This document shows, piece by piece, positions 1 to 64,000 of a stretch of DNA of 64,000 bases (within the stretch, counting starts at the first letter, position 1; the number at the start of each line of letters is the position of its first letter). The translations under genes and the position numbers were made by a program. The stretch is from a virus. Location: the IMG/VR virus record IMGVR_UViG_3300032241_002679, positions 77,844-141,843 of that record; one strand, given 5' to 3'. A model generated the notes under the pieces. It saw nothing but the letters and a program-made list of their open reading frames with translations. It was not told the DNA's origin and did not search any database.

Positions 1-534
1 AGTCAAATACAGACAAGCGTACCGTTTAGTTCTCTACAGACAATGAATACAAATGTAAGTAGTGCTACTAATCCTCTAGAAACAAGAAACGCTGTTTCAT
101 CATCATTAAATAGTATTGGAAATGATTTAGGTTCTTTAGCAACTAACCCAATTGATGCAAATACTATTAAATTAAATTTTATTCAATCATTAATTGATAA
201 TTTAATTAAATGCATTGTAGATACAATCTTATCCCCAAAAATTGTATCACTTTTTTTATTAAATTATAAAATTATAAATGGACCAACAGCAACATTTACT
301 GATGTTATTGATTTTATGGAAAAAAATAAAAATTTATTATATAATGTTATAAAGGGTATTTCAGCTTCAATAATTAAAGTATTATTAAAATTTGCTTTAG
401 GGGAAATTGGAAAATTGGTTACTGCATCTGTGGGGAAAAAATCATTAGATAAAAATAATTTATATATAGCACAATTATTAACATTAGTTGGTGTTCCGCC
501 AAGTATTATACAATTAATAAATAAACTAGTATGA
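1..534 (+). CDS. Hypothetical virion-module protein, 5'-truncated by the window edge
   Basis: Frame is open from position 1 through the called ATG at 43; ATGA overlap with the next gene. Confidence 0.6.
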   Translation, partial: SQIQTSVPFSSLQTMNTNVSSATNPLETRNAVSSSLNSIGNDLGSLATNPIDANTIKLNFIQSLIDNLIKCIVDTILSPKIVSLFLLNYKIINGPTATFTDVIDFMEKNKNLLYNVIKGISASIIKVLLKFALGEIGKLVTASVGKKSLDKNNLYIAQLLTLVGVPPSIIQLINKLV

Positions 535-980
535 GTGATGTAAATACAGGAATGCAATCGCAAACTCCTACAAATAATTTTGATTTTAGTTCCATTAGTG
601 ATGTATTAAATGTCGTTAGTTCTTCATTTAGTATATCAGATACCCCTATAACACCTCTTCCACCACCACTTATATTAATTGGTGGTGTACTTAGAACTGG
701 GTTGAGTGCTGATGAAATAGCATCAAATATTATATCAAGACAATCAGAAGCTGGATTAATTGTTGGGGATGCATTTGCTGATGGAAAAAATTCATTAGAA
801 CAAATGGAATTGATAAGAATTCAAGAAATAATAAAGGCACTAATGCTTAATGCTAAAATAGAAGTTGTAATCCCACCAGGTGTTTCTGTTACATCCGTTG
901 GTATAGGTAATTTAGGGGCACCAGTATTATCATTAGGTTATACAACAACTATTGGTTCTGGATATGGTGTAATACGTTAA
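531..980 (+). CDS. Hypothetical protein of the baseplate region
   Basis: 149-aa ORF translationally coupled in a + strand operon ahead of the gp5-like gene. Confidence 0.55.
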   Translation: MSDVNTGMQSQTPTNNFDFSSISDVLNVVSSSFSISDTPITPLPPPLILIGGVLRTGLSADEIASNIISRQSEAGLIVGDAFADGKNSLEQMELIRIQEIIKALMLNAKIEVVIPPGVSVTSVGIGNLGAPVLSLGYTTTIGSGYGVIR

Positions 981-990
981 ATTTTTTAAT

Positions 991-1170
991 ATGACAGTAA
1001 ATTTTGAGGAAATGTCTAATAATGAAATACTCTTTCATATAAAACAATTAGAAGCTGATCATGAGGCTATAAAAATTAAAATGCTTAGGGATTATGATAA
1101 AATGATTGAATTAGAAAATGAATTTGATAAAGCAAATAAAATTTTATTAAAAAGATTAAAAGGCGAATAA
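991..1170 (+). CDS. Small coiled-coil protein, 59 aa, missing from the ORF track
   Basis: ATG991 reads MTVNFEEMSNNEILFHIKQLEADHEAIKIKML...KRLKGE, TAA at 1168-1170; fills the gap exactly. Confidence 0.7.
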   Translation: MTVNFEEMSNNEILFHIKQLEADHEAIKIKMLRDYDKMIELENEFDKANKILLKRLKGE

Positions 1171-1171
1171 C

Positions 1172-2149
1172 ATGGCTGGTGGAGAATATAAATATATATT
1201 TGGACAGAATAAATTAGTTCCTAATGAAGAAGCTCTTAAAAGGGTTCAAATTGGTATTGTGGCTAGCGTTGATGATCCAAATTCATTGGGGAGAATAAAA
1301 GCAGTTATCCAAGGACCAGCACAAAAAGGAGGTGATGACGGATTATCATTAGATGAATTAGCTTGGTGTTATCCAATGGTACCAAAATTTTTCTTATCAA
1401 CACCAAAAGTCGGTGAGGCTGTATTTATCTTTATTCTTAATGATAAAAAAACACATGCTGATAGATTATATCTCGGCCCAATAATTTCTCAGTTAAATAA
1501 GTTAGATTATGACTCAATTAATTCAACAGCCCTAAGCTCATTTAGTTTTGCTCTATTAAATCCAACATCTAATTTTGATACAATACCAGCATTAAAAGGT
1601 GTATTTCCATTAGTTGATGATATTTCAATCCAAGGTAGATATAACACAGATATTATACTGAGAGAAAATGAAATATTAATAAGAGCTGGTAAATTTGTTG
1701 AAAGTACGCCAACACAGACTAATCCATATAATTTTCAATTTAATAATACCACACAGGGTTATTTTCACATAAAAAATAATGTATACCTTGAAGCACAGAG
1801 TAAATCAGATACAAGAGCAAAGGGTAGTGTCGCTAATATTATAGCAAACAAAATAAATTTAATATCTCTTAATGGTACGCCACAATTTAATGTTTTACAA
1901 CAAGACGGACAAATAAATGATGATGAAATATTAAATATAATTCAAAAAGCCCATCCAGTTCCATTTGGTGATTTACTTGTAGAATATCTTAAACTATTTA
2001 AAAAAGCATTTTTAAACCACGTACATAATGCATATGGTCAAGCACCACCCACAGATCTCACAAGTGGAACTTTAAATGTCACTGATTTTAGAAATAAATC
2101 CGATGATTTAGAAGCTAGAATGTTATCCAAAAATATTAATATTAACTAA
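1172..2149 (+). CDS. Baseplate hub/spike protein (gp5/Vgr-like OB fold)
   Basis: N-terminal GIVASVDDPNSLGRIKA...PKVGEAVFI OB-fold motif; C-terminal HVH spike-tip motif. Confidence 0.75.
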   Translation: MAGGEYKYIFGQNKLVPNEEALKRVQIGIVASVDDPNSLGRIKAVIQGPAQKGGDDGLSLDELAWCYPMVPKFFLSTPKVGEAVFIFILNDKKTHADRLYLGPIISQLNKLDYDSINSTALSSFSFALLNPTSNFDTIPALKGVFPLVDDISIQGRYNTDIILRENEILIRAGKFVESTPTQTNPYNFQFNNTTQGYFHIKNNVYLEAQSKSDTRAKGSVANIIANKINLISLNGTPQFNVLQQDGQINDDEILNIIQKAHPVPFGDLLVEYLKLFKKAFLNHVHNAYGQAPPTDLTSGTLNVTDFRNKSDDLEARMLSKNININ

Positions 2150-2176
2150 TATTGTGATATTTATTATAAAAAGATA

Positions 2177-3592
2177 ATGGTATTAAGAACCTTTTTTGAT
2201 AAAACTAACACTATTGTTTATAATGATTACACCAATACTGGTAGAAACCCAATTGCTCAATTATTCTATGGTGGCTCAGATGGACTAAATACATATAGCC
2301 GTCTGTTATTTCATTTTGATGAATCTAGATTAATTAATTACTATACTGGTGGCACTTTTACAGATTTAAATAAAGTAAAACATATACTTAAATTAACAAA
2401 TACTAGTTCGTTTGATAAATCATTATTAAATACTTCATACGATGGTATATATAATAGAAGCTCATCATTTGATTTAATTGTTTTCCCAGTTAATCAAATC
2501 TGGGACGAAGGTGTTGGTTATGATTATACAAATGGTTCAAATTTAATAAATGGAGATTTGGCTGTTTCTACATTGCCATCTAACTGGTTTTATTCACAGA
2601 GTGGTATATATTGGGATAATGGTGGTGGTACTTTTTCAGGATCACCATCAGAAATGATCATAGCGACACAACATTTCGATGCTGGTAATGAAAATATGGA
2701 AGTTGATGTAACTGATTTTGTGAATGGTATATTAACTGGTAATACAAATTATGGAATGGGTATAGCATATTCTTATGCATTTGAACAAACAAGTACGCCA
2801 CAAATACAGTATGTAGGATTTTTTACAAGACATACTCAAACTGCTTATGAGCCATATATAGAAACAAGATATGAAAACTATATTCAAGACGATAGAAATA
2901 ACTTCTTTCTAGATAAGATTAACAAATTGTATTTATACGTTAATTTGGCTGGAAATCCGACCAATTTAGATACACTACCTACTGTTACAGTATATGATAA
3001 TTATGGTGGCATATTTTCAGCCTATACAAGCTCTGACGTAAATCATATAACTAAAGGCGTTTATAGTATAGATTTACTCATACCAACAAATACATCATTT
3101 AGCGATGGTATGCTATTAAATGATGTATGGGGTAATATTCTTATTAATGGTATATCAAGACCAGATATAAAACTTAGCTTTGAATTAATGGATAGTTGGA
3201 AATACTATAATCTAGGTAGTAGCGATTCATTACCAAAACAAGTAGCTGTAACCGTATCTGGAATATATGCAAATGAAAAAATTAAACGTGGTGATATTAG
3301 AAAAGTAATTGTATCAACAAGAATACCATATACCGTTAATCAGACCCAAGTAATAACTGGATTAAAATATAGACTATACGTAACAGAAGGACAAAATGAA
3401 TTAACTATTGTTGATTATGAACAAATAGAAATGACTAGCAATAGTAATTACTTTTTAATAGATACACAGAGTTTATTACCAAATACTTATTATGTAGATA
3501 TAAAAGTAGAATCTAATTTAGAAATTATTACATTAAGTAATGTATTAAATTTTGATATAACAAGTCAATCAACATGGAGAATTAGCCAATAA
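2177..3592 (+). CDS. Virion structural protein, beta-rich
   Basis: 471 aa, beta-rich, next to baseplate genes, preceded by ATATTTAT at 2157-2164. Confidence 0.55.
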   Translation: MVLRTFFDKTNTIVYNDYTNTGRNPIAQLFYGGSDGLNTYSRLLFHFDESRLINYYTGGTFTDLNKVKHILKLTNTSSFDKSLLNTSYDGIYNRSSSFDLIVFPVNQIWDEGVGYDYTNGSNLINGDLAVSTLPSNWFYSQSGIYWDNGGGTFSGSPSEMIIATQHFDAGNENMEVDVTDFVNGILTGNTNYGMGIAYSYAFEQTSTPQIQYVGFFTRHTQTAYEPYIETRYENYIQDDRNNFFLDKINKLYLYVNLAGNPTNLDTLPTVTVYDNYGGIFSAYTSSDVNHITKGVYSIDLLIPTNTSFSDGMLLNDVWGNILINGISRPDIKLSFELMDSWKYYNLGSSDSLPKQVAVTVSGIYANEKIKRGDIRKVIVSTRIPYTVNQTQVITGLKYRLYVTEGQNELTIVDYEQIEMTSNSNYFLIDTQSLLPNTYYVDIKVESNLEIITLSNVLNFDITSQSTWRISQ

Positions 3593-3957
3593 TGAAAACA
3601 TTTTTTAAAATATTATTATCCGATAGTAATAAAATATCTATGAAAAGATTCATAGGATTATTATGTCTTATTATGTTTATAGCCTATGGAATTGTTGGTC
3701 TATATAAACCATTTAACCAAAGTTTCTGGATATTCTATGTAAGTCTATGTACCATAACCATTTGGATCGCATTTAAATTTATGACATCCGATAAAATTCT
3801 TAAATATGATGTAATTGGTAAACTTACAAAATTTAATAATATTAAAAATGCTGTTGAAAATTTTACAGAAGAAGAAAATGAATTAGATGATAATATTCAA
3901 CCAAATAATACAGCCTCAGGATCTACTTCAAATACAACATCCGCTCCAATGGAATAA
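3592..3957 (+). CDS. Small two-TM membrane protein (holin-like candidate)
   Basis: Two hydrophobic helices after SMKRFIG; polar tail. Confidence 0.45.
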   Translation: MKTFFKILLSDSNKISMKRFIGLLCLIMFIAYGIVGLYKPFNQSFWIFYVSLCTITIWIAFKFMTSDKILKYDVIGKLTKFNNIKNAVENFTEEENELDDNIQPNNTASGSTSNTTSAPME

Positions 3958-4017
3958 TTTTTAAAAATTACTTGACTATTTAATAATTATTATTATATTT
4001 TATTTACGTTAACTCAA

Positions 4018-4075
4018 GTATTGGAACCCAGAATTAAATGTCTGTTGAGTCATTAAATGACAAAGGTTTTAGTAC
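4018..4075 (+). promoter_or_regulatory. Putative structured 5' leader RNA (three-way junction with two ATTAAATG hairpins)
   Basis: 4018-4028 pairs with 4065-4075; hairpins caga-ATTAAATG-tctg (4029-4044) and gtcATTAAATGac (4049-4061). Confidence 0.55.
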
Positions 4076-4106
4076 ATAATAACAAAAAAATTAAAAGTTA
4101 ATTATT

Positions 4107-4964
4107 ATGAAAAAAAACTATGTAAATGGTGCATTGGCACCAAGTGCTGTGATTTGTATTAACAAATCCAGACTAAAAATCTATCACAAAGAAAGTAATC
4201 CGACCTATTATCTAGAAAATGGTCAGGAATTCTCAATTGAACTTCACAATCCAACTCACAATACCGTTCTAGCTAAAATAGAGCTTAATGGTAAGCAGAT
4301 CTCACAGGGTGGTATAGTATTAAGGCCAGCAGAAAGAATCTTCCTAGAGCGTTATATAGACGTTCCTAATAAGTTTAAATTTGAGACATATAAGGTCTCA
4401 AATACTAAAGAAAATAGGGAAGCAATAAAGGAAAATGGGGATATTGTCGTTAGGTTTTATAATGAATCAACACCATATACCACATATACATATAATCCAA
4501 TCCTTACCAATGGTACATATTATAATAATAATTTACAATATTATTATAATAACCCTAACTTTACTACTGCATCACCTAAGTTTACGGTAACTACTACCAA
4601 TGGAATTGCTACTAGTGGTTCTTATAGTGCATTAAATGCATTAAACACTACCAATACCTTTAATTCATCTGGTACATTGAATATGACCACAATGGATGCT
4701 TTTGCTGGTAACGCTACAAGTAATTATACATCATCAATAGAGACTGGTCGTGTTGAAGGTGGAAGTGATTCAAATCAGAAATTTCAATTTGTAAACAAAA
4801 TGTTTGATAATTATCCGTTTTTTACTGTTGAATATAAATTACTACCATTTTCCAATAAAATTAATACTGTGGGGGATATTAATGTTAAAAGATATTGTCA
4901 CAATTGTGGGGCAAAATTAAAATCAGAATACAAATATTGTCCACACTGTTCTGTAAAAATATAA
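4107..4964 (+). CDS. Hypothetical protein with beta-sandwich-like N-terminus and C-terminal zinc ribbon
   Basis: CHNC...CPHC at the C-terminus; T/N/Y-rich linker; own promoter-like TTGACT at 3972 and own terminator. Confidence 0.7.
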   Translation: MKKNYVNGALAPSAVICINKSRLKIYHKESNPTYYLENGQEFSIELHNPTHNTVLAKIELNGKQISQGGIVLRPAERIFLERYIDVPNKFKFETYKVSNTKENREAIKENGDIVVRFYNESTPYTTYTYNPILTNGTYYNNNLQYYYNNPNFTTASPKFTVTTTNGIATSGSYSALNALNTTNTFNSSGTLNMTTMDAFAGNATSNYTSSIETGRVEGGSDSNQKFQFVNKMFDNYPFFTVEYKLLPFSNKINTVGDINVKRYCHNCGAKLKSEYKYCPHCSVKI

Positions 4965-4984
4965 ATAAATAATTGAGTTAACGT

Positions 4985-5013
4985 AAAAAGCTGAGATTTA
5001 CTCAGCTTTTTTT
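4985..5013. terminator. Bidirectional intrinsic terminator
   Basis: aaaaagctgag-attta-ctcagcttttttt between convergent genes. Confidence 0.8.
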
Positions 5014-5016
5014 AAT

Positions 5017-5415
5017 TTAAACGGTATATTTAATTTTGTCATCATCCGCAACATTTGTCTTTAATTCTGATTTTTGAAGTATTTTAATAGCGTTATCTAT
5101 AGATATTATTTTAAACATAGTAAAAGGAACAATACCATCCCATACTACCTCTTCTGCATAACCATATTTTGGCAATTTATTCGTCTTAAATAATATAGCA
5201 ACTTGTCTTTTTTCATTCTTTGGTAAAACAGCACCTTTATTATATATTCCCCATTTTGCTGAAACCGCCCATGTACTAAAACCATCCTTACCTAATGATT
5301 TTTTATCAATTATATTTTTACTATTTTCTAATGTAGTAAAATGTATAAACATATCATCACTTAAACTTTTTTTAATTAGTTCTTCTTTTAATATTTTTTT
5401 TATGAACAATTTCAT
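5017..5415 (-). CDS. Putative internal head protein, ART-like fold candidate
   Basis: Likely start MKLFIKKILKEE, 4 nt after ATATTTAT; FIHFTTLENSKNII motif. The ORF-track extension runs through the MCP terminator. Confidence 0.55.
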   Translation of the reverse strand: MKLFIKKILKEELIKKSLSDDMFIHFTTLENSKNIIDKKSLGKDGFSTWAVSAKWGIYNKGAVLPKNEKRQVAILFKTNKLPKYGYAEEVVWDGIVPFTMFKIISIDNAIKILQKSELKTNVADDDKIKYTV

Positions 5416-5441
5416 AATAATAAATATTGTCTTTAAAACAA

Positions 5442-5467
5442 AAAAGCCCCACATAAGTAGGGCTTTT
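5442..5467 (-). terminator. Intrinsic terminator of the capsid operon
   Basis: aaaagccc...gggctttt just downstream of the MCP stop. Confidence 0.75.
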
Positions 5468-5488
5468 AAGTTTATATTCTTGAATCGA

Positions 5489-7381
5489 TTATCTCAATTC
5501 AGCTACATTAAATGTAACCACACCATCAACTCTAACACCAGCATAGAATCTGTTATTAACAGATTTCTTAGCATAACGTGTCATGATACCTTTAACAGGA
5601 GCAAAGTTGAAAGGATTGTACATAGTTGGGGTTAATTGCAATGGCACATATGGCGCATAGATATAACCAGTATCCAACAATGATTTACCTTTATGACCTA
5701 CAATGACACTGTAAGCAGGAGAATAAGGGTCACGATACACTTGGTAACGACCACTCAATGTTCCAATTCTTTCAATACCCATGTTATATTGGTCTTGCTC
5801 AGGGTTAGCATCACTTACGTGGAAATATTCAAGATCATCGAATATTGCAGAAATTTCTGAAGATACTACGATGAAGTTTGCACCACCACGCAATGTTGAT
5901 TTATGAATTTGTGCGCTAAGTTGATTAATCTTAGTGATAAGAGTTTGGTTCCAGTCTTTTTGTGTATAAGGACTAGCAGCTGAAGAAGCTTTTCTCCAAC
6001 CATTATAATCCCAACGCAATTGCCAAGCACCAAGTTTACGTAAATCTCTAAGGATTTCACGGTCAATTTCAGCAGCAATTTGTTCAGACAACATAGCAGT
6101 CAATTCAGCTTCAGCGTCAATGTTATGGAAAGCACTAACGTCTTGAGCCAATTCAGGTGACCACGTTGCTCTTAATTTTCTTTCTTCAACAGCCACAACA
6201 ACTTCTTGAAGTGTGAAGGTAACTTCTCCAAGTTCTGTTTCAAGTTCCAAAGAACTATATTCAGCCCATGCAAAAGAGAAAATATTAGTATATGCTGATG
6301 CTGTAGAACCAGAAGCTCCTACATAACCATCATAAGTTGATGTACCGTTAACGGCAGCACCAGTAGCAGATGTACCAACTGGATGTCTAAGATCCATCTC
6401 AATATATATTACACCTTGTGGTGATGTTAATGAACCTTTATTTTGAACAATAGCCTTACCATATTGTTGAGTTACTACTCTGAAAGGAACTTCTTTATTA
6501 GCAGCAACAATAACGTTATTATCTTGGTCCAAAATGTTTGAAGAAGTAACACAGTGTAATGAAGCTAAGAAAGATTCAGTATCCATGTTATTACCATCTG
6601 GTCCTGTTAATACTTCAGTACCATTAGAACCACCAGCACCGCCACTAAATCCACTTAAACCGATAATTACACCTCTCAATGAACCATCAGTACTTGTAGG
6701 TAAAGAAGAAGCTGGAGCAGCTACATTAAGATTACCAGTTGAATCAAATGTATAAGCGTTTAATGAAACACCAGTACCTGCACCAGAAGTTTTAATAGTC
6801 AAAGTACCTTTAGAATTATCAAACAAGCCATCATTGTAGAAAATATCATACAAATTTTTAGCATAGAATTGAGTTAATGGTGTGTTATTTGTAGCTTTTA
6901 CTACTGCATAAGGTAATGCAGCATTTGTAGCAGAACCATTGTGTTCACCATTCAATCCAGTATGTGCTGAATATGTTGTACCATATACATCACTACTTGA
7001 AGTTGTGCTATAATCATTTCCTGCAACACCACCACCGTCAACACGGCTAGATGTCTGAGGTACGAAGTAGAACAATTTACCGATAGGCATGTTCATTGCT
7101 TGAACAGATACGATATCGTTAGCCAATAATTTAGAGAATACTCTTCTCACAATTGGGAATACAACTGTTTCGAAAGAACCTGATGAAGTAGCAGTTGTAG
7201 ACTCATTCAAAAGCGTTGATGCTTGGTTCTCATATAATTGGGCAATGTTTTCTTTTACATGACCTTTAAGGCCTTCCAAGAATCCCAAGCTATCCCATTT
7301 TGCTTGAGTTTCTTTACGGATTGCTTTCATATGGTTCAATCCGATGTTACCAACTTGTCCTGATGTTAATAAATGTGACAT
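5489..7381 (-). CDS. gp23: Major capsid protein (T4 gp23-like)
   Basis: VSVQAMNMPIGKLFY, RKLRATWSPELAQD..AFHNIDAEAEL..LSEQIAAEIDREI, YAPYVPL, GIMTRYA motifs. Confidence 0.97.
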   Translation of the reverse strand: MSHLLTSGQVGNIGLNHMKAIRKETQAKWDSLGFLEGLKGHVKENIAQLYENQASTLLNESTTATSSGSFETVVFPIVRRVFSKLLANDIVSVQAMNMPIGKLFYFVPQTSSRVDGGGVAGNDYSTTSSSDVYGTTYSAHTGLNGEHNGSATNAALPYAVVKATNNTPLTQFYAKNLYDIFYNDGLFDNSKGTLTIKTSGAGTGVSLNAYTFDSTGNLNVAAPASSLPTSTDGSLRGVIIGLSGFSGGAGGSNGTEVLTGPDGNNMDTESFLASLHCVTSSNILDQDNNVIVAANKEVPFRVVTQQYGKAIVQNKGSLTSPQGVIYIEMDLRHPVGTSATGAAVNGTSTYDGYVGASGSTASAYTNIFSFAWAEYSSLELETELGEVTFTLQEVVVAVEERKLRATWSPELAQDVSAFHNIDAEAELTAMLSEQIAAEIDREILRDLRKLGAWQLRWDYNGWRKASSAASPYTQKDWNQTLITKINQLSAQIHKSTLRGGANFIVVSSEISAIFDDLEYFHVSDANPEQDQYNMGIERIGTLSGRYQVYRDPYSPAYSVIVGHKGKSLLDTGYIYAPYVPLQLTPTMYNPFNFAPVKGIMTRYAKKSVNNRFYAGVRVDGVVTFNVAELR

Positions 7382-7401
7382 AGTGTTATTTGTTTTTTTT
7401 T

Positions 7402-8850
7402 TTAATACTTATCTTTATTTTCAACTCTCTTAATCAAATCTTTAATTCTTTGAGTTGAAGGGTCAACATATGCATTTGCTTCGTTTAATTGTTTTGAAGT
7501 GCTACTTGTGACCTCTTTTATTATTTTGTTCCCTAAAGCTTCATTTATTGGTTTTCTTGTACCCAATTCATTAGCAATAGTCTTGTATAATTTTTTAGAT
7601 TCTTTAAGGTTTGTTACTTCCTCATCAAATCTTTGAATTATTTTTTTCTTTTCATCCTTAGTAGTAGAGTGTTCCATAAACAATTTAGTTACGTAACTTA
7701 AATTGCTATTGAATACAACTGTTTCTACTAACATGCTTCTGAACTTCTTAAGAGCCTTTCTGAACTCTTCATTTTCGTTCTTAAGTTGTGTAGCTTCGTT
7801 CAACAATTTCTTGTATTTTACTTCGGCTTCAGAAACAATAGACTTTGTGGAACTTTTAGATTCTGTTTTAATTGCACCATATTCCTGACCGAATTTAGCA
7901 CCAGCGCCTTTTGGTTGCCCAATATCAGCACCAGCACCACCCTTGTGACGGGATTGAGCATTTCCGACTGGAATGGCTTCTTCAACAACATCTTCATCTT
8001 CCTGATCAACTTCAGTTATTGATTCATCTTCTTCATCTTCTTCAGCCTCTGTCATTGATTCATCTTCTTCAGTTTCTGTAATGTTGTCTTTAGGATTACC
8101 TTTTTTTGTGGGTTTCATTTCATCATGGTCGGCACCTTTCATATGTTCTTTGATTTCAGATTCGTCTTCCTCATCTTCTTCCTCATCTTCCTCTTCTTCT
8201 TCATCATCTTCATTAGGTTCCTCATCCATATCAATTTCATATGTTAGGCCTTCATCCTCATTATCCATGTCTTCCATTTCTTCCATGTCTTCTTCGCCAG
8301 ATGTCTCCATACCAAGGTCTCCCTTTTTGACGATGTACTCACCTGGTTCAGAAATGTTGAGATGAATTTCATCTCCCACGATTTCAATTTCATCATCACC
8401 ACTCAATTTCTTGTAGATAGCAATAACGTCATCATCTGATGCACCTGTCATGTCTAATTCATCCCCTCCAAACGCATCTGCGTCCATTCCTGCTTCTTGG
8501 TCTTCTGGACCAACTTCAGCTGAGGCTGGAATCTCGGTGTCATCATCACTGTCCATGGCTTCAGGTTCGTCATCAATTGTTACATCTCCTTTATCACCAA
8601 TTTCATCAGAAGGCTCATCACCATCTTTTTCAATTGGTTCATCAGTTTCAGTTTCATCTGATTCCATACCATCATCATCAACAGCTTCTTCTTCGTAATC
8701 ACTTTCTTCTTTAAGTGATTCTTTCACAACACCATCAATTTCTTCTTTCGCAACGGAACGAAGTATTTCTTTGGTATTGGCATTTAAAGCCTCTTGAATT
8801 TTTTTCAAATCCAAAATAGCTCCTTCTAAAATTTCTTTTTTTTCTGCCAT
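7402..8850 (-). CDS. Prohead scaffold/core protein (gp22-like position)
   Basis: Very acidic middle, coiled-coil C-terminus, many [ILV]xE sites, located between protease and MCP. Confidence 0.8.
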   Translation of the reverse strand: MAEKKEILEGAILDLKKIQEALNANTKEILRSVAKEEIDGVVKESLKEESDYEEEAVDDDGMESDETETDEPIEKDGDEPSDEIGDKGDVTIDDEPEAMDSDDDTEIPASAEVGPEDQEAGMDADAFGGDELDMTGASDDDVIAIYKKLSGDDEIEIVGDEIHLNISEPGEYIVKKGDLGMETSGEEDMEEMEDMDNEDEGLTYEIDMDEEPNEDDEEEEEDEEEDEEDESEIKEHMKGADHDEMKPTKKGNPKDNITETEEDESMTEAEEDEEDESITEVDQEDEDVVEEAIPVGNAQSRHKGGAGADIGQPKGAGAKFGQEYGAIKTESKSSTKSIVSEAEVKYKKLLNEATQLKNENEEFRKALKKFRSMLVETVVFNSNLSYVTKLFMEHSTTKDEKKKIIQRFDEEVTNLKESKKLYKTIANELGTRKPINEALGNKIIKEVTSSTSKQLNEANAYVDPSTQRIKDLIKRVENKDKY

Positions 8851-8984
8851 TGTATTTTTTTTTATTTTTCTATTATAATTTGTATTTGCAGTTGCAGATA
8901 CTTTTCAATAAAATAATGGGAATTATCCACTTACATAATAAATATGTCTTATTTATCAAAAAATCATTTTAAGATTAAAATATT

Positions 8985-10790
8985 TTAATCTATTAAAAAT
9001 CTATCGATACTTTCTATCAAACGTTCCTTTTTGATAATTCTGTTTTCTACGTATGGTTTTGATTCTTCACGATTTTTAAATACCCATGACCCTGGCGTAC
9101 TTGGAGCAGTAACAACATCCCAACAAATCAATTCAAAGTCATCTTGTACAATTAAATCACCCTTGACTTCTTTAAGACTACCAACACCCCTTGATGATAC
9201 ACCAATCATTATATTATGACGTAATAAATCTGCTACTAAATCTCCTTTAGTAGATACTATACCATAAGTCTGATATCCTTTAGTCATGAGGATTTCCATC
9301 TTACCCATTAGGGTATGATCCTCCCACCATGTTTCAATAATATTGTGTGAAATTCTATCCGCTGAAATAACGCTTGATTCTGGGTGGTCACAATTATGTG
9401 TCCATGCAGATGCGTTGTTATATCTCATAAGCCATGTGTTATTAGGTACAGAGACACAATAAACATTATCATTAATTTTTTCTAATTCTGCTTTTATAAA
9501 CCTATTATCTAATGATATACTTGAAGAATTTTTTTCGGATACTATATACAATGGTTTTGAATTAGAGGCTAATATCTTTCTTTTAATTTTTTTACTTATG
9601 ACTGAAACAGTTCCATTTTCATCCTCAACTTCATTTTCAACTTCATTATCAATAATGTACCTATCAGTTTGTATTCTAGTATTAATTGAAGCACCACTAC
9701 CTAATTTTAATATTATTTCATAGACATCATCAGCTAATTTTTTGGATGTTGTATAATACTCTCTGAGTAGTTCTCCCTTCAAATTATGCCTATTTCTTCC
9801 GTCACCCATTAACAACCATTCAAATAATATATTTAATATTTCAACACTCCAATTTTTAGCATAATTTGGAATATACTTTTCCCAAGAATTTCCTAAAACT
9901 TTTAAATGTTCATATAAATTTTTATCTGTTATAATGAATTGTCTATTATTTGATACCCTATATTTAAATGGTAATCTATTAAGTAGCTCTATTAATTTTT
10001 CTTGTTGAACTGATTTGGTCTGTGTTATAATAACATTATTTATAGTTTTACCGCCACGGCTACCAGAAGTATGCCCCTCAGCAATAAAAATACCTAAAAA
10101 TGCAGCCCAATCTTTTATATCTATTTTAATATCTGTATTTGGTAAAATGAAAAATTCTTCATTTTTACCATTCCAATTACCACCATAATGAATAGAGGAA
10201 TGAGATAATGTAGAATTTTTATTTTTCAATTTCTCATAAAATTCAATAGCTGTTAATTCATATGGTTTATTATACCTATCCCAAAGAATCATTTTATGGT
10301 TCTTTGTTAATTTCATATCTAAAGAACATTTTTTATTATATATGTGAACTAATTCGTCATTATATTTTTTTTCAATTGTATATGAAATTGGCTGTAATTC
10401 AATCTCATTTTTATTTACATTAAGTGTAAAAATTTTCTCACCAGCTACAACATCTGTTATATTTTTCCAGCCAGTACTTGTCAATATTTCTGTGTCTCTG
10501 GTAACACATTCACCGACAGCTCTTCTTTCTCTTATATTTTGTTGATAAATTTCATTCTGTTTTCTTAGAATATCTTCTGGATATATTCTACCGTTACGGT
10601 TTTTTACATTGTATTTTTGAAGAACGACATATACTATTAATTTGTCTGAAGTACTAGATTTTAAATCTATTTTTTCAAATTCACGTATAATATTTTTATT
10701 TCTTTCATCCAATGGTGAAATAAACCCTGCATCCCCTTCAATTAAAAATCCATAACCAGTTTCATTAGCCTTTAATATTTTTATATCCAT
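8985..10790 (-). CDS. gp21: Prohead protease (T4 gp21-like) with LAGLIDADG intein
   Basis: KNRNGRIYP, GE-[intein]-CDHP, GVSSRGVGSL, WDVVTAPSTPGS; start reassigned to MDIKILK downstream of ATATTTAT. Confidence 0.93.
   Translation of the reverse strand: MDIKILKANETGYGFLIEGDAGFISPLDERNKNIIREFEKIDLKSSTSDKLIVYVVLQKYNVKNRNGRIYPEDILRKQNEIYQQNIRERRAVGECVTRDTEILTSTGWKNITDVVAGEKIFTLNVNKNEIELQPISYTIEKKYNDELVHIYNKKCSLDMKLTKNHKMILWDRYNKPYELTAIEFYEKLKNKNSTLSHSSIHYGGNWNGKNEEFFILPNTDIKIDIKDWAAFLGIFIAEGHTSGSRGGKTINNVIITQTKSVQQEKLIELLNRLPFKYRVSNNRQFIITDKNLYEHLKVLGNSWEKYIPNYAKNWSVEILNILFEWLLMGDGRNRHNLKGELLREYYTTSKKLADDVYEIILKLGSGASINTRIQTDRYIIDNEVENEVEDENGTVSVISKKIKRKILASNSKPLYIVSEKNSSSISLDNRFIKAELEKINDNVYCVSVPNNTWLMRYNNASAWTHNCDHPESSVISADRISHNIIETWWEDHTLMGKMEILMTKGYQTYGIVSTKGDLVADLLRHNIMIGVSSRGVGSLKEVKGDLIVQDDFELICWDVVTAPSTPGSWVFKNREESKPYVENRIIKKERLIESIDRFLID
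9393..10508 (-). mobile_element. Intein, 372 aa, LAGLIDADG type, in prohead protease
   Basis: CVTRDTEIL...VYCVSV..WTHN/C; FLGIFIAEG and WLLMGDG motifs. Confidence 0.92.
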
Positions 10791-10826
10791 AGATAATTTT
10801 ATTATAATAAATATGCTAATGGACAT

Positions 10827-10855
10827 AAAAAAAACGCCAAATAGTTTTGGCGTTT
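10827..10855 (-). terminator. Intrinsic terminator
   Basis: aaacgccaaa-tag-tttggcgttt stem with an adjoining A tract. Confidence 0.75.
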
Positions 10856-10878
10856 AATTTTTAATTTTTATTTTATCT

Positions 10879-11322
10879 TTATTTTTTTCTTTTATGAAAT
10901 TCAAAAATTTTATTATTCTCAAAAGATTTACTAATGACATGATTAATTACTTCTTCAATCTTTGGTTTAATTATTTCTGAATTTATTGGTATTTCAGTAT
11001 CCATAAATAATGTTATTTCGCAATTTAAATAACTCTTTTTACCAAATTTTACACCTGATTTTCTTATGTCAAAATCAACAATTGTATAATCTTTCATAAA
11101 TGGTGTAAAGAGATTTTTTTTAATAAAATCATAGATATTTTGTCTAATACATTTATCAAAATTTTTGATGATTCTATTATAATTAATATTATCATTAATG
11201 AGGGGTTCAACCCATGAAGAAATATTAATATATAATGCTTTAGGGTTTTTATTGTTTACTGTTCCATAAACAATATTATAATTTTTAAAAACGTCTAACT
11301 TAAGTTCTTTTCCATATTTCAT
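10879..11322 (-). CDS. Hypothetical protein
   Basis: Likely start MKYGKEL; TTGACA-N17-TATACT lies over the called TTG start. Confidence 0.6.
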   Translation of the reverse strand: MKYGKELKLDVFKNYNIVYGTVNNKNPKALYINISSWVEPLINDNINYNRIIKNFDKCIRQNIYDFIKKNLFTPFMKDYTIVDFDIRKSGVKFGKKSYLNCEITLFMDTEIPINSEIIKPKIEEVINHVISKSFENNKIFEFHKRKK

Positions 11323-11373
11323 ACCTGGTATTTTTTCCAAGTATAGACAAAATTTTTGGTAGTGTCAAGGAAT

Positions 11374-11718
11374 TTATTTCATTTTTGCCCAATAAATAAT
11401 AATAAACCCCATTACAATTTGAATAAAAGTTATAATAGCAATAGTAGCAACCCATTTATTCTTTTGTTTATAAATTTCGTCTTTTGCTTCTTTCATTTGT
11501 ATTGGTGACCATACATCAGTCACTTTCTCAATCCATAATTTTTGGTCTATTACCAATCTTTCAGTATTTTTTAAATCAGATAGTGTTGAAGTCATTTCTT
11601 GAAAACGAGTATCTATTTCTTCTCTCATTTTCTCATAATTATCATTTAATCTTTCTAGTTCCTTTAATACTAATTTGCTGTAATCACCCCACGTTTCATT
11701 TTTTTCTGGCGTTGACAT
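11374..11718 (-). CDS. Coiled-coil protein with C-terminal TM helix
   Basis: Heptad pattern; WVATIAIITFIQIVMGFIIIYW. Confidence 0.6.
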   Translation of the reverse strand: MSTPEKNETWGDYSKLVLKELERLNDNYEKMREEIDTRFQEMTSTLSDLKNTERLVIDQKLWIEKVTDVWSPIQMKEAKDEIYKQKNKWVATIAIITFIQIVMGFIIIYWAKMK

Positions 11719-11719
11719 G

Positions 11720-11962
11720 TTAAGTAAATTTAAATCTATTTAATATTATTTGTATTTTAGAACAAATTTTTTCATAACATTTAAGCCTAATTTCTTTATC
11801 AGTATTCAGACTCGGATTTTCAGTTTCTAAAACTTTTTTTATTTCATTAATTACATTTTTATACTTTTCCTCTTCATCATGCTCAGTTTTTTCATACTGA
11901 CAAATTCTGTCTGATAACTCTTTTAATTTTAAAATATTTGTATTTGAGAAATTAGAAACCAT
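11720..11962 (-). CDS. Hypothetical protein
   Basis: 80-aa ORF tightly packed in the operon. Confidence 0.55.
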   Translation of the reverse strand: MVSNFSNTNILKLKELSDRICQYEKTEHDEEEKYKNVINEIKKVLETENPSLNTDKEIRLKCYEKICSKIQIILNRFKFT

Positions 11963-11976
11963 AGTATTATAATTTT

Positions 11977-12744
11977 TTAATTAATAAGATTATTTTTAAG
12001 ATCAATTAATTTTATTATTTTTTCAAGTAATTGATTTTCATTAATATTTTTATCTTTTAATAATTTTTCTTTTACTTTTATTAATTTATCCTTTGATTCT
12101 TCATTTGTATTTTCCAATAAATTATTTACCAATTCAAGACATTCATTAACGGTTTTATTATAATATTCTTTTTTAGAATTTAAATCAGAATTTAATAACA
12201 CTTTTAATAGTTCTTTATCCTCTAAATCTAAATCAGCATATTTTTCATTATATTTCTCAACCATTATCTTTGTTATAAGACTATTTGGTAAATCAATACT
12301 TTCATTAATTTTTGGTAATTCATTATTATTAATATAATTAATAATATTTTTAAGTTCATTAGTTATTTTGTCTACATTGTTAGCATTAGATTCCGTTAAT
12401 ATTAAATAAGATAATGATTCATGAAGTTTATTATCCTCAGTTTTATTTAATTTTTTATTCTCCAATAAATTTAATAATTTTTTATTTTCCTCTAAAATAT
12501 CATGAACTTTATATTTTTTTAAAATTTTAATATTTTCTGATACATATAGTGCAGCAGAATTAAAATCTTTCTCTATCTTAGTTTCAATATTATTATAGAC
12601 TAAAAACTGATCTTTTAATATTTCACTTTCTTTTATAGTCTTTAAATATTTTTTAAAAAGATTTTTGCTCTTCTTATCCTTTTTTATAATTCCGTCAATA
12701 AGAATATTATTGAAAATTGTCTTTATATTACCAAAATCTTGCAT
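11977..12744 (-). CDS. Putative prohead core protein
   Basis: Helical, directly after portal, several [IL]xE sites, ATATTTAT upstream. Confidence 0.5.
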   Translation of the reverse strand: MQDFGNIKTIFNNILIDGIIKKDKKSKNLFKKYLKTIKESEILKDQFLVYNNIETKIEKDFNSAALYVSENIKILKKYKVHDILEENKKLLNLLENKKLNKTEDNKLHESLSYLILTESNANNVDKITNELKNIINYINNNELPKINESIDLPNSLITKIMVEKYNEKYADLDLEDKELLKVLLNSDLNSKKEYYNKTVNECLELVNNLLENTNEESKDKLIKVKEKLLKDKNINENQLLEKIIKLIDLKNNLIN

Positions 12745-12790
12745 TTTAAATTATTTATATTTAATAAATATCATTATTAGATTAAAAGAA

Positions 12791-15700
12791 TTATTCACTC
12801 TCTAACATATCATCTATTTCCCTTATCATTGTATTTACACTCTCATTAATATGTACGTTTTTATCATAAATTTTAACCTTTTCAATTGGTTTAGGTTCAT
12901 TATCAACCATTTCAATTAACTTATTAACAAATAACCCCTTATATTTTTCAGTTCTTTCATTTAATTTTTTGGAGATTTTTTCTTTCTCCTCTTTAAGAAG
13001 GTTTTCGATTTTTTTAATATTTTCAGCCGTTGGTGGTGCTTCAGTCTCTGGTTTTTCTGCCCCAGCAGCTTCAGCAGCCCCAGCTTCAGGGCCACCAGCC
13101 TCAGCAGCTCCAGCTTCAGGACCACCAGCTCCAGCCGCTTCAGCTCCTTCGGTTTCTTCTGTACCCTCTGCTCCAAAATTTAAATCGGCTTCAGTAGTTC
13201 CACCACCACCAAATCCACCGCCTCCACCACTGAATCCGCCACTAGGTTCTTTTCCTTCTTCAGTACCTCCTGTACCCCCTTCAAGTGCTTTATTCATATC
13301 GCCATATATTCTATCAACCGTATCAAACATACCAGTATGTTTAATAACACTTGCAGAATTTGCGAGTTCCGCAGCAGCAGCTTTTTCCATACGCTGTTCT
13401 AATAGATCTTGTTTAATTTCATTATCAGGCCATCCAAATATTTCTCTTCTGGCTCTTGTCATACTCATTGCGCCAAAACCATTACCAGCATCACTAACAG
13501 CATCTTTATATAATGTAACTTTTAATTGCATATGTTCAACCTTAAGCATTTCTGCTTGTGTTGACGGATTATTTAATGTTATTGTGAAATTATCCAACTC
13601 ATCTTCAAATCCCAATAAATACAAATGAATAATTATAACCTTATTTAATTCTTGAAGCATCGATTGTTGAATTCTATTAATTGTTCTTGAGAAACGTATA
13701 TCTTGAAGTGCTAAATTTTTACCCTCACCAGTAGTTTCATCAAAGCCTAAAAATGGTTTAGGTACTCTCAATGCTGTGAATAATTTTTTCTGAAGATACT
13801 CAATATCTGCAATCTGATCCAAATTAGAATTTTTTACATAAATACCTGATTCTAAAGCAAATGTGTGGTTTTTATTAAATTTTTCCTCACCATCAACAGT
13901 AATTGTACCTGTATCTTGTGTGTCATCTAACCATTCAATATTAATTATTTTATGATTATATAATTCTATTTTATTTTCTTTTTCAATATAGTATTTCCAA
14001 GCCCTAACATTTTTATATCCTAATTCTTCAGCAGTTATTTTACACCATTGACGATAATTTTTAAAACCACGTTGTTTAAGCATTTTTTCTAAATGATTAT
14101 GCGTAAATTCATTTAGATTTGTTAATGCGCTTCGTATATTTGTATTATTACTTCTAAATTCATTAATAAAAGTTTCATTTGAATTTAAAACAGATAATGT
14201 TAGATCAGCTCTACCTAATTTATTATATTCCCCTAAAAACATATCATATAATTTATCACTAAATATTATATTCTGATTTTTAGAAAAAACACGTTTTTTA
14301 TACCCCTCTTTTTTCCATTGCTCTGAAGCAATTTTAGAAAATTTCTCTTTAAATTCTAATGTTGATTTAACATTACTAATTGCTTTTCCCCTTAATGAAA
14401 TTATATCATTTTTATTTGGGTTATCATCAAATGTTTTTTTAGCTTTATTTCTAGATTTTATTGAATTATTTTTAGAATTGTTTGCCCTAAATATTTTTTC
14501 TTCTTTGGTTAAATTACTAATATATTTATTTATTCCATTAGTTATTTTTTCTTTATTTAATTCTGGATTAGCCCAAATAGTTTCTTTTATAACTGATTGA
14601 TGATATCTCATATGATCACCACCGTTCATCCAAACTATATTATCTGGATTATTATTAAATCTATTATGATCCCTATGATGTCTAATTTTTTTATCACTGT
14701 CACTATATTTTTCATCGAAAATAAATTCCTTTATTAAACCAAATTTATCTAGTTTATCGGTAACTAATCGATGTGTAAATATCCATTCTTGTTTATTTGA
14801 ATCCCATGTTCTATGATATTCTCCGTTTGTGTTTGATTTAATTTTGGCTGTATCACTATAAAATGGCATTAAACTATCACCAATATTTAAATGTTGTGCT
14901 TCAACAAATCCGTTTGTTCTATGAACAAACTTATGATCTGGTGTGGCTATAACTTCCTTACCATTATCGAGTGTTATTTTTAATACTTGTGTATTTTTAC
15001 GTGTAATCCCAGCCCATGTAATTGGGCCTATAGTTGATTCACCAGTGTTAGGGTTGACAGAATACACCCACATATTCTTATTTCCATTATCCCATTCTTT
15101 AATAATTTCTTGTAATTCAAGGATTCTTCCGTCAAGTAATGGTATACGTGTATTCAAAGCAAGGCATGCACCTGGCAATGTATCAATGGGACTTGGCGCA
15201 TCTTCAGTTCTAACGGGAATAAAATAATCCTGATCGTTCGAATTTCTTAAGAATGAACCACTTACGGATACATTATTTTCATAATCTAATGATAAAGCTG
15301 CAAAATTATGTCTATCATTCTCCCCATTTGGACCAACTACGGTCATGCAATACACATCATCACCTCCAACTATTTCAATAGATTTAACTTTATGATTTTT
15401 ACTATGTGAATTAATGTAATCGGTTATTGTTTCAAAACCCTCTTCAATTAATAATCTTTCTATGACAGTACGCTCAATTTTACGTTGACGATGTAATCTT
15501 CTATTAGTATTTATCGAAATAATATGATTTAATTGCTCATCCTCATTTAAAAATTCTACTAAAGTTTTTCTATTTTTTATTTTTTTATTGATAATATTTT
15601 TTCTAATTAATTCCCAAATAATAGAATCAAATTTAATTTGCATTGCTTTAGACCTAACTTTTTTCTTTTCTGGATTAGACCAATCTTTTAACTGAGCATC

Positions 15701-17368
15701 TTTCCTTAGGATATTATGTTGAGTATGTAAATCAGAATGATTATATTCGATAAATGTACTAGCCCAATCTTGTTCTTTGGCTAATTCAATATTTCTAATA
15801 CGTTTTTTTTCAGATTTATTATATTCTATTAGTTTTGGCACAACTTTATTATATAATCCATTTTTCCATTTGGTTTTCATTAATTCTTTATGATAGTTTT
15901 GATGCTCATGCCAATTAGTCCATAAAAGATTTTCTGGGTTATTGTTTTTAGAATTAAAATCTATATGGTGAATGGTATTATTATTTTCTCCTAAATTACT
16001 AATTTCCTTTGCTACAAATCTATGCGTAAATTCATATTTTCCAGTTTTAGGATTAAATACTCTATAATACTTGCTAGCATTTGGTGTAGTGGTAAATGCT
16101 TTTTCATCACGATAAAAAGGCATTAAGGAATCATTTTCTTTTAATTCATCAGCTCTTTTATGAGAACCATCTCTCAATATAAACGGATGTTCTGGTGCTG
16201 TTGTTATATGTGTATTATCATCTAGCCATATTTTGATCATTTTTTCTGCTGTATAGTTTTTTCCACACCATTTAACTTTACCGCCAACAAGTTGGTGGGT
16301 TTTATCGTTAATTGAGTGAACCCAATTTTCTTTACCCTCATCATATTCTTTAGCTAGTTCTTCTATTGTAAGTGTCCTACCATCTAATAAGGGTATAGGT
16401 GTATTTTTCCATACGGGAAGTTGATTATATCTCAAATCAACTTGACCAGTTTGAGGATCAACCATTGGTGTACGTTTAAATCTATTTGCAATTTCATTTA
16501 CATATGACTCAACGTCTTTATCATCTATATTACCTACATATATTTTATATATCCTTCTTTCAGGTGCTCTAGTAACACGATAAACAAGCATGGCATCTTC
16601 AGACAATAAAAGTTGTTTCCAAATTCTACGTGCTTTTTCTAATAAACTTGTGCCATATGGCAATCTACGATCATCGCCAAATATTCTAAAATGTGCTATT
16701 TGCCAAGAATTAAATTCAACATCTCTACCACGCCAATAAAATTTAACTTTATCTGCTTTATAATCTTCATTCATTCTTTGTGTAAGAATATCATATAATG
16801 CGCCATCCCTACGTTCCATTTCATAATTAGGCATTTGTTTAGCGCCTACAATACCATTTTTTTCATCAATATGCAAGAAAACAAAATTATCGCCATATTT
16901 TACAGTATTTCTAGTCCACATTGGAAGTGAGGTATGAATATCTAATCTATTAAATAATAAATCTTCAATTATGCCTTTTACTCTTTTACTATCAGAATAA
17001 ACATTAACCATACGACCATTATTATTTAATGTCGTACTTTCTTCCATAAAAATATCTAAAGCTGCGGCTATTTCTGGATAAAATTCCATTGCCTCAAAGT
17101 CTGAATAAGAACCAATCCTTGTTGTTTCATAATTAACAGCTTGTTGAAAAAGACCATGTTCTACTTTTTTCCAAACTTGGCCTAAATATTTATTCTGTTG
17201 AGCTTGTAATTTTGCTATTTCATATTCTTTCTTATCAGTTGTTTTAAGAAGAACATCATTATTCATCTTATATCTCTGAGTCTGTTGTTGGGTCTGTTTA
17301 ATTTTAAAACCATCAGGGCCTAATATTTGCCCTAATTTTTGAAATATTGTTAAATTATTTTTTGCCAT
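12791..17368 (-). CDS. gp20: Portal protein (T4 gp20-like) with two inteins; about 687 aa mature
   Basis: EDAMLVYRVTRAPERRIYKIYVGN, DYFIPVR..IDTLPGA, LFTALRVPKPFL. Confidence 0.95.
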   Translation of the reverse strand: MAKNNLTIFQKLGQILGPDGFKIKQTQQQTQRYKMNNDVLLKTTDKKEYEIAKLQAQQNKYLGQVWKKVEHGLFQQAVNYETTRIGSYSDFEAMEFYPEIAAALDIFMEESTTLNNNGRMVNVYSDSKRVKGIIEDLLFNRLDIHTSLPMWTRNTVKYGDNFVFLHIDEKNGIVGAKQMPNYEMERRDGALYDILTQRMNEDYKADKVKFYWRGRDVEFNSWQIAHFRIFGDDRRLPYGTSLLEKARRIWKQLLLSEDAMLVYRVTRAPERRIYKIYVGNIDDKDVESYVNEIANRFKRTPMVDPQTGQVDLRYNQLPVWKNTPIPLLDGRTLTIEELAKEYDEGKENWVHSINDKTHQLVGGKVKWCGKNYTAEKMIKIWLDDNTHITTAPEHPFILRDGSHKRADELKENDSLMPFYRDEKAFTTTPNASKYYRVFNPKTGKYEFTHRFVAKEISNLGENNNTIHHIDFNSKNNNPENLLWTNWHEHQNYHKELMKTKWKNGLYNKVVPKLIEYNKSEKKRIRNIELAKEQDWASTFIEYNHSDLHTQHNILRKDAQLKDWSNPEKKKVRSKAMQIKFDSIIWELIRKNIINKKIKNRKTLVEFLNEDEQLNHIISINTNRRLHRQRKIERTVIERLLIEEGFETITDYINSHSKNHKVKSIEIVGGDDVYCMTVVGPNGENDRHNFAALSLDYENNVSVSGSFLRNSNDQDYFIPVRTEDAPSPIDTLPGACLALNTRIPLLDGRILELQEIIKEWDNGNKNMWVYSVNPNTGESTIGPITWAGITRKNTQVLKITLDNGKEVIATPDHKFVHRTNGFVEAQHLNIGDSLMPFYSDTAKIKSNTNGEYHRTWDSNKQEWIFTHRLVTDKLDKFGLIKEFIFDEKYSDSDKKIRHHRDHNRFNNNPDNIVWMNGGDHMRYHQSVIKETIWANPELNKEKITNGINKYISNLTKEEKIFRANNSKNNSIKSRNKAKKTFDDNPNKNDIISLRGKAISNVKSTLEFKEKFSKIASEQWKKEGYKKRVFSKNQNIIFSDKLYDMFLGEYNKLGRADLTLSVLNSNETFINEFRSNNTNIRSALTNLNEFTHNHLEKMLKQRGFKNYRQWCKITAEELGYKNVRAWKYYIEKENKIELYNHKIINIEWLDDTQDTGTITVDGEEKFNKNHTFALESGIYVKNSNLDQIADIEYLQKKLFTALRVPKPFLGFDETTGEGKNLALQDIRFSRTINRIQQSMLQELNKVIIIHLYLLGFEDELDNFTITLNNPSTQAEMLKVEHMQLKVTLYKDAVSDAGNGFGAMSMTRARREIFGWPDNEIKQDLLEQRMEKAAAAELANSASVIKHTGMFDTVDRIYGDMNKALEGGTGGTEEGKEPSGGFSGGGGGFGGGGTTEADLNFGAEGTEETEGAEAAGAGGPEAGAAEAGGPEAGAAEAAGAEKPETEAPPTAENIKKIENLLKEEKEKISKKLNERTEKYKGLFVNKLIEMVDNEPKPIEKVKIYDKNVHINESVNTMIREIDDMLESE
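13829..15166 (-). mobile_element. Portal intein 2, 446 aa, HNH
   Basis: PGA/CLALNTRIPLLDG...ATPDHKF...RHHRDHNRFNNNPDN...YVKN/S. Confidence 0.92.
15242..16417 (-). mobile_element. Portal intein 1, 392 aa, HNH, atypical Pro at position 1
   Basis: YNQL/PVWKNTPIPLLDG...TAPEHPF...IHHIDFNSKNNNPENL...VYCMTV...FLRN/S. Confidence 0.85.
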
Positions 17369-17410
17369 ATTTTTTTATATATTATAACGTTTTTATTTAA
17401 AAAATAAAGA

Positions 17411-17665
17411 CTATTCTATATAGCCACAAGCTACATATGCTGATCTTTCTATTATACCATTTACAACAGAAATATTATATACATAATTCACTGTCCAGTC
17501 TTGTCCCTGTGAATTAGCTGTTGCATTACAAAAATTATTTGTTACTTGTTGATTTAATAAAGAAGTAGCTCTTTTTTTAACATTAGCCTCTGGGCTCCAA
17601 GTATATAAATTACTATCAAAAGTTTTAAGAGTATATTTGCCTCTTTTTTGTGCTTTTTGTGCCAT
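17411..17665 (-). CDS. Hypothetical protein between terminase and portal
   Basis: 84-aa ORF co-oriented in the packaging module. Confidence 0.55.
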   Translation of the reverse strand: MAQKAQKRGKYTLKTFDSNLYTWSPEANVKKRATSLLNQQVTNNFCNATANSQGQDWTVNYVYNISVVNGIIERSAYVACGYIE

Positions 17666-17678
17666 ATTTTTTTAAATT

Positions 17679-20600
17679 TTATCTAGCGCCACTAAATAAC
17701 CACATATATTGTCCAGTTGGATCTTGCATATTTTTTGCTACAATTGGACTAAAATTTGGTCTTTCTGTCTGTTTTTTATATCTATTATTATTTGATACAA
17801 AACCATGTCCCTTCATTCTATCATTTATAATTTCATTAGGACTATTTGGACTAATCCAACTGCTTAACATTGCTTTTGTCTGTTTTTCAAGTCTTTCAAG
17901 ATTTTTAAAAGAATGTTCCAATACCCACAAACACATTGCCATTGCAAAAATTAAATCGTCATGATAACCATCCATATGGTCTGGCCTTCCATTTTTAAAT
18001 ACAAACGTTTTCATTTCTGAAATCATTCTAATTGATTTAATTTTTACTAAATTATTTCTGACTTTTTCTTCGAAGTTTGATATCATCTGTAGACGTATGC
18101 TACTTACTTGAAGGCCTGGTACTTTATTATCTTTTTTAAATGTTTCCATTTGTTTTTGCTTACTTGATAATATTTTACCATTTGGAGTATCGTAATGAAG
18201 TCTCTTGTAATCAAATTCCAATAATTTTAAAACAGTAGAGACACCCATACCACCAGTAATATCCACAATTGTATAGGCCTTATATAATTCACCATATTCC
18301 TCAACTAATTGAGCCAATAAGTCTGGCTGTATTTTACCTTGATATTCCATAACTTGTTCCATGGTTGTGAAGTCCAATATTACTATTGTTGATGAATCCT
18401 CACCATCTCCACGACTTACGTCAACCCCCATGATGTATTGATGCCCCTCTTCTGGCTTCTTCCAAATCCATATTTCATTCTCACTACCATCAATAAAAAG
18501 AGGGTCCTCGACATTAAATTTTTTCTGTTCTTCAATTATTTCTTCACTAATGACATTACCACCACTACCAATAAATGATACATCCAATTCCTGTGCGATC
18601 ATTTTAGCATCATTATTCATACCACGACACATCTCCTCATACCATGAAGATGTTGGTTTATACCCATTTAATATTTTATTATTATATGACTCAAATGTAA
18701 ATTCAAATTCCTCTATTATTTCATCACCCTTAATCCATTTTAAATCTTTATTATATCTCAGATCCTCATACCATTTCATTTCAATTATATTGAAATTATT
18801 TTTTTTAGCTTTAGACTGAGCATATGTCTCATAATATAACTTATCCATACCATTTGGTGTGGATATAAGGGTAGCTTTTCCTCCAGTATTATGGCTTATA
18901 ATACCATTACTAATAAAAGAATTGGTTTCTGGCACATGTAAATCATAGGTATAGTTTTCAGATTTTGAAATTTCAATAATTTCATCAACATAAAAATTTT
19001 TATTAATTTCTACTTTTCTATTTATATTATCTAATATTGGATGTTTTATTTTCTCATTAAGCTTATCAATTGCGTTATATGTTAAACGACTGTATTTTGA
19101 ATTCCAAAATCTTTCTAAAAATCTAACTTTATATTTTGGAATTTTATTATCTGATAGTACAGTTTCTATCTCTCTTTTTTTAACAAAAACAAATCGTTTA
19201 TTTTTAATTTTATTAATTAAAAATTTTTTCTTTTCTTGTTTTCTCTCCAATCTAAAACCGATCTCATCATAAAATTTTATTGCGTTATTTGAATATATGT
19301 ATAAATTATAAATTTCTGTTATATGTTCTTTATTTAATATAATTGAAGACTGGCTAGTTTTTTGATTTTCTTTTTTTATTCTAGAAATAATACCAAAATT
19401 TAACAATAATATTTGTAGTTTTTTAGCTAAATCATGCGATGTAGTTGAATACTTTACTTCTTTTACTGTTGAGCAACCATCCCCATCAAATAATCCCTGT
19501 AAAAATGATTTTATAACGTTCTTACTTGATTTCAAAATACAACTTGGTATTGTTTTATCTCTAGCATTATGTTTTTTAAACCCATAGTATTCTAGCCATG
19601 CAACTAATTTTTTTGAGCTTAAATAATAATGATATTCTCTAGACTTTTTAAACCCACGACCTAATTTTGAGCCATCGTTAATTAGAAAATCTTGTATCTT
19701 TTTATCACCATTAGTAATTACAATTCCACCTTTCTGAAAATTACCCTCAGCAACAAATAATCCTAATAAATAAGCAAAATCTAAATTATTATTTAAATTC
19801 GTTGGAATATTAATTTCCTTTTCGTTTATAGTTGGTTTATAATCAAAATCATATAAAAAATCGCCAAAATAGTTTTGATTATATTGTACTATTGGCATAT
19901 CGCCAACCTTAAGTTCATTAAATCTAACCCATTTATTAATTTCATTATCACTAATGTATATGGGATGTTTCCAACTACCTTCTAATTCAAGACCTAATTT
20001 TGTTTTAATTTTATAGGTTTCCCCGTATTCCGAAACAAATGTCTGGGTAACATCAGTAAGCTTTCCATACATATCACATACTTTATGCGGAGTTTCTAAA
20101 GTTGTAAAACCAATTTGTTTTTTTTCTTTAACCAATTCATCTAATTCTATTAACCCCTCCTTTGTTAAGATTAATGATTCTTTAGTTAAACAACCTAAAG
20201 CAGTCAGAGCAGCACCAAATACAATAGCCCCGTTATCAATATAGGCGGCTTCATCCATTACTAGATATGTCGGTGTAAAACCACGAAGAGCATCCTTTGA
20301 TGTAGCAACGGCTTTAATTCTACTACCATTTGGTAATCTAATTTCTTTTTTAGAATCAGTGATAAAAATTGTTTTTTCCTCATTACGACTATTGCCATAA
20401 TATTCTGGCCCCCATACCCAACGTGGAAGTTGTGATACAAAATCTTTAATTTTAGCTAAAAATTCAAAAGCTAGTTCTTGTTTATTGGCAATAATTAGAA
20501 CAGCTTCAGGATTTTCATCATCTGCAAATGCCGCTTTTATAGCGAGATATGCAGCGGTTGTTGTAGATACACCAGCTTGACGTGGTTTTGTAATTAAATT

Positions 20601-20771
20601 AAAACGTTCTTTTTCGTATGAAAAAATAATTTCTTTTTGTCTTGGAAATAGTTTAAAAGGTACAAATCCTTCTTGTGTTTTGTCAAATGTCTCTAAATAA
20701 GTCTCAATTGCATAAATTGGACTGGATAAACATTTGGCGTATTCTCTTATTATTTCCTCTCTAGTGAGCAT
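17679..20771 (-). CDS. gp17: Terminase large subunit (T4 gp17-like) with intein
   Basis: KPRQAGVST Walker A, LVMDEAA Walker B, ISTPNG motif III, GVDVSRGDGEDSS and HDDL nuclease motifs. Confidence 0.96.
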   Translation of the reverse strand: MLTREEIIREYAKCLSSPIYAIETYLETFDKTQEGFVPFKLFPRQKEIIFSYEKERFNLITKPRQAGVSTTTAAYLAIKAAFADDENPEAVLIIANKQELAFEFLAKIKDFVSQLPRWVWGPEYYGNSRNEEKTIFITDSKKEIRLPNGSRIKAVATSKDALRGFTPTYLVMDEAAYIDNGAIVFGAALTALGCLTKESLILTKEGLIELDELVKEKKQIGFTTLETPHKVCDMYGKLTDVTQTFVSEYGETYKIKTKLGLELEGSWKHPIYISDNEINKWVRFNELKVGDMPIVQYNQNYFGDFLYDFDYKPTINEKEINIPTNLNNNLDFAYLLGLFVAEGNFQKGGIVITNGDKKIQDFLINDGSKLGRGFKKSREYHYYLSSKKLVAWLEYYGFKKHNARDKTIPSCILKSSKNVIKSFLQGLFDGDGCSTVKEVKYSTTSHDLAKKLQILLLNFGIISRIKKENQKTSQSSIILNKEHITEIYNLYIYSNNAIKFYDEIGFRLERKQEKKKFLINKIKNKRFVFVKKREIETVLSDNKIPKYKVRFLERFWNSKYSRLTYNAIDKLNEKIKHPILDNINRKVEINKNFYVDEIIEISKSENYTYDLHVPETNSFISNGIISHNTGGKATLISTPNGMDKLYYETYAQSKAKKNNFNIIEMKWYEDLRYNKDLKWIKGDEIIEEFEFTFESYNNKILNGYKPTSSWYEEMCRGMNNDAKMIAQELDVSFIGSGGNVISEEIIEEQKKFNVEDPLFIDGSENEIWIWKKPEEGHQYIMGVDVSRGDGEDSSTIVILDFTTMEQVMEYQGKIQPDLLAQLVEEYGELYKAYTIVDITGGMGVSTVLKLLEFDYKRLHYDTPNGKILSSKQKQMETFKKDNKVPGLQVSSIRLQMISNFEEKVRNNLVKIKSIRMISEMKTFVFKNGRPDHMDGYHDDLIFAMAMCLWVLEHSFKNLERLEKQTKAMLSSWISPNSPNEIINDRMKGHGFVSNNNRYKKQTERPNFSPIVAKNMQDPTGQYMWLFSGAR
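18888..20192 (-). mobile_element. Intein, 435 aa, LAGLIDADG type, in terminase
   Basis: ALG/CLTKESLI...LLGLFVAEG...FLQGLFDGDG...TYDLHV..ISHN/T. Confidence 0.93.
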
Positions 20772-20822
20772 ATTTTTTTCTTTATAAATATGCTGTGAGC
20801 GAATTAAAACCTATTTTAATGT

Positions 20823-21839
20823 TTATTTAAAGTAATCACACCAAATATTCTTAGCTTGATCAGAAATATTAATAAGATTTTTTTTGTTTAATTTTTGTAA
20901 ATTAGTTATTTTAAAATAATTTGCAAATCTTAATTTATCCATAATATCATTGCTATCTGTTGCATCCGCTTTATAAAAATAATTTAACCAAGATATCTCT
21001 TTTGAGCCAATAACTGGAATATTTTGATTTACAAAATCTGCTGCTACAATATTAAATGTTTCATTAAAAGACACTTGTAAACCTAAATCCATTTGACGAA
21101 TAAGTAATATAAATTCATCATGATTTAACCAAGAATGCTCTATTAATTTATGTACTTTTTGATTTTCAAATAAAGCTTTTATGTTAATTAAAACTGAGTC
21201 ACCTCTTTCAATTCTACTAGAATTTATATGAAAATGAATTTCTTTATTAATTTTATTACCAAAATCTATAGCAGCTATAGCTTGAATTAATTGGTTTTTC
21301 ATTGGTCTAATAGCACCAAAACATCCAATGTCAATATGATTTTTTTCATTAAAAGAATAGCAATTTTTTTTATCAACTGGATAATAATTAGGCATATAAA
21401 CTACATGGTTAATTCCAATTTTATTCAAGTCATCTAACATTTTTTCTGAATTAACAGCAATCTTTATTTTATTGTAAGCCATTGAATTATATTTAAATAA
21501 CCAATCAATTGCAATACTCTCATTTGAAATAAATGGAATTTCGGAATGAAGTCTTATATACCATTTGACATTTGGGTGTAATGTATGTAGTATATCAAAT
21601 TTTTCAGGAACAACCCAAAGTGCCTCAATAATTACATCTGTCGGTTTATAATTATATACTTCCCTATCAATATCATTATTGTCATTAACTTGCACTAATT
21701 TAGATTCAATACCATTTTGATTTAACATATCATTGACAAATAATGCGCTATTATATAGTCCTGAAGAAAATACTTCTTCATTCGGCATATCATATACTCT
21801 TCTTTTTTTAAGTATAAATAAAATTTTATGTTCAGACAT
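20823..21839 (-). CDS. GT-B (GT4-like) glycosyltransferase
   Basis: FGAIRPMKNQ and QVSFNETFNIVAADF..IPVIGS donor-binding motifs. Confidence 0.75.
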   Translation of the reverse strand: MSEHKILFILKKRRVYDMPNEEVFSSGLYNSALFVNDMLNQNGIESKLVQVNDNNDIDREVYNYKPTDVIIEALWVVPEKFDILHTLHPNVKWYIRLHSEIPFISNESIAIDWLFKYNSMAYNKIKIAVNSEKMLDDLNKIGINHVVYMPNYYPVDKKNCYSFNEKNHIDIGCFGAIRPMKNQLIQAIAAIDFGNKINKEIHFHINSSRIERGDSVLINIKALFENQKVHKLIEHSWLNHDEFILLIRQMDLGLQVSFNETFNIVAADFVNQNIPVIGSKEISWLNYFYKADATDSNDIMDKLRFANYFKITNLQKLNKKNLINISDQAKNIWCDYFK

Positions 21840-21901
21840 AATGTAGTTTTTAAATAAATATAATGTCTAAACATAATTGTAATTAATAATTGGTTAATAA
21901 T

Positions 21902-21929
21902 AAAAAAAACCACTCATCTGAGTGGTTTT
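21902..21929 (-). terminator. Intrinsic terminator
   Basis: aaaaccactca-tc-tgagtggtttt with A tract. Confidence 0.7.
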
Positions 21930-21955
21930 ATATTTAAAAATAATTTATATTTTAA

Positions 21956-23146
21956 TTATAGAAATTCTTCTGAATCTTCTATGTTATCATTAGTTTCATT
22001 CATAGCATTATTAAATTCTTCATTCTGAATATCACGATTGACATCTTGAATAATTTCCTTCACAATATTTTTACCCTTTTTAGTACCAGCCATAATTTCT
22101 TTCATCTGACGATGAAATTCTTTAGCTGGCAATTTTGCTAATTCTGAATATACATGATGTTTAAGAGGAAAATCATCTGGATCAAAAGCATCTGTAAATT
22201 TACCCCAAATAGCTGGACCAAGTCTCATATCCCATGGCTCAGCAGCTAAAAAATCAGCCTTATTTGTTATATAATTAGCTAATTTTGGATCTTGTGGTAA
22301 ACCATGCGCTGATAATAATTCCATTACTCCTTTAACTATTTCATGTATTAACACTGGAAATACCATGGCTTGTGCATGTATAACAGCCTTTGGATTTTTT
22401 TTATTTGGATATTCAACCTTTACTACACCACCAGTAATACCATTATCTATTTTTGGAATGACATAATACATATAATCAGCAGCTGACATCATTTTATTAT
22501 ATCTATTAGGCAAACGAGGATCTAAATTTAACAATTCTTCATCAACCATATGAAACATATGATTACACTTTTTCGCAGCACCCTGTGTCATTGCATTTAG
22601 GAATCTTCTTTTATATACTTCTTCATTAGCGTTTGATATATCATCATGGCTATTAAATTCCATATTATCAACTTGTACTGGTCTTGGATTCTTTTTAGCG
22701 CCTTCAAGACTAATTTTAGGCGTTAATTCAGCTATAATTTCTACGACATCCTCACTCATATCATATTCTTCTCTTACCATCTTAATAGCTAATTCTTCTA
22801 AAGCTTTTTTATGTTTTTCTTCAGCCGCCATTGTTTCATATACTAATGGCATCATTTCTGAAACCAATTTTTGATTATCAATTTTATCAACATCAAAAGC
22901 TCTTTTATATCTATTTGCTACTTCACTAAAACGCTGGCCCATAATCTTTTCTTCAAAAGAACATTCATCACCCTCAGGTATAGCTGGATGTTTACCCAAA
23001 GAATGCGTTTGATTTTTTAAATCTTCTTCTAAAGCTGGATGCATCCTTTCACTTATATTTTCTGGATATAAAACATTTTCTTTCAATATTCTTTTAATAT
23101 TGACTTTGTTTAATGCTTTTTCCGCTAATTTTTTATAATCACTCAT
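21956..23146 (-). CDS. Probable virion (head) protein
   Basis: 396 aa; IKRILKE leader-like motif; last gene of the late operon starting at 29355. Confidence 0.55.
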   Translation of the reverse strand: MSDYKKLAEKALNKVNIKRILKENVLYPENISERMHPALEEDLKNQTHSLGKHPAIPEGDECSFEEKIMGQRFSEVANRYKRAFDVDKIDNQKLVSEMMPLVYETMAAEEKHKKALEELAIKMVREEYDMSEDVVEIIAELTPKISLEGAKKNPRPVQVDNMEFNSHDDISNANEEVYKRRFLNAMTQGAAKKCNHMFHMVDEELLNLDPRLPNRYNKMMSAADYMYYVIPKIDNGITGGVVKVEYPNKKNPKAVIHAQAMVFPVLIHEIVKGVMELLSAHGLPQDPKLANYITNKADFLAAEPWDMRLGPAIWGKFTDAFDPDDFPLKHHVYSELAKLPAKEFHRQMKEIMAGTKKGKNIVKEIIQDVNRDIQNEEFNNAMNETNDNIEDSEEFL

Positions 23147-23147
23147 A

Positions 23148-24227
23148 TTATTTTATGTCTTTTTTCTTAATTTTTTTTATAATACGAACATTTTCAGTCA
23201 CTGGAGCTGCTGGAGCTGGTGTAGTAGCTGGGGCCGTATTAGTTGGTGTAGCTGGTTTACTAGTTGGTTGTTTAGCTAAACCTCTAACTGTATTTATAAT
23301 ATCATTTAGTTTATCAGCAGGAACACCAACTTTTTTAATAAAATCAATAATGGCAAATTTTTGAGCATTAGGATTTTGTTTTATATTGTCAAATGTATTA
23401 GAGGGTAATGCTCTATCTATTAACCCCATCATATGTGTTACAGCTGAAGGTTCACTAGTTTGAGTAGTAGCCGCTGGTGCTGGTGCTGCTGGTGCTTCTT
23501 TTATATTTCTTTTACCGAATAAAGACTCATCAAGATATTTTTTGAATTCTTTTATGCCCATATATTTTTCATTCCCATCCATTTTAGCTTTTGCTAATTC
23601 TTCTATTGATTTAAATTTTTTTATTTTACCACTATTTAAATTTACAATAAAATGTTTACAACCCTTAAAAAATTCTGCCTTATTAATATCTTCTTTATCT
23701 TTATTTTCTTCCTTTTCTTCTTTATTTTTTTCTTTGGTTTCTTCTTTTTTAGATTTCTCTTCTTTTTCTGATTCTTCAATAGCTTTTTTAGCTACGTTTT
23801 CTTCAAATTCTTTTAAATCATAAATTATATTTTTACCATTTTCATCTCTCTCATCTAAAGAATAAACAGCGGTTACTTTTTTTCTTTCTGGTGTAATCGC
23901 CCTACATATTTGATATTGTTTACCATTAATAGTAAATGGCTGTGATATTTTATTAGTTTTTGCATCTTTAACCTCAGAAAGATACGTAAAATTAGATGGT
24001 TTTAAAACGCTTTTTAAATCTGTCTTAATTTCTTTTTCCTCTTTTTGTACCATAATTTGAGCATCTGTGCCTTTTAATTTGGCTGCAGTGTCTTTTAATT
24101 TATTTTGTGGTACAACAACAGTTGGATGTTTACCAGAAGAACCAGTAGTAGTGGTATTTGATGTATCATAACTAGTGATACCTTGACTTAACGCACCTTC
24201 TTTAATTTTATTTTTCTTGTTTTTCAT
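23148..24227 (-). CDS. Modular probable internal head protein
   Basis: Several [ILV]xE sites followed by Pro/Ala linkers. Confidence 0.5.
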   Translation of the reverse strand: MKNKKNKIKEGALSQGITSYDTSNTTTTGSSGKHPTVVVPQNKLKDTAAKLKGTDAQIMVQKEEKEIKTDLKSVLKPSNFTYLSEVKDAKTNKISQPFTINGKQYQICRAITPERKKVTAVYSLDERDENGKNIIYDLKEFEENVAKKAIEESEKEEKSKKEETKEKNKEEKEENKDKEDINKAEFFKGCKHFIVNLNSGKIKKFKSIEELAKAKMDGNEKYMGIKEFKKYLDESLFGKRNIKEAPAAPAPAATTQTSEPSAVTHMMGLIDRALPSNTFDNIKQNPNAQKFAIIDFIKKVGVPADKLNDIINTVRGLAKQPTSKPATPTNTAPATTPAPAAPVTENVRIIKKIKKKDIK

Positions 24228-24606
24228 TTTCTAATACTAAATCTTTTTCATACAGCTTATTTTGAACTTCTTCCAATGTCTCACCAAACTTAAAACATAG
24301 CCTATGTTCAGGATATGATTCATAGCTATCAGTATTTTCCCATGCTAAAGCAATCACTCCGTCTAATGCATCCCATACAGCAAACGTATCACTATTTTGA
24401 ACTACATCTAACTTTATTTCCGATTTTAATACTAAAGCTTTTTTAATAAATATATCATGTGGTGGTTCAGGACGAGTAGATGCTGGGAATGAATCCCAGT
24501 TTTCGCCATCAATATTTTTTGTTGTATCAGAAAAAAGAAATTCATAAATAAAATTTCCTTTATAATCTTTACCGACATAATTTACATATATTAAATATAG
24601 TTTCAT
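24208..24606 (-). CDS. Hypothetical protein
   Basis: 132-aa ORF with coupled overlaps on both sides. Confidence 0.6.
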   Translation of the reverse strand: MKLYLIYVNYVGKDYKGNFIYEFLFSDTTKNIDGENWDSFPASTRPEPPHDIFIKKALVLKSEIKLDVVQNSDTFAVWDALDGVIALAWENTDSYESYPEHRLCFKFGETLEEVQNKLYEKDLVLENEKQEK

Positions 24607-25124
24607 TACTTTTTAGCTTTAGGATCTGTTTTTATGCCTGGTGTTACGTTAGGTAAAAATGGTTTATCTTTTCTACTTGGTTCTTTTACAGGCTTTATGA
24701 AAGGCTCATTTGGGCTTTTCTTTGGTTTTACTTCTGGTTTTACCTCTGGTGTCATATTTTTTTGTTCAAATATACTATTTTTTTTTGAATTGTCAAAATT
24801 TTTACTTTCACCCATCATACCACCAATTCCGATTGAATCAATTTTTGGTGATGAATTTTGAACTAAATTTTCATGTCCTGTTCTATCCATTTGAGCTTCT
24901 AAAAAATGGCATACTTGGTCTATATCATCTTTTGCAATAGCAATATGATCTAACGCCCAATTACTATCAATTAATATTTCATCCAATTTATTTTGATCCA
25001 TTTGCATAATTTTAGCAGTAGCCTCATAAATTGTTTTTATATTATTAAAAAACATATAATTCTGTGGCCCATCTTCGTGGGTTTCAACCATTTCATGTAA
25101 TTTTTTCTTAATTATATTTTTCAT
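24606..25124 (-). CDS. Probable internal head protein (paralog of the next gene)
   Basis: MKNIIKKKLHE leader; QNYMFF..WALDHIA..IDQV.HFL module. Confidence 0.6.
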   Translation of the reverse strand: MKNIIKKKLHEMVETHEDGPQNYMFFNNIKTIYEATAKIMQMDQNKLDEILIDSNWALDHIAIAKDDIDQVCHFLEAQMDRTGHENLVQNSSPKIDSIGIGGMMGESKNFDNSKKNSIFEQKNMTPEVKPEVKPKKSPNEPFIKPVKEPSRKDKPFLPNVTPGIKTDPKAKK

Positions 25125-25129
25125 ATTTT

Positions 25130-25729
25130 TTAAACTATTTTAGATACAGGTTTACTTGACCACATTCTACATGACCAATATTTTGGTGTAGTACGATCTT
25201 TAGCCTGTGAACATTTATGTCTGGCTCTGAATGATTTTCTTCTTTCTGGATTATCTCTTTTAATTTCCATATTAGGATCGCCAAAATTTACTTTAACCAC
25301 ATTACCCTTTTTATTTTTAACATATACTTTAAACTTTTTAACATCACCCTTTGTTGGTTTACCCAATTTAACAGATTTACCCTTATATTCAGCTTCATTC
25401 ATTACAGATTCGACACTTCCATATTCATCCTCATAACCACCCTCTGTATTACCAATTTCTGGGGATAATTCTTCAACATCATCATAGCCTACATTCGCAT
25501 CTAAGAAATGATGTACTTGATCTATATTTTCTTTTGCTGATGCAATATGGTCAAGTGCCCAATTATGTCCATCTGATATTAATCTATCAACTTCAGATGG
25601 TTCTAATTTTAGAATTTCGTCAACAATTTCTTTAATTGTTTTTAAATCATTAAAGAACATATAATTTTGTTGTTCATGAGAATGTTCATTAATCATTTCG
25701 TGTAATTTTTTTGTGATTAAGTCTTTCAT
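25130..25729 (-). CDS. Probable internal head protein with basic C-terminal domain
   Basis: MKDLITKKLHE leader; VMNE/AEYKGKSVKLGKP..FKVYVKN..RRKSFRARHKC..YWSC domain. Confidence 0.65.
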   Translation of the reverse strand: MKDLITKKLHEMINEHSHEQQNYMFFNDLKTIKEIVDEILKLEPSEVDRLISDGHNWALDHIASAKENIDQVHHFLDANVGYDDVEELSPEIGNTEGGYEDEYGSVESVMNEAEYKGKSVKLGKPTKGDVKKFKVYVKNKKGNVVKVNFGDPNMEIKRDNPERRKSFRARHKCSQAKDRTTPKYWSCRMWSSKPVSKIV

Positions 25730-27249
25730 ATTCCTTTTTGTTTTATTTGTTTAAGAATGTTATAAATTTTTTTTAAATTTGGTAATGTTACAATATGATA
25801 AGCATTTAATTCTTTTAAACTAAAATTGGTGTTATCGTCATTTAATTTCGACCATATATCATACATTGTTTTAAACTGTGGATTTTTTTTAACGAAATCT
25901 TCAAATTTATCCACAGTAATATATCTAACGCCAGAAGGGGTAATTTTATCATGATCAATATTTCCTTCTTTATCCATTATATTTTCAGCTTCTTCATAAG
26001 CACGTTGAAGTTCTTCTAGTGTTTGTGTATTGTAAAATCCCATAATTTTATTATAAAGAAATTTAGACGGCTGAAAAGTAATTTCTTCTTGAAAAACTGG
26101 CAAAATAAGTTCTTCAAATTTTTCAAGTTTTAATTCTGCTAATTGCTTTCTTTTCAATTGCACCATATCTTCCGCTAAGGCTAAAATTGTTTTATCCAAA
26201 TTTTTTTTGAAGCTAATTTCATCCATTTTATCAACCCAATCAAGGAAAGCTTCGTTGTTGTGTTCCTCACCAGACTTTCTAAATTTATCTTGTTCCCTAT
26301 TCCAATCAAATTTATGTTCAAAAATATGTCCATAATTGTATTTAAAATTTTTCCATAAATCTTTTGGGAAAAAAGTAGAATAAATTATGCCTTCTCTAAA
26401 CTCGCCTTTGTCATTTACATGAAAAGCCTCATGTAATTTTTTTGCTATAAATTTTTTTATTTCTTTGTTCTCATTAGAACTTTTTTTCCCCCAACTTTTT
26501 CCCCTACCCTTTGTACCACAAGATGCTGGCGTAGGTCTACAAGCTGGATATTTTCTTTTTTCACCTTCTTGTCTACCACATGGCTTGCATTTTTTTCTTC
26601 CAGTTTTTGGATCTTTTTTGCATGTATTGCAATCCACCCAACCACTTGAACCACTGCCACCACGTCTAGCAAACCAACCATGTAATCCTTGTTTTTTTTC
26701 TTTCGAAAAATCAGTTTTTTTTGCTTCGTCTAATGGATTTTGTATGTTTACCCTTATTTTTTCAAAAAAATCTTCGATTTCAAAAAACTTTCCATTAATT
26801 TCATTAATTACATCATTTAATTGTTTATTTGTTAAATGGTTTTGTTTTGAAATTATTTCTTTATTATAATTATATTTATTATTTGCCATACTTTCAACAA
26901 TTTTTAGAGCTAATTTAGTTGCAGTATCTGTTTCTTTACTTGGAATTTGTATAAGTTTGAAATCTAGATTAAAATAAAAAAAATAATTTTCTCTTATTTT
27001 ATTTATAAGATAGGTAAATTCTATTACAGTATTTAAAATATCAAACGTTATTTTTTCATCATTAAAATAGTATTTAATGTTTTTATTGTAAGTTACATTT
27101 TGAAAAAAAACTTTGTTTTCACCTGAAGAATCTTTGAATTTTTTTAAAAATGGAATTCTCTTGATAAAAGTCTCAGGACTAATATCAATTTTTTGCAAAT
27201 CTTCATTTAAACTATGTTTTTGCATTTTTAACTTTGGGGGTTTTAACAT
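25726..27249 (-). CDS. Multi-module probable internal head polyprotein
   Basis: Modules separated by SLNE, PLDE and KKLHE; Cys-rich basic middle module; N-terminal module paralogous to 57715-58190. True start may be MQKHSLNE. Confidence 0.6.
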   Translation of the reverse strand: MLKPPKLKMQKHSLNEDLQKIDISPETFIKRIPFLKKFKDSSGENKVFFQNVTYNKNIKYYFNDEKITFDILNTVIEFTYLINKIRENYFFYFNLDFKLIQIPSKETDTATKLALKIVESMANNKYNYNKEIISKQNHLTNKQLNDVINEINGKFFEIEDFFEKIRVNIQNPLDEAKKTDFSKEKKQGLHGWFARRGGSGSSGWVDCNTCKKDPKTGRKKCKPCGRQEGEKRKYPACRPTPASCGTKGRGKSWGKKSSNENKEIKKFIAKKLHEAFHVNDKGEFREGIIYSTFFPKDLWKNFKYNYGHIFEHKFDWNREQDKFRKSGEEHNNEAFLDWVDKMDEISFKKNLDKTILALAEDMVQLKRKQLAELKLEKFEELILPVFQEEITFQPSKFLYNKIMGFYNTQTLEELQRAYEEAENIMDKEGNIDHDKITPSGVRYITVDKFEDFVKKNPQFKTMYDIWSKLNDDNTNFSLKELNAYHIVTLPNLKKIYNILKQIKQKGI

Positions 27250-27289
27250 TGAAATAATTTACATTTTTAGGTTCACCATTCTCTTATAG

Positions 27290-28302
27290 TTAGATTGCAT
27301 TTTCATCAACTCCTTTCCAAATTTTTCCTTGTCTGCATTTTACAACAGCACCACTAGCATAGGCTGAAGGCCATACATCATATTTTCTTTTAGCTATTCT
27401 TGTGCATCTATCATCCTTTTCATCTAATATATCATTGGAACCTTCTTGAAACATATTATTTTTTTTCGGATTTTCTAGAAATATATCTGTTTCTTTAATA
27501 TCTATTACTTTTGAATCAGATTCAATGTCTGGAATTACAATACCATTTTTTTCTAATTTTTTAAAAAAATTTTCTAAATCTTCTTCATTTACATAATCCT
27601 CTAAACATTCAAGAAAATATTTTCTATTTTCTGCTAAATCTTTTTCATCTACGGAATCGCTTTCATCTTCATATGTTACGAATCTAACTAATTGTTTTTT
27701 AGCTTCGCCACCATTATCATACATTTTAATTAATATTTTAGCATCCCTCTTTTTTAGAGACATTTCATTTAATGTTTGATCGGTAGTTTCATCTGAGGGT
27801 TCTTCATTATCACCATCTGGAATATTTGTAGTTTCTGTATCCCCATCATTATTCATATCATCATTATTACCATCCTTACCAGAAGATTTTATTTTTTTAA
27901 TAATATCTTTTTGATCTTTTGGATTCATTTCAGATGCATGGGTCGCTGAAATAACAGAATTAATAGCAAATTTTTCCAATTTAAAATCAGGTTGGCCCTG
28001 TTCATCAGAATATTTTCTTAATGATTGGCCTAATTTACCAGATAATTGCTCAATAAATTTTTTGGGATCACTTTCTTCATCAGCCTCTACACCAGCATCA
28101 AACGGTTCTTTTTCAAAAGGAGATTTATTTCCTGTGTCCTGTGTATTTTGGGAATCAACTCCGAAATCAATATCATCAGATGGTTCTTGTGGAGCTGGTT
28201 TCTCAGTGGCTTGTGGTTCTGGAGCTGGAGCTGGGGCAGGTTTGCTGCCCAGCTTCAACTTATATTTTGCTTCGTCTATCTTATCGAATAGACTTTTTTT
28301 TT
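27290..28302 (-). CDS. C-terminal extension reached by -1 slippage from the 28276-29355 gene
   Basis: No nearby ATG; the frame opens exactly at the A9 run and reads KSLFDKIDEAKYKLKLG; ends with a YDVWPSAYASGAVVKCR module. Confidence 0.65.
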
Positions 28303-29355
28303 AGAAGGAGCAAATTCTTCAATAATATTGTCCATTTCGTTTAATGATTTGGCAATACTTAATTTTCCTTTTTTTATTTGTTTAATTGGTTTTTTATCTT
28401 CCTCATACATATTTTGTACGGCTTGTTGAATTTCATCTAATTCTTCATCCATATTAAATTTATGCATATCAGTTGATATACCCCAACCTTCTTCTTGCAT
28501 CTTATCAGCACCTCTTGGAATTTCTTTAGAATCTTTATAACCAATAAGAGCGCCATCTTTATTAACTTTAAACCCATTAATTGCGTCATAAGTACCTATA
28601 ATTCTACCATTTGAAAGGTTTTTTACTTTATGAATCTCAGGAGTGAATGATTCATCAGCTTGATCACCAGCATGTTTTCCGCCTAAAGATGGTTCATTAT
28701 CAATTAATTCTTCTGGCATATAATCTTCATTCTTTTCAAAATTTTCTGGATCTCTATCTTGTGCATTAGCTGTTGCGTAATATACACCAATACCTTTTTT
28801 ATCACCATATTGGTCTTTCATTCTCTTCATAACTTCTTTGTTATATTCGTCCAGAGTCATACCACATTCGCTACACATTCCTTCATACATTGGAGCCCCA
28901 CAGCATTCACTCATAGGATGTTCTTCCATATTTCCCTCAGCAGCGAAGCCACTATTCATACTATCAAAACCAGCAATATCTTCTTTTAAAAGATTATCGT
29001 TTTTTAAAATATCTATATCACCAGTAATATTATAATTTTCATATAGACTATTAAATTTAAGATTTAATTGTTTTGTTGCTTTGGCATATGAGGAATAGGC
29101 GAAGTCTTTTTTATTTTTTAAACCACCAATATATGAAAAATCTTCAATAACTAAGTTTTTTTTGTTATCAGCTATTTTAATATAATATTCATGATTTTCT
29201 CTTACAATGCCATATACTTTACCATCAGGTCCAAGTTTAGTTAATTCAACAACACTAGTCTTTTTATTTTCAACTATGGGTTGAATACCCATAAGTTCTT
29301 TCATACGTTCTGTTATTTGATTTCCCTTTAATCCGATTGGGTTTATTTTATCCAT
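28276..29355 (-). CDS. Probable head protein, first gene of a late operon
   Basis: ATATTTAT upstream; RMKELMG, IVE and LKE sites; ends TCT AAA AAA AAA GTC TAT TCG ATA AGA TAG. Confidence 0.65.
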   Translation of the reverse strand: MDKINPIGLKGNQITERMKELMGIQPIVENKKTSVVELTKLGPDGKVYGIVRENHEYYIKIADNKKNLVIEDFSYIGGLKNKKDFAYSSYAKATKQLNLKFNSLYENYNITGDIDILKNDNLLKEDIAGFDSMNSGFAAEGNMEEHPMSECCGAPMYEGMCSECGMTLDEYNKEVMKRMKDQYGDKKGIGVYYATANAQDRDPENFEKNEDYMPEELIDNEPSLGGKHAGDQADESFTPEIHKVKNLSNGRIIGTYDAINGFKVNKDGALIGYKDSKEIPRGADKMQEEGWGISTDMHKFNMDEELDEIQQAVQNMYEEDKKPIKQIKKGKLSIAKSLNEMDNIIEEFAPSKKKVYSIR

Positions 29356-29398
29356 AATCTTTTATTTTAATATAAATATCTGTTTTTCTTATTAAAGT

Positions 29399-29644
29399 TT
29401 AGTAAACATATGGGCTTCCTGTTCTATTATCAATTGTTTCACCGAGTAAATAACACGCCCCTGTACCACCACTTATACTATTTATTTTAATTTTAATAGA
29501 TGAAGCTGGTGCCATATTTACAGTTACACCATTAATTACTACTGTAGTTGAAACACCACAATAAATTTCAGTATAACTATGTGCTGTAAAATTCGCTGAA
29601 TCTACTGGAACTATAAGCGAATGTATATCATTCATTAATGGCAT
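29399..29644 (-). CDS. Small beta-rich late protein
   Basis: 81 aa with ATATTTAT at 29660. Confidence 0.55.
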   Translation of the reverse strand: MPLMNDIHSLIVPVDSANFTAHSYTEIYCGVSTTVVINGVTVNMAPASSIKIKINSISGGTGACYLLGETIDNRTGSPYVY

Positions 29645-29678
29645 ATTCTAATTTTTATTATAAATATTCAATAAAAAT

Positions 29679-29706
29679 AAAAAAAGCATCTAAAAAGATG
29701 CTTTTT
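29679..29706 (-). terminator. Intrinsic terminator
   Basis: aaaaagcatct-aaaa-agatgcttttt. Confidence 0.7.
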
Positions 29707-29733
29707 GAAAAATAAGATGTTTATTTTTATAAG

Positions 29734-30477
29734 TTATTCGACTACATATCTGATTCCATCAACAACCAACCATTTAATTTCATTGATATTGACTTTTCTC
29801 ACATTTGATCCCCTACCATCGTCAATAATGTCCATATCAATAACATCGTAAAAACCATTAGTTGAGGAAAATTGTACTTTATAACCCCTTAGAATTCTTT
29901 CATCACCCTTTTCAATGGACAATACTGGATTTTCTTGGATTTGTTTAAAAGCTTCCTCGAGAGTCACTTTACCACTACTAATGTTTGTTAAAGCTTCTTG
30001 GATTTGTTTTTCTTTTGCAGTGTTAAAAGCTTTTTTAGTCAATTCCTTACCCTTTTTATCAAAGCATACTGAGAATACCCTAGTTGTATGAATGTCCGCC
30101 CATAGGTTCCTAATACCCTTTAATTTGATATCTCCTTCTCTTACAGTAGAGTCAGCCTCTAATTGACCTTTATTTTTAGCTTCGTCAATTTGTTTTTGTG
30201 TCCATAATTTATCCTCACGACCTACACTGACTTCTTCAGAATATTGATCCGCTGTTGTCAATAATTCAGATACATATTTGCTATCCAAATTAACTACTTG
30301 ATTTGATTCTAGGTGTCTGAACTGATAATTAGTAACAATATTTCCATTGTTATCTAAACCTGCGTTTTTGTTACCTAAGTAGACATAATGACTTTCTTCG
30401 CTGAATACATCGCCTACTTCCATTTCATTAATTTTAATGAGATTTTTCTTTGTTTGTTTTTCTGTTTGTGTGTTCAT
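29734..30477 (-). CDS. Hypothetical protein co-transcribed with vWA gene (SH3/WYL-like C-terminus)
   Basis: FSVCFDKKG ... RKVNINEIKWLVVDGIRY. Confidence 0.55.
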   Translation of the reverse strand: MNTQTEKQTKKNLIKINEMEVGDVFSEESHYVYLGNKNAGLDNNGNIVTNYQFRHLESNQVVNLDSKYVSELLTTADQYSEEVSVGREDKLWTQKQIDEAKNKGQLEADSTVREGDIKLKGIRNLWADIHTTRVFSVCFDKKGKELTKKAFNTAKEKQIQEALTNISSGKVTLEEAFKQIQENPVLSIEKGDERILRGYKVQFSSTNGFYDVIDMDIIDDGRGSNVRKVNINEIKWLVVDGIRYVVE

Positions 30478-30484
30478 ATATATA

Positions 30485-31210
30485 TTATTTTTTTTCTTCT
30501 ACTGTCTTAGTGTAAAAATCTTGAGTAACCTCTTCGCCCCTAGATACTGATTTAGAATACATCATTCTAGCTTTTTTTGTATTATCATAAGACATTTTAA
30601 TACTCGATGCTGTATTCATATGGGTTAGGGTATTTGATTCCTTTAAATTAAGTATATCAACAGCATACTTGACTTCTGACTTTGTACCCATAAATGTAAT
30701 TGTAAATCCTTCTTTTTCATATTGTTTAATCATATCGCCCAATATTTTTTGACCATTATATCCGCCATAAGTTCCTCTTGATGAATTTTCTTCACCATCT
30801 GTAAAAATATTAATAAGAACTTTATCAGATTCTGAATACTTTGTTTTTCGAGCAAGATGTATATATTCCAATGTCTCGCCAATTGCTTGATTTAATGGTG
30901 TTGAGCCACCAGTACCCATACCCCCGTATGTATCTGGAATAGTATTTAATATATCCAAGATTCTTTTAATTGATGACCCCTCAAATTCAACAACTGTCAC
31001 TGTATTATCAGTATCAGTATCTGTTTTTATATCTTTAAGAAGTTCATTAACGCCATCAATTGCATTTGAATACTTACTACCAGTCATGCTGCCAGATGCA
31101 TCAATAATGAATACATTATGTATTCGTGGTTTTTGACTGTTTAATGGAATGTTGACTGTAACTTTATTGTCAACTAAATTTGGATTGCGTTTTGCGCCCT
31201 TTACTCTCAT
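30485..31210 (-). CDS. von Willebrand factor A domain protein
   Basis: MIDAS motif IIDASGSM, GSTPLNQAI, IFTDGEENSS. Confidence 0.9.
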   Translation of the reverse strand: MRVKGAKRNPNLVDNKVTVNIPLNSQKPRIHNVFIIDASGSMTGSKYSNAIDGVNELLKDIKTDTDTDNTVTVVEFEGSSIKRILDILNTIPDTYGGMGTGGSTPLNQAIGETLEYIHLARKTKYSESDKVLINIFTDGEENSSRGTYGGYNGQKILGDMIKQYEKEGFTITFMGTKSEVKYAVDILNLKESNTLTHMNTASSIKMSYDNTKKARMMYSKSVSRGEEVTQDFYTKTVEEKK

Positions 31211-31250
31211 GTTTAAATTTTTAATGAAAAATATCTTATTTATGTATAAT

Positions 31251-31281
31251 CAAATATACATAATATATTCATAAAAGTCAA
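31251..31281 (-). promoter_or_regulatory. Host-type (Bacteroidota) promoter
   Basis: TTGACT-N17-TATATTTG matches the TAnnTTTG -7 element. Confidence 0.65.
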
Positions 31282-31286
31282 GTAAA

Positions 31287-32042
31287 TTATAAAGAAAAAA
31301 CACTGAAATTGTTATCAAAATCCAGCAAAATAGCGGTTCTATTTTCAACCCAATCGCCACTATTTAAATAGTGTGAGTTATTTATTATACGGTCAGCTGG
31401 CTGATGTATATGGCCACAAATAACGCCATAACAATTATTTTTTTGTGCCATTTTAATAGCATTGATTTCAAAATCATTTATATAGTTTGTAGCAGATTTA
31501 ACACCAGATTTAATATCCTTTGATATCGATTTATATGGTAATTTTTTCCATTCACGATATCTATTATACCATCTATTAATCCATAATGCTAAATCATAGC
31601 CAATACTTCCTATTTTAGCAAGCCATTTATACTTAGTTATAAAGACATCTATTACATCACCATGAAAAATATAATAATGTTTGGGGATCATTGTGTCATA
31701 ACTATCCCATACAAAATTTTCTAATCTATAATCTTCACAAATTTCAATATTTCCCAATTTAGAACCAATAAAATCTTTTAAAAAATCATCGTGATTTCCA
31801 CGAATCCAAACGACATTTGTTTTTTTTGAATATTTAAGAAGTTTTGCGATAACTTTAATGTGATGGTTTTTTAATTTTGAACCTCTTTTAATAGCCCAAC
31901 CATCAATAATATCACCATTTAATATTAATAAATCGGTTGAATGTGTTTCCAAAAATTGTAAAAATTCTTTAGCTTTTGAATCTTTAGTACCTAAATGTAA
32001 ATCAGATACAATAATAGCTTTATATTTATTTTTTATTTCCAA
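31287..32042 (-). CDS. LpxH-like metallophosphoesterase (UDP-2,3-diacylglucosamine hydrolase family)
   Basis: SDLHLG, GDIIDGW, GNHD, HGD, CGHIH, YLNSGDWVE. Confidence 0.85.
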   Translation of the reverse strand: MEIKNKYKAIIVSDLHLGTKDSKAKEFLQFLETHSTDLLILNGDIIDGWAIKRGSKLKNHHIKVIAKLLKYSKKTNVVWIRGNHDDFLKDFIGSKLGNIEICEDYRLENFVWDSYDTMIPKHYYIFHGDVIDVFITKYKWLAKIGSIGYDLALWINRWYNRYREWKKLPYKSISKDIKSGVKSATNYINDFEINAIKMAQKNNCYGVICGHIHQPADRIINNSHYLNSGDWVENRTAILLDFDNNFSVFSL

Positions 32043-32731
32043 TAATTATAATCTTTTTTAAACCAATCTTCATTATTTCTATTCCACCAACTTAAAAACA
32101 TTATTTTAATCATATACCATATACCTTTCTTTTTAAATCGTCTATCTGTAGTATAAACATAACGATTAATGATTTTAAATTTTCTTGGTTTAATCTTCGA
32201 ACTAATACGATAGTCCTCAGCAATTTTATCTTTTTCATCAAATCCTCCTAATTTATTAAATGTCTCTGTCTTAAATAACATAAAACCACCGACAGCAAAT
32301 GGACGAGTTATTGAAGTTATTTTTTGTATTGTATCAAATACACGATAAACCCAATTATAACCCTTACCAATTGTTCTAAATTTACATGTAATTAAATCAT
32401 AATCGCCATTAATTGCAGTAAATAAACAATTTTTAATTAAATATTTATCTGTAATAAAAATGTCCGCATCTAAAAACAAAACATAAGGTGTCTTAACTAA
32501 TTTAGCCCCATTATTACGAGCTACACTAGGTAAGCCACCTTTTATTATTTTAATTAATCTATGTGAACGTTGAACAAAATCATATAATGATTTAATTGAT
32601 AATATATCATCACTTGAATCGGCTATAATAATTTGACAATCCAGACGCTGTCTAAAAATAAGTTTCAAAACATTAATAATGTTTACCCCCTCATTTTTAC
32701 ATGGTATTACTATCGTTAAATCTTTATTCAT
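32033..32731 (-). CDS. GT2 glycosyltransferase
   Basis: IVIPCKNE, ARNNGA, FLDAD, GGFDEK..AED. Confidence 0.9.
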   Translation of the reverse strand: MNKDLTIVIPCKNEGVNIINVLKLIFRQRLDCQIIIADSSDDILSIKSLYDFVQRSHRLIKIIKGGLPSVARNNGAKLVKTPYVLFLDADIFITDKYLIKNCLFTAINGDYDLITCKFRTIGKGYNWVYRVFDTIQKITSITRPFAVGGFMLFKTETFNKLGGFDEKDKIAEDYRISSKIKPRKFKIINRYVYTTDRRFKKKGIWYMIKIMFLSWWNRNNEDWFKKDYNYWK

Positions 32732-32732
32732 T

Positions 32733-34679
32733 TTATTTTATTAATGATATTGTCCAGAAGTCACTTGCGTAGTCTGAACTACATAAATATGAAGCTGGTA
32801 TTTTAAAATAACCGCCTAATCCCCAATTAGTACCCCAAGAATTACGCATCATGAACATATCTTCTTCTTTAATATAACCGACAACAGCTATTGCATGACC
32901 ACCTACCATACTCTCAGTATTAATATCTGGCATTGGTACAATACCAGTCTGAGCAACTTCTTGACTCATAAAACTTTCAAAGACACTTATGCCACAACTA
33001 ATTGGAAATCCCTGTAATAAAGCATTAACTAATAATTGTTTATTTGTGTTATCGATAGATTTATATTGCAATGCCTCAAATTGTTTAGCTGAATTAATTG
33101 CTTCATCACTCGGTTTAATAGTAAATTGATTAATATTGTATGGCCATAAATCCTCAGATGAAACACCATTTTGAGCTATTACTTTAATTCCATCACGAAT
33201 AACGGCACCAGCATCACTATTAACAGTTCCTTCCATGAGTCTTTCAAAATAATAAATAAAAAGTCTTGATGGTTGAAATGGAGTTTGATTTAGTGTAGTA
33301 TGTTTATTTAACAAATCAAAATGTACCAAAAAAGCAAGTGAATTAGCTGTACAATTATGTACAAAAACACCAGACTCTAAGGCAAAATTATGGTACTTAT
33401 CAACTGTTAAGCAATAAACATCAATTTTTTTATCTAGTTTTTTTATATTAACTATTTTATGGTTATAATTTATTGCGGACTCCTCAAGTTCTTCTATTGA
33501 ATTAAAGAATTTTTCTATCGTTGTAAACTTGTAAAAATTATGTATACCACTACTTTCTTTTTTTTCTAACCAATTTTTTTCGTTAATTTCTTTGTTTTCA
33601 TCAATTAATTCTTTAGCCCATTTGACCAATAATTTCTTTGTCGTATTTTTTCCTAAATATGTTTTTCCTAAATTAATATATTTTTCTTTATTAAAATCAT
33701 TACTCAATAGATTGGCCATTACTTTTTTTCCATTGATAATTTGTCTTTCTTTAATTTCAGGATTTTTTAAAGTATTTTTTAATGTTTTATTAGCCTTATC
33801 TCTTGACTCTTTAGTATGGCCAATTAATAAATTATTTTTAATTTGTTCTAATCTTTTAGGTTCATTTTTTGCTTTTTCCCAAGCCATTTTGCCACCCTTA
33901 GAACAATTTTCTAAATTCCACTCTGGATTTTTTTCATATCTCTCTTGCATTATTTTTCTCGAATGTTCTCTTTGAGCATCAGTACCGTTCCAACTAGTAT
34001 TATGAAATATTTTATGTTCGTTTTCACCCATCCATTCTAAATTATCTGGTGTATTATCAAATTTATTAAAATTTTTATGGTGTGTAACTAAATATTTATC
34101 TGATTTTTCCTCTATCCTTTCTTTAACAATTTTTTTATAACCTAAATTTATTTTTTCGTTTATCGTAGTATGTACATATTTCCATTTATTTAAATTATTA
34201 TCAAAATATTGTTCATAACCAAGAGGACCGACTTTTAGATAGTTCGGCATTAAGGATTCATTTGGCATTATATCTATAACTCTTTTAAAGCTACCATCCC
34301 TCATCATAAATTCATGGTCAGGGGTACAAATAATTTTAGCCCCATTATCTAGAGTAACTTCAACGACTTCTTTATTTTTACCAGTTAAATTAGCCCTAGC
34401 TTTACCAGCAGTTAATGAACCATTTTCATCGGCTGAATATACATAAAAATCTTTTCCGTTTTCATAAAGTTCTTTAAGTGTTTTTATTGTCCCATCAAGT
34501 AATTTAATTTTAGTTTCACCAGCAAAACATGAACCTAATTGTCCTTGGTCATAAGGCGTTGGTAATACATACTTATCTGATAATAAAACTGTCTGTATTG
34601 GCTTTAAAAGCTCTACACTGAATTTAATGTCACGAGGATCTGGTTTTTGTGGTAACCAACCCAATTTTTTCTGTATCAT
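32733..34679 (-). CDS. Papain-like C1 cysteine peptidase with HNH intein
   Basis: DQGQLGS/C-TANS, GGHAIAVVGY, RNSWGTNWG. Confidence 0.92.
   Translation of the reverse strand: MIQKKLGWLPQKPDPRDIKFSVELLKPIQTVLLSDKYVLPTPYDQGQLGSCFAGETKIKLLDGTIKTLKELYENGKDFYVYSADENGSLTAGKARANLTGKNKEVVEVTLDNGAKIICTPDHEFMMRDGSFKRVIDIMPNESLMPNYLKVGPLGYEQYFDNNLNKWKYVHTTINEKINLGYKKIVKERIEEKSDKYLVTHHKNFNKFDNTPDNLEWMGENEHKIFHNTSWNGTDAQREHSRKIMQERYEKNPEWNLENCSKGGKMAWEKAKNEPKRLEQIKNNLLIGHTKESRDKANKTLKNTLKNPEIKERQIINGKKVMANLLSNDFNKEKYINLGKTYLGKNTTKKLLVKWAKELIDENKEINEKNWLEKKESSGIHNFYKFTTIEKFFNSIEELEESAINYNHKIVNIKKLDKKIDVYCLTVDKYHNFALESGVFVHNCTANSLAFLVHFDLLNKHTTLNQTPFQPSRLFIYYFERLMEGTVNSDAGAVIRDGIKVIAQNGVSSEDLWPYNINQFTIKPSDEAINSAKQFEALQYKSIDNTNKQLLVNALLQGFPISCGISVFESFMSQEVAQTGIVPMPDINTESMVGGHAIAVVGYIKEEDMFMMRNSWGTNWGLGGYFKIPASYLCSSDYASDFWTISLIK
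33354..34529 (-). mobile_element. Intein, 392 aa, HNH, at the catalytic Cys of the C1 peptidase
   Basis: CFAGETKIKLLDG...CTPDHEF...THHKNFNKFDNTPDNL...VFVHN/C. Confidence 0.93.
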
Positions 34680-34750
34680 AATTTATAGGTTTTTCTATAA
34701 ATATTTCAAATACGAATAAAATTGGGAATAATAATAATTTAACACTAAAT

Positions 34751-34776
34751 AAAAATGGCCCAAAAATGGGCCATTT
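34751..34776 (-). terminator. Intrinsic terminator
   Basis: aaatggccca-aaaa-tgggccattt. Confidence 0.7.
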
Positions 34777-34797
34777 AATAAAAACTTTGAATATTGT

Positions 34798-35766
34798 TTA
34801 GAATATCCTATTGAAAAAATTACCAGTGCCTAAAACTAATGTACTTTGACCTATTTCATAACCATTATTATATACCGAAATGTTATAATCTCCAGCTATT
34901 AAATTTTTCTGTGGTAAAGCAAATTGGATACGTTTTGTTTTTTTAGTCTCAATATTTACTGGTATCTTAGTGGTAAATGATTTATCACCATCCTCACGTG
35001 TTGTGAATGTACCAGAATTTAAAGTCTCATCAGTAACTACATCACCACTAGGGGTAGTCAAAACAATGTGTAGCTCAGTCTGTTTGTTTTCTATAATTCT
35101 ATTGTAGACATCAAATGAAATCAAAAATTCATCAATCTTTTTAGCTACATCACTTCTTTTTAATTTACCATTGTTCTTCTTGTGTACTGGAACAATAAGA
35201 ATATTATTTGCGACTAGAGTTGAGGCAACATCCACAGTTTTCTGTAATTGCTCATTAACTTGGTTACTCACATTAAGGCTAGAGTCTGATACTTCTTTTT
35301 CTTTAATCAAACGTCCATTATTCTCTTTTAAAGTGGCAACTTCAACGTGAAGAGCACCAACTTGATTATTCAATTCTTTAATTAAATCCTCAGCCTGTTT
35401 CTTTTCAGCATCAGTTAAGTTCTGTTTATTTAACAATGAACGAATTTCATTCTTTAACTTAGAAATTTTTGAATTTTTATTATTCAATGCAAGACTTAGC
35501 TTATCGTTAAGACTGTTAGCTGAATCCAATCTAATTAATGCGTTATCAAAATTTTTCTGTAGATCGGTCTTTTCGCTCTCAACTGTGACAATTTTTAATT
35601 CTTGCTTAACTGTCTGAATACGTTGACTAGTTATATAGTTATATGCGAAAATAAAAACAACTATGTTTAGCAATAATAGGGATATAATTATCCAATAGTT
35701 CTGAAAAAAATTCTTTTTGTTTCTCTGAAGTGTTTCCTGTGTAGGAGCGTTTTCTCTGTTTATCAT
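34798..35766 (-). CDS. Membrane-anchored coiled-coil protein, Bacteroidota-like
   Basis: N-terminal TM helix, long coiled coil, C-terminal beta domain. Confidence 0.6.
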   Translation of the reverse strand: MINRENAPTQETLQRNKKNFFQNYWIIISLLLLNIVVFIFAYNYITSQRIQTVKQELKIVTVESEKTDLQKNFDNALIRLDSANSLNDKLSLALNNKNSKISKLKNEIRSLLNKQNLTDAEKKQAEDLIKELNNQVGALHVEVATLKENNGRLIKEKEVSDSSLNVSNQVNEQLQKTVDVASTLVANNILIVPVHKKNNGKLKRSDVAKKIDEFLISFDVYNRIIENKQTELHIVLTTPSGDVVTDETLNSGTFTTREDGDKSFTTKIPVNIETKKTKRIQFALPQKNLIAGDYNISVYNNGYEIGQSTLVLGTGNFFNRIF

Positions 35767-35820
35767 ATCATATAAGTTTATGATACTATAACCAAATGTA
35801 TGCCAATTTTTTTTATGGGC

Positions 35821-36111
35821 CTAATTGGTCACATAATATAAATCCCATTTTTTTGAAAAATTTATAAATGTCTGGGCAACAAATTCATTTATAGAGTCCC
35901 AGTCCCCGAACATTTCCTCTTTCTCCCACCACCAACCTCTAATCTCAGCCAGTTCATTAATGTCATTAACAAACTCTAATTGTTTTTCATTCGGTAATGA
36001 TAACAATAATTCTGAATATTCAAGAATTGATACCACAGAACTTAAATCATGAGTATAGACCTCACATTCAATAATTGTATTATTTTTTTTGTTTCTTAAA
36101 AAATGTACCAT
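35821..36111 (-). CDS. Hypothetical protein
   Basis: 96-aa ORF. Confidence 0.55.
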   Translation of the reverse strand: MVHFLRNKKNNTIIECEVYTHDLSSVVSILEYSELLLSLPNEKQLEFVNDINELAEIRGWWWEKEEMFGDWDSINEFVAQTFINFSKKWDLYYVTN

Positions 36112-36122
36112 ATATAGTCAAT

Positions 36123-36554
36123 TTATTTCTTTCCAAAAACTACAATCATACTATCATGCATTCCAGCCTTATTCTCGACATATTCACCCTTCGTGTTCAT
36201 ACCTAAAAATTTTACTCTACCCCTAAGAAATCTAATTTCTTCAGCGTTTGGTTTAATGTAATCATGAAATAATTTGGTAGATGTACTTACTGGTAAAAGC
36301 ATGACGCATAATTTACCCCTCTTACTCATTTCAATATCCCTCTTTACAAAAGCTTCCTTCAATTGTCTTGAATACGGTGGATTAATATAATTTCTTTCGC
36401 CCCACTCTATTAATAACCCATCATTCTCTTCAGTTATTTCACCTAGGTTTAATGGACATGGATCGAAGTCAAAATTGAATTCTTTATTTAGCTCGTCATA
36501 TAAATAAGGTGGAGTTGCCCAATTATCACTATGCTTTAAATTTCTATTTTTCAA
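36123..36554 (-). CDS. Phage DNA N6-adenine methyltransferase (Dam-like)
   Basis: DNWATP..FDFDPC..YINPPYS..IRFLRGRVKF. Confidence 0.85.
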   Translation of the reverse strand: MKNRNLKHSDNWATPPYLYDELNKEFNFDFDPCPLNLGEITEENDGLLIEWGERNYINPPYSRQLKEAFVKRDIEMSKRGKLCVMLLPVSTSTKLFHDYIKPNAEEIRFLRGRVKFLGMNTKGEYVENKAGMHDSMIVVFGKK

Positions 36555-36608
36555 GTTTTTATTGTATTTTAATTAAGATATTGAATATTTATTAATAAAA
36601 TAATTTTA

Positions 36609-36729
36609 ATGGCAACAACAGCAAATTCACCCTATAAAGTCTCCTTTGGTAGAAGAAAAGGCGGCAAGGCTAAAAAATCATATAATAAACACGAATCTAA
36701 AAAAACAATATAGAGGCCAAGGTCGCTAA
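36609..36729 (+). CDS. Small basic late protein of YRGQGR type, frameshifted in an A7 run
   Basis: ATATTTAT at 36585; MATTANSPYKVSFGRRKGGKAKKSYNKHESKK; 0-frame TAG at 36711; the +1 frame gives QYRGQGR-stop. Confidence 0.55.
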
Positions 36730-37499
36730 TTACTTAATGGTGCTTTAATTGCTGGATGAGATTTATAATTATCTAATTTGAAATCATCTGGGTTTAAATG
36801 GTTATATAGTGATTGATCCCCTGATAATGATTTATAAAAAACATCTGTCTTACAATGTACTAATTTTGGTAATTCAAATGGCATCCTATTAGAATAGGGG
36901 ATATTATTACAATTCATCCACCAATTAATTATTCCTTCAGTAAATGGACTTAAATTTCCAAACTCATCTCTTTGTTTTTCCGTTAAAAACTCTCTACGTT
37001 CTTCCCAAGATAATTTACCAATTTGCTCCTTAGCTTGTTCAATATGATTTAGGTATAAATGAGTGTCACCTAAATTACCAATCAATTCATCAGGCACCAT
37101 ATTCACAATTTTTGCAATAATCTCTAACAGTAAACCATAAGATGCTATGTTAAACGGCAAACCGAGAAAAGTATCGATGCTTCTCATATTGAATATCAAA
37201 GAGATTGCTCTGTATTTTCCAGGATTAACTATTTTTTCATCCCTTGTGGTTGGTCTGGTATAAACTTGAAATCCGTAATGACAAGGCGGTAAAGTCATTT
37301 CTGTTAGGTCATTGACTGCCCACGCATTAACAATTAACCTACGAGAATCTGGATTTTCTTTTAATTGTTTAATCAAATCAGATATTTGGTCTATACCTTT
37401 GTTTCCAAATTCTTTATTGAACTCAGCATCGGTTTCTAACTTTTTTAAGAACTCTTCCTTCGTAAAAGGTGTCCCATCTTCGTGTGTGTATTTATTCAT
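36726..37499 (-). CDS. thyA: Thymidylate synthase, C-terminal fragment
   Basis: IDQI..PDSRRLIVNAW..LPPCH..RSID.FLGLPFNIASY..GDTHLY.NH..HPAIKAPLS. Confidence 0.92.
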   Translation of the reverse strand: MNKYTHEDGTPFTKEEFLKKLETDAEFNKEFGNKGIDQISDLIKQLKENPDSRRLIVNAWAVNDLTEMTLPPCHYGFQVYTRPTTRDEKIVNPGKYRAISLIFNMRSIDTFLGLPFNIASYGLLLEIIAKIVNMVPDELIGNLGDTHLYLNHIEQAKEQIGKLSWEERREFLTEKQRDEFGNLSPFTEGIINWWMNCNNIPYSNRMPFELPKLVHCKTDVFYKSLSGDQSLYNHLNPDDFKLDNYKSHPAIKAPLSN

Positions 37500-37503
37500 A
37501 ACT

Positions 37504-38196
37504 TTAATTTATATAATACCAATTTTTATACCTCTCTTTGAATTTTTCTGAACGAAATCTATTTAATAATCTATCTCGCATAGTACATTCATTTATATTG
37601 AAAAAATCCGCAGCTTCCTTTGCCGATTCAAATTCAACACCATCTATTGAACATCTTTTGTTTGACGTGGACGGTAATTTCTTTCCTTCATATTTTTTTT
37701 GTTTATCATTATTGGCCTTGGTTGATATATGATATCCATTAAACCGACCAGGTAACCAACCTTCTAATTTAATTCTTTCATCATTTGGGAAAGTTCTTAA
37801 ATTAGTCCCATTTAATTTATGATACCATTTGGTTCCAGTTAATCTTTCTTTAATTGAACTTATTTGGGTTTCAGATGGTTTAAATTTTTGCCAAACTTCT
37901 AACATTTGATGTTTAGCATATTCATATATTCGAGATGAAGGTCTATACCTTTTCTGATTGTCAGAAGAACGACACATTGACCAAAAAGAATATCGTAAAT
38001 CTGTATTATTGGGATACATTTCGTGTAATAACCAATGACATAGAAAATGCTCTCTTGCTGTTAGTTTTACTATGTTATCTGAATTATTAGTTCCATTCAT
38101 ACATTTTGGGATTATGTGATGTTTTTCTGAATATCCACCCAAATTTCTACTTTTTGCTCTTTCAATTATTTGATTGTAAATTTTTCTGTAGTTCAT
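37504..38196 (-). CDS. Free-standing HNH homing endonuclease (MobE-like)
   Basis: EKHHIIPKCMNG.N..DNIVKLTAREHFLCHWLL; C-terminal HTH (FESAKEAADFF). Confidence 0.88.
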   Translation of the reverse strand: MNYRKIYNQIIERAKSRNLGGYSEKHHIIPKCMNGTNNSDNIVKLTAREHFLCHWLLHEMYPNNTDLRYSFWSMCRSSDNQKRYRPSSRIYEYAKHQMLEVWQKFKPSETQISSIKERLTGTKWYHKLNGTNLRTFPNDERIKLEGWLPGRFNGYHISTKANNDKQKKYEGKKLPSTSNKRCSIDGVEFESAKEAADFFNINECTMRDRLLNRFRSEKFKERYKNWYYIN

Positions 38197-38247
38197 ATAT
38201 TCTCCATTGATTACCGTATATAAATATGGTAAAAAATAGAAAACATA

Positions 38248-38805
38248 CTATTTCGTTTGAACTTTTTTCAAATAATCTTCGTATAGTTCGTCTTTTGTTT
38301 TTCCACTCCAATTACGCCACTGGAATCCGTATATTTTTCCGAGATCACCCCACTTCTCGGCAAATACGTTATCAGTTTTGATTTTCTCGATGAATTCTTC
38401 TTTACTAAAAAACCCATCTATTTTAAAATCCCCCCATCCTTCAATTTTAGTCCCACTAACTTCCAATGGTTCACTACTTTTGATTTTAAAATCATATGGA
38501 TTAGAAGAAAACATTGCACTATCCAAATATTTCTTATAAGCATCACCATCCCAAATGTGACAATCGTTATCAACCAGATATTTTATGTTGGTATCGCCTC
38601 TCAAAAACCATAGTAATTCAGTAACGATTCCCTTAAAATGCATTTTCTTTGTAGTTAATAATGGAAATTTACCATCTTTAAATTTGTATCTAATAGACCT
38701 ACCAAAGACACTTAAAACTTTACCGTTTCGGGTGTTTTTCTCAACCCCATTTTCTAATATATCCTCTAAAAGGTCTATATATTGTTTGTCTAATCCATTT
38801 TTCAT
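38248..38805 (-). CDS. thyA: Thymidylate synthase, N-terminal fragment
   Basis: [38 protein letters not shown]. Confidence 0.92.
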
Positions 38806-39005
38806 AGTATAATAAATTTAAAATTAATGTTTTTATTTAAAACGGATTCTCTTTTTAAAAGGTTTTTTTCTTTTTCTTTATTAAACGTGTAGGTTGATTT
38901 TACCTCAATAACTTTATTTTCCGATTTAATATAAATGTCTGGATAATATCTGTGAGTTTTGTTTTCGTAAACATAATGAAACCCTCCAATCTCGTCAATT
39001 ATTAT
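38802..39005 (-). pseudogene. 5'-truncated PD-(D/E)XK homing-endonuclease remnant
   Basis: Start-less 67-codon frame ...KTHRYYPDIYIKSENKVIEVKSTYT...FKFIIL; its TGA overlaps the thyA ATG. Confidence 0.75.
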
Positions 39006-39015
39006 TTATTTTAGA

Positions 39016-39633
39016 TTATTTATCAACTACTTGATACATAAGCTTATTATCCTTTATTATTTCAATATAATAAACATTTCCAAAAGTCTTATAATATTTA
39101 ATTCCATCAATTATAACAATTTTAGCATCTTCTGGTAAATAAGATACTATTGCACCTACTGGAGGTTTAACTACTTCATAATTTCCATCACTTGTTTGGT
39201 CATAATAAATCCCAGAATAGTAATAATAAGGATAGCCGTTATAGAAAAATGCCCAATAACCATATGGTAAACCACCAACCAAAAATCCAAATGGTGGATA
39301 TATTAAACTATAATATGAATTATAATACAATCCATGGTAAAAAAAACAATTGGCGTTTGCAATACGAACACTTACGCCACGATGTGATATTACTCTCATC
39401 ATATGCCTGTTTACTACAACATCCCTGTTACCATAGTTGTGTTGTCCATTGTTATAAGTATGCTGACCATTATATCCGTTATTATAGGTACGTTGTGTAT
39501 TATTATAATGCGATGCTTCATAATGAGGCGCATTATAGTGTGGTGCACTATAATGCGATCCATTATTATTTCTCTGTGCATTTAAAGAACTAATTATTAA
39601 TAGAGCTAAAAATAAATTTACAATCTTTTTCAT
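39016..39633 (-). CDS. Secreted Tyr/His-rich protein (DUF6515-like, Bacteroidota type)
   Basis: Signal peptide MKKIVNLFLALLIISSLNAQ; YYYYSGIYY..YEVVKPPVGAIV..LP. Confidence 0.65.
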   Translation of the reverse strand: MKKIVNLFLALLIISSLNAQRNNNGSHYSAPHYNAPHYEASHYNNTQRTYNNGYNGQHTYNNGQHNYGNRDVVVNRHMMRVISHRGVSVRIANANCFFYHGLYYNSYYSLIYPPFGFLVGGLPYGYWAFFYNGYPYYYYSGIYYDQTSDGNYEVVKPPVGAIVSYLPEDAKIVIIDGIKYYKTFGNVYYIEIIKDNKLMYQVVDK

Positions 39634-39687
39634 AATCTTTTTCTTATAAATATACACAATATTTCAGCAACGTTGGTTAATCGGATG

Positions 39688-41475
39688 TTAAAAGGTCAAT
39701 GTTACTTTTACTGTATTAAAATATGTTATTGTTTTGTCCTTATGAATTACACTTAGTCTAAAGTAATGATAATGTGGACTAGTTGTCTTATTTATTCTTG
39801 CAGCATCAACAACTGTTGAATCTGCATTAGAGGCTAATGAGTTATCTTTAGTACATGAGAACAATCCTATCATTAGAATAATTGGTAATATTAAAAATAA
39901 TTTATTACGTCTCTTAAATGATATTCCAAGAATCAATAAACCAAATCCAGCAATTGCAACAGTAGCAGTTGTTGGGGTAAAGAAGAAATAATAAGGACCA
40001 TAATTAATGGTACTAGTTGATGTTCCCTTAGTTGCTTTAGTTGCAACTGTTTGATATCTTACCCAAGTACTATTATTAGAAGAAGAATCCATTACCCATA
40101 GGCTATCATTTCCTTCTTTGGTAGCAGCCCAAGTAAATTTAATTCTTCCAGTTGAATCATTAACACCAACTAATGTTGCAAGAGTTGTATCATTAACTGC
40201 TGGTGGTGGCGGTGGTGGTGTTGAACCACCATATGAAATTGCACCTAAATCTAATGTTGCTGGATTATGATATAAATCCTGAGTTCTCCATGATAATGCT
40301 ACTCCAGCATTTATGGCTGGGCTTCCAGCGACCAATTTACCAGTACTTGGATCTAATATACCAGTAGCACTTGCATTAGTTAGATTATTACTAAATACCA
40401 CTGGATCACTAGCTGCGTTATATACATCATTACCCATATCTTGTGAGCCAACATTTAAATTATTATAGACATAATACGTTGCACCCGCATGACCAAATAT
40501 AACTGCTGCTGCAGTAGTATATGTAAGAGGATCTAAATTTCCAAATTGGGTATTATTACATATGTAAGCATTAGCGGATGTTACCGAACCCCCAATATTA
40601 CTGCTACTTGCTCTAATATCGACAACACCATAACAAGTAGTATTCAATTTTAAATTATTATATACATATGTCGTACCCTTTCCATTTAATGAAATTGATT
40701 CAAGTCTTCCAACATATCCCCATAGTGAACCCTGCATAATTATTGAACTGACACTACCATACCCCCCAACTCTTATCATACCAATATCGTCTGTGGCGGA
40801 ACTATTTGTTCCACCTATAGTCCAATCATGGAAATTATAATTCCACATATTATAACCAAATATAAGACCATCTCCAGTTGTCATGTTCTGAATTTGTGCA
40901 TTATATATTTGTAGGCCAAAACTGGAAGAATGAAGTGTTGTTGTTGCATCCCATGTTCCGTATAGAATATGAGCACTATTACTCATTGAAAAATTTGCTA
41001 GTGTAAATTGATTAAACATTAATGTGCTACTATCAGATAAATTCCAAGTGCCACCCTGACTACCACTGAAATCAATTAAATCACCAGAATTAACTGTTTG
41101 AAAATATTGGATACTTGAATGGTCAGCAATATGACCAGATCCGATTTGAAATACATTACCATTGTAGGTAAAATTAAATCCGTATTGGAGACCAGATGTT
41201 CCATTACCCATTAAGTTAACATAACTCCATGGGCCAATGTTAACTGGGCCAGTACAAGTAACTTGACCACCCTGATTAACAATTGTAACATTGTTTATGT
41301 TCTGCAGTGTAATACTGGAATACGTACCAGCTTGAATAATTAGGACATCATTCGGGTTAATTCCCGTCATTGATGTCACCGAAACGGTCCCTGAACCATT
41401 ACCAACAACAATATTATTGGCGAATGAATTTAGGGATATAAATCCTAGTAAAATAGCAAAAATAAGTTTTTTCAC
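39688..41475 (-). CDS. Secreted beta-helix-like protein with C-terminal membrane hairpin
   Basis: GTG start, signal peptide, IQAGTY, YVYNN repeats, GSPAINAG..DLGA, Pro6 linker, TM-RR-TM-LFSC. Confidence 0.65.
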   Translation of the reverse strand: MKKLIFAILLGFISLNSFANNIVVGNGSGTVSVTSMTGINPNDVLIIQAGTYSSITLQNINNVTIVNQGGQVTCTGPVNIGPWSYVNLMGNGTSGLQYGFNFTYNGNVFQIGSGHIADHSSIQYFQTVNSGDLIDFSGSQGGTWNLSDSSTLMFNQFTLANFSMSNSAHILYGTWDATTTLHSSSFGLQIYNAQIQNMTTGDGLIFGYNMWNYNFHDWTIGGTNSSATDDIGMIRVGGYGSVSSIIMQGSLWGYVGRLESISLNGKGTTYVYNNLKLNTTCYGVVDIRASSSNIGGSVTSANAYICNNTQFGNLDPLTYTTAAAVIFGHAGATYYVYNNLNVGSQDMGNDVYNAASDPVVFSNNLTNASATGILDPSTGKLVAGSPAINAGVALSWRTQDLYHNPATLDLGAISYGGSTPPPPPPAVNDTTLATLVGVNDSTGRIKFTWAATKEGNDSLWVMDSSSNNSTWVRYQTVATKATKGTSTSTINYGPYYFFFTPTTATVAIAGFGLLILGISFKRRNKLFLILPIILMIGLFSCTKDNSLASNADSTVVDAARINKTTSPHYHYFRLSVIHKDKTITYFNTVKVTLTF

Positions 41476-41533
41476 AATATATTATATTTTATAATATAAA
41501 TATCATGAAAACTATGCCAAACTTTATAGAAAT

Positions 41534-42121
41534 TTAAATTTCCACTAAGTGATTTATATAATAATCGTTTAACTTGCTAATAATCACCCCAGTTTTATGT
41601 CCCGAAGCATGAATAAAATAACCATTCGTTAAATATACACCTACATGCCAACCAGTTTTTTTATTCGGAACTTTAAAGAATATAAGATTTCCACTCTTTA
41701 ATGAATCAATGTCATTATTTCCATAGACTTTAAATTGTTCCTTAGCTGTACGTGGTATTGTTAAATGGTACACACTATCATAAAGGATTTTTGTAAATCC
41801 AGAACAATCCACTCCCCTAGGACTAGCACCACCCCAGACATATCTAGCTCCAATCCATAATTTTACAAAATTATTTAATATACTATCATTAGTAATTGCT
41901 GAATCTAATGACATAGAATATTTTTTATATACCTTATTTTTAATAATAGAAACATTATTCTTAATTTTACGATGCTTAATTTTAAGAGAATAACGATGTT
42001 TATGGGCAATACGATGCCCAACATGTTTGGTAACATGTACGTGCACTTGTGGAGACTGAAACTGTGCACTTGATTTGGTTGAGGTAAAACAAATTACGAA
42101 TGCAATTGCAATCTTTTTCAT
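41534..42121 (-). CDS. NlpC/P60 peptidoglycan endopeptidase
   Basis: YVWGGASPRGVDCSGF..PRTA..HVGVY..FIHAS; signal peptide. Confidence 0.92.
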   Translation of the reverse strand: MKKIAIAFVICFTSTKSSAQFQSPQVHVHVTKHVGHRIAHKHRYSLKIKHRKIKNNVSIIKNKVYKKYSMSLDSAITNDSILNNFVKLWIGARYVWGGASPRGVDCSGFTKILYDSVYHLTIPRTAKEQFKVYGNNDIDSLKSGNLIFFKVPNKKTGWHVGVYLTNGYFIHASGHKTGVIISKLNDYYINHLVEI

Positions 42122-42162
42122 AATAATTTGTTTTTAATTTACGTTATTTAATTATATAAATA

Positions 42163-42600
42163 TCACAAAAATTCTTTTAAAACCATGTCTAAAGTTTTAA
42201 GGTTATTTTCGAATTGATTTTTATCAAATGGAACAGTATCATCTATTAATATAATATTCTTCATTAATTTAATGATTTTCATTCGTTTAGCTTTTTCTAA
42301 TGCGTTTTGTTCTTGATCTTTTAATATTACTGCTTCATTCAATATTTCTTGAACATTGACATTTTCCAATTTCTCATATTGATATTTTTTTATATGTGTA
42401 TTAAATACGACTCCTTGACTTTCAGCAATTTCTAATCTAGTATAATCATTCAGACTTACATTTGGATACTTATACTGTGTCCCTGATTTAAAAATAATAA
42501 TTAAATCATTTGTATTTGTATCATATATACTCGCTAATACATTGGATGAATCGTATAATGATTTTATTATATTTTCTTTTACTTGTTTTTTTAATATCAT
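42163..42600 (-). CDS. KTSC-domain protein
   Basis: SSNV....YD....L.I.FKSG.QY.Y.NV......AESQG..FN..IK. Confidence 0.85.
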   Translation of the reverse strand: MILKKQVKENIIKSLYDSSNVLASIYDTNTNDLIIIFKSGTQYKYPNVSLNDYTRLEIAESQGVVFNTHIKKYQYEKLENVNVQEILNEAVILKDQEQNALEKAKRMKIIKLMKNIILIDDTVPFDKNQFENNLKTLDMVLKEFL

Positions 42601-42839
42601 ATTGATGATTTTTGGTATACCTTATATAATTTTATTTTACTTAGTTCAAATATAGTACCAATTGTTATAAACATATTATCTTCATGTCTTATTTGATTAA
42701 TAATAAAAAAATTTTGTATTATTTTTAATGACCCGTCTTCAAAAATTTCTTTTTTTATACTATCAATTGTCGTATTTTTACTATTATCATATAATAATAT
42801 TTCTAATTTATTAAAGTTTATATCATAATCACTATTCAT
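42597..42839 (-). CDS. Hypothetical protein
   Basis: Coupled to the KTSC gene; TACATTTG promoter element at 42857-42864. Confidence 0.55.
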   Translation of the reverse strand: MNSDYDINFNKLEILLYDNSKNTTIDSIKKEIFEDGSLKIIQNFFIINQIRHEDNMFITIGTIFELSKIKLYKVYQKSSI

Positions 42840-42856
42840 ATTCTTTACATTTAAAA

Positions 42857-42919
42857 CAAATGTACAAATATTTATCTAATAAATCAAGTTGTTTATTTGA
42901 TGAATATAATGTAAATTTG
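42857..42919. promoter_or_regulatory. Divergent host-type promoters
   Basis: Minus: TTGATT-N17-TACATTTG; plus: TTGTTT-N17-TAAATTTG. Confidence 0.6.
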
Positions 42920-42932
42920 TAAAAAATTAAAA

Positions 42933-45900
42933 ATGAATAGAGAAATCCTTCCAAAAGTAAAGTTGATTATTAATCAAGCTAGTAAGGAAGCTAAATCATT
43001 TGATGATATTAAAATAAAACCTGAACATATAGTTTTATCTATGATATCTCATGATGATAATGAATGTATTAAAATATTAAAATCACTCAAAGTTGATATG
43101 GGTGATTTACATGATAAAATATCTGATTATTTAAGAAAAAATGATTTAACACCAAGAATTTCGCAGTATGGTAGAAATAAACTACCTTTGTCCGATGAAA
43201 CAAAAATAATATTTAAAAATGTTGATTCTGAGTGTGAAAAATTAAATGATGATGCTATTGATACTCATCATTTAATGCTGAGCATTCTTAAAATAAAAAC
43301 ACCAATTACAAAAATCTTATTTGATGCTGGTGTTAATTACAGGAGCTTTAAAAAAATAATTATGGACAACAGAAATGACATGCCAAAAGAAAACAATGTA
43401 AAAATGGAAAATGATTCAATGGATGATGATTTTCAAGAGCCTGAACGTTTTAAAAAGGTTAAAAAGAAAACTGATTCTAAAACGCCTATTCTTGATAATT
43501 TTTGTCGAGATATTAGTAAGGCTGTTGAAAAAGGCGCAATTGATCCAGTTGTAGGTAGGATCAAAGAAATAAAACGAATAAGCCAAATTCTATCCAGAAG
43601 GAAAAAAAATAATCCAGTATTGATTGGCGAACCTGGTGTCGGAAAGACAGCCATTGTTGAGGGATTGGCACAATTAATTAAAGATGGTAATGCACCACGT
43701 ACTATAGCTAATAAAAAAGTATATAGTCTTGATTTAGCTAGTATTGTTGCTGGCACTAAATATCGTGGACAATTTGAAGAAAGAATGAAAGCTGTTTTGG
43801 AAGAGTGTAAAGCGAATACAGATATTATTTTATTCATTGATGAATTGCATACTATTATTGGTGCTGGTAATGCCTCTGGTTCACTTGATGCAAGCAATAT
43901 TTTTAAACCAGCTCTTGCACGTGGAGAAATACAAATCATTGGCGCAACTACACTTGATGAATATCGTGAACATATTGAAAAGGATGGCGCACTTACAAGA
44001 AGATTTCAACAAGTATTAGTTGAGGAACCTTCTCTTGAAGAGACTAAAATAATTCTCACTAATATTAAAGAAAAATATGAAAAACATCATAAAGTAGTAT
44101 ATACTGATGAGGCTATTGATGAATGCGTGAAATTATCACATCGCTATATAATGGAACGCTCAATGCCAGATAAAGCTATTGATGTACTTGATGAAGCTGG
44201 AGCAGCTACAAATATAACTGTAGAAAAACCACAAATTATTAAGACATTAGAACAGAAAAAAATAGCACTCAATAATAAGAAAAAAGACGTAGTGCTTCAA
44301 CAGAATTATGAAGAAGCTGCTAAGATACGTGATGAAGAAAAAAAGATAGATAATCAACTCTTAAAGCATAATAAAGAATGGGCTGATAGCCTAGATAAAA
44401 AAATCACTACGGTTGGTGTGGAACAAATATCAGAAGTAGTCAGTATGATGACTGGTATACCTCTTACTAAAATTTCTACACAAGAAAGCAAACGCCTATT
44501 GAACCTTGATAAAGAACTGATGGGTAAAGTAATTGGACAGGACGATGCAGTTTCAAAAGTAGTTAAAGCTATTAAAAGAAATAGAGTCGGTATTAAAGAT
44601 AAAAATAAGCCCATTGGAAGCTTTATTTTTCTTGGCCCAACAGGTGTCGGTAAATGTTTTTTATCTGATACTAAGATAATTATAAGAAATAAAAAAACTA
44701 AATCAATCGAAGAAATTGATATTAATGAATTAAAAGATAGATTTGATGAGATACAAAAAAGAATTAAAAAAACTAATAATGTCTTATTGTTTGACAAGCA
44801 TGAATTAGAATCATTAAAGAAAATTACCAAAACAACCAAAATAAGCGATTACGAGGTTTTAACTGACGATGGTTTTGTTGATATTGAAGCATTGCATGAA
44901 ACAATACCATATGAGGTTTACCTTCTTAGGTTATCTGACGGAAAGGAACTTAAATGCGCTGATAATCATATTGTATTTTTAAATGATTATCAAGAAATAT
45001 TTGTGAAAGATTTGCAAATTGGTGATAACGTTATCGTGGAATCAAACGAAACCACAGGATTGGCTAGTGTGCTCGAAGTAAAAAATTTGGGCTATGAAGA
45101 AGCAATGTATGATTTGGAATTAGCAGAAGATTCAAACAGACGATATTATACCAATGGAATATTGTCACATAATACGTATTTGGCCAAATTATTGGCAGAA
45201 TTTGTCTTTGGAGATGTAGATGCTTTGGTTAAAATTGATATGAGTGAATATATGGAAAAACATTCTGTATCAAGACTAATTGGTTCTCCGCCAGGTTACG
45301 TTGGTTATGATCAAGGTGGCCAATTGACAGAAAAAGTACGTAGAAAACCACATTGTGTTATTCTTTTTGATGAAATTGAAAAGGCACATGAAGATGTATT
45401 CAATCTCTTATTACAATTATTGGATGAAGGTCAGTTGACAGATGGACTTGGAAGAAAAGTTAATTTTAAAAATTCATTAATTATACTTACGTCAAATTTA
45501 GGTGTTAAAGAAATTAATACTTTTGGTACATCAATAGGTTTCGAGACTACAGCTACCGTTGCTAGTGAAGAAGCTAGAGCTAGAGGAATAATTGAAAAAA
45601 CACTCAAGAAAAAATTCAGACCAGAATTCCTAAATCGTATAGATGAGAGTATCATTTTCAATGAATTAAAAGAAGATGATATACATAAAATCATATACAA
45701 AGAATTGGAAAAGTTGGAGAACAGACTTAATGAAGTTCATTTTAAACTTAAAATTAATAAAGCAGCCGTTGAATTCTTAGCGAAAGAGGGTTATAGTAAA
45801 GAATATGGTGCTAGACCATTGGGTAGAGCAATCCAGAAATATATCGAAGACCCAGTCGCTGACGAAATTCTGAGCGGAAGTATTACTGAGGGTGAAGTAA

Positions 45901-45974
45901 TAAAAATTAATTTCGATAAGAATAAAAATGAAGTTATAATCAAACCAGATAGGAATAATAAATCTGAAGACTAA
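42933..45974 (+). CDS. clpC: ClpC/ClpB-family AAA+ ATPase with mini-intein
   Basis: Clp-N domain, GEPGVGKT, FIDELH, UVR-like middle helix, GPTGVGK-[intein]-T, LFDEIEKAH, GARPL. Confidence 0.92.
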   Translation: MNREILPKVKLIINQASKEAKSFDDIKIKPEHIVLSMISHDDNECIKILKSLKVDMGDLHDKISDYLRKNDLTPRISQYGRNKLPLSDETKIIFKNVDSECEKLNDDAIDTHHLMLSILKIKTPITKILFDAGVNYRSFKKIIMDNRNDMPKENNVKMENDSMDDDFQEPERFKKVKKKTDSKTPILDNFCRDISKAVEKGAIDPVVGRIKEIKRISQILSRRKKNNPVLIGEPGVGKTAIVEGLAQLIKDGNAPRTIANKKVYSLDLASIVAGTKYRGQFEERMKAVLEECKANTDIILFIDELHTIIGAGNASGSLDASNIFKPALARGEIQIIGATTLDEYREHIEKDGALTRRFQQVLVEEPSLEETKIILTNIKEKYEKHHKVVYTDEAIDECVKLSHRYIMERSMPDKAIDVLDEAGAATNITVEKPQIIKTLEQKKIALNNKKKDVVLQQNYEEAAKIRDEEKKIDNQLLKHNKEWADSLDKKITTVGVEQISEVVSMMTGIPLTKISTQESKRLLNLDKELMGKVIGQDDAVSKVVKAIKRNRVGIKDKNKPIGSFIFLGPTGVGKCFLSDTKIIIRNKKTKSIEEIDINELKDRFDEIQKRIKKTNNVLLFDKHELESLKKITKTTKISDYEVLTDDGFVDIEALHETIPYEVYLLRLSDGKELKCADNHIVFLNDYQEIFVKDLQIGDNVIVESNETTGLASVLEVKNLGYEEAMYDLELAEDSNRRYYTNGILSHNTYLAKLLAEFVFGDVDALVKIDMSEYMEKHSVSRLIGSPPGYVGYDQGGQLTEKVRRKPHCVILFDEIEKAHEDVFNLLLQLLDEGQLTDGLGRKVNFKNSLIILTSNLGVKEINTFGTSIGFETTATVASEEARARGIIEKTLKKKFRPEFLNRIDESIIFNELKEDDIHKIIYKELEKLENRLNEVHFKLKINKAAVEFLAKEGYSKEYGARPLGRAIQKYIEDPVADEILSGSITEGEVIKINFDKNKNEVIIKPDRNNKSED
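44655..45173 (+). mobile_element. Mini-intein, 173 aa, in the second Walker A motif
   Basis: GK/CFLSDTKI...CADNHIV...MYDLEL...LSHN/T; no endonuclease. Confidence 0.92.
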
Positions 45975-45978
45975 TATT

Positions 45979-46002
45979 AAAACCCCACTTTTGTGGGGTT
46001 TT
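45979..46002 (+). terminator. Intrinsic terminator
   Basis: aaaaccccac-tttt-gtggggtttt. Confidence 0.8.
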
Positions 46003-46017
46003 CTTATATTTATAAGC

Positions 46018-46419
46018 ATGAAGAAATTTATAAAAAGTTTACTCAATGAAGGTCTCTTTCATAGAAATTCAAAAGAACAATTGAAGCTAATGGAGGAATT
46101 TATTAACTTTACTTGTAAAGAATTAAACATTGATCCAGTACCAGTAAATCTACAATTTAATCATGATGGACTAGTTACAACTGCAGCATATGGGGATAAA
46201 AAAGTATATGTATATGCTAAAGATCGTGCTATAGTAGATATTATGAGAAGTATAGCACATGAACTTACCCACTTAAAACAAGACCTAGAGGGTAGACTCA
46301 ATCCTAAAAATCATGAAAAAAATAATGCCGCTGGTTCAGATATTGAGAACGAAGCAAATTATAGGGCTGGGGAAATAATAAGAAAATTTGGAAAAATACA
46401 TCCTGAAATTTATCCATGA
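46018..46419 (+). CDS. HEXXH metallopeptidase-like protein with capsid-targeting-like leader
   Basis: MKKFIKSLLNE; RSIAHELTHLKQ..ENEAN; start 4 nt after ATATTTAT. Confidence 0.7.
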   Translation: MKKFIKSLLNEGLFHRNSKEQLKLMEEFINFTCKELNIDPVPVNLQFNHDGLVTTAAYGDKKVYVYAKDRAIVDIMRSIAHELTHLKQDLEGRLNPKNHEKNNAAGSDIENEANYRAGEIIRKFGKIHPEIYP

Positions 46420-46733
46420 TAAATAAAAATGAAATAGAAATTGTTAGAAGAGGCATCTCAAATATGGGGCCAGCCTATACACAAATAGTTAAACAATCCA
46501 GTGATAAAAAAATAATACAAATTGGAAAAGATGTGGTAGACCAATTAGCTGATCAAGCTACCTATGAACCCACAAAAAATGCTATTGGACAAGAAGCAAC
46601 TAATATTCTAATTAGTTGGTACCCAGAGTTTTTTAAGGAAAAAAGAGAATACTATAATAATAATAAATTAAGCGATATTTCAGAGAATAAAAAAACTATT
46701 AAAAAATTTTTAAGGGCTTTTCTTCTTAAGTAA
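46416..46733 (+). CDS. Hypothetical late protein
   Basis: Coupled ORF; C-terminal ISENKKTIKKFLR. Confidence 0.55.
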   Translation: MINKNEIEIVRRGISNMGPAYTQIVKQSSDKKIIQIGKDVVDQLADQATYEPTKNAIGQEATNILISWYPEFFKEKREYYNNNKLSDISENKKTIKKFLRAFLLK

Positions 46734-46991
46734 TTATGCCAATATATTCATGACTAAAACATATTCTTTTATTATCTGCATAATGATCATGATATATGTT
46801 TTTATGTGTAATGTCCTTTCTCAATTTTTTATTCTTGCTGGTCGGCTTCCATAACGGAGAATGTTCACGATAATATCCCATTCGTGGGTGGGAAGTTCTG
46901 GAGAAATATCTAAGACCCTGATCAATATGCATCTGAGCAATTGCATCTGAAAATCTAACACCAATACCCATACCTTGAAAATCTGGAAGAA
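46726..46991 (-). pseudogene. Displaced duplicate 3' half of the GNAT acetyltransferase gene
   Basis: LPDFQGMGIG..EYIG; 53 of 78 residues identical to the end of 47893-48315. Confidence 0.85.
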
Positions 46992-48161
46992 CTTTCCATT
47001 AAAACAAGATATTTATTAATAAATAAAATTTATGAAAACTAAAAATTTTATTGAGAAAGCTAAATTAAAACACGGAAATAAATATGACTATTCGTTAATT
47101 AAATACATTAATAATGAAACAGAAGTTGAAATAATATGTCCAATTCATGGTATTTTTAAACAAAAACCAAAAAAACATATTAATAGAGGTCAAAATTGCC
47201 CCAAATGTACAGGACATTTTATAGATAAAAGTTTTTTTATAGAAAAAGCTAATAAAATTCATAATAATTTTTATGATTATTCTTTGGTTGAATACAAAGA
47301 TAGCACAACTAAAATTAAAATTATATGTCCTATTCATGGAATATTTGAACAAACTCCAAATGCTCATTTATCTAATAAGAATTGTTATAAATGTACAGGT
47401 ACACCTAAGAAAACAACAGAAACATTTATTAACGAAGCAAATAATATACATAAAAATAAGTATGACTATTCATTAACTAATTATCAAAATAATAGTTTTA
47501 AAGTTTCTATTATTTGTAAAATACATGGAATTTTTAAACAAACACCAGCAGCACACTTAAGGGGTCAAGGATGTCCTATTTGTCGAGAGTCAAAGGGTGA
47601 AATTTTAATAAGAAATTTTTTAGAAAATAATCTAATAAAATTTAAACCTCAACATAGATTTAAAGATTGTAAACATAAACTTCCATTACCATTTGACTTT
47701 TATTTACCGACTTTAAATCTATGTATTGAATTTCATGGTCACCAACACTACTTATCATCACATAACTTTGGTGCGGTTAAAAATGAATTTGAATTAATAC
47801 AAATAAGAGATAAAATTAAAATAGAATATTGTATTAAAAATAATATTTCATTATTAATAATTCCTTATTATGAGAACGCATCAATTATTTTATCAAATTT
47901 CTTTAGTACCTATAAATTCAAAACTACCACATAAACGTTTATTATCGGTATAATGATTATTAAATACTTTTTCATGTTTTATGTCAGTACGAACTTTTTT
48001 ATGTTTTGATGTTGGTTTCCATAGTGGTGAGTTCTCTCTATAATTAATTAATCTGGGATGGGCTGTTCTAGAAAAGAATCTATAACCCTGATTAATATGA
48101 ATTTGTGCTATTGCGTCTGAAAATCTAGGACCAATACCCATACCTTGAAAATCTGGAAGAA
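46960..48161. repeat. 32-bp direct repeat, 1170 bp apart
   Basis: accaatacccataccttgaaaatctggaagaa at 46960-46991 and 48130-48161. Confidence 0.92.
47032..47934 (+). CDS. Homing endonuclease: zinc-binding repeats plus PD-(D/E)XK (Vsr-like) nuclease
   Basis: Three KYDYS..Y....IIC.IHG.F.Q.P..H....C..C repeats; LPFDFYLP..CIEFHGHQHY. Confidence 0.85.
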   Translation: MKTKNFIEKAKLKHGNKYDYSLIKYINNETEVEIICPIHGIFKQKPKKHINRGQNCPKCTGHFIDKSFFIEKANKIHNNFYDYSLVEYKDSTTKIKIICPIHGIFEQTPNAHLSNKNCYKCTGTPKKTTETFINEANNIHKNKYDYSLTNYQNNSFKVSIICKIHGIFKQTPAAHLRGQGCPICRESKGEILIRNFLENNLIKFKPQHRFKDCKHKLPLPFDFYLPTLNLCIEFHGHQHYLSSHNFGAVKNEFELIQIRDKIKIEYCIKNNISLLIIPYYENASIILSNFFSTYKFKTTT

Positions 48162-48378
48162 TGCAAATCCTATGACCACGCCATGCATTTTTCATATTTC
48201 CATTTGGCAATGCTAAACTAGCACCAAATGCCACTATTCTATTATTCCATAAACCAATATAACATCTCGATGCTTTATTCAAATCAGAACTTAAATAATG
48301 ATGACCTTTAAACATGTCCCAGATATGATGGCTTGTTCGAAATATTTCGATTTGTATTTTTGGCCTGACAAAAAAAAA
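47893..48378 (-). CDS. GNAT acetyltransferase domain reached by -1 slippage from the ABC-ATPase gene
   Basis: -1 frame opens at T9 and reads VRPKIQIEIFRTSHHIWDMFKGHHYL..LPDFQGMGIG. Confidence 0.8.
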   Translation of the reverse strand, partial: FFFVRPKIQIEIFRTSHHIWDMFKGHHYLSSDLNKASRCYIGLWNNRIVAFGASLALPNGNMKNAWRGHRICILPDFQGMGIGPRFSDAIAQIHINQGYRFFSRTAHPRLINYRENSPLWKPTSKHKKVRTDIKHEKVFNNHYTDNKRLCGSFEFIGTKEI

Positions 48379-48974
48379 CCATTAAAAAATTCACCACTAT
48401 CTGTGTCAATTACCCAATCTGGCTGAATCCAATCCAATATATCACGATGACATGTTGATAATACTATATTATTAATGTCATTATTTCTAATATATCTCGA
48501 AAGACTTACACTGGCCGCTTTAGCTACATCACGATCCACTACACTGGTGAATTCATCTATAATTGCATTTGAATTTAATTTACGAGATAAATCAGCCCTA
48601 AACTTCTCACCATTTGATAAGACATGATATGGTTTATACCACGAAGGTATACTATTCAATCCTACCGCCCCTAGCTTATTTATAGCCTCATCAGGGCTCT
48701 CAAAATGTGAAATGATAGATTTATTGTCATGCCATATAGGAACGGTCTCTTGGCCAAAATTCTTTATCATAGTACTCTTACCAGTACCACTACCTCCAAC
48801 TATTACGCCTATTTTAAATTCAGGAGGAATATTAGGAACACTCCATGGATAAAATTTAGAAGTGCCATCAAAAATACAGTCAAAAGCTTTTTCACTTGCT
48901 AATATAAATTCATCCCTATCAACTATACTAATTAAAGGCTTAGACTCCCTTGATAATTTTATTATTTCATTCAT
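48291..48974 (-). CDS. ABC-type ATPase, N-terminal part of an ABC-GNAT fusion
   Basis: GGSGTGKS, LSNGEKFRA, IIDEFTSVVDR, STCH. Confidence 0.88.
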   Translation of the reverse strand: MNEIIKLSRESKPLISIVDRDEFILASEKAFDCIFDGTSKFYPWSVPNIPPEFKIGVIVGGSGTGKSTMIKNFGQETVPIWHDNKSIISHFESPDEAINKLGAVGLNSIPSWYKPYHVLSNGEKFRADLSRKLNSNAIIDEFTSVVDRDVAKAASVSLSRYIRNNDINNIVLSTCHRDILDWIQPDWVIDTDSGEFFNGFFLSGQKYKSKYFEQAIISGTCLKVIII

Positions 48975-49080
48975 AAATGAAATATATAAAAAAATTAATA
49001 GGTGTAAAGTCTATAAAATAGAATAGCTAGAGGATAAATAAATACCCCCTAGCATACTATTTTATTAATTAAAATTTAAA

Positions 49081-49278
49081 TTATTTGCTAGCTAACTTGC
49101 TGATTTTTTCTTCCAATTTGTTTAATTTGGATTCCAAAATAGCTGTTTTGTCGCCTTTTTTAGCCTGTTCAGCAAGCCATTCTTTCTTTTTAACTTGAAT
49201 TGCTTCGCTTACAATGTTATCAATTAAATCAACCAAATCATTTTCAGAAATTCTAACGGTTTTTTTTGCGTTTGACAT
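49081..49278 (-). CDS. Small late protein with leader-like motif
   Basis: KKTVRISENDLVDLIDNIVSE; ATATTTAT at 49316. Confidence 0.6.
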   Translation of the reverse strand: MSNAKKTVRISENDLVDLIDNIVSEAIQVKKKEWLAEQAKKGDKTAILESKLNKLEEKISKLASK

Positions 49279-49360
49279 ATGCATATTTTTTTAAGTGAAT
49301 ATATTTATCTTGATTATAAATATACATTTTTTTTGAAAAAGATTAATTTTACTTAATTTT

Positions 49361-49870
49361 TTATTTTGCTAAATGATCTGCGCAATATGTACTGGCTGTT
49401 GAATTAGGCTTAATTTTAAATTCATAACCCATCCCCATTATATAACCAATAGCTTGACTCAAAGCTTTATTTGATTCCCAACGAGGATCAGGATTTATAT
49501 CAGCATGAACTTCCATCATAATTCCATAAGAATCTAATAATGGTGAAATTTCATAAGCAACTTCAATACTCTTAGTTACTTCCAATAACATCCTCTCATT
49601 AATGGTTTCCTTTTTCTTACCCTTAATACTTATATTGTAGTCTGAATATATCATCTTACCACCACGACCAACAATTGTACCGCCTCCCAAATCTTCCTTT
49701 ATAGTAATAAGAATAACAGTGGCAAATTTAAATCCTTTACCATTTCTCTGAGAATCAGTACCGACAGATACTCTAATCATGTGATTCATTTCTATTTCTT
49801 CAATAATTAAATTTTCCAAATATTCTAATAATGGAATTTTAATTTTTTCGCCAGCTCTTTTCCAAGTCAT
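49361..49870 (-). CDS. RNase H-like YkuK (DUF458) family protein
   Basis: VGTDSQ..RMLLEVTKSIEVA..EVHADINP..IKP.S.AS.YCAD. Confidence 0.8.
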   Translation of the reverse strand: MTWKRAGEKIKIPLLEYLENLIIEEIEMNHMIRVSVGTDSQRNGKGFKFATVILITIKEDLGGGTIVGRGGKMIYSDYNISIKGKKKETINERMLLEVTKSIEVAYEISPLLDSYGIMMEVHADINPDPRWESNKALSQAIGYIMGMGYEFKIKPNSTASTYCADHLAK

Positions 49871-49928
49871 AATAATTTTTTTTAAAAAACGTGTTATAAT
49901 AAAAAATCCCCAATTATGGGGACTAATT

Positions 49929-51329
49929 TTAAAAATTTGTTGTCGGTAATAATTCCTTCAACCTTTTATAATTTTTTTCCCCTATTTCATTCTTATTTAT
50001 CGCTAGACGAAATAACGACCCACCATTACTTCTGTCAAGATATTTAATTTCATCTGGTATTATTTCTATAGGATTACCAACTAAATTCAAAAATATAAGC
50101 TTATTAAGCTGACCAATTTCAATTGGTAAAATTTTTATACGATTATGTGATAATACTAACATTTCTAGATTCGTTAATTTACCAATGCTAGAATGCAACT
50201 CAATCATTTTAGCATTCGTTATTATTAATTGATCTAGTGATTTAAATTTACTAATGTCTGGCATTCTAGGAATATCCCTACTCATAAATCTAATCGTTGG
50301 AGTATCATCCTCAATTATTTCAAATAAACTCTCACAAAAACCAAATTTTATTAAGTAATCTAAATATAAATTATTTTCTATTTTAGACTTATTTTCCTTA
50401 GCCATTCGAATCAATTCATTATATAAAAAATTAGATATACCCTCACTCTCATTTATAACTGATTCAAAAATATTGGCATCGGTATTATTTTTATTTTTTA
50501 TTTGCCTACTCTCAAAATGAATTTGATAAATTTCATCAGACTCATTTGTAAAAAATTTATTGTTTATTATAATATACAATTTTGATTTTTCATTAAAAGG
50601 CGTTAGTCTATTAGTATAACTAGCAAACATGCCATTATTATTTCTAGACGTACACCAACTAACAAACTTTTCAAAAATTACACTCGCATCCAATGATAAT
50701 GGAATGAAAAGAGTAAATTTTCTATCCCTGACTGGTATCATTGCTTGACCAGAATTAACATATCTCTCAAGCAATGATTCTAACTCACTTGGATTACGCT
50801 CAATAAATGGATCAACTGCATCATATAATTGAGATAAAGATTTATACTGATTAATATCTGTCGGATCAGTTATATTAGCCAATATATAAGAAGAACTGCA
50901 TAATTTTTTAAATTTCTGCTTTCTCTTATTTGCCTCAAATAATGTAATATAATTACTTGCATGTGGCAAATCCTCATCAATAAATCTAATAGCCTGTGTT
51001 ATACCATCACCACCAGCCTTTAAATACCTACTGAATGTATTTAACATCCATTGTACGTAGGATTTATTTGGCGTTGGATCAGCCTCTATTATATTAGAAA
51101 ATACATCAAAACTAATACTGACATGCTTAATAGACTTAATAGGATTAATATCCTTATCATTCTTTATATAAACAATTGCCAAAATTTTTGATGTCTCTAT
51201 AATATTATATTCATATTTAAAATCCTCAAAATATTTTTTCTTGTCATTTAAATTTTTTTCATCAGTCTCAAAAACATCAAATTTTTTTGCTAAAAATGCT
51301 AGCCTATCAGTAGATTTTAATCCATCCAT
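49929..51329 (-). CDS. Phage protein with C-terminal leucine-rich repeats
   Basis: IGKLTNLEMLVLSHNRIKILPIEIGQLNKLIFLNLVGNPI; TATATTTG promoter element at 51343. Confidence 0.8.
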   Translation of the reverse strand: MDGLKSTDRLAFLAKKFDVFETDEKNLNDKKKYFEDFKYEYNIIETSKILAIVYIKNDKDINPIKSIKHVSISFDVFSNIIEADPTPNKSYVQWMLNTFSRYLKAGGDGITQAIRFIDEDLPHASNYITLFEANKRKQKFKKLCSSSYILANITDPTDINQYKSLSQLYDAVDPFIERNPSELESLLERYVNSGQAMIPVRDRKFTLFIPLSLDASVIFEKFVSWCTSRNNNGMFASYTNRLTPFNEKSKLYIIINNKFFTNESDEIYQIHFESRQIKNKNNTDANIFESVINESEGISNFLYNELIRMAKENKSKIENNLYLDYLIKFGFCESLFEIIEDDTPTIRFMSRDIPRMPDISKFKSLDQLIITNAKMIELHSSIGKLTNLEMLVLSHNRIKILPIEIGQLNKLIFLNLVGNPIEIIPDEIKYLDRSNGGSLFRLAINKNEIGEKNYKRLKELLPTTNF

Positions 51330-51379
51330 AGCAAAATTTTTACAAATATACTTAATTTATAAGAATTATCAAATTTTAT

Positions 51380-51721
51380 TTAATAAAATCTTTTGAAAAA
51401 ATCATCTTCCTCAAATTCCTCTAATTTTTTCTTCAAAATCCATATTAAATTGCTTAATTCATTTGGGTCATACCTAGAAATAATACTCAGTATTACTTTA
51501 TTCGCATTCTCACCATCCGTTAAACGATATTTTATTTCCTTAAAATATTTCCCATTATCAATGTCTATTAGCTCCTTTATTATCAAATTATATATTTCCC
51601 ATCTCGCCTCAGTCTCCTCATCCATTCCATTTATAACATTTTTTATTAATTTACTATATTCCTTGTCTAAAGTCGTATTTTTGCCCTGACTATCTTTAAG
51701 TATAAAATCGCAAAATTCCAT
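51380..51721 (-). CDS. Hypothetical protein, paralog of 51817-52140
   Basis: Shared W..YN..I.EL..KE..Y.LT..E..N.V motif. Confidence 0.6.
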   Translation of the reverse strand: MEFCDFILKDSQGKNTTLDKEYSKLIKNVINGMDEETEARWEIYNLIIKELIDIDNGKYFKEIKYRLTDGENANKVILSIISRYDPNELSNLIWILKKKLEEFEEDDFFKRFY

Positions 51722-51816
51722 TTACTTATATTTTAAATCTATGTTATATAGATAAATATCTTCATATTCTCAATCATGAATTGAAATTATAATTTTGACA
51801 AAAAAATAATGGATAA

Positions 51817-52140
51817 TTATAAAAAATTTTTAATCTTATGATAAAGTCTATCTAATTCTGGTGAACGATCCTTTACATCTTTAATAACTTCAATACAGAC
51901 ACGATTAGGGTCTTCATTATTTGTTAATTTATACTGTAATTCCTTTACCCTTAAATTGTCCTTTATTGAATGCTTAAGCTCTAAAATTACTTGATTATAT
52001 GTAAGCCAAGCTTGTTTATTTTTTATGTCCCCGTGTTCCAATACTTCAACAACTTTATCCTCATATACATGCTCCAAATGTGTTTCAAAATTTCCATACT
52101 GCTGTGTGAGGATTTGTCGTATCTTATTTCGAATATCCAT
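51817..52140 (-). CDS. Hypothetical protein, paralog of 51380-51721
   Basis: Same motif; MDIRNKIRQIL leader. Confidence 0.6.
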   Translation of the reverse strand: MDIRNKIRQILTQQYGNFETHLEHVYEDKVVEVLEHGDIKNKQAWLTYNQVILELKHSIKDNLRVKELQYKLTNNEDPNRVCIEVIKDVKDRSPELDRLYHKIKNFL

Positions 52141-52144
52141 GAGA

Positions 52145-52483
52145 TCAATTTATTGGGACATTTTTCGATAATTTATTATCCTTAATTTTACCAAACATCC
52201 AATCCTTTATCACTTGTTTCGTAAATTCATCACCTAGCTTATATTTCTTCTTGAAATATTCATATAATTCTTTAATAGTCGTCTCAGTATTATCTACCTT
52301 TATCTTGACCATCGGTTCTTCATAATACTCACCATCCTCACGAACAATCCCAAGCATTGGCTCATAATTAGAATTTAAATCAGCTACCAATTTCTCCACA
52401 AGAGTCTCATGCATATTATTTTCCATAATACTCCTTTTTAAAACTTGTAATTGTCTCTCATTTATAATAATTGTTCTTCCCAT
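52145..52483 (-). CDS. Late protein with leader-like motif
   Basis: MGRTIIINERQLQVLKRSIME; ATATTTAT 5 nt upstream. Confidence 0.6.
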   Translation of the reverse strand: MGRTIIINERQLQVLKRSIMENNMHETLVEKLVADLNSNYEPMLGIVREDGEYYEEPMVKIKVDNTETTIKELYEYFKKKYKLGDEFTKQVIKDWMFGKIKDNKLSKNVPIN

Positions 52484-52509
52484 AATCTATAAATATCTCG
52501 TTAAAAAAC

Positions 52510-52534
52510 AAAAGAGCTGAATTAACAGCTCTTT
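52510..52534 (-). terminator. Intrinsic terminator
   Basis: aaagagctg-aattaa-cagctcttt. Confidence 0.7.
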
Positions 52535-52536
52535 AT

Positions 52537-52851
52537 TTAATTTTTTAAATCATTTATAATTTTTTGAAGAGCTGGTTTTGACATTACTCCCTTTGTCCTT
52601 TCTACCATCTTTCCATCCTTAAAATATAATATCGTAGGAATACTACTGACCATATATTTAGTTTGGGACTCTGGATTAGAAGTAATATCCAATTTTCCAA
52701 TTATAATATCACTATTTTCTTTAGCCAATTGCTCAATAATCGGACCTATCATCTTACAAGGCCCACACCAATCAGCAAAAAAATCAATGATTACTGTCTT
52801 ATTTTCTTTTAAAATCTCATTAATGTTTTTGTCCGTAATTTCTAATGCCAT
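52537..52851 (-). CDS. trxA: Thioredoxin
   Basis: DFFADWCGPCK, SIPT.LYFKDG. Confidence 0.95.
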   Translation of the reverse strand: MALEITDKNINEILKENKTVIIDFFADWCGPCKMIGPIIEQLAKENSDIIIGKLDITSNPESQTKYMVSSIPTILYFKDGKMVERTKGVMSKPALQKIINDLKN

Positions 52852-52862
52852 ATCTCTTTTTT

Positions 52863-53171
52863 TTAATTAAATGAATTCTTATATATAGATGCCACTAACT
52901 TAACTGGCTCATAAAATACAATATACTTCTCTTCGTCAAAAAAATCAACTATATATTTTAAAGATGTCGCTCTATCTAAATTATATATATCATATAAATA
53001 TTTACTTATTTCATTAAATAATATTATATTACTGTTTGTTAAAGAATTATATTTTGCCTCAAGCCTAATAATATTACAAAAATTTCTATATGTACTAAAA
53101 TGACTATATTTGTAAAAATCAAATGATTTTTCACAAATAGAATAATAAATATAATTATCCAAATTAACCAT
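52863..53171 (-). CDS. Hypothetical protein
   Basis: 102-aa ORF upstream of trx. Confidence 0.45.
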   Translation of the reverse strand: MVNLDNYIYYSICEKSFDFYKYSHFSTYRNFCNIIRLEAKYNSLTNSNIILFNEISKYLYDIYNLDRATSLKYIVDFFDEEKYIVFYEPVKLVASIYKNSFN

Positions 53172-53188
53172 AATGATATTTATCTATA

Positions 53189-53431
53189 ATGTTATATCAA
53201 GAAGAAAAAATATTAATTTACAAATTCCTTTCAAGAAATTATCCCGTACTGAGAATTAAACATAATATGCGCTTTAAAAGAGCCATATCTGTTTATAATC
53301 AATATTATTTCTTGGGTGATAAAAACAATTCAAATGAATTATATTATCAATTATTAGATATACTAAAAATAGTTTTTAATACTCCTGATGATATAAATAA
53401 AGATATCCTAAAAACATTTCTACACCTATAA
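53189..53431 (+). CDS. Hypothetical late protein
   Basis: ATATTTAT at 53176. Confidence 0.55.
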   Translation: MLYQEEKILIYKFLSRNYPVLRIKHNMRFKRAISVYNQYYFLGDKNNSNELYYQLLDILKIVFNTPDDINKDILKTFLHL

Positions 53432-53451
53432 TAAATTTACTAAAAATTTTA

Positions 53452-53895
53452 TTAAATTTCAATATCAACATTTGGTAGAGGCTTGGTTTTTAATTTTTCA
53501 ACTATTTCAATCAAATCTTCATATATATCCTCAATATAACCCAAATCAATTAATTCATTATCTATTTCACTGGATAATAGATCCAATTTAGAGACATTAT
53601 CTGGCTGCTCATTAAAATTATATGAATTAGCTACATCATAATATTTGCCATTTCTTTTATTCATTATCTTAATAAAATTTTCTAGATCCTTTTTCTTATT
53701 GTTTAATATAGAAACATTCTCATAAATCTCATTAATAGATATTGACATAGCATAATTAAATGCTACTTTATATTTATTTTTAACGTCCTCTAAATCTTTA
53801 GATGCCGCTTTTAGCAAATCATCAATATAATTTGAATCATAACTTATATTATTTTCAAGTAATTTATACTGTCTCTCCGTTATTCTAACTTTCAT
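53452..53895 (-). CDS. Late helical protein with leader-like motif
   Basis: MKVRITERQYKLLE; ATATTTAT at 53908. Confidence 0.6.
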   Translation of the reverse strand: MKVRITERQYKLLENNISYDSNYIDDLLKAASKDLEDVKNKYKVAFNYAMSISINEIYENVSILNNKKKDLENFIKIMNKRNGKYYDVANSYNFNEQPDNVSKLDLLSSEIDNELIDLGYIEDIYEDLIEIVEKLKTKPLPNVDIEI

Positions 53896-53935
53896 GGTAT
53901 TTTTTTAATAAATATCATTTACAATCTTAAAAATA

Positions 53936-54484
53936 ATGAATATTCTTTTAAAAAAAATAATGTCTGAAAAAAAAATTAAACTAAAAATAGAGCTTATTCC
54001 AAAAACTTGCCACTTTAAAAACGCTAGACTTAAACTAAAACCATATCAATGGGATTATATTAGAAAATATTGCTATCATAAAGCAAATTATAAATGCGAA
54101 ATATGTGGCCTCACTGGAACAGAACAAGGCTTTAAAAATAATTTAGATTGTCATGAAATATGGGGTTTTAATAAAAAAACACTTACACAAAAACTAATTG
54201 GATTAATAGCATTATGCCCACTCTGCCATCAGACTAAACATTTCAAAAAAGCTAGCATGATGGGAAGACAGCATATAATATTTAAACATCTTGAAAAAAT
54301 TAATAATTGGAATCATAAACAAGTCGTACAGCATTTAGCCGAAGAATACTTAAAATGTGAAGAAAGATCTAAACATTATTGGAAATTAGACTTCAGCATA
54401 CTATTAAAAAAACCATATAATATTATCATTAAAAAAAATAAAAAATATAAATACAAAAAACAGAGTAAAAAAAATATGAATTAA
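53936..54484 (+). CDS. HNH-like nuclease
   Basis: W..IRK..Y.KANYKCEICG..LDCHEIW..LIALCPLCHQTKH; start may be MSEKK. Confidence 0.75.
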   Translation: MNILLKKIMSEKKIKLKIELIPKTCHFKNARLKLKPYQWDYIRKYCYHKANYKCEICGLTGTEQGFKNNLDCHEIWGFNKKTLTQKLIGLIALCPLCHQTKHFKKASMMGRQHIIFKHLEKINNWNHKQVVQHLAEEYLKCEERSKHYWKLDFSILLKKPYNIIIKKNKKYKYKKQSKKNMN

Positions 54485-54711
54485 TTACTATTATTATATA
54501 ATTCATTCTTCTTAAAAAGAAAATCACATAATATATATAAACCAAATGATTGATAAAAATTTATACGTGGTAAATGAAATAAATCTACCATTAACCAATT
54601 CCATAAATACATTACTGGTAAACCAAATATTAAAGCAAAAAATACAATCGCTAGACCTATACTAATAACTATGCCAATAGCCCTTCCAATCTTTTCAAAA
54701 TTTTTTTCCAT
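54481..54711 (-). CDS. Small membrane protein
   Basis: Hydrophobic helices, LWNWLM..FHLP.I.FYQ. Confidence 0.6.
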   Translation of the reverse strand: MEKNFEKIGRAIGIVISIGLAIVFFALIFGLPVMYLWNWLMVDLFHLPRINFYQSFGLYILCDFLFKKNELYNNSN

Positions 54712-54712
54712 A

Positions 54713-55048
54713 TTATAATTTTATTTCTTCATTAATTAATTCACATATTACTTTTTCTAATTCAACCTTTGTTTTTAAATCAATATGAGCTATAGCATTC
54801 ATACTCCTTAGACGATTTAAATTAACTACTGGCTCATTATCCTTCTTAATATTAGTTGGCTTTACTTCAACTTTATCATTTTTTAATTGCTTATATAAAT
54901 CCTCTATACTAATACTCAATAATCCACTCTTCATTCCCTTTAACTTAAATTCAATTCGCTGATCAGCTGTCAATGTAATTTGAATCTCACGATCATCATA
55001 CTTAACCGTGCTTTCCCTTAATAAATCTTTGTCAAGAATTGTTGCCAT
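54713..55048 (-). CDS. Hypothetical protein
   Basis: 111-aa ORF in an operon. Confidence 0.55.
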   Translation of the reverse strand: MATILDKDLLRESTVKYDDREIQITLTADQRIEFKLKGMKSGLLSISIEDLYKQLKNDKVEVKPTNIKKDNEPVVNLNRLRSMNAIAHIDLKTKVELEKVICELINEEIKL

Positions 55049-55241
55049 GTGTTATTTTTTTTAATGTTATGTCAGTGCGATATGGGTTATTTATTTCCAA
55101 TGGCTCTTGAATTGTAAGACTAATCTCAACAACACGACCATTACCATTACAAGTAAGACATGAAATGCTTTCTGACACTATATTTGTCAAAACTCCTGAG
55201 CCTAAACAAATAGGACAAATGACGATTTTCCGTTCACTCAT
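55032..55241 (-). CDS. Small DnaJ-type zinc-finger protein
   Basis: CPICLGSG and CLTCNGNG (CxxCxGxG twice). Confidence 0.7.
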   Translation of the reverse strand: MSERKIVICPICLGSGVLTNIVSESISCLTCNGNGRVVEISLTIQEPLEINNPYRTDITLKKITHGNNS

Positions 55242-56275
55242 AAAATAGTTTTAATTTCATCCAAAGTTATGTCTTTTTTTAATTCTAAAAAATCTTTTAT
55301 TTTGAATACTTGATCTAGACTTATATTTCCAATATTCTCAGCTAAATCCTTACGGCCTAATAATTCATACTTTAATTCTATACTTGGATTCTTAAATTCA
55401 CGAACATATTTAAACCTACTTGGCCTATTCTTTATTGCTGGACTGACCTTATCCAAATCATTCACTGTCATGAAAAATATCATCTTATTATAGTCATTAT
55501 ATACTCCATCAAAACAATTTAATAATACATCAAATGTAAATTTAATATTCTCACTAGGTATAATACACTTCCTGTCATTAAAATAATTATCAAAATCCTC
55601 AAATAATACTATGCTATTTGGCGGTATACCATTAAAAGCTTCTAATATCTCTACATTAGTATAATCAGGACTGAAATACATAGTATATATTGGTAATTCA
55701 TATTTCTGACTTATATACTTTATGAACCTAGATTTACCATTACCAGCTGGCCCATATAATAAAGCACTCGTCTTAGGTATCTCGCCATTTAATACCCTGA
55801 CAATATCGGACTCAATATCCTCATACAAATCTCTGTCATTAGCAATACTAAAATTAATACATTCCATCTTCCCAATCTCAATAGTGCCATATGGTGACAT
55901 AGCATATATGCTAACCGTCTTATCCCCTATACTTAACTCTCTTAAAAAATTTTTAACTTTATTAACATTCCATCTGAAAAAATATATATCCAATATCGAA
56001 TCCTTAGGTGTCCAACCAGCAGTAAAAAGCCTCTCTGTCTTATTAAACCAAATAAAAATATTATTGAACTTATATATAGCATTGAATATTGTCGGATCTT
56101 TCTTATCTAATACTAACTCTTGAGATAAAACAAATCTCCATTTACTCTCTTTGTTTAATGTCTTAAATAACCTAGTGCCTAAACTACGATTAATTCTTAT
56201 ATGACTTAAAATAATAAATTTTAATGATACTAACCCACCTAATATCCCACCTAATGATAGTAATAACGCTAACAT
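55238..56275 (-). CDS. Membrane-anchored AAA ATPase (BCS1-like)
   Basis: Likely start MLALLLSLGG (TM); LLYGPAGNGKS, LFEDFD, LLNCFDG, RPSRF; TAATTTTG at 56291. Confidence 0.8.
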   Translation of the reverse strand: MLALLLSLGGILGGLVSLKFIILSHIRINRSLGTRLFKTLNKESKWRFVLSQELVLDKKDPTIFNAIYKFNNIFIWFNKTERLFTAGWTPKDSILDIYFFRWNVNKVKNFLRELSIGDKTVSIYAMSPYGTIEIGKMECINFSIANDRDLYEDIESDIVRVLNGEIPKTSALLYGPAGNGKSRFIKYISQKYELPIYTMYFSPDYTNVEILEAFNGIPPNSIVLFEDFDNYFNDRKCIIPSENIKFTFDVLLNCFDGVYNDYNKMIFFMTVNDLDKVSPAIKNRPSRFKYVREFKNPSIELKYELLGRKDLAENIGNISLDQVFKIKDFLELKKDITLDEIKTIL

Positions 56276-56342
56276 ATTTAAAAATTTAGACAAAATTACA
56301 TATTTTATTACAAATAGCCAAATATTTATTAAATAAATTATT

Positions 56343-56879
56343 ATGAATTTAAAAAAATTTATACATAAAAAATTTAGAATTCTGACAGAAAATCTTATCG
56401 AAATGGTCGAGAATGCGCTGACCTTTAATGAACTTCCGTCATGTATAAAAGACAATTTTCATAAAAATATTACAATGAGCGTAGCTTTTGTTAAAAAAGA
56501 TGGAACCGTAAGACATATGGCATTTAGAAGAAATCTTAAATCATATGTAAAAAGCGATAGACCAAAAACTGATGCACAAAAAAATATACTGATTAATAAT
56601 AATTTACTTAATGTCTATGATACAAATCTATATATCAAAGCATTACAAGAGACACAGGATCAAACTGCTGCCGCTAAAGTAAGTTATAGAAATATTAAAT
56701 TGGATACAGTATTAGCTATACTCTGCAATGGCCAAATACATGATTTTAGAGATCGTAATAAAATAATGGATATTTATGGTGAAACGGTATATAATCAATT
56801 GACAAAAAATATGATACACGCACTTAATAAAGATACTGAGAATACTAATTTAAATTTACCAGAAAATCCAGAAATATGA
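56343..56879 (+). CDS. SH3/WYL-like beta-barrel protein with leader
   Basis: MNLKKFIHKKFRILTE; VAFVKKDGTVRHM..VYD..YRNIKLD. Confidence 0.6.
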   Translation: MNLKKFIHKKFRILTENLIEMVENALTFNELPSCIKDNFHKNITMSVAFVKKDGTVRHMAFRRNLKSYVKSDRPKTDAQKNILINNNLLNVYDTNLYIKALQETQDQTAAAKVSYRNIKLDTVLAILCNGQIHDFRDRNKIMDIYGETVYNQLTKNMIHALNKDTENTNLNLPENPEI

Positions 56880-57718
56880 TATTCATTAAAAATGCTATAA
56901 TAGAAAATACCATTAACCATACAGTATCTCATATGGATGAAATATCCAATATATATGAAACAGCTATTAAAAATATGGATGCTGAAATAAAAATACCTAA
57001 TAATGTTCTCAATAGCTTTAAAATTAAAAATGAACTTAATCCAGAAATTTGGCATAATAATAAAATTAATTCAGAAATTAAAAATAAACTAATTAAAATA
57101 GCTAAAGACTTCTTTAAAAATCTAGAATTACCAAATAATATAAAAATAAAAGATATCCTCTTTGTAGGTAGCCTAGCTAATTATAATTGGTCTAAATATA
57201 GCGACATAGACTTACATATTCTAATCGATTTCTCAAAATTTGAGGATAAAGATATTATTAAAAAATTCTTCGATAGTAATAAAAATATGTTTAACCTTAA
57301 ACATAATATCAAAGTTAAAGGACATGATTTAGAATTATATGTACAAGATACTAAAGAAAAATTATCAGCATCAGCTATATATAGCTTAATGCATGATAAA
57401 TGGATTCTCATGCCTAAAGAAGTCGATTTTAAATTGGATAAATCTTTAATTAAAATAAAAATAACTAAAATATTTGATAAACTTAAAATCATAAAAAAAA
57501 ATTATGATAAAAAAAATTATCAAAAAACAATTGATTATATAGATGACCTTAAAGACTATATAAAAAAAATGAGACAAAGCGGACTAGAAAAAGGCGGTGA
57601 ATTTAGTATAGAAAATATAATATTCAAAATACTTCGTAGAACTGATATTATGGAATATCTAGATACATTCAAAAATAAAGCCTATGATAACATGGTATCA
57701 ATTAAAGAACAATTATGA
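56876..57718 (+). CDS. Pol-beta-superfamily nucleotidyltransferase
   Basis: GSLANYNWSKYSDIDLHILID, ELYVQD, GEFSIENIIFKILRR. Confidence 0.82.
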   Translation: MIFIKNAIIENTINHTVSHMDEISNIYETAIKNMDAEIKIPNNVLNSFKIKNELNPEIWHNNKINSEIKNKLIKIAKDFFKNLELPNNIKIKDILFVGSLANYNWSKYSDIDLHILIDFSKFEDKDIIKKFFDSNKNMFNLKHNIKVKGHDLELYVQDTKEKLSASAIYSLMHDKWILMPKEVDFKLDKSLIKIKITKIFDKLKIIKKNYDKKNYQKTIDYIDDLKDYIKKMRQSGLEKGGEFSIENIIFKILRRTDIMEYLDTFKNKAYDNMVSIKEQL

Positions 57719-59172
57719 CATTCACAAACTTACCCTCAGATTATTTCCTAAAACGTATACCATTCCTTAAATCATTTGATGATTTTTCTGACCAAAAACA
57801 TATTTTTTTTACAAAAAAATCATATAATAAAAATGTCAGTGTAATGAATGGTAGTAATCTATTTAAATTTAAAATGTTAAATATATCAATAGAATTCTAT
57901 TATTATACCTATAGACCTAATAAAAATAATCAACTATTTAATATTATACTTAGTACTAAATTCTATCCAACGTTTGATAGAGATACTGATGATATTACTA
58001 AAAATGTCTTAATACAGACATTCAGACTCATTGAACAAAAATTATCCTATAGTCAAGAACTTATTTCTAAGACAGATAGTTTACCTGATAATGAAATGGA
58101 TAGAATTATTAATGAAGTTAATAAAAAATTCTTCGAATTAGAGGAATATGTAAATGACAAAATGAAACTAAATAACCCCCTAGATGAGACCAAAACTTTT
58201 ATTAAAAATAAATTAAAAACTTTATTAGAGACATATAAAGCACCTAAATTCGATGATGAATTAAAAGCTATTTCAAATCCATTCCAAAGACATATAAAAC
58301 CATTATCAAAAGAAGAATTAAATAAAATAAAAATTATTAATACGGAGGCTAAACAAATCGCAATAGCTTATCGTAACGCCTTTGAAAATAATCTTAATAA
58401 ATTTAGAGCCAATTATAGAGGCAGAATAATCGAAGGAATTATACCAGACTCATTCAAAAATGATAAAAATAATATAAATTATTTCGATGATCCGACAATT
58501 GGCGATGGCGGCATGCAAATGAAATTAAATAAAGAGGGAGAATTAATCGCAACTAATGTTAAAGCAAGCCCAAAAATGGCTGATAATCCTGAATTATCAT
58601 CAGCCACAGATGCTGGCTCCTATTATGACTATCAAGGCGCTATTAGATACTTCAGAATTAATGTCGGAATAGAGGGAAAATATAATGAAAATAAAAAATA
58701 TTCCGTATTCATTACCCCAGATATGGATGCTGAAATAAAAACTAGAGTCGCCTTTAATAAAGAAATTATTTCATTCCTAAACCCATCACAATCATATATG
58801 GACGATACAGCAAAAGAAAAAGCTAATACAATGGAACTATTCCCATTCCTAAACGCAGTGAGAAGTAATGCTGAAGAAATATTATCTGATTTATATAAAA
58901 CTACTATATCACTGAAAGCTAATCCAGTATGGATCGAATTTAGAAATAAATACCAAAAAATAGCTCCAAATACCGTATTCAATTCAAAAGACCTGAATGC
59001 TGAAATATCTGATTTAGTTCAGAAATATAAAATCAAAAATTTATTTAAACAAAAAAAAGATACGCCAATTAGTATGAATCCAGATGAATTGGCTGACTTC
59101 GAAAAAAAAGAAAAAGAAAAAGCCGATAGATTGGCAAAATTTAAAGCTAGAAAAAAAATATTAAAACAATAG
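57715..59172 (+). CDS. Modular probable internal head protein
   Basis: N-terminal module paralogous to 25726-27249; NPLDE/TKTFIKNKLKTLLE internal leader. Confidence 0.6.
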   Translation: MTFTNLPSDYFLKRIPFLKSFDDFSDQKHIFFTKKSYNKNVSVMNGSNLFKFKMLNISIEFYYYTYRPNKNNQLFNIILSTKFYPTFDRDTDDITKNVLIQTFRLIEQKLSYSQELISKTDSLPDNEMDRIINEVNKKFFELEEYVNDKMKLNNPLDETKTFIKNKLKTLLETYKAPKFDDELKAISNPFQRHIKPLSKEELNKIKIINTEAKQIAIAYRNAFENNLNKFRANYRGRIIEGIIPDSFKNDKNNINYFDDPTIGDGGMQMKLNKEGELIATNVKASPKMADNPELSSATDAGSYYDYQGAIRYFRINVGIEGKYNENKKYSVFITPDMDAEIKTRVAFNKEIISFLNPSQSYMDDTAKEKANTMELFPFLNAVRSNAEEILSDLYKTTISLKANPVWIEFRNKYQKIAPNTVFNSKDLNAEISDLVQKYKIKNLFKQKKDTPISMNPDELADFEKKEKEKADRLAKFKARKKILKQ

Positions 59173-60312
59173 CGTACTTTCAAATATATTAGACTTCTTG
59201 GGAATAAATTTATCATTTAATTTATAATCCATTAAATTAAAATCATTCAATTTATTGTTGACCTCATTATATAATGACTCAGGAGCATCCTCATTCTTAT
59301 ATCCCCTGAACTGATTTATATATAATTCGTTATTTCTAATTTTTAATTCTAATGTATAGCCATTTATATGATAAATACCACTAAAACCACCTTCAATATA
59401 ATTTACATACGTAGCGACACAATGCTTCTGCTTAAATCCCTCACTCATTAAATCCTTATTAGTCTTTAATATTCTATAATCACTTGATTCAGCAAATTTT
59501 AAAAATATCGGATGTATATTCAAATCCCTTAATTCCTCACAACTTATTAATATATCATTAATCTCAGCACTCCAATTGTCATGCTCCATCTTCAGCCTCT
59601 TAGAACCCCATTTACAATTTATCTTACGATCCAATATCTTAGCTAATCTACATGTATCACTGAAATAATTATCCTTAACTAACTCAGACTTAAAACTCTC
59701 TAAATTAATTAAATTTGACTTAATATATGTCCATCGCTTAAATATATCATCATCATCATTCTTGAGACTTAAACCATTTATTATTTCCTTACAGACTGGT
59801 AATGGCAATTTTAAAAAATACTTAATAGAATCATTATAATTATATAACTTATATCTCACAAATGTATTAAATGATTTATTATTCAATATACTATGCTCAA
59901 ATATAAACCTAATCCAACTAAACTTCTTAATTAAATAATTAATTACGTAATTATCAAAATTTAACTTATCATAACCATAACCATAAAATTGAAAAATAAA
60001 ACTATTCAATATTCTCATCGTCAATGGCCTAATTAACTTATTTCCTGTATAATAAAACTTACCATTCTTATACCTAATACTGGAACTTATCTTCTCATTA
60101 CTATATCTCTTATTCGTAATGCTAATACCATATTTCTTCTTATATATTACAAATGCAAAATCATCACCATCCTCATATAAAACTAACCTATTATTTATTA
60201 TATCAAGATTATTGTTTAAAAATAAAACCCTAGCTCTATGCGGATTCTCAGCATAAACCTTCATTATCTTGTCAAAATTAGATGACTTAGTCTCAGCAAT
60301 TAATTTATGCAT
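59161..60312 (-). CDS. PcfJ-like domain protein
   Basis: EHDNW..L..EGFKQKHCVATY..TLEL..QFRGYKN; likely start MHKLIAE after TATTTTTG. Confidence 0.7.
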   Translation of the reverse strand: MHKLIAETKSSNFDKIMKVYAENPHRARVLFLNNNLDIINNRLVLYEDGDDFAFVIYKKKYGISITNKRYSNEKISSSIRYKNGKFYYTGNKLIRPLTMRILNSFIFQFYGYGYDKLNFDNYVINYLIKKFSWIRFIFEHSILNNKSFNTFVRYKLYNYNDSIKYFLKLPLPVCKEIINGLSLKNDDDDIFKRWTYIKSNLINLESFKSELVKDNYFSDTCRLAKILDRKINCKWGSKRLKMEHDNWSAEINDILISCEELRDLNIHPIFLKFAESSDYRILKTNKDLMSEGFKQKHCVATYVNYIEGGFSGIYHINGYTLELKIRNNELYINQFRGYKNEDAPESLYNEVNNKLNDFNLMDYKLNDKFIPKKSNIFESTLLF

Positions 60313-60363
60313 CTCTATCAATTTTTGACAAAAATACATAAAAAATATATAAAAACTAAATAA

Positions 60364-60837
60364 TTATTTACTTAAATTAGCATAATAATTTATATAACGC
60401 TTTAAACACCTAGACTTAATCTCTATCCACTTCTTCATATTAACCTTAATATCCATCGAAATACTTAACTTTAAACCCTCACTCCATGCCATAAATTCTT
60501 CCTCAAGACTACTTACTATATATGAATTCCTTCTCATATATTTCTTATTATTCTTGATTAACTTAATCTCCTCAGCATAAGCTATCACTGGAAACCTCTT
60601 CTCAAAATTATCCCAATTTTTCCTCAATTCATGATGACCTAACTCATGTAACATCAAATATACTTGATTCTCAATAGTCTCCTTAGCTTGAATATGCAAT
60701 ATACTGGGATTATATAAATTATTTCTGTCCCAACTAATAAATGAATAATCATCCTCAAAAGATATATCTATAAAACCCTCAGACTCAGCATACTGCCTTA
60801 ATTTCTCCAATGCCTTCTTATAACTATATCTCGCCAT
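60364..60837 (-). CDS. HEXXH metallopeptidase-like protein
   Basis: LMLHELGHHEL..EEEFMAWSEG; ATATTTAT 4 nt upstream. Confidence 0.7.
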   Translation of the reverse strand: MARYSYKKALEKLRQYAESEGFIDISFEDDYSFISWDRNNLYNPSILHIQAKETIENQVYLMLHELGHHELRKNWDNFEKRFPVIAYAEEIKLIKNNKKYMRRNSYIVSSLEEEFMAWSEGLKLSISMDIKVNMKKWIEIKSRCLKRYINYYANLSK

Positions 60838-60917
60838 ATCTATAAATATAAGAATTCTTACATTTATATGTCAATTCTTTAATAATTATTAATATTTATA
60901 TTCATAAAAATGAATAT

Positions 60918-61325
60918 ATGAATTTAAAAGATTTTAATTATTGGCATGATAAAATTGGCATTATTACAGAGAATGATCTTAAACTCGTCTCCAAAAAAAG
61001 AATGATTAATAATCTATATAAATTATTAAAAAAAAATAAAATAGAAAAAATTTATAATGATGAATATTGGAATGGCATTAGAGAATTAGAAAAAACCCTT
61101 AAAGAATTTGGCGTTGATTACGAATTACAATCAGCTGACTACTATCACCTAACAGATTCTAACTCACAATTGCCAAATGGTAAACAATATGTCTATGATA
61201 TTACTTTCACTGATAATGACCAAAAAAATCATCACATAGACCTCATCGTAAATTGCGCCTTTGTCGGAAAAACTGGTACCATGGAAGATGATAAATATGA
61301 ATTGACCTATTATTTCGCAGCATAA
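60918..61325 (+). CDS. Hypothetical late protein
   Basis: ATATTTAT at 60892; IITE site. Confidence 0.55.
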   Translation: MNLKDFNYWHDKIGIITENDLKLVSKKRMINNLYKLLKKNKIEKIYNDEYWNGIRELEKTLKEFGVDYELQSADYYHLTDSNSQLPNGKQYVYDITFTDNDQKNHHIDLIVNCAFVGKTGTMEDDKYELTYYFAA

Positions 61326-61345
61326 TTAAAAAAATATAAATTTAA

Positions 61346-62560
61346 TTAAACTTTATCCAACTTAAACATATACTCCTTAGAAAAATTATCATACCCACTA
61401 TTTCGAACTATTTCCTTAACCTTATCAACAGTATACCTATTTAACAAATAATTTAAAAACTCATTTATACTACCACCACTATTCCTTAATTCAAAAAAAT
61501 AATCCATATCCTCAATACTCAAATATCCACCATACTTATAACCATTAAAATATATTCCCCTCAAATCTTCCAATTTATCCGCACCATCAACAGCTTCCCA
61601 CTTATCATACTTTTCAGTATCATAATTATAACCCAAACGATATAACCCCCACATACTAGCAAAATCCTTTTTCACCCCAAATCTTTTTCCATGTACCTTA
61701 TATTCATAAAACTGCTTTAAATTACTAACACCAACTTTGCGCATCATTCGTGTTAATATCTCCACAACCTCTCTAAACTTCCCACCCTTGCCCATCTTAA
61801 AATGATTATGAATATCAGCCATTATTCCTTCCAAACTATGATTGTTATACATCATGCTACTCATTATATTATGAATCGAATATAAATCAGCTTCCAATTC
61901 ATGCTTAGCAATAAACTTACCAACATCTCTTTTAAACAATTCATAATCATCCAAATATTTCTCATTATAAAACATTAAAGCCAATATGCCCTCATATCTA
62001 TCATTTAATGAAGAAACATGCCCATCAACATCTTCACCCCCGCCAATCTTATCATTAATCTTGTTTTTGCCCATAAACATATCCTTGTCATTGGCATATA
62101 CATTTATTTCAACTCCCTTGGATTTCCCCAATTTTAATACCTCATATAATCCCCTTTCAAAATTTTCATTTTTTTCATCATACAATATATCCACCCTTTT
62201 AATGTATTTGGTTACTTGAGAAATAACAGCCTTGTCAGATAATAAACGGTCCTCAAATTCATCTTTGTGACTTCCTCCCCAATAATTAACAGGCTTGGAA
62301 CTATAATTATAATTTAACTTCAAGCCATTAAACACAATCCCGACAACATTTGTCCTGCCACCATGAAACCCTTGTTTTACACTGCCACTACGACTTAATG
62401 ATAAAAAAAATACCTTTTTATCAAATTCATCCGATGTGCCGCCTAATGACGTGGATAAATTAATCTTGTCACTTTTTAATATGTCCAATAAATTCCTGAG
62501 ATACGTAAAATGATACTCCTCAGGTTGCAAAATCTCATTTAAAACCGACATTATCTTCAT
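61346..62560 (-). CDS. Probable virion-packaged ART-like protein
   Basis: MKIMSVLNE leader; YHFT..LDILKSD..FLSLSRS..DEFEDRL; start reassigned from 62644. Confidence 0.55.
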   Translation of the reverse strand: MKIMSVLNEILQPEEYHFTYLRNLLDILKSDKINLSTSLGGTSDEFDKKVFFLSLSRSGSVKQGFHGGRTNVVGIVFNGLKLNYNYSSKPVNYWGGSHKDEFEDRLLSDKAVISQVTKYIKRVDILYDEKNENFERGLYEVLKLGKSKGVEINVYANDKDMFMGKNKINDKIGGGEDVDGHVSSLNDRYEGILALMFYNEKYLDDYELFKRDVGKFIAKHELEADLYSIHNIMSSMMYNNHSLEGIMADIHNHFKMGKGGKFREVVEILTRMMRKVGVSNLKQFYEYKVHGKRFGVKKDFASMWGLYRLGYNYDTEKYDKWEAVDGADKLEDLRGIYFNGYKYGGYLSIEDMDYFFELRNSGGSINEFLNYLLNRYTVDKVKEIVRNSGYDNFSKEYMFKLDKV

Positions 62561-62584
62561 AACTAATAAATATACAATACCCCT

Positions 62585-62822
62585 CCAAAAAATTTTACCC
62601 AAAAATTTTAAAAAAAATTTTTTGAAAAATACCCCACCCCTCATATTTTTTTTGAAAAATTTGGCGGAAAAATAAAATTGTTACCCACTCATATTTTTTA
62701 TAAAAATTTCCAAAAATTTTTTGTTTATAGGATCGTCCCCCTTATATGGGCAACCGCCAGGGGGGTATGTAAGGGGGGTAACGTAGGGAGGGGTATATAG
62801 GGAGGGGTATATAGGGAGGGGT
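62585..62822. repeat. Non-coding phased A/T tracts followed by a G-rich tandem repeat
   Basis: Repeated AAAAATTTT; about 2.8 copies of tagggaggggtata at 62784-62822; G6 tracts at 62760 and 62773. Confidence 0.85.
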
Positions 62823-62886
62823 CATATAAGTTAATTATAGCCTATTTAAGACAATATATTTATAAAGTAATATAAACGTATGGGCA

Positions 62887-62917
62887 AAATTATAGCCCTG
62901 TAAAAGGGCTATAATTT
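62887..62917 (-). terminator. Hairpin/terminator after the 62934 gene
   Basis: aaattatagccct-gtaaa-agggctataattt. Confidence 0.65.
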
Positions 62918-62933
62918 AGTTTAAAATGATTGG

Positions 62934-63509
62934 TTAAATTGTAACCTCGTCAATAACATAACGCTTGCCGTTTATGTTTATCTTTAAAATATTGTCAAGG
63001 TAAACCTTGCGCCAAATAATTTCCTTATCTGTTCCCTGATTCTCCGCTTTGTGTACCACTGGGAGAAAAGGCGCTATTTCATTTTTTGAAATTTCCTTGC
63101 CATTGTGGTAATATTTAACTCTTGGGCGTAATTTTTCGTTACTTGTTGGCGCATACTGCACAACGTCCTTATCTTTAAATTTGCCTATAAAAATATTATT
63201 TTCGCCAAAATCTAATGGCATTGTATTTTTACCTTGCTGGTATTCCGTTGCTTCCTTGTTTTCCTTAGCAAGTTGATTAACTACTCGTTTTGAATATTCC
63301 ACGTTTAAGCATACATTCACATAGGATAGTTTTTTTGCGCCAATGTAAGGATTCGGTGCTTTTGTGTCCCTATGCTTTACTACACATTTTGGCTCTGTTA
63401 ACTGCCATATAGAAGCAAAGATATTTGAGTTCTCAGCGAATTGTAGTGAGTATAACATTTTACTCAATTCTTTGCGGCTAATTACTTGGGGTGCATTGTT
63501 AGATTTCAT
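62934..63509 (-). CDS. Hypothetical early-type protein
   Basis: 191 aa; C-terminal WRKVYLDNILKININGKRY. Confidence 0.65.
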   Translation of the reverse strand: MKSNNAPQVISRKELSKMLYSLQFAENSNIFASIWQLTEPKCVVKHRDTKAPNPYIGAKKLSYVNVCLNVEYSKRVVNQLAKENKEATEYQQGKNTMPLDFGENNIFIGKFKDKDVVQYAPTSNEKLRPRVKYYHNGKEISKNEIAPFLPVVHKAENQGTDKEIIWRKVYLDNILKININGKRYVIDEVTI

Positions 63510-63577
63510 AATATTTAAAATTTAGACTGTAAAATTAATTTTAATTTTGATACAATCCAAATTTTTGAATAAAAAAG

Positions 63578-63597
63578 TTATTAACATTTGTGGATAA
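63578..63597. promoter_or_regulatory. Inverted pair of DnaA-box-like sites
   Basis: TTATTAACA (63578-63586) and TGTGGATAA (63589-63597, a perfect TTATCCACA on the minus strand). Confidence 0.6.
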
Positions 63598-63743
63598 CTT
63601 TATTTTTGTATATAAAATACTTGGCCTATTTTTGTATTCGCAATTAGGCAAGACGTTTAAAAAACGGTAGGTATACTCCGACCTATACAATATTTTTTTT
63701 ATATCTTTAAAAAAATAAGGCCTGAAATTTCAGGCCATATTAT

Positions 63744-63971
63744 TCAATAAATTATCTTTTTATTTGCGTTCCAGTTGCCGTATTTTTCGGCAAAGGGATT
63801 TCCGCCAATAGTTTTTTGATACAATTTAATTACAGTCCCATGCGGCACGTCTAAAATATTGTAAGTTCCACCACCATCGAAGATTGAATAATTATCACCA
63901 TAAACAGGGATATTTTTGGCAATTTTCTCATTCAATTCTTTTTTACTTTTTGCTTTAATGTAGAGCTCCAT
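63744..63971 (-). CDS. Hypothetical early-type protein
   Basis: 75 aa; shares an upstream motif with the 62934 gene; palindrome ggcctgaaatttcaggcc downstream. Confidence 0.6.
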   Translation of the reverse strand: MELYIKAKSKKELNEKIAKNIPVYGDNYSIFDGGGTYNILDVPHGTVIKLYQKTIGGNPFAEKYGNWNANKKIIY

Positions 63972-64000
63972 GTGTTTAAATTTTAGAGTGTAAAAATAAT

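Follow-up and report, generated by a model that had tools for sequence, protein, structure and literature searches.

In a jumbo phage, a selfish endonuclease gene was found 3′ of a GNAT acetyltransferase gene, in a 64,000-nt stretch of viral DNA (the window; positions 77,844 to 141,843 of IMG/VR record IMGVR_UViG_3300032241_002679). Carried with the endonuclease gene is a foreign copy of the last third to two thirds of the GNAT gene, and the native gene end remains 3′ of both as a displaced stump. The best explanation, held with good though not full confidence, is a gene-end-replacement element built around a free-standing homing endonuclease. The architecture, the allele classes, a pair of empty and occupied alleles, the conflict between the histories of the gene's two parts and the family of the nuclease are established.

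Architecture of the locus

The 3′ part of the GNAT gene is present in duplicate, with the endonuclease ORF between the two copies. As aligned within the window, the direct repeat (46739–46991 and 47909–48161) extends over 253 nt with 74% identity and a start-to-start distance of 1170 nt. The gene-sense 5′ end of both copies consists of 32 identical nucleotides, which code for the end of Ile/Val-Leu-Pro-Asp-Phe-Gln-Gly-Met-Gly-Ile-Gly, that is, GNAT motif A. At the protein level 59 of 84 residues are identical from LPDF to the final IG. The features of the locus are as follows.

46726..46992, minus strand: displaced native GNAT 3′ end (stump), codons 52/53 to stop, Type II (ORFs, alignment, tree)
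46960..46991, minus strand: 32-nt identical stretch, distal copy (repeat alignment)
46992..47031, no strand: right cassette end, promoter region plus 18-nt spacer abutting the stump (comparison with other cassettes)
47009..47023, plus strand: promoter-like motif ATATTTATTAATAAA, nearly palindromic, 8 nt before the endonuclease ATG (conservation)
47032..47934, plus strand: free-standing homing endonuclease gene, 300 aa, antisense to GNAT (Pfam DUF723, phrog_559/681/9084, fold)
47893..48168, minus strand: foreign, cassette-borne GNAT 3′ tract (alignments, segment identities, 3′ tree)
47893..48315, minus strand: chimeric GNAT acetyltransferase ORF in use, 140 aa (Pfam Acetyltransf_1, alignments, 3′ tree)
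48130..48161, minus strand: 32-nt identical stretch, proximal copy, motif A codons (repeat alignment)
48291..48974, minus strand: ABC-type ATPase ORF of 227 aa, with which the target gene unit begins (phrog_11143)
48372..48380, minus strand: T9 run (A9 on the plus strand), 63 nt upstream of the GNAT ATG (candidate slippage site)

The endonuclease ORF overlaps the end of the GNAT ORF by 42 nt on the opposite strand. A previous model-generated reading of the letters and ORFs (the sequence-only reading) had described this overlap, the duplicated 3′ half and the identical 32-bp stretch at the start of both copies, and all three were recovered here; its count of 53 identical residues in 78 is of the same order as ours.

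Among further contigs of the window phage (n = 2), one carries the cassette and one is broken in the repeat. A second public contig (35.4 kb, ENA and JGI) has the same gene order as the window, and a Logan contig from run ERR2848514 ends within the 32-nt repeat, as is expected of a k=31 graph at a true repeat. The samples that contain the phage include ERR2848514 and ERZ21844627. An assembly artefact was ruled out, since the layout is found in the second contig and in four other phage lineages.

The locus lacks the make-up of a group I or group II intron or of an intein: the nuclease is encoded on the other strand, the GNAT ORF runs without a break and no Rfam intron match was obtained at E-values up to 1 across 46000–49200. 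The proposal of a chimeric gene free of intron and intein is thus upheld. The ORF list of the window contains no recombinase gene adjoining the stump.

The target gene

The GNAT ORF overlaps the ATPase ORF by 25 nt in a different frame. Family phrog_11143 (357 positions) covers both ORFs, and homologues bear the JGI name 'ABC-type ATPase with predicted acetyltransferase domain'. Homologues of the ATPase number 1,562. The T9 run is likely, judging from sequence conservation, to be a slippage site that joins the two frames. It is found at the equivalent place in 32 of 38 loci, while a T10 run in L035 and L037 gives an in-frame ATPase–GNAT fusion, and the GNAT-frame peptide 3′ of the run is conserved among loci. 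A frameshift error between the two ORFs was rejected, as nearly all relatives keep the two-frame layout.

The GNAT ORF in use matches Pfam Acetyltransf_1 with 24.6 bits (cut-off 20.7). Motif A (Gln-x-x-Gly-x-Gly) is present, and Gln-Gly-Met-Gly-Ile-Gly is kept in all loci. An NCBIfam search returned no family for either the GNAT protein or the nuclease.

The endonuclease and its promoter

The endonuclease is composed of three DUF723-type zinc-ribbon DNA-binding modules and a C-terminal Vsr-like (EDxHD) nuclease domain. The stop codon of the gene faces the Leu codon that immediately precedes Cys-Gly-Ser-Phe of the GNAT protein. In an alignment of 12 homologues, Glu190, Asp222, His239 and Asp260 are invariant; they were paired by eye with the residues of the composite EDxHD motif as defined in PMC3239194. 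A sequence search against the PDB gave no match, so a fold search was needed. The AlphaFold model has a pLDDT of 85, and the top four Foldseek matches were to Vsr (1cw0, 1vsr) and I-Bth0305I (3r3p), with probabilities of 0.97–1.00 and TM scores on the target of 0.44–0.59. The E-values of these matches are only 0.01–0.08 because the whole 300-aa model served as the query. By its invariant residues and modelled fold the protein belongs to the EDxHD, or Vsr-like, homing endonucleases, and it is predicted to cleave DNA.

The window nuclease is 49–55% identical to the nucleases of the other occupied lineages described below; those have two modules, so the third zinc-ribbon module is extra. IMG/VR contained no relative of the three-module nuclease above 50% identity beyond the GNAT-linked group, and matches in a phage GenBank collection were confined to generic nuclease segments. 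A second protein with the same zinc-ribbon modules is encoded in the window genome (G000, 21.4–22.1 kb), where no gene-end duplication was found.

The motif ATATTTATTAATAAA occurs five times in the window against an expected 0.76. Upstream of the endonuclease start codon, at a distance of 5–12 nt, ATATTTAT(T)AATAAA is conserved in all five occupied loci. Motifs of the TATTTAT type also stand 6–15 nt upstream of at least 10 other window genes, the large terminase among them. It is plausible that the endonuclease promoter is a 'late' one.

Empty and occupied alleles in related phages

The comparison set comprised 46 related jumbo-phage loci. Five phage lineages have the occupied layout (the window, L002/L003, L006, L016 and L043), and the remaining loci represent the empty allele. 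In each occupied locus the endonuclease gene lies antisense behind the GNAT gene, overlaps its end and is followed by a GNAT 3′ stump. No such stump was found in the remaining loci of the 46, save a short one in L021/L034.

Two allele types were distinguished. The copies in use at all five occupied loci carry the marks of Type I (Ile at codon 90, Lys-His-Lys-Lys and Cys-Gly-Ser-Phe-Glu), and all stumps carry those of the ordinary Type II (Gly at codon 90, Lys-Asn-Lys-Lys and Cys-Phe-Ser-His-Glu). The stumps match their own host lineage, while the 3′ ends in use cluster together across host lineages.

In the window, codons 1–49 of the GNAT gene in use are host-lineage-like, and the sequence from codon 50 to the stop is foreign and of Type I. 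Within this tract Ile-Cys replaces Thr-Val at codons 50–51 and Pro replaces Val63, in addition to the Type I marks. The nearest 3′ ends are those of L043 (79%) and L035 (77%) rather than those of host-lineage relatives. The foreign tract begins 2–3 codons upstream of the repeat, which argues for gene conversion with a short leftward tract. The sequence-only reading had proposed a 1170-bp insertion at motif A; the window stump does start there, but the insertion was not a clean one.

Loci L004 (empty) and L006 (occupied) allow the two states to be compared directly, as that reading had suggested. Their genes in use are 91–94% identical through codon 84 and about 66% identical from codon 85. The L006 stump is 90% identical to the L004 gene end, stop codon and terminator hairpin included, so that over codons 86–136 the displaced fragment is closer to the empty allele than the end in use is (90% vs about 66%). 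This pair, the host-matching stumps and the clustered ends in use bear out the earlier proposal that the GNAT gene took up a new end together with a nuclease, its native end being displaced.

The trees of the two gene parts are in conflict. In the 3′ tree the ends in use of the window, L002, L016 and L043 form one clade with L035 (support 99/96); a 95/87 split separates them from all stumps, and L004 and the L006 stump are sisters (100/99). The 5′ tree distributes the occupied loci over three separate clades, and an AU test on the 5′ data rejects the 3′ clade (p = 1.7e-50).

Type I ends without a nuclease gene are present in five loci (L008, L024, L035, L037 and L044). The Type I end is therefore not strictly tied to the nuclease, and these loci fit either loss of the nuclease or conversion lacking it. 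No close empty-allele relative of the window phage was found: the best IMG/VR match has 79% protein identity, and a search of 5.8 billion proteins returned the window phage itself (100%) and then matches at 79% or less.

Displaced gene ends and their junctions

The displaced half had been described as an open frame, and the window stump is indeed open from 46992 to the stop at 46726, without the 5′ part of the gene; an ATG-initiated ORF of 81 aa lies within it (46971..46726). Its closest relatives are the L002 stump (84% at the nucleotide level) and then L026 (79%), both from host-lineage relatives. The window and L002 stumps differ by 25 nucleotide changes and 4 amino acid changes (dN/dS ~0.02), and the L006 stump differs from L004 by 16 nucleotide changes and 1 amino acid change. 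Stumps thus differ from their relatives almost solely at synonymous sites, which indicates that they were functional until recently. The frame is open in four of the five lineages, the L043 stump having decayed. Judging from the sequences, the intact stumps are more readily understood as functional ends, displaced not long ago, that would act as a downstream homology arm.

The stumps begin at a common position in four lineages, at the His-Pro-Arg codons (codon 86, CAT CCN) behind similar spacers, and these four are spread over three host clades. The window is the exception, with a stump that begins at motif A (codon 52/53) and is paired with the diverged three-module nuclease. The motif A junction of the sequence-only reading therefore applies to the window and not to the other four occupied lineages. 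The position at which a stump starts is taken to mark the probable cut site. Conserved-residue substitutions lie beside both junction classes, namely Gly90 to Ile, and Thr-Val 50–51 to Ile-Cys with Val63 to Pro. The window spacer is like those of the other cassettes (GGAAA(A)GT), with the stump joined at a different codon, and the right-end join to the stump is an illegitimate junction. Repeat identity at the junction amounts to 32 nt in the window and about 8–11 nt in the other occupied lineages.

Alternative explanations

The GNAT 3′ end might instead be a hot boundary of module exchange between co-infecting phages, where short-homology or illegitimate recombination produces the partial duplications and the endonuclease gene is carried along passively, without its product cutting the GNAT gene. 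In L021/L034 a 61-nt, 95% identical duplicate of the gene end surrounds a 2.25-kb two-gene insert with no recognisable nuclease, and L041 and L045, with flanks 99.7% identical, diverge from motif A onward with a nuclease gene in neither. These loci indicate that the GNAT 3′ part is a recombination boundary even without a present nuclease. The region 3′ of the gene is also highly variable among loci, and phage nuclease genes are known at exchange boundaries (PMC10448857). Nevertheless, passive cargo is an unlikely account of the cassette. All long divergent duplications, in five lineages, come with the endonuclease in the same orientation and position. A duplication without the nuclease had been named beforehand as a refuting case; among the long ones there is none, but the short one of L021/L034 is nuclease-free and touches this condition in part. 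Four stumps from three host clades share one start codon position and a related spacer, the ends in use move with the nuclease across host clades, and both junction classes are flanked by the substitutions at conserved residues.

The stump might also be a retained alternative C-terminus, such that recombination at the 32-nt repeats would delete the cassette and switch the specificity of the acetyltransferase, as the sequence-only reading had suggested. The open stumps and the 32 identical nucleotides at the start of the window repeat are in keeping with this idea, but open frames are expected anyway if the stumps were functional until the last homing event. With so short an identity at the junctions of the other lineages, a decayed stump in L043 and no adjoining recombinase gene, a specificity switch is unsupported and very improbable; moreover, deletion runs one way and hence makes no switch. 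Slightly less credible still is an intragenomic tandem duplication of the GNAT 3′ half with later insertion of the nuclease, or else a chimera of two strains made during assembly. Formally, either could give a direct repeat on both sides of an insert. The copies, however, are 74% identical and each is nearer to sequences of other phages than to the other copy, the layout recurs across independent contigs, samples and lineages, and the 3′ tree and the L004/L006 pair contradict both.

Proposed mechanism of gene-end replacement

In the favored gene-end-replacement model, the mobile unit would have three parts. The first is a 3′ part of the ATPase-linked GNAT gene that is foreign and presumably resistant to cleavage; the second is the Vsr-like (EDxHD) endonuclease gene, antisense and preceded by a phage promoter motif of its own; the third is the stump left from the GNAT 3′ end of the previous host. 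Three components of the model are inferred: where the enzymes cut, that the allele in use resists cutting, and that the stump acts as a homology arm. During co-infection with a related phage bearing the ordinary allele, the nuclease would cleave that allele, near motif A in the case of the three-module window enzyme and near the His-Pro-Arg-Met-Gly codons in the case of the relatives' two-module enzymes. Of the two ends at the break, the left would invade the donor GNAT gene and the right would pair with the donor stump. Through repair the recipient would then receive copies of the nuclease gene and of the resistant gene end, and its own gene end would become the new stump. The host gene would remain whole, with neither intron nor intein. 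The first capture at each junction would necessarily be an illegitimate join.

Tentatively, the two cassette classes may represent successive moves of an arms race at one gene, a possibility held with much less confidence than the replacement model itself. The Type I end would have conferred immunity to a two-module nuclease cutting at the His-Pro-Arg-Met-Gly codons. A descendant nuclease with a third zinc-ribbon module, retargeted to motif A about 100 nt upstream, might then have invaded again, with Ile-Cys (codons 50–51) and Pro63 as the new immunity changes. Open stumps would persist because they are renewed at each homing event and serve as the downstream homology arm. If this reading is true, gene-end replacement would be a regular third homing route in phages beside introns and inteins, and the GNAT gene would offer a natural series for the evolution of nuclease retargeting.

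Comparison with known homing systems

By analogy, the mechanism matches the WHO elements of yeast and the mORF hybrids of fungal mitochondria, with the WHO element as the closer analogue. WHO elements reside at the yeast aldolase gene FBA1, where the replacement logic was demonstrated experimentally (Coughlan et al. 2020, PMC7282813). They too consist of a free-standing endonuclease gene behind a full-length host gene, the 3′ end of which is replaced at each homing event. The old 3′ fragment lies behind the endonuclease gene as a proposed second homology arm, fragments share a start position at the cut site, and the 5′ and 3′ trees of the host gene conflict. Some are oriented opposite to the host gene, and splicing is unnecessary. 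The systems differ in that the phage element would spread by co-infection of jumbo phages, whereas WHO elements spread in the yeast nucleus through meiosis. The phage protein has Vsr-like EDxHD and zinc-ribbon modules in place of a LAGLIDADG intein-like protein with a zinc finger, and its cleavage activity is predicted from sequence. In addition, the phage endonuclease ORF overlaps the host gene end, and each locus has one element rather than tandem clusters.

The comparison with fungal mitochondria drawn by the sequence-only reading proved apt. Mobile ORFs carrying a foreign gene C-terminus are known from Glomus (atp6, atp9, cox2 and nad3) and from Allomyces atp6 (PMC3630166, which cites Paquin et al. 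1994), with further cases at cob and atp6 (PMC6279837). The order of foreign C-terminus, endonuclease ORF and native C-terminus is the same, and the native copy likewise resembles the empty allele found in a close relative far more than it resembles the inserted copy. The mitochondrial ORFs code for LAGLIDADG or GIY-YIG enzymes; most share the strand of the host gene, and often they are in phase with it. The phage nuclease gene, of a different family, runs antisense behind a promoter motif of its own.

Intronless homing by free-standing endonucleases is known in phages, for instance for SegF, SegB and MobE of T4 (reviewed in PMC2988022 and summarised in PMC13565253). There, as proposed here, a free-standing nuclease gene located between phage genes cuts a neighbouring conserved gene of nuclease-free relatives, and flanking markers are co-converted. 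In the classical cases, however, both flanks are homologous and the target gene is not doubled, whereas here a replacement end is carried and a stump is left. EDxHD homing endonucleases include I-Bth0305I and phage Hef-type enzymes (PMC3239194), which share with the window enzyme a C-terminal Vsr-like domain with Glu, Asp, His and Asp, an N-terminal DNA-binding region and a phage context. An intron encodes I-Bth0305I, whose N-terminal motifs are of the NUMOD type; the window enzyme comes from a free-standing gene and carries three zinc-ribbon modules of DUF723, a module type described for T5orf172 nucleases (PMC10448857). Within a limited literature search, no published phage example of a nuclease-linked gene-end duplication was found.

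The phage element would fall into the class as defined in yeast, in which the end of a target gene is replaced, the old end is left as a homology arm and splicing is not needed. Such replacement may account for conserved phage genes in which the end and the remainder have separate histories. The loci also provide a compact natural test set for nuclease specificity and resistance, with alleles of the sensitive and the resistant type, junctions of two classes, and enzymes with two or three modules. Annotators should note that a short 'hypothetical' ORF that follows a nuclease gene may be a displaced gene end.

Organization of the GNAT locus

A repeat search of the window returned one direct repeat of 253 nt (46739-46991 and 47909-48161; 74% identity; spacing 1170 nt). 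By pairwise alignment, both copies start in gene sense with 32 identical bases (46960-46991 = 48130-48161), which encode motif A of the GNAT acetyltransferase, and the two GNAT 3' copies have 59 of 84 residues in common. The earlier proposal of a duplicated GNAT 3' part with an antisense nuclease between the copies was thus borne out by the repeat, the 32-nt identity and the overlapping reading frames.

Reading frames at the GNAT locus (window positions)
48974..48291, minus strand: ABC-type ATPase, 227 aa; precedes the GNAT frame and overlaps it by 25 nt in another frame
48315..47893, minus strand: in-use (full-length, chimeric) GNAT gene, 140 aa; Pfam Acetyltransf_1 above cut-off
47032..47934, plus strand: nuclease, 300 aa; 42-nt overlap with the GNAT end
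46992 to stop at 46726, minus strand: second repeat copy, the displaced native 3' end (stump); frame open

A 105-aa ORF (46416-46733, plus strand) converges on the stump, whose stop codon it overlaps by 8 nt. It has no homologue in the 46 related loci.

These 46 loci were collected from IMG/VR by a scan with the ATPase, and every part was sought in all of them. Most have a single GNAT copy and lack the nuclease. The cassette, a foreign GNAT 3' part plus the nuclease gene, was found in L002/L003 (one phage sampled twice), L006, L016 and L043. Their nuclease genes (238-242 aa, two zinc-ribbon modules) lie antisense behind GNAT and overlap its end, and each is followed by a GNAT 3' stump; the L043 stump is decayed, and the other three (L002, L006 and L016) keep an open frame. 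When the 4 kb downstream were scanned for motifs in 38 loci, the only further stumps were those of L021/L034. Protein and codon alignments revealed two types of sequence in the gene's last third.

Allele types of the GNAT gene end
Type I: codon 90 Ile; Lys-His-Lys-Lys; Cys-Gly-Ser-Phe-Glu; every in-use copy adjoining a nuclease gene
Type II: codon 90 Gly; Lys-Asn-Lys-Lys; Cys-Phe-Ser-His-Glu; most loci and every stump

Type I ends also occur without the nuclease in L008, L024, L035 and L044, and partly in L037, L045 and L046.

Displacement of the native gene end

The comparison with empty alleles that the sequence-only reading had proposed was made with L004 (empty) and L006 (occupied), which have about 86% DNA identity across 10 kb. 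The in-use gene of L006 matches L004 at 91-94% identity through codon 84 and at about 66% from codon 85. The L006 stump, starting at the His-Pro-Arg codons, shares 90% identity with the end of the L004 gene over a stretch that takes in the stop codon and the terminator hairpin. The pair shows directly that a genome resembling L004 took up a block made of the foreign gene end and the nuclease gene, which displaced its own gene end downstream. No close empty allele of the window phage itself was found among the relatives.

In the 3' tree (codons 86-136), one clade (support 99/96) unites L035 with the in-use ends of the window phage, L002, L016 and L043, and it joins L006 and four nuclease-less Type I loci in a group of ten (92/90). 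A 95/87 split separates all four stumps from the in-use ends; L004 and the L006 stump are sisters (100/99), and the stump of the window phage adjoins the L002 stump and L026. The 5' tree (807 columns; ATPase and GNAT codons 1-49) places the occupied loci in three separate starred clades: the window phage, L002 and L016 with empty L026, L043 with L011/L036, and L006 with L004. A 100/99 split sets L035 apart. An AU test on the 5' data rejected the 3' clade (p = 1.7e-50). The conflict between the trees and this rejection show that the two parts of the gene differ in history, the 3' part moving with the nuclease.

The differences between stumps and their nearest relatives are almost all synonymous (16 nucleotide changes and 1 amino acid change for L006 against L004; 25 and 4 for the window stump against that of L002), so the stumps were under protein-level selection until recently. 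The model for WHO elements, yeast homing elements that replace a gene end, predicts this because each homing event turns the recipient's working end into a new stump.

The nuclease, its junctions and its upstream motif

The window nuclease has three zinc-ribbon modules in tandem (Pfam DUF723; 189-nt repeats in the DNA), and its C-terminal domain matches PHROG families annotated as homing or intron-encoded nucleases. When the nuclease was aligned with 11 homologues, Glu190, Asp222, His239 and Asp260 were the same in every sequence; they appear to correspond to the composite EDxHD motif described for I-Bth0305I and for Hef-type enzymes of phages (PMC3239194). The four best PDB matches of the AlphaFold model (pLDDT 85) were Vsr endonuclease and the I-Bth0305I catalytic domain, with E-values that are weak because the whole protein was the query. 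No intron-like RNA was detectable around the nuclease gene, and its antisense orientation rules out an intein; the chimeric gene had been read as free of both, and this held.

The window nuclease is only 49-55% identical to those of the other occupied loci, its third module being extra. For other phage nucleases, such modules are described as being gained or lost through recombination between repeats (PMC10448857). In every occupied locus the nuclease stop codon lies antisense within or adjoining the Cys-Gly-Ser-Phe codons. Elsewhere in the window phage's genome (G000:C1:20680-22161; L050 778-2259, minus strand), a 493-aa protein combines a longer C-terminal part with three zinc-ribbon modules that are close relatives of the modules in the GNAT-linked nuclease. 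Its gene is not accompanied by a gene-end duplication.

Two kinds of junction were seen. In L002, L006, L016 and L043 the stump begins at codon 86 and is preceded by the conserved motif ATATTTAT(T)AATAAA and a 17-18-nt spacer that is much alike in the four loci. This points to a single illegitimate join at the outset, which homing then carried into three host clades. The window stump begins at codon 52/53, and the foreign tract of the in-use copy starts at codons 50-51, with Ile-Cys, common only to this copy and L024, replacing the usual Thr-Val; Val63 is changed to Pro within the tract. We infer that the window cassette may be a second, independent capture by a retargeted enzyme.

The motif upstream of the nuclease gene recurs in conserved form in all five cassettes and has 5 matches in the window against 0.76 expected. 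A relaxed form is found 6-15 nt upstream of ten or more other genes, the large terminase included, and the motif also precedes unrelated downstream genes in L044 and L045. Its enrichment and its presence before many other genes thus point to a general phage promoter-like element; a 'late' promoter is plausible.

Mechanism and alternatives

Feature for feature, the data match the yeast WHO elements, whose mechanism model has been proposed and partly demonstrated (PMC7282813), and the gene hybrids made by mORFs, mobile endonuclease ORFs of fungal mitochondria (PMC3630166). The sequence-only reading had anticipated the likeness to the mitochondrial elements. By analogy, the nuclease would cut the ordinary allele. 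The left break end would take the donor's gene as template and the right would pair with the donor's stump as a homology arm, so that a presumably resistant gene end and the nuclease gene would be copied into the recipient, whose old end would become the new stump.

That the GNAT gene end is instead a general exchange boundary seems unlikely, although several loci could be read in that way. L021 and L034 have a 61-nt, 95% identical repeat of the last 20 GNAT codons (7000-7061 and 9255-9316 in L021; L034 likewise) around a 2.25-kb insert with two same-strand genes (378 and 310 aa) of no assigned function and no recognisable nuclease domain or signature. Here the gene end is duplicated with no homing nuclease that can be recognised, which corresponds in part to the case that the sequence-only reading had set against its own proposal; the duplication extends over only 61 nt, and elsewhere stump and nuclease occur together. 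L041 and L045 both lack a nuclease gene. Their flanks are 99.7% identical, but from GNAT motif A onward the two become increasingly different up to the stop codon (locus positions about 6820-7090), and their downstream genes differ; this marks a recombination boundary inside the gene. These loci and the nuclease-less Type I ends also fit the life cycle of a homing element, with invasion, loss and a resistant allele left behind. The earlier suggestion that the stump is kept as a switchable alternative C-terminus was not upheld and is very improbable: no long stretch of identity exists at the junction in the other four lineages, one of the stumps is decayed, no recombinase is nearby, and deletion between the repeats would be irreversible.

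T4-type phages offer classic examples of free-standing homing nucleases with co-conversion (PMC2988022; PMC13565253), and the gene-end-replacing kind is already known from yeast nuclei and fungal mitochondria. No published gene-end-replacing layout in phages was found in the literature searched; the comparative series here is unusually complete.

The target gene and the phage

The two-frame ATPase/GNAT layout is not a sequence error, since it is kept in nearly all relatives. A single PHROG profile, phrog_11143 (357 positions), spans both frames, and JGI names the homologues 'ABC-type ATPase with predicted acetyltransferase domain'. A T9 run in gene sense (A9 on the plus strand; 48372-48380) lies 63 nt upstream of the GNAT ATG, and 32 of 38 related loci have it at the same position. 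Where the run is T9, the GNAT frame is open from that point and encodes a conserved peptide, Phe-Phe-Phe-Val-Arg-Pro...Trp-x-Met-Phe-Lys, and in L035 and L037 a T10 run gives one in-frame ATPase-GNAT protein. This suggests that transcriptional slippage or a -1 frameshift at the run may yield a fused ABC-ATPase-GNAT protein.

The viral record is 141.8 kb long and rated 40% complete by CheckV; the window is its last 64 kb. Related contigs of up to 353-368 kb indicate a jumbo phage of roughly 350 kb. A ClpB/ClpC-like ATPase (42933-45974, plus strand, 1013 aa) has an intein in its second P-loop, with the residue order Gly-Val-Gly-Lys, then Cys...His-Asn, then Thr. Terminase matches of the large terminase (17679-20771, minus strand, 1030 aa) are split between the N-terminal 190 residues and residues 730-950, and the gene probably carries at least one inserted element. 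An AT-rich motif of the type TATTTAT(A/T) stands 6-15 nt before many starts (2177, 20771, 21839, 29355, 29644, 34679, 41475, 47032, 53895 and 56343), and no Shine-Dalgarno sequence is evident in between. This motif may represent a promoter class of the phage group; its position recalls T4 late promoters.
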